Assembly: GCF_006345805.1 (NCBI RefSeq)
Contig: NW_021825493.1
Span: 1-15,434, forward strand
Length of the DNA: 15,434 bases
DNA from: Octopus sinensis
Lineage: Eukaryota
Direction of reading: 5' to 3'
Part shown: positions 1 through 15,434 of the stretch, piece after piece
Layout of the letters: each line of letters starts with the position of its first letter
Position numbering within the stretch: the stretch's first letter is position 1
Notes under the pieces: model-generated
What the model was told of the DNA's origin: nothing
What the model saw: only the letters and a program-made list of their open reading frames with translations
The model's database searches: none
Made by a program: the position numbers and the translations under genes

Positions 1-237
1 TCGACACTGAAGGGTTCTTTTCTAACCCATTCCAAGGTACTTCACGGAAACTTTAGGAACATCAACAGGGCACGTGTGCATAACTGTATGTGTGCAAGTC
101 GGAGCATGCGCAGATCTGAATGTTTATTTTTGTTGCATGTATGTATACCTATATAGAGTCGTACGTCATATATGTATAGCTAAACGTGCGTATACATGTG
201 TTTCATTTTTACTTGTACACAGTATAGCTGTGTGCTT

Positions 238-689
238 GCATGTATGCATGTATATATGTATGTAAGTATGTATGTATGTATGTATGCATGCATGCATGTA
301 TGTATGTATGTATGTATGTATGTATGCATGTATGTATGTATATATGTATGTATGTATGTATGTATGCATATATGTATGTATATATGCATGTATGTATGAA
401 TGTATGTATGTATGCATGTATGTATGTATGTATGTATGTATGCATGCATGCTATGTATGTATGTATGTATGTATGCATGCATGCATGTATGTATGTATGT
501 ATGTATGTATGTATGTATGTATGTATGTATGTATGTATATATGTATGTATGTATGTATGCATATATGTATGTATATATGCATGTATGTATGAATGTATGT
601 ATGCATGTATGTATGTATGAATGTATGTATGTATGCATGTATATATGTATGTATGTATGTACGTATGTATGTATGTGTATATGTATGTA
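238..689. repeat. (TATG)n microsatellite with CATG/TATA/AATG variants
   Basis: Directly visible tetranucleotide array; source of the MYVC/HTYI pseudo-ORFs. Confidence 0.97.
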
Positions 690-690
690 A

Positions 691-818
691 GTCTCTCTTT
701 CTATTTGACTGCCTGTATCCCTCTGTCTCTCTCTCATTCTCTCTTTCTATCTTTCTTTCTGTATACCTCACTCTTTCTTCCTCTCTCTACTTATCTTCTT
801 TCTTTCTTTCTTCTGTCT

Positions 819-867
<49 letters not shown>

Positions 868-900
868 TATCTTCTTTCTTTCTTTCTTTCTTTCTTTCTT
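691..900. repeat. (CT)n/(CTTT)n polypyrimidine tract
   Basis: Near-pure pyrimidine strand; (CTTT)n dominates from about 796 to 900. Confidence 0.95.
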
Positions 901-918
901 CTATCTATCTATCTAATC

Positions 919-970
<52 letters not shown>

Positions 971-971
971 G

Positions 972-1004
<33 letters not shown>

Positions 1005-1013
1005 CTATCTATC

Positions 1014-1046
<33 letters not shown>

Positions 1047-1055
1047 GTATGTATC

Positions 1056-1092
<37 letters not shown>

Positions 1093-1093
1093 G

Positions 1094-1152
<59 letters not shown>

Positions 1153-1164
1153 TTATCTATCTAT
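901..1164. repeat. (CTAT)n microsatellite
   Basis: Directly visible array of about 65 units with few variants. Confidence 0.97.
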
Positions 1165-1535
1165 ACTCACACGCACATGCACATTGAATTCTCATAACTG
1201 ATGCACACACACACGCACATGCACACACACACACACACACGTACACACACAGACATTCACAAACACAAACACACACACATCCGCCCGCACGCACACACAG
1301 CTTTAATGGCTTAGGCATCTAACTGTCTGTGTCTGCATATGCCCATGTGCACCCTCTGACACACTCAGTAATACAAAATACTATAGCAAACCAGACACAC
1401 TCGCGCACATACACAGACACAGTACAACTGTATTTTTCTTCTTTTCACACGCACACACAGACACACGCACGCACATAATCACAACCGTCCACACGACCAC
1501 ACACTCATATACACTGACACAGACACAGACACATT
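1165..1535. repeat. Degenerate (CA)n-rich tract
   Basis: CA/CG dinucleotide runs interrupted by short unique stretches. Confidence 0.8.
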
Positions 1536-1654
1536 GAGAAAATCAAATTCAATTTATTTCTTAGTGAAAGCATGATAGGTTAAACTGCACAAGGTCATTT
1601 CGGATGCTTGGAAGTGCGTTACTCTATGATGTGTAACGCACAATGTAAACTCTT

Positions 1655-1714
1655 GTGTGTGAGTGTATGTGTATGTATGTATGTATGTGTGTGTGTGTGT
1701 GTGTTTGCGTGTGC

Positions 1715-1749
<35 letters not shown>

Positions 1750-2043
1750 GGTGTATGTGTGGGTGTGTATGTGTGTGTGTGTGCTTACACACATATATAT
1801 ATATACATGTATATATGTGTATATATATTATATATATATATGTATATATATGTGCATATACATATATGCGCATGTGCATATATATGTGCGTATATATATA
1901 TATGTGTGTATATATATATAAATATATATATATTATATATTTATATATATGCATATTTGTATATGTATGTGTGTGTTGTGTGTGTGCGTGTATATATACA
2001 CACACACGCATAAATATGCGTATGTGCACACACACACACATAC

Positions 2044-2139
<96 letters not shown>
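1655..2139. repeat. Compound (TG)n/(TA)n microsatellite ending in (GATA)n (2081-2139)
   Basis: Directly visible. Confidence 0.95.
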
Positions 2140-2201
2140 TAAATTTACTTTAAATTTACTTGGAAAAGGATGTGTGGCGTTCGATCATATAATAATATAA
2201 A

Positions 2202-2218
2202 TATACATACACACACAC

Positions 2219-2253
<35 letters not shown>

Positions 2254-2320
2254 CACATATATATATTATATTATATATATAAATGCGTCTGTGTATATAT
2301 GTATGTGCGTGTATGTATGT
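2202..2320. repeat. (CA)n/(TA)n microsatellite
   Basis: Directly visible. Confidence 0.9.
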
Positions 2321-2402
2321 GAAGTTACAATAAAAACAATCCTGCTTAAATATTTAGTATTACTCAATACGTTTGTTAGAGTTCACAATTATTACATATT
2401 TA

Positions 2403-2458
2403 AATTAGACTGATGAAGGCTATTATGCCGAAACTTCAAAGTAGTGGGGTTTCTACTT
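2403..2458 (+). ncRNA. Type I hammerhead ribozyme motif (Penelope-like-element type)
   Basis: Stem I aattaga(2403-2409)/tctactt(2452-2458), 6 of 7 pairs; CTGATGA 2410-2416; extra A 2417; stem II GGC/GCC with loop TATTAT; GAAA 2430-2433; stem III ACTTCA/TGGGGT (two G-U); GUU triplet 2449-2451. Confidence 0.7.
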
Positions 2459-2912
2459 GATGCCGCAAGGTTTTGAGGAGTGTGGAACTAGCCCTTACCT
2501 CTCATTGCCCTCAACTCTACTCTGACGCCGAGAAGTAGCATCTGGCGGGATCCCAACTATGGGATTAACAAGCATATGTAATGACGATCGATCCACAGCA
2601 TGGGGCCGTAGAAATACACTTGGCTGGGGTCAGGGCTCGCAGTAGAACCACCAGGAGTGAAATATCCGAAGTAGTTGTCACTGCATCTTCTAGGAGAAAG
2701 GCATTTTGATATAAAACCACCAGTTTATGTGATTACTGGGCATCGAACTTCTGTTTGTCTCTAGGTACTAATTACAGAGACTCAGAGAATGGTATTCGTG
2801 TTGTACAAGCGTTTATAACTATAATCCAATGCTGTACAGATGTTTCTGTAGGGTTACCTCAATTGTTATTCCATCTGCTGAGACCTGGGGTGACGTAAGG
2901 GGGTAGTTTCGT

Positions 2913-3096
2913 ATTTCTTTACTGTCCACAAGGGGCTACACACAAAGGGGACAAACAAGGACAGACAAACGGATTAAATCGATTATATCGACCCTAGTGC
3001 GTAACTGGTACTTATTTAATCGACCCCGAAAGGATGAAAGGCAAAGTCGACCTCGGCGGAATTTGAACTCAGAACGTAACGGTAGACGAAATACCG
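2913..3096 (-). mobile_element. tRNA-derived SINE, 5'-truncated copy (downstream half of a dimer)
   Basis: Near-identical to 3097-3282; retains B box GAGTTCAAATTCC and the central GTCGACTTTGCCTTTCATCCTTTCGGGGTCGAT domain but lacks the A-box end. Recalled as an abundant octopus SINE; family name not assignable by eye. Confidence 0.9.
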
Positions 3097-3327
3097 ATTT
3101 CTTTACTTCCCACAAGGGGCTAAACACAGAGGGGACAAAAAAGGACAAACAAAGGGATTAAGTCGATTACATCGACCCCAGTGCGTAACTGGTACTTATT
3201 TAATCGACCCCCGAAAGGATGAACGGAAAAGTTGACCTCGGCGGAATTTGAACTCAGAACGTAATGGCAGACGAAATACGGCTACACATTTCGCCCGGCG
3301 TGCTAACGTTTCTGCCCGCTCGCCGCC
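3097..3327 (-). mobile_element. tRNA-derived SINE, full-length copy
   Basis: Minus strand starts GGCGGCGAGCGGGCAGAAACGTTAGC (A-box region), has B box GAGTTCAAATTCC, the conserved body, and ends ...AGTAAAGAAAT. Confidence 0.92.
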
Positions 3328-3519
3328 TGGGATAGTTTCTGCGGACCTAATCAGCTGGAAGCGCACAGCTTTCTTCTGTCACCTATAACTTCAAACCATG
3401 CAGATTTAGAACAAGATTGAATGGTCATCAGAGAGGTTGTGGGCAGAGAACCGGAAATGCCATTGACAACGGGGAAGCACAAGGAGCCGTCAATCATTTC
3501 TGAAGATGGGGCAATCACC

Positions 3520-4282
3520 ATGTATGCATGCATGTATGTATGTATGTATGTATGTATGTATGTATGTATGTATGTATGTATGTATGTATGTATGCATGCA
3601 TGCATGTATGTATGTATATATGCATGCGTGTATATATATATGTATGTATGTATTTATGTATGTATGTATATATGCATGCGTGTATATATGTATGTACGTA
3701 TGTACGTATCCCTGTATGTATGCATGTATGCATATAGACAATGAATTGAGCAGATAAAACTGTGTGTATGTATGTGTGTGTATGTATGTATGTGTGTGTA
3801 TGTATGTATGTATGTATGTATGTATGATGTATGTATGTATGTGTGTATGTATGTATGCATGTGTGTGTATGTATGAGTGTGTGTATATGTATGTATGCAT
3901 GTCTGCATGTATGCATGTATGTATGCATGAAGACAATGATTGAATTAAGCAGATAAAACTGTGTGTATTTATGTGTGTATGTATGTATGTATGTATGTAT
4001 GTATGTATGTATGATGTGCGTGTTGTGAATGTTTGTAAGTATGTATGCATGTGTGTGTGCATGTATGTGTGTGTATGTATGCATGTGTGAGTGTGTATGT
4101 ATGTATGTATGTACGTGTTGTGTGTGTAAGTATTATGTATGCATGCGTGTGTGTGTGCATGTATGTGTGTGTATGTATGTATGTATGTAAGTATGTATGT
4201 GTGAGTGTGCATGTATGTAATGTATGTTTGTGCATGTGTGTATGCATGTGTGTATGTGTGTATGTATGTATATATGTACGTA
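3520..4282. repeat. Compound (TATG)n/(TG)n microsatellite with two unique spacers
   Basis: Directly visible; spacers at 3737-3762 and 3932-3961 are copies of each other. Confidence 0.95.
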
Positions 4283-4883
4283 TACAAATTTCTGCGCTTA
4301 CTTGTTCGGTAAATTAGATGATAAAGTCGAATTATGTAGGCAACCAAGTTGCTGGAGTGTGCGACGAAACTTTTGACACTTCGTAATTGACTGTACTTTC
4401 GAAAGTTGTAGTTTACTGTGCGCTTCTAGCTGATTAAGTCTGCACAAGCTGTCCCCTTTCGTCACCTTAGGGCTCAGCAGATGGAATAACAATTGAAACG
4501 AAAGTGAAAGTAAGCTTCTCTAGTATATACAAATAGATATACAAATGGAGTATCTATTTGTACGTCTTCTTTCACCCTTTCTCCGCTCTTTTTTTTTGTT
4601 GCTAGTTCGTTTTCATAGACCCCACACAAAATCTTTGAAATAAACGGTCAGCCATTTTATCAAATATCTCTTTAACTTCCAGAACCCTCCAGTGAAGTGA
4701 AAAAACGAAGTCACGTTGAAATCTCATCTCACCAGCGTGATGCCGTTAATAACAACAGTTGGTCTTCTTCATTCATCTCTCCTCTAGATCTCTATCGCCC
4801 GGCAGCGGTGTGAACTTGAATCCTTTTTTCTTTTTTTAAGTATTAGAGAATTTTATAGACACACCATGTTAATAATGTAATTT

Positions 4884-5252
4884 TGAATAAAATAGTAGCA
4901 GGATATTTTATGCAATAGCTTTTTTTTTTAACTAACAAATTTTTTTTTATTGTACACATATTATCCATCCACCAATCGATATTTCGTTGAATACGCTATT
5001 TTCAGAGTTAATGAAAATTATAGTACTTTAGAGACCCACTAGAAATATCGCCTTAACGTTCAGTGGACAATATGGAATCTGAGCGTTAAGGCGAAATTTT
5101 GAAAGAGTCTCCAAAGTGCTAAATGTAATTCATGTGAAACATGATAATGACGTAATCGCCGAAATAACGTTTGGTTGACGGAAAATTTGCTAACAATAAA
5201 ATAATTGTTCATTGAGAAAAATTCATCGGATGAATTTCTGCTATATTATTCA
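4884..5252. repeat. Long imperfect palindrome (foldback/MITE-like element)
   Basis: Arms of about 180 bp around a 15-nt loop (5064-5078). Inner arms ATATCGCCTTAACGTTCAG / CTGAGCGTTAAGGCGAAAT pair at 17 of 19; pairing is traceable out to TGAATAA(4884)/TTATTCA(5252). Confidence 0.8.
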
Positions 5253-5253
5253 G

Positions 5254-5423
5254 TATATAGATGTATACATGTATGTATGTACGTATATCTTTCTGCATGT
5301 GTGTATGTATGTATGTATGTATGTACGTGTGTGTGTGTGTGTGGATGTACGCACGTATATATGTATATATATATGTATGTATATGTGTATGCTGTATGTA
5401 TGTATATATATATATATAATATA
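5254..5423. repeat. (TATG)n/(TG)n/(TA)n microsatellite
   Basis: Directly visible; target of the adjacent Helitron. Confidence 0.9.
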
Positions 5424-5818
5424 CTAGCAGTATCGCCCGGCGTTGCTCGGGTTTGTAAGGGAAATAACTATAAAGCATTTTTAGAGAGTTATAGCCAAAA
5501 AATAGCAACAAAATGCATTAAAAATGGAAAAAATATGATGGTAAGCTTTTTTTAAAATCGTTGACTCATCGTAGACATTTTTAGAGAGTTACTTCCCTTA
5601 TATTTAGAAAAATATGCATTAAAATGGAAAAAAATGATGGTAAATTATTTTTAAAATCGTAGCCTCATCGTAGACGCGCGCTAATACCCAGAAGGGCTCG
5701 ATAGGAATCACGACTATAAGATACCCGGTTTTGGTTAAACTGCACCGCAAAATGTGGGAGTAGTTAGGAATCTAAATCGGAGTAGACAGACACACAACCT
5801 TACTTTTATATATAAAGA
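5424..5818 (-). mobile_element. Non-autonomous Helitron (395 bp)
   Basis: Minus strand has 5'-TC at 5818 and 3'-CTAG at 5424, sits between A and T with no TSD, and has a GC-rich hairpin CCCGAGCAACGCCGGG (5436-5451) 8 nt before CTAG. Internal ~100-bp two-copy tandem (about 5477-5676). Confidence 0.85.
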
Positions 5819-5845
5819 TATATAAATGTGTGTGTGTGTGTGTGT

Positions 5846-6025
5846 ATGTAGTTCAAATTTACAGAAAACAAAAACGAATACAGGTGAGGGAACAACAAGC
5901 AGGTGTATTAGTTTAATGCTCGGGAATAATGGAAAAGTTCTTTGACGTTTCATGCCTAGGCTCTTCGACAGAAATGGTTGAGGGGAAAAATAAATGGAGA
6001 AAGAACGAAAAGAAAAACCCGAGAG
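5846..6025 (-). mobile_element. Short hammerhead-bearing interspersed repeat (probable Penelope-like-element derivative), copy 1
   Basis: Homologous to 15095-15250 (ACTTTT..CCGAGC.TTA..TACA.CTG.TTGTTGTT..CACCTGT.TTCGT); contains the hammerhead motif below and ends in a microsatellite. PLE origin is an inference. Confidence 0.7.
5941..5974 (-). ncRNA. Minimal type I hammerhead motif with variant core CUGUCGA
   Basis: Minus strand: TTT CTGTCGA A GAGC CTAG GCAT GAAA CG TC AAA; palindromic ACGT in place of stem III, GUC triplet, 3-bp stem I, damaged stem II. Confidence 0.6.
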
Positions 6026-6084
6026 AAAAGAATGTGTAGGATTTAACGGTTCAACATGATGAAATGTATGTGTTTATATATATA

Positions 6085-7363
6085 CTAGCAGTATAACCCG
6101 GCCTTGCCGGGATTAACTTACGATTATTAAGCTAATCAAGTTCTTTATTTCAAACCAAACTAAGTAATATCGACGTCAAATTTGGGCAAAATCCGTTTAA
6201 ATTGGTTATATTATATATATATATAATATAATATAATATAATATAATATAATATAATATAATATAATATAAATATATATGGGCAACAGACACGAACACAC
6301 ATGTACGTACGTACACCTATTGCATGTTTTGTGCATGTTCATAAACAGAAATGAATGGAAAAATGTTGTTAAATTTGTAGATTAACACTCGCACGATTTT
6401 CACTAAGAAAAATAATCGTTTTTTTTTGCGTGGAATCAATTACTCTGGCCTCCTAATATACTACAAAACCCTTTTTGTGGTCCGTGAAACGGAGTGGGTG
6501 TGGTGGAAGCCTCGGAAATTGTACCCATTTATATTGTGCAATTCACTGACAAATTGCTACTCACCTCTTTGTTTCTTTGTTGTTAAATAAATGGATAGTC
6601 AACAAAACACTCTTTTACTCGGCGTAAAGTAAAAACAAAACTCTTCGCGCCCAAAGTAATGTGTGAGAGAGAGAGGTGGGGGTGGGGAGAAAGATGAACG
6701 ACTTAAAATAAATAAATGATTCAAAATAAATATATTGTAATTGTTGTGTGAGAAAGTATAAATACTATGATTATAAAATATAGTGTCTTTCAAAAACATC
6801 CTCAATTTGAACACTATATCTCGTGTTTAAGAGAAGAAAAAACATTTTAAATTTTATATTTTATGAACGTCGTCACTTTCTCTCTCTCCCTCTCTCACTT
6901 TGTCTTTCCCGTGAAACTCTCTGCTTCTCTTCCACTTTCTTTATCTTGTTTTTATTTTTGTTAGACGCCGTCAGAAAGCTATGGCTGAAAATAGATTTTT
7001 AGGAACGTCGTCACTTACTCTCTCTTCCTCTGTCACTTTGTCTTTCCCGTGAAACTATCTGCCTCTCTTCTTCCACTTTTCTTTATCTGTTTTTTTTTGT
7101 TAGACGCCGTCAAAAAGCTATGGCTGAAAATAGATTTTTACCGCAAAAAGTTATGGATGAAAATAGATTTTTACCGCTATCCGCGGGTGCCTCGGGAAAA
7201 AAATAAGTTGACAAAACCCAGATAGGATGTTGACGAATGTCCTCCTAAATTTGAACGACATGCGTGCTAATTTGTGGATGAGCATAAACTACAATCACGT
7301 ACACACACACACACACATCTTGCCGTATCTGTATATATATCTGTATATATTTATATATACAGA
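6085..7363 (-). mobile_element. Non-autonomous Helitron-like element (possibly two fused elements)
   Basis: 3'-CTAG at 6085-6088 followed by T; perfect hairpin CCCGGC-CTT-GCCGGG (6097-6111) 8 nt from it; candidate 5' A|TC at 7363 with the same TC-(TA)n-(GT)n architecture as 5424-5818. Internal (TATAA)n at about 6221-6270 and a 138-bp tandem pair (6865-7002, 7003-7140). Continuity across 6320-6860 is not proven. Confidence 0.7.
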
Positions 7364-7383
7364 TATATATAAATATATATGTA

Positions 7384-7512
7384 TTCCCAACCACATGGTT
7401 CTGGGTTCAGTACTATTGCGTGACACCTTGCGCAAGTGTCTTCTGCTATAGACTCGGGCCAACCAAAGACTTGTGAGTATATCTGGTTGACGTAAATCAT
7501 AAGAAGCCCGTC
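7384..7512 (+). mobile_element. 5'-truncated tRNA-derived CORE-type SINE
   Basis: B-box-like GGGTTCAGTAC, CORE-like ACCTTGCGCAAGTGTCTTCT, 3' end AAGAAGCCCGTC followed by a (TA)n tail; matches my recollection of a second abundant octopus SINE. Confidence 0.8.
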
Positions 7513-7711
7513 TTATATATGTATATATATAATTATAGTATATTCTGTTAAGAACATAGTAGAATACAGTATAAAGCTCGCTCGTCCACTGAAACATTTA
7601 AACTGGGCTTTCCAGTAGGAGTATTATATGTATTTCCAAGTTTGCGTTTGGGCATCTGCCGTGTGTGAATAGATAACTGAAAAAATTGGAGTCAACAACA
7701 AAGGTACGGTT

Positions 7712-10700
7712 GTGCCGAAAGAGATCAAAGAGGAGTCCCGAAAGAGATCAAAGAGGGTGCCGAAAGAGATCAAAAATGGTCCCGAAAGAGATCTAAGAGA
7801 AGTCCCGAAAGAGATCAAAGAGGAGTCCCGAAAGAGATCAATGAGGAGTCCGAAAAGAGATCAAAGAGGGTCCCGAAAGAGATCAAAAAGGAGCCCCGAA
7901 AGAGATCAAAGAGGGTGCCGACAGAGATCAAAGAGGAGTCCCGAAAGAGATCAAAGAGGGTGCTGAAAGAGATTAAAGAGGAGTCCCGAAAGAGATCAAT
8001 GAGGAGTCCGGAAATAGACCAAAGAGGGTGCCGAAAAAGATAAAAAAGGAGCCCCGAAAGAGATCAAAGAGGGTGCCGAAAGAGATCAAAGAGGAGTCTC
8101 GAAAGATATCAAAGAGGGTGCCGAAAGAGATCAAATAGGGTGCCGACAGGGATCAAAGAGGGCGCCGACATAGATGAAAGAGGGCACCGACAGAAATCAA
8201 AGAGTGTGCCGACAGAGATCAAAGAGGGGGTGTCGACAGAGATCAAAGAAAGTGCCGACAGAGATCAAAGAGGGTGCCGAAAGAGATCAAAGAGGGTGCC
8301 GAAAGAGATCAAAGAGGATGCCAACAGAGATCAAAGAGGGTGCCGACAGAGATAAAAGATGGTGCCGAAAGAGATCCAAGAGGGCGCCGACATAGATCAA
8401 AGAGGGCACCGACAGAGATCAAAGAGTGTGCCGACAGAGATCAAAGAGGGTGTGTCGACAGAGATCAAAGAAAGTGCCGACAGAGATCAAAGAGGGTGCC
8501 GAAAGAGATCAAAGACGGTGCCGATAGTGATCAAATAAGGTGCCGAAAGAGAGCAAAGAGGATGTCGACAGAGATCAAAGAGGGTGCCGACATAGATCAA
8601 AGAGGGTGCTGACAGTGATCAAAGAGGGTGCCGACAGAGATCAAAGAGGGTGCTGACATAGATCAAAGAGGGTGCCGACAGAGATCAAAGATGGTGCCGA
8701 ATGAGACGAAAGGGGTGCCGAAAAAGATCAAAAAGGGTGCCGAAAGATATCAAAGAGGGTGCCGAAAGAGATCAAAGAGGAGTCCCGAAAGAGATCAAAG
8801 AGGAGTCCCGAAAGAGATCAAAGAGAGTGCCGACAGAGATCAAAGAGGGTACCGACAGAGATCAAAGAGGGTGCAGACATAGATCAAAGAGGGTGCTGTC
8901 AGTGGTCAAAGAGGGTGCTGTCAGTGATCAAAGAGGGTGCCGACAGAGATCAAAGATGGTGCCGAAAGAGACAAAAGAGGGTGCCGAAAAAGATCAAAAA
9001 GGATCCCCGAGAGAGATCAAAGAGGCTGCCGAAAGATATCAAAGAGAGTCCCGAAAGAGATCAATGAGGAGTCCGGAAAGAGATCAAAGAGGGCGCCGAC
9101 ATAGATCAAAGAGGGCGCCGACAGAGATCAAAGAAATTGCCGACAGAGATCAAAGATGGTGCCGAAAGGGATCAAAGAGGTCACCGACAGTATCAAAGAT
9201 GGTGCCGAAAGATATCAAAGAGGGTACCGACAGAGATCAGAGATGGTGCCGAAAGAGACAAAAGAGGTTGCCGAAAAAGATCAAAAAGGATCCCCGAAAG
9301 AGATCAAAGAGGGTGCCGAAAGATATCAAAGAGGGTGCCGACAGAGATCAAAGAGAGTCCCGAAAGAGATCACTGAGGAGTCCTGAAAGAGATCAAAGAG
9401 GGCACCGACATAGATCAAAGAAAGCGCTGACAGAGATCAAAGACGGTGGCGACAGAGATCAAAGAGGGGGTGTCGACAGAGATCAATGAAAGTGCCGATA
9501 GAGATCAAAGATGGTGCCGAAAGAGATCAAAGAGGGCGCCGACAGAGATCAAAGATGGTGCCGAAAGATATCAAAGAGGGTGCCGACATAGATCAAAGAG
9601 GGCGTCGACAAAGATCAAAGAGGTGTCCTGAAAGAGATCAAAGAGGAGTCTCGAAAAAGATCAAAGATAGTCCCGAAAGAGATCAAAGAGTCCCGAAAGA
9701 GATCAAAGAGAGTGCCGAAAGATATCAAAGAGGGTGCCGAAAGAGATCAAAGAGGGTGCCGACAGGGATCAATGAGGGCGTCGACATAGATCAAAGAGGG
9801 CGCCGACAGAGATCAAAGAGGGCGTCGACAGAGATCAAAGAGGGTGCCGACAGCGATCAAAGATGGTGCCGACATCGATCAAAGAGTCCCGAAAGATATC
9901 AAAGAGGGTGCCGAAAGAGATTTATGAGGGTGCCGACAGGGATCAAAGAGGGTGTCGACATAGATCAAAGATGGTGCCGATGAGATCAAAGAGGGTGCCG
10001 AAAGAGATCAAAGAGGGCGCCGACAGAGATCAAAGATGGTGCCGAAAGATATCAAAGAGGGTGCCGACATAGATCAAAGAGGGCGTCGACAAAGATCAAA
10101 GAGGTGTCCTGAAAGAGATCAAAGAGGAGTCTCGAAAAAGATCAAAGATAGTCCCGAAAGAGATCAAAGAGTCCCGAAAGAGATCAAAGAGAGTGCCGAA
10201 AGATATCAAAGAGGGTGCCGAAAGAGATCAAAGAGGGTGCCGACAGGGATCAATGAGGGCGTCGACATAGATCAAAGAGGGCGCCGACAGAGATCAAAGA
10301 GGGCGTCGACAGAGATCAAAGAGGGTGCCGACAGCGATCAAAGATGGTGCCGACATCGATCAAAGAGTCCCGAAAGATATCAAAGAGAGTGCCGAAAGAT
10401 ATCAAAGAGGGTGCCGAAAGAGATTTATGAGGGTGCCGACAGGGATCAAAGAGGGTGTCGACATAGATCAAAGATGGTGCCGATGAGATCAAAGAGGGTG
10501 CCGAAAGAGATCAAAGAGGGTGCCGAGAGAGCTCAAAGAGGGCGCCGACATGGATCAAAGAGTGTGCCGATATAGATCAAAGATTGTGCCGACAGGGATC
10601 AAAGAGGGTGTCGACAGAGATCAAAGTGTGTGCCGACAAAGAGCAAAGAGGGCGCCGACAGATATCAAAGACGAGTCCCGAAAGAGATCAAAGAGGGTGC

Positions 10701-11031
10701 CGAAAGAGATCAAAGAGGGTGCCGAAAAAGATCAAAGAGGGTGCCGAAAGAGATCAAAGAGGAAACCCGAAAAAGATCAAAGAGGGTGCCGAAAGAGATC
10801 AAAGAGGAGTCTTGAAAGAGATCAAAGAGAGTAACGAAAGAGATCAAAGATGGTGCCGGAGGAGATAATAGAGGGTGCCGAAAGAGATCAAAGAGGGTAC
10901 CGAAAGAGATCAAAGATGAGTCCCGCTAGAGATCAAAGAGGAGTCCCGTAAGAGATCAAAGAGGGTGCCGAAAGAGATAAAAGAGGGTGCCGAAAGAGAT
11001 CAAAGAGGTGTCTCGAAAGAGATCAGAGAGG
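7712..11031. repeat. 22-bp satellite, consensus GAGGGTGCCGAAAGAGATCAAA (about 150 units)
   Basis: Continuous tandem array with 23-bp (GAGGAGTCCCGAAAGAGATCAAA) and GACA/GATG variants; consensus is 17/22 purine on the + strand. Confidence 0.97.
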
Positions 11032-11270
11032 ACATTTATTTTTTAATCACTACAATTGTTTGCACGCTGCGTAGATCTCCAGATGTGCAGAACCTATTTC
11101 CCTGCATTATGAGCTCTAGTTGTGTCATATCGCAGGTGATATGTAAATTTAAAATCCTTGGCTTCAAGAACATTCTATCACTCTGTCGTGGCCTTAATTT
11201 AATAGTAGTCACAAAGCCTATCAGGGTATGTTGTTAGTGAAGGGCCGTTAGCAAACTGCTTTGAATGCGT

Positions 11271-12198
11271 AAATTTTCGAAAAATTTTTGGGTAAATTTA
11301 TCGGTGAAAATTTTCATGGAAAATTTGGAGGCAAATTTTAGTGGAAAATTTAGTGGAAAATTTGGGGAAAATTTTCGGCAAAAGTTTTCGAAAAATTTTG
11401 GTGAAAATTTTTGATAAATTTTTGGGGAAAATTTTCAGTGAAAATTTTCGAAAAATTTTTATATAAAATTTTCGGTAAAAATTCTCGAAAAATTTTTGGA
11501 CAAAATTTATAGTGAAAATTTTCGAAAAATTTTCATAAAATTTTTGGGTTAAATTTTCTGTGAAAATTTTAGAAAAATTTTTGGTGAAAGTTTTGGAAAG
11601 ATTTTTAGTGAAAATTTTGGAAAGATTTTTGGTGAAAATTTTCGAAATATTTTTGGGTAAAATTTTCAGTGAAAATTTTCGAAAAATTTTTGGGCAAAGT
11701 TTTCGGTGAAAATTTTCATAAAATATTTGGACAAATTTTCGGTGAAAATTCTCGAAAAATTTTTGGACAAAATTTTTAGTGAAAATTTTCGGAAAATTTT
11801 CATAAAATTTTTGGGTTAAATTTTCTGTGAAAATTTTCGAAAAATCTTTGGTGAGTATTTTGGAAAGATTTTTGGTGAAAATTTTGGAAAGACTTTTGGT
11901 GATTTTGGCACCATTGGCCTTCCATACTTTATGACTTTGGCATCTCTGGTCTTCCATACTTTGTGATTTTGGCAGGTTTCCATACTTTGTGATTTTGGCA
12001 CCGCTGGCTTTCCATACTATATGATTTTGTCACCTCTGGTTTTCCATACATTGGGGAAAATTTTCCGAAAATTTGTTGAAAATTTTCGAAAAATTTTTGG
12101 GTAAAATTTTCGGTGAAAATTTTCGTAAAATTTTTGGGTAAAATTTGTGGTGAAAATTTTAGAAAATTTTTGGGTAAAAGTTCCAATGAAAATTTTCG
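11271..12198. repeat. AT-rich minisatellite of GAAAATTTTC/GAAAAATTTTT units, block 1 (interrupted by the 32-bp array)
   Basis: Alternating 11-13-bp units such as GAAAATTTTCGAAAAATTTTTGGT, with longer internal re-duplications. Confidence 0.93.
11901..12049. repeat. 32-bp tandem array, copy 1 (about 5 units)
   Basis: Consensus GATTTTGGCACCNCTGGCTTTCCATACTTTGT; units start at 11901, 11933, 11965 (26 bp, deleted), 11991 and 12023. Confidence 0.92.
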
Positions 12199-12306
12199 GA
12201 AACCCATATAACGAATATGCTCCATATGCTGATGTCTATAAACGTCGATATGGTCGTAGTTGTTAAGTGTAAAGTAGAATCTGGTGTATCGTTGATCGTG
12301 AGGCAT
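12199..12306 (-). pseudogene. rep: N-terminal fragment of a CRESS-DNA-virus-type HUH replication initiator (endogenous viral element)
   Basis: MPHDQRYTRFYFTLNNYDHIDVYRHQHMEHIRYMGF: RCR motif I FTLNNY near the N-terminus, then RY-hydrophobic-F at the spacing seen before the G-x-E and motif II of circovirus-like Reps; truncated by the AT-rich block before motif II. Confidence 0.72.
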
Positions 12307-12313
12307 CTTGACT

Positions 12314-12322
12314 GTAATATTC
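12314..12322 (-). other. Candidate rolling-circle origin nonamer GAATATTAC
   Basis: Fits NANTATTAC, lies on the rep strand 7 nt before the ATG; flanking stem is weak (TCTGGTT/AGTCAAGA with two G-T pairs and a bulge). Confidence 0.35.
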
Positions 12323-12407
12323 AACCAGAATTCACTCTATACAAAGAAAGCAGCAGAAGCAGCCACCTAAAATTCTATTTTTAGCCATAACATCTATTTT
12401 TAGCTCG

Positions 12408-13300
12408 GGGAAAATTTTCGAAAAATTTTTGGGTAAAATTTTCAGTGAAGATTTTCGAAAAATTTTTGGGCAAAGTTTTCGGTGAAAATTTTCGAAAAAT
12501 ATTTGGACAAAATTTTCGGTGAAAATTCTCGAAAAATTTTTGGAGAAAATATTTAGTGAAAATTTTCGGAAAATTTTCATAAAATTTTTGGGTTAAATTT
12601 TCTGTGAAAATTTTCGAAAAATTTTTGGTGAAAGTTTTGGAAAGATTTTTGGTGAAAATTTTGGAAAGATTTTTGGTGAAAATTTTCGAAAAATTTTTGG
12701 GACAATTTTCGAAAAATTTTTGGTTAAAATTTTCATTGAAAATATTCGAAAAATTTTTGGGCAAAGTTTTCGGTGAAAATTTTCGAAAAATATTTGGACA
12801 AAATTTTCGGTGAAAATTCTCGAAAAATTTTTGGACAATTTTTAGTGAAAATTTTCGGAAAATTTTCATAAAATTTTTGGGTTAAATTTTCTGTGAAAAT
12901 TTTCGAAAAATCTTTGGTGAAAATTTTGGAAAGATTTTTGGTGAAAATTTTGGAAAGACTTTTGGTGATTTGGCACCATTGGCCTTTCATACTTTATGAT
13001 TTAGGCATCTCTGGTCTTCCAAACTTTGTGATTTTGGCACCGCTAGCTTTCCATGCTTTGTGATTTCAGCACTGCTAGGTTTCCATACTTTGTGATTTTG
13101 GCACCGCTGGCTTTCCATACTATATGATTTTGTCACCTCTGGCTTTCCATACTTCGGGGAAAATTTTCCGAAAATTTTTGTTGAAAATTTTCGAAAAATT
13201 TTTGGGGAAAATTTTCCGTGAAAATTTTCGTAAAATTTTTGGGTAAAATTTGTGGTGAAAATTTTCGAAAATTTTTGGGTAAATTCCAATGAAAATTTTC
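12408..13300. repeat. AT-rich minisatellite, block 2 (tandem duplicate of block 1)
   Basis: Same units and variant order as block 1; right ends offset by 1103 bp. Confidence 0.93.
12967..13152. repeat. 32-bp tandem array, copy 2 (6 units)
   Basis: Same consensus and unit order as 11901-12049, which lacks about 38 bp across units 3-4. Confidence 0.92.
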
Positions 13301-13301
13301 G

Positions 13302-13331
13302 GAAATCCATATAACGAATATGCTCCATATG
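13302..13331 (-). pseudogene. Second copy of the Rep fragment junction (HMEHIRYMDF)
   Basis: Duplicate of 12199-12228 with one substitution; cut off by the transposase remnant. Confidence 0.7.
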
Positions 13332-14018
13332 ATGAGGAGAGGTCAATTCATGTCAGAAAAAAAACAAAAGAAAACCGTTTAATCAGATCCAAAAGACATT
13401 TGAACAAATTTAAAAATCCATCAGAAGATAGCGTGATTTTGTTTTTCTTGGATGAGAAAAACTTTGTAAAGAACCAGAAAACCAACAGAAGAAATGACAG
13501 ATGGATATGTGCAGATCCTTCTAGGGTTCCAAGAGTAATGTACACAAAATTTCCTGCAAGTGTCATGGTTTTTGCTGTTGTTAGCAATGATTGACATGTG
13601 ACGCCACCCACACGGCATTAGGGTGGATGCTTCTGCGTATATTGAGGTTCTGAATAAAGTTGTTAAGCCTTGGAGTAACAGTGTATGCAGTGGAAGGCCT
13701 TATGTGTTTCAACAAAATTCTGCACCATCACACAAGGCTCAAATGATACAAGAATGGATGGCCGACAATTTGCATGATCACATCACCCCCAACATTTGGC
13801 CTCCTAATTCTCCAGATCTCAATCTACTGGACTACTATGTATAGAGCATCGTTGAGAAAAATGTTAATGAACACCCCCATAGCACCAAAGATTCTTTGAA
13901 AGTCACCATATTTCGAGTCATGTCCAATACGAACAAGATCCACTTAATTCGAGCTTCTAAACAATTTCGACCACGAATAGGCGCAGTCAGTGATGCTTAT
14001 GGTCGTTTTATTGAATGA
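13332..14018 (+). pseudogene. Decayed Tc1/mariner transposase, DD37D (maT) type, 5'-truncated
   Basis: FFLDEKNF, RRNDRW, TKFPASVMV, YVFQQ(N)SAPSH, WPPNSPDLNLLDY with 37 residues between the second and third catalytic positions; ends ...GRFIE* at 14016-14018. Disabled by frameshifts (about 13360 and 13620), stops at 13592 and 13842, and D-to-N at the second Asp. No TIRs found. Confidence 0.95.
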
Positions 14019-14567
14019 AATTATTAAACTGATAATTTAGCTTTATGTTTATGTTATTTTTATAAAAATGAATTTTTTTCTCACACATGACCATCGTCCA
14101 TTTTTCTTTTCCTCTCGTGACCATTTTCCTTTTCCTACTCGAAGTTCTAAGGACTGGATGTCTGCTATCTCTCTCTTCTATCTTTTCTCTTTCCAAAGAA
14201 AATATTTCTTCAAGCGTTCACTATTTTACCCCTCGTTCTGGTTTAACAACCATCCATGTTTGTTTTCGTTCGATTTCCTTGTAAGTCGCCACTGTCCTGT
14301 TCTTGCTCCCAACTCTGATCCTCCATAAATCCAAAATTTTATTTTGATATTTATGAGAGCAACTGTCTTGGAAGACTCATATTGTCATTCAAATGCTCGA
14401 AATGAGGAGTAGATAGACAGCTGACAACTGATGAAGGGTCGTTCTTTGCGTTACTTGTCCTGTTTACAATTATTTTTTCTCTCGTTGCTTGCTTATTTAA
14501 CTCGCTCGTTTTCGTACTTCATGTTGTATACACAGATGGTGACGTCCTGTCATGTACCCTTATATGC

Positions 14568-14568
14568 A

Positions 14569-14619
<51 letters not shown>

Positions 14620-14905
14620 ATACCTATATTTATATATATGTATTATCGCTACGCATCCATCTACAAATAAGTTTATATATACATAAATACACACACATAC
14701 GTGCAATAATTTCACACATACACACACACAATTACAGACACTTATATATATATATATATATCTAATATATATATATATAATATATATGTATATAAAGCAT
14801 AGGTGGTTAGACATACGTGTGAGTGTGTGCGTGTGCGTGATATGAGTCTATGTGAGTATGCAGGTGTGTGTGGTTCTGTGTGCGTGCGTGTGCGTGTGTT
14901 TGTGT
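14568..14905. repeat. Compound (CTAT)n/(TA)n/(CA)n/(TG)n microsatellite region
   Basis: Directly visible. Confidence 0.85.
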
Positions 14906-15094
14906 TCAGTCAGAGAGAAAATGTAACGTATATTGAAAATATATTTTACATAGGAAAGATTATCTAATATAAAAATTTCCGTCAACACAAATGCCCGCGG
15001 TGAAACTCACAGAAGACCGCTAAGTTTTGATATAATAAGCACATACACAAACATACACAACACTCACAGATCGCTATAATAGATCGCTAGCCAT

Positions 15095-15250
15095 TACACA
15101 GTCTTTATTTTCTCTCCTTGTTTTTTTTCTGTGTTCCTTTGTGGGGAAGAGCATAGGCTCGAAACGTTAAAGACTTTTCACTTCCGAGCGTTACATCTGT
15201 TTGTTGTTACAACCACCTGTCTTCGTCTTTTGTGTTTTTGTGAATTCTCC
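15095..15250 (+). mobile_element. Short hammerhead-bearing interspersed repeat, copy 2
   Basis: Homologous to the reverse complement of 5846-6025 both upstream and downstream of the ribozyme motif; followed by (TA)n. Confidence 0.7.
15137..15172 (+). ncRNA. Degenerate minimal type I hammerhead motif
   Basis: CTTT GTGGGGA A GAGC ATAG GCTC GAAA CG TT AAAG: 4-bp stem I, perfect 4-bp stem II, GAAA and palindromic AACGTT, but the CUGAUGA box is mutated, so probably inactive. Confidence 0.55.
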
Positions 15251-15434
15251 CTATATATATATATATATTATCTCTTACCGTTTGTGTGTCTGCCTTCCAA
15301 TTGCTGTTTTTACTGAGATCTCCCTTTTTAGTAGAAGAATAGCTATAACTCTTGACTGCTATTTCTAAATTCGGTATGTGGTAAGGCAATTCGTTGCTAA
15401 ATCCTTTATTGCTTAGTATTACTTAAATTTTCCT

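What the first reader, a model, noticed from the sequence alone, without database searches (positions are those of the whole stretch)
12199..12322. Endogenous CRESS-DNA virus Rep start with adjacent nonamer
The only non-transposase protein signal in the window: RFYFTLNNY followed 14 residues later by RYMGF matches the N-terminal HUH domain of circovirus-like Reps. GAATATTAC lies 7 nt upstream on the same strand, as the origin lies just upstream of rep in circoviruses. Endogenous CRESS Reps are known in various animals, but I am not aware of a described octopus CRESS virus, so this may be a fossil of one or of a Replitron-like HUH transposon. Caveats: only 36 codons, a weak stem, and NANTATTAC also occurs by chance elsewhere in this window.
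Basis: partly seen in the sequence, partly recalled or inferred. Interest (0 to 1): 0.8.

Follow-up and report, generated by a model that had tools for sequence, protein, structure and literature searches.

The report
Fossil circovirus-like Rep gene start
A 36-codon stump of the replication gene of a small circular DNA virus (circovirus-like) is buried in satellite DNA of an animal genome; it is a real but dead viral fossil of a kind already known from other molluscs, and the "origin" motif next to it is a chance match.

Summary
The peptide is real. It lies on the minus strand at 12306→12199, with GAATATTAC 7 nt before its ATG. Direct searches with the peptide found no Rep (Pfam, PDB, word-index protein search, IMG/VR). 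An exhaustive phmmer search of 1.84 billion proteins found two true relatives, with E 2.8e-6 (70% identity) and E 1.5e-4 (51%). Both start at their own residue 1. They come from short Logan contigs. One is a full Viral_Rep (PF02407) domain with E 1.7e-9, matching solved circovirus Rep nuclease domains. The other contig carries motifs II and III in a second reading frame. So the window holds the first 36 codons of a circovirus-like Rep: motif I and the strand before motif II.

The fragment is cut off by a satellite array. A 34-nt remnant of it recurs one ~1.04-kb repeat unit further on (13302-13335), next to a truncated mariner-type transposase.

The nonamer is not an origin. Its count in the window equals chance, it has no stem, and in every relative the nonamer lies on the opposite strand, 82-96 nt upstream of rep, in a hairpin.

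Verdict: an endogenous viral fragment and a new member of a known kind. The octopus host could not be verified.

The parts
12199..12306 (-). Rep gene fragment: codons 1-36 of a circovirus-like replication initiator (HUH nuclease domain). It covers motif I and the strand preceding motif II. It has one truncation and no internal stop or frameshift in what remains.
   Evidence: Translation. phmmer E 2.8e-6 and 1.5e-4 to P0004 and P0005. blastn 72.6% over 106 nt to L007 594-696, E 9e-13. tblastn E 6e-13 and 8e-11. Alignment with Rep N-termini.
12259..12273 (-). Rep motif I (FTLNN) inside the fragment.
   Evidence: Read from the sequence. F, T, N and N are invariant across the window, the Logan contigs, the IMG/VR contig and the metagenome Reps.
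12307..12330 (-). 24-nt spacer before the ATG, holding GAATATTAC (12314-12322). No detectable homology to the relatives. The nonamer is judged a chance match.
12331..12370 (+). 40-nt piece homologous to the region just downstream of rep in the related contig L007 (about 1559-1601). Here it is inverted relative to the rep fragment, so the insert is rearranged.
   Evidence: blastn 88.6% over 35 nt, E 8e-7. Local alignment score 47 against 16±2.4 in shuffles, 0 of 500 reaching it. Alignment.
12371..12406 (.). End of the non-satellite insert. It holds two 12-nt direct repeats (12374-12385 and 12393-12404) that resemble a motif repeated in the 138-nt tandem repeat at 6859-7175. Origin unknown, viral or host.
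13302..13335 (-). Second remnant of the same Rep fragment, about 11 codons (HMEHIRYMDF). It lies one higher-order repeat unit downstream and abuts the transposase fragment.
   Evidence: Direct repeat D5, 95%. Alignment. blastn to L007 at 85% over 27 nt. tblastn E 4.8e-4.
11364..12198 (.). Neighbour: satellite unit 1 (24/37-nt AT-rich repeats plus a block of 32-nt repeats), against which the Rep fragment is truncated.
   Evidence: TRF. 11364-12232 aligns to 12407-13335 at 87.8%.
12407..13301 (.). Neighbour: satellite unit 2, the same higher-order unit in the same orientation.
13336..14018 (+). Neighbour: 5'-truncated, broken Tc1/mariner-type transposase fragment. It is not part of the viral fossil.
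   Evidence: ORFs. Pfam DDE_3 E 5.9e-6. Several stops.

Best explanation
The window contains a dead endogenous viral element: the first 36 codons of the rep gene of a circovirus-like CRESS-DNA virus, plus a short inverted piece from elsewhere in the same kind of element. The 208-nt insert (12199-12406) sits inside an AT-rich satellite array of an animal genome.

Shown: the fragment is homologous to Rep, it is truncated, and its last 34 nt were copied with a ~1.04-kb higher-order satellite unit.

Inferred: viral DNA entered the germ line as a broken, rearranged fragment, or was rearranged afterwards. The satellite then removed or displaced everything beyond codon 36. Unequal crossing-over duplicated the unit. 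In the second copy, a deletion joined the remnant to a truncated mariner-type transposon.

The fragment has motif I only. It lacks the metal-binding histidine motif, the catalytic tyrosine and the helicase, so it cannot nick or replicate DNA and most likely does nothing. The neighbouring GAATATTAC is coincidental.
For: - Exhaustive phmmer: P0004 (70% identity, E 2.8e-6) and P0005 (51%, E 1.5e-4). Both match from their residue 1.
- P0005 is PF02407 Viral_Rep over the full profile, E 1.7e-9, 38.3 bits against a cut-off of 26. It matches circovirus Rep nuclease structures 2hw0, 5xor, 6wdz and 7lar at E about 1e-6 to 5e-5.
- The second rep piece of the P0004 contig carries motifs II and III: PF02407 E 2.4e-12 and 2hw0 E 3e-9.
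- DNA identity is 72.6% over 106 nt.
- The peptide is 45% identical to the Rep N-terminus of an IMG/VR 2.1-kb contig.
- The relatives have the circovirus layout. A divergent ORF has 17 Arg in its first 40 residues. An intergenic hairpin carries the nonamer.
- Among the three copies, synonymous sites are saturated (pS 0.71-0.82) while pN is 0.16-0.26. They therefore diverged as working genes, that is, as viruses, before they decayed.
- Endogenous context: satellite on both sides in one orientation, and a duplicated remnant.
- No other rep or cap piece is present in the window.
Against: - The peptide alone hits no Rep model or structure. The assignment is transitive and rests on 36 residues.
- The relatives are known only from unannotated Logan contigs of unidentified samples.
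- The cap-like ORF has no Pfam or PDB match, so 'virus' rather than 'other Rep-bearing element' rests on gene layout and the Arg-rich N-terminus.
- The host species is unverified.
- The inverted 40-nt piece has no explanation beyond 'rearrangement'.
- The selection estimate uses only about 32 codons.
Confidence: 0.85

Rival explanations
1. Chance: AT-rich satellite-flanked DNA happens to spell a motif-I-like peptide, with no viral ancestry.
For: F, T, L, N and Y codons are AT-rich. FT.NN arises in 21% of shuffles and FTLNN in 1.5%. Pfam and PDB searches with the peptide are negative.
Against: Two independent homologues align from Met1 across 34-35 residues, at E 2.8e-6 and 1.5e-4 library-wide. 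DNA identity is 72.6% over 106 nt. A second, non-coding piece of the same relative lies 24 nt away.
Confidence: 0.02
2. The fragment derives from a non-viral Rep-bearing mobile element of the host (a Helitron-like or other HUH transposon, or a plasmid-like replicon) rather than from a virus.
For: - The relatives are multi-copy and degenerate in their source samples.
- The cap-like ORF has no recognisable capsid homology.
- A non-coding piece travels with rep in two different arrangements.
Against: - The best family is PF02407 Viral_Rep and the best structures are circovirus Reps.
- The unit is about 1.8 kb, with a divergent Arg-rich ORF and an intergenic hairpin nonamer. That is the circovirus layout.
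- No Helitron-type domain was seen.
- The copies diverged under purifying selection with saturated synonymous sites. This fits separate captures from a diverse virus population better than copy-and-paste within one genome.
Confidence: 0.08
3. The stretch is really plus-strand coding sequence: the N-terminal continuation of the mariner-type transposase (…GNPYNEYAPYD…), with the Rep-like reading a mirror artefact.
For: At the second copy (13289-13594) the plus-strand frame runs without a stop from the shared 34 nt into the transposase fragment.
Against: That ORF has no transposase domain hit. In the first copy the same 34 nt are followed by unrelated sequence with stops in that frame. The minus-strand reading has library-wide significant Rep homologues.
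Confidence: 0.02
4. The rep start together with GAATATTAC is a retained replication origin plus gene start.
For: The motif fits NANTATTAC and lies 7 nt from the ATG.
Against: - The motif count equals chance, 4 against 3.92.
- There is no hairpin, with z-scores of +0.55 and -0.46.
- In all eight related loci the single nonamer is on the strand opposite rep. In the seven Logan contigs it lies 82-96 nt upstream, within a hairpin.
- The window's upstream sequence is not homologous to that region.
Confidence: 0.03

Closest known systems
Rep (replication initiator) of Circoviridae and circovirus-like CRESS-DNA viruses (Pfam PF02407 Viral_Rep; solved nuclease domains 2hw0, 5xor, 6wdz and full-length 7lar)
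   Same: N-terminal Met-Pro…Arg-Phe-x-Phe-Thr-Leu/Ile-Asn-Asn-Tyr (motif I), followed by the strand that precedes motif II. The relatives of the window fragment carry motifs II and III and match these entries.
   Different: The window holds only 36 of about 290-300 codons. It has no metal-binding motif, catalytic tyrosine or helicase. The peptide alone does not reach any threshold against PF02407 or the PDB. The lineage is distant from named viruses: about 28-45% identity to the nearest metagenomic Reps.
Endogenous circovirus-related elements (CVe) of animal genomes, including the 'CRESS-DNA group' rep fragments reported in bivalves and gastropods (Dennis et al. 2018, PMC6069186)
   Same: A rep-derived, fragmentary, disrupted insert flanked by host sequence. 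That survey also found rep far more often than cap.
   Different: That survey's text lists no cephalopod ('octopus' and 'cephalopod' each occur 0 times). Here the fragment is unusually short, rearranged, and embedded in and partly co-duplicated with a satellite higher-order repeat.
Degenerate circovirus-like units on Logan contigs L007-L010 and L012-L014 (runs SRR11869385, -390, -391, -394)
   Same: The closest relatives found: 51-70% protein identity and 72.6% DNA identity over the rep start. L007 also shares a 35-nt non-coding piece with the window.
   Different: Those contigs keep the cap-like ORF, the hairpin origin and, in L007, the whole length of rep, though broken. The window keeps only the rep start. 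The shared non-coding piece has the opposite orientation.

Membership tests
CRESS-DNA / circovirus-like Rep (HUH nuclease domain, PF02407) | Motif I (FT[LI]NN-type) near the N-terminus | tested here: met
   FTLNN at 12259-12273 (-). F, T, N and N are invariant in the alignment with six Rep N-termini.
CRESS-DNA / circovirus-like Rep (HUH nuclease domain, PF02407) | Motif II (HUH-type, metal binding) | tested here: not met
   The fragment ends before it, and satellite follows codon 36. It is present in the second rep piece of relative L007.
CRESS-DNA / circovirus-like Rep (HUH nuclease domain, PF02407) | Motif III (catalytic tyrosine, YxxK-type) | tested here: not met
   Absent from the window: tblastn of all rep pieces finds only the start. 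Present in P0005 and L007.
CRESS-DNA / circovirus-like Rep (HUH nuclease domain, PF02407) | Superfamily-3 helicase domain after the nuclease domain | tested here: not met
   No such sequence in the window. In L007 only degenerate remains can be read by eye, with no Pfam or PDB hit.
CRESS-DNA / circovirus-like Rep (HUH nuclease domain, PF02407) | Significant profile match of the sequence itself to PF02407 | tested here: not met
   No Viral_Rep hit for the 47-aa or 131-aa translation at E up to 10. Relatives pass: P0005 scores 38.3 bits and the second L007 piece 47.4 bits, against a cut-off of 26.
CRESS-DNA / circovirus-like Rep (HUH nuclease domain, PF02407) | Sequence homology to bona fide members | tested here: met
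   E 2.8e-6 and 1.5e-4 over 1.84 billion proteins, to proteins that are themselves PF02407 members or parts of one. It is therefore a remnant derived from a member, not a functional member.
CRESS-DNA virus origin of replication | Nonamer (NANTATTAC) in the loop of a conserved hairpin | tested here: not met
   No hairpin around 12314-12322. L007 has one, with ΔG -13.8 and z -2.3.
CRESS-DNA virus origin of replication | Same strand and position as in relatives, and occurrence above chance | tested here: not met
   In the relatives the nonamer is on the opposite strand, 82-96 nt upstream of rep. The window count is 4 against 3.92 expected. The upstream region is not homologous.
Endogenous viral element (EVE) | Virus-derived sequence contiguous with host genomic sequence | tested here: met
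   A 208-nt insert sits between two units of one satellite in a 15.4-kb window of micro- and minisatellites with a mariner-type fragment.
Endogenous viral element (EVE) | Vertical inheritance (same site in other individuals or species) | not testable with these tools
   No eukaryotic genome collection is searchable here. The window's ORFs are not on record.
Helitron / other eukaryotic HUH transposon | Rep of the transposon type, fused to a Pif1-like helicase, with transposon termini | tested here: not met
   The best family and structures are viral Rep. The relatives show a cap-like ORF and a hairpin origin instead. Termini could not be examined.

The most novel reading that the evidence does not exclude
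The fragment and the Logan contigs sample an undescribed lineage of circovirus-like viruses. This lineage has entered the germ line of one animal group (possibly cephalopods) several separate times. The window copy was then captured by a satellite array and is being copied along with its higher-order repeat.
Probability: 0.4. Interest if true: 0.45.

Novelty: new member of a known kind. Interest (0 to 1): 0.33.

Why it matters
Endogenous Rep fragments are the only fossil record of CRESS-DNA viruses, and they tie otherwise host-less metagenomic viruses to real hosts. If the window is cephalopod, this would extend the mollusc record beyond the bivalves and gastropods in PMC6069186. It would also point to a virus lineage that has almost no relatives among 1.84 billion representative proteins. 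On its own, a 36-codon non-functional stump has no biological consequence for the host. Methodologically, a motif-I match that fails every direct profile search was still validated by an exhaustive search, while a textbook-looking nonamer beside it was spurious.

Tried and rejected
- **Direct tests of the peptide were all negative.** These were Pfam hmmscan at E≤10, PDB phmmer, the word-indexed protein search and the IMG/VR search with the peptide.
- **A degenerate DNA pattern for FYFTLNNY in IMG/VR** gave six hits on 21-144-kb contigs (L001-L006). I took these for chance matches in large phage-like contigs and did not follow them.
- **The top three phmmer hits (P0001-P0003) are artefacts.** P0001 and P0002 are tandem repeats of one short unit. 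From my own knowledge, the matched stretch looks like the translation of a sequencing-adapter sequence. P0003 is a repetitive protein.
- **Collinearity of the upstream region was rejected.** I first thought the region upstream of the ATG was collinear with the relatives' origin arm and promoter. Local alignment with shuffles put those scores at chance.
- **The idea that the insert ends at the origin nick site was dropped** for the same reason.
- **Host identification failed.** Exact look-up of two window ORFs found nothing. No paper cites the SRR runs.
- **Literature searches** for octopus or cephalopod circovirus-like endogenous elements found nothing specific.
- **The cap-like ORF has no Pfam or PDB match**, and the helicase piece of L007 has none either.
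- **A JGI metagenome scan and further protein searches** found only distant relatives at 28-45% identity.
- **Rfam and tRNA scans of the window** found nothing.

Full report
**1. The observation**

The finding's letters are on the minus strand.
- Translating 12330→12190 gives FWLNITVK-MPHDQRYTRFYFTLNNYDHIDVYRHQHMEHIRYMGF-RKF.
- The Met codon is at 12306-12304, and motif-I-like FTLNN is at 12273-12259.
- RYMGF follows RFYFTLNNY after 14 residues.
- GAATATTAC (12322-12314, minus) ends 7 nt before the ATG.
- The mechanical ORF (11929-12324, 131 aa) runs on into the translation of an AT-rich satellite. That extension has no meaning.

**2. Is it more than chance?**

In 1000 dinucleotide-preserving shuffles of the window, FTLNN appeared in 1.5% of six-frame translations and FTLNNY in 0.2%. 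That is rare for one window, but such matches are expected many times over in a large genome, so the motif alone proves nothing.

Every direct test of the peptide was negative:
- no PF02407 hit at E≤10;
- no PDB hit;
- no candidate in the word-indexed search of 5.8 billion proteins;
- no tblastn-confirmed relative in IMG/VR.

The exhaustive phmmer search of 1.84 billion cluster representatives settled it. After three repeat or artefact hits, two short proteins match the peptide in one stretch, each from its own residue 1:
- P0004: 78 aa, 70% identity, E 2.8e-6;
- P0005: 104 aa, 51% identity, E 1.5e-4.

**3. What the relatives are**

Both proteins come only from Logan assemblies of sequencing runs SRR11869385, -390, -391 and -394.
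- P0005 matches PF02407 Viral_Rep over the whole profile (E 1.7e-9, 38.3 bits, cut-off 26).
- It also matches the solved nuclease domains and the full-length Rep of circoviruses (2hw0, 5xor, 6wdz, 8h56, 7lar; E 3e-6 to 5e-5).
- P0004 is the first piece of a broken rep on contig L007.
- A second piece of L007, in another frame, carries motifs II and III. It matches PF02407 at E 2.4e-12 and 2hw0 at E 3e-9.

At DNA level, window 12201-12306 (minus) aligns to L007 594-696 at 72.6% identity (E 9e-13). The window peptide is also 45% identical to the Rep N-terminus of a 2.1-kb IMG/VR contig. It aligns with two metagenomic Reps as well.

The relatives have a circovirus-like layout:
- a divergently oriented ORF with 17 Arg in its first 40 residues;
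- an intergenic hairpin (L007: ΔG -13.8 kcal/mol, z -2.3);
- then rep.

They look endogenous or defective. In L007 no frame of the rep span is open (16-20 stops per frame), and the nuclease domain is split over two frames. The same broken sequence recurs at 99.8-100% identity in several runs. The cap-like ORF has no Pfam or PDB match, so reading it as a capsid gene is an inference from layout and composition.

**4. Anatomy in the window**

The non-satellite insert is 12199-12406 (208 nt). It consists of four parts:
- (a) rep codons 1-36, at 12306→12199;
- (b) a 24-nt spacer holding the nonamer;
- (c) 12331-12370, which matches the region just downstream of rep in L007. The match is 88.6% over 35 nt, E 8e-7, and the local alignment scores 47 against 16±2.4 in shuffles. 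Its orientation is opposite to that of the rep piece, so the insert is rearranged relative to L007;
- (d) 12371-12406, with two 12-nt direct repeats that resemble a motif in the 138-nt tandem repeat at 6859-7175.

Satellite of one family and one orientation flanks the insert on both sides. The stretch 11364-12232 aligns with 12407-13335 at 87.8%. The last 34 nt of the rep fragment therefore belong to a ~1.04-kb higher-order repeat unit and recur at 13302-13335 (95% identity). There they abut a 5'-truncated, broken mariner-type transposase (DDE_3, E 5.9e-6).

tblastn with every rep and cap piece of the relatives finds nothing else in the window.

**5. The nonamer**

- NANTATTAC occurs 4 times in the window against 3.92 expected.
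- The window copy lies in no hairpin (z +0.55 for the 41-nt context and -0.46 for 105 nt).
- In all seven Logan contigs and in the IMG/VR contig, the single match to the pattern is on the strand opposite rep. In the Logan contigs it lies 82-96 nt upstream of the ATG, within the hairpin.
- The window's upstream sequence has no significant similarity to that region of L007 or L010.

The nonamer is a coincidence. The fragment retains no origin.

**6. History (inferred)**

Over the first ~32 codons, synonymous differences among the window, L007 and L010 are saturated (pS 0.71-0.82), while non-synonymous differences are few (pN 0.16-0.26). The three copies therefore diverged while the gene was under purifying selection, that is, as replicating viruses. 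They do not descend from one insertion by neutral decay. The sample is small, so this is suggestive rather than firm.

The window copy then lost everything past codon 36 at a junction with the satellite. It was duplicated with the satellite unit. In the second unit it was cut down further by a deletion that reaches into a mariner-type element. The order of these steps is inference.

**7. Function**

None is expected. With motif I only, and no metal-binding motif, catalytic tyrosine or helicase, the stump cannot act as a nuclease.

**8. Comparison with the known**

The element derives from a member of the circovirus-like Rep family but is not itself a functional member (see the membership table). 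As a genomic object it is an endogenous circovirus-related element. Such rep-derived fragments have been catalogued in 675 animal genomes, including bivalves and gastropods. No cephalopod is mentioned in that paper's text (PMC6069186), and my literature searches found no description for octopus or cephalopods.

I could not verify that the window is from an octopus, nor which organism the Logan runs come from.

**9. Verdict**

This is a real viral fossil: a new member of a known kind, with a spurious 'origin'. Interest is modest. The most useful lead is the small, otherwise nearly relative-less Rep lineage shared with the Logan runs.

**Housekeeping**

In one search I printed contig L007 (1771 nt) before I knew it was a near-unit-length, heavily broken element.

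Noticed in passing
window 7712-11031: A 3.3-kb array of about 150 copies of a 22-nt unit (GTGCCGAAAGAGATCAAAGAGG, 82% matches). It gives long open frames of K/E/R-rich peptide on the plus strand (up to 262 aa), and GC is raised to about 0.49. It is probably a minisatellite and not a gene.
   Followed up: partly
window 6859-7175: A 138-nt tandem repeat (2 copies, 91%). Its motif ATGGCTGAAAATAGATTTTTA occurs three times, and it resembles (22 of 24 nt, inverted) the two direct repeats at the edge of the Rep-bearing insert (12374-12404). It may be a host repeat family that borders the viral fossil.
   Followed up: partly
window 12331-12370 vs L007 ~1559-1601: A 35-40-nt non-coding piece accompanies rep in both the window and the related contig, but in opposite orientation and on the opposite side of the gene. 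Whether it is viral (3' intergenic or the end of cap) or a host repeat is unresolved.
   Followed up: partly
window 13336-14018 (+): A 5'-truncated Tc1/mariner-type transposase remnant (DDE_3, E 5.9e-6), broken by several stops. It starts exactly where the second Rep remnant ends. The plus-strand ORF 13289-13594 fuses the two by accident.
   Followed up: partly
window 11900-12049 and 12965-13154: Blocks of 5-6 copies of a 32-nt repeat (TGATTTTGGCACCACTGGCTTTCCATACTTTA) lie inside each unit of the 24/37-nt AT-rich satellite. Together they define the ~1.04-kb higher-order unit.
   Followed up: yes
window 240-1164, 3520-4283 and elsewhere: Long tetranucleotide microsatellites (ATGT and TATC types, 100-200 copies) produce the many spurious Y/I/H/T and C/M/Y/V 'ORFs' in the ORF list.
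   Followed up: no
P0001, P0002: The top phmmer hits are metagenomic 'proteins' built of tandem repeats containing …SYTHLDVYKRQ…. They match the window's DHIDVYRHQ by accident. From my own knowledge, the stretch looks like the translation of a sequencing-adapter sequence, i.e. database contamination.
   Followed up: no
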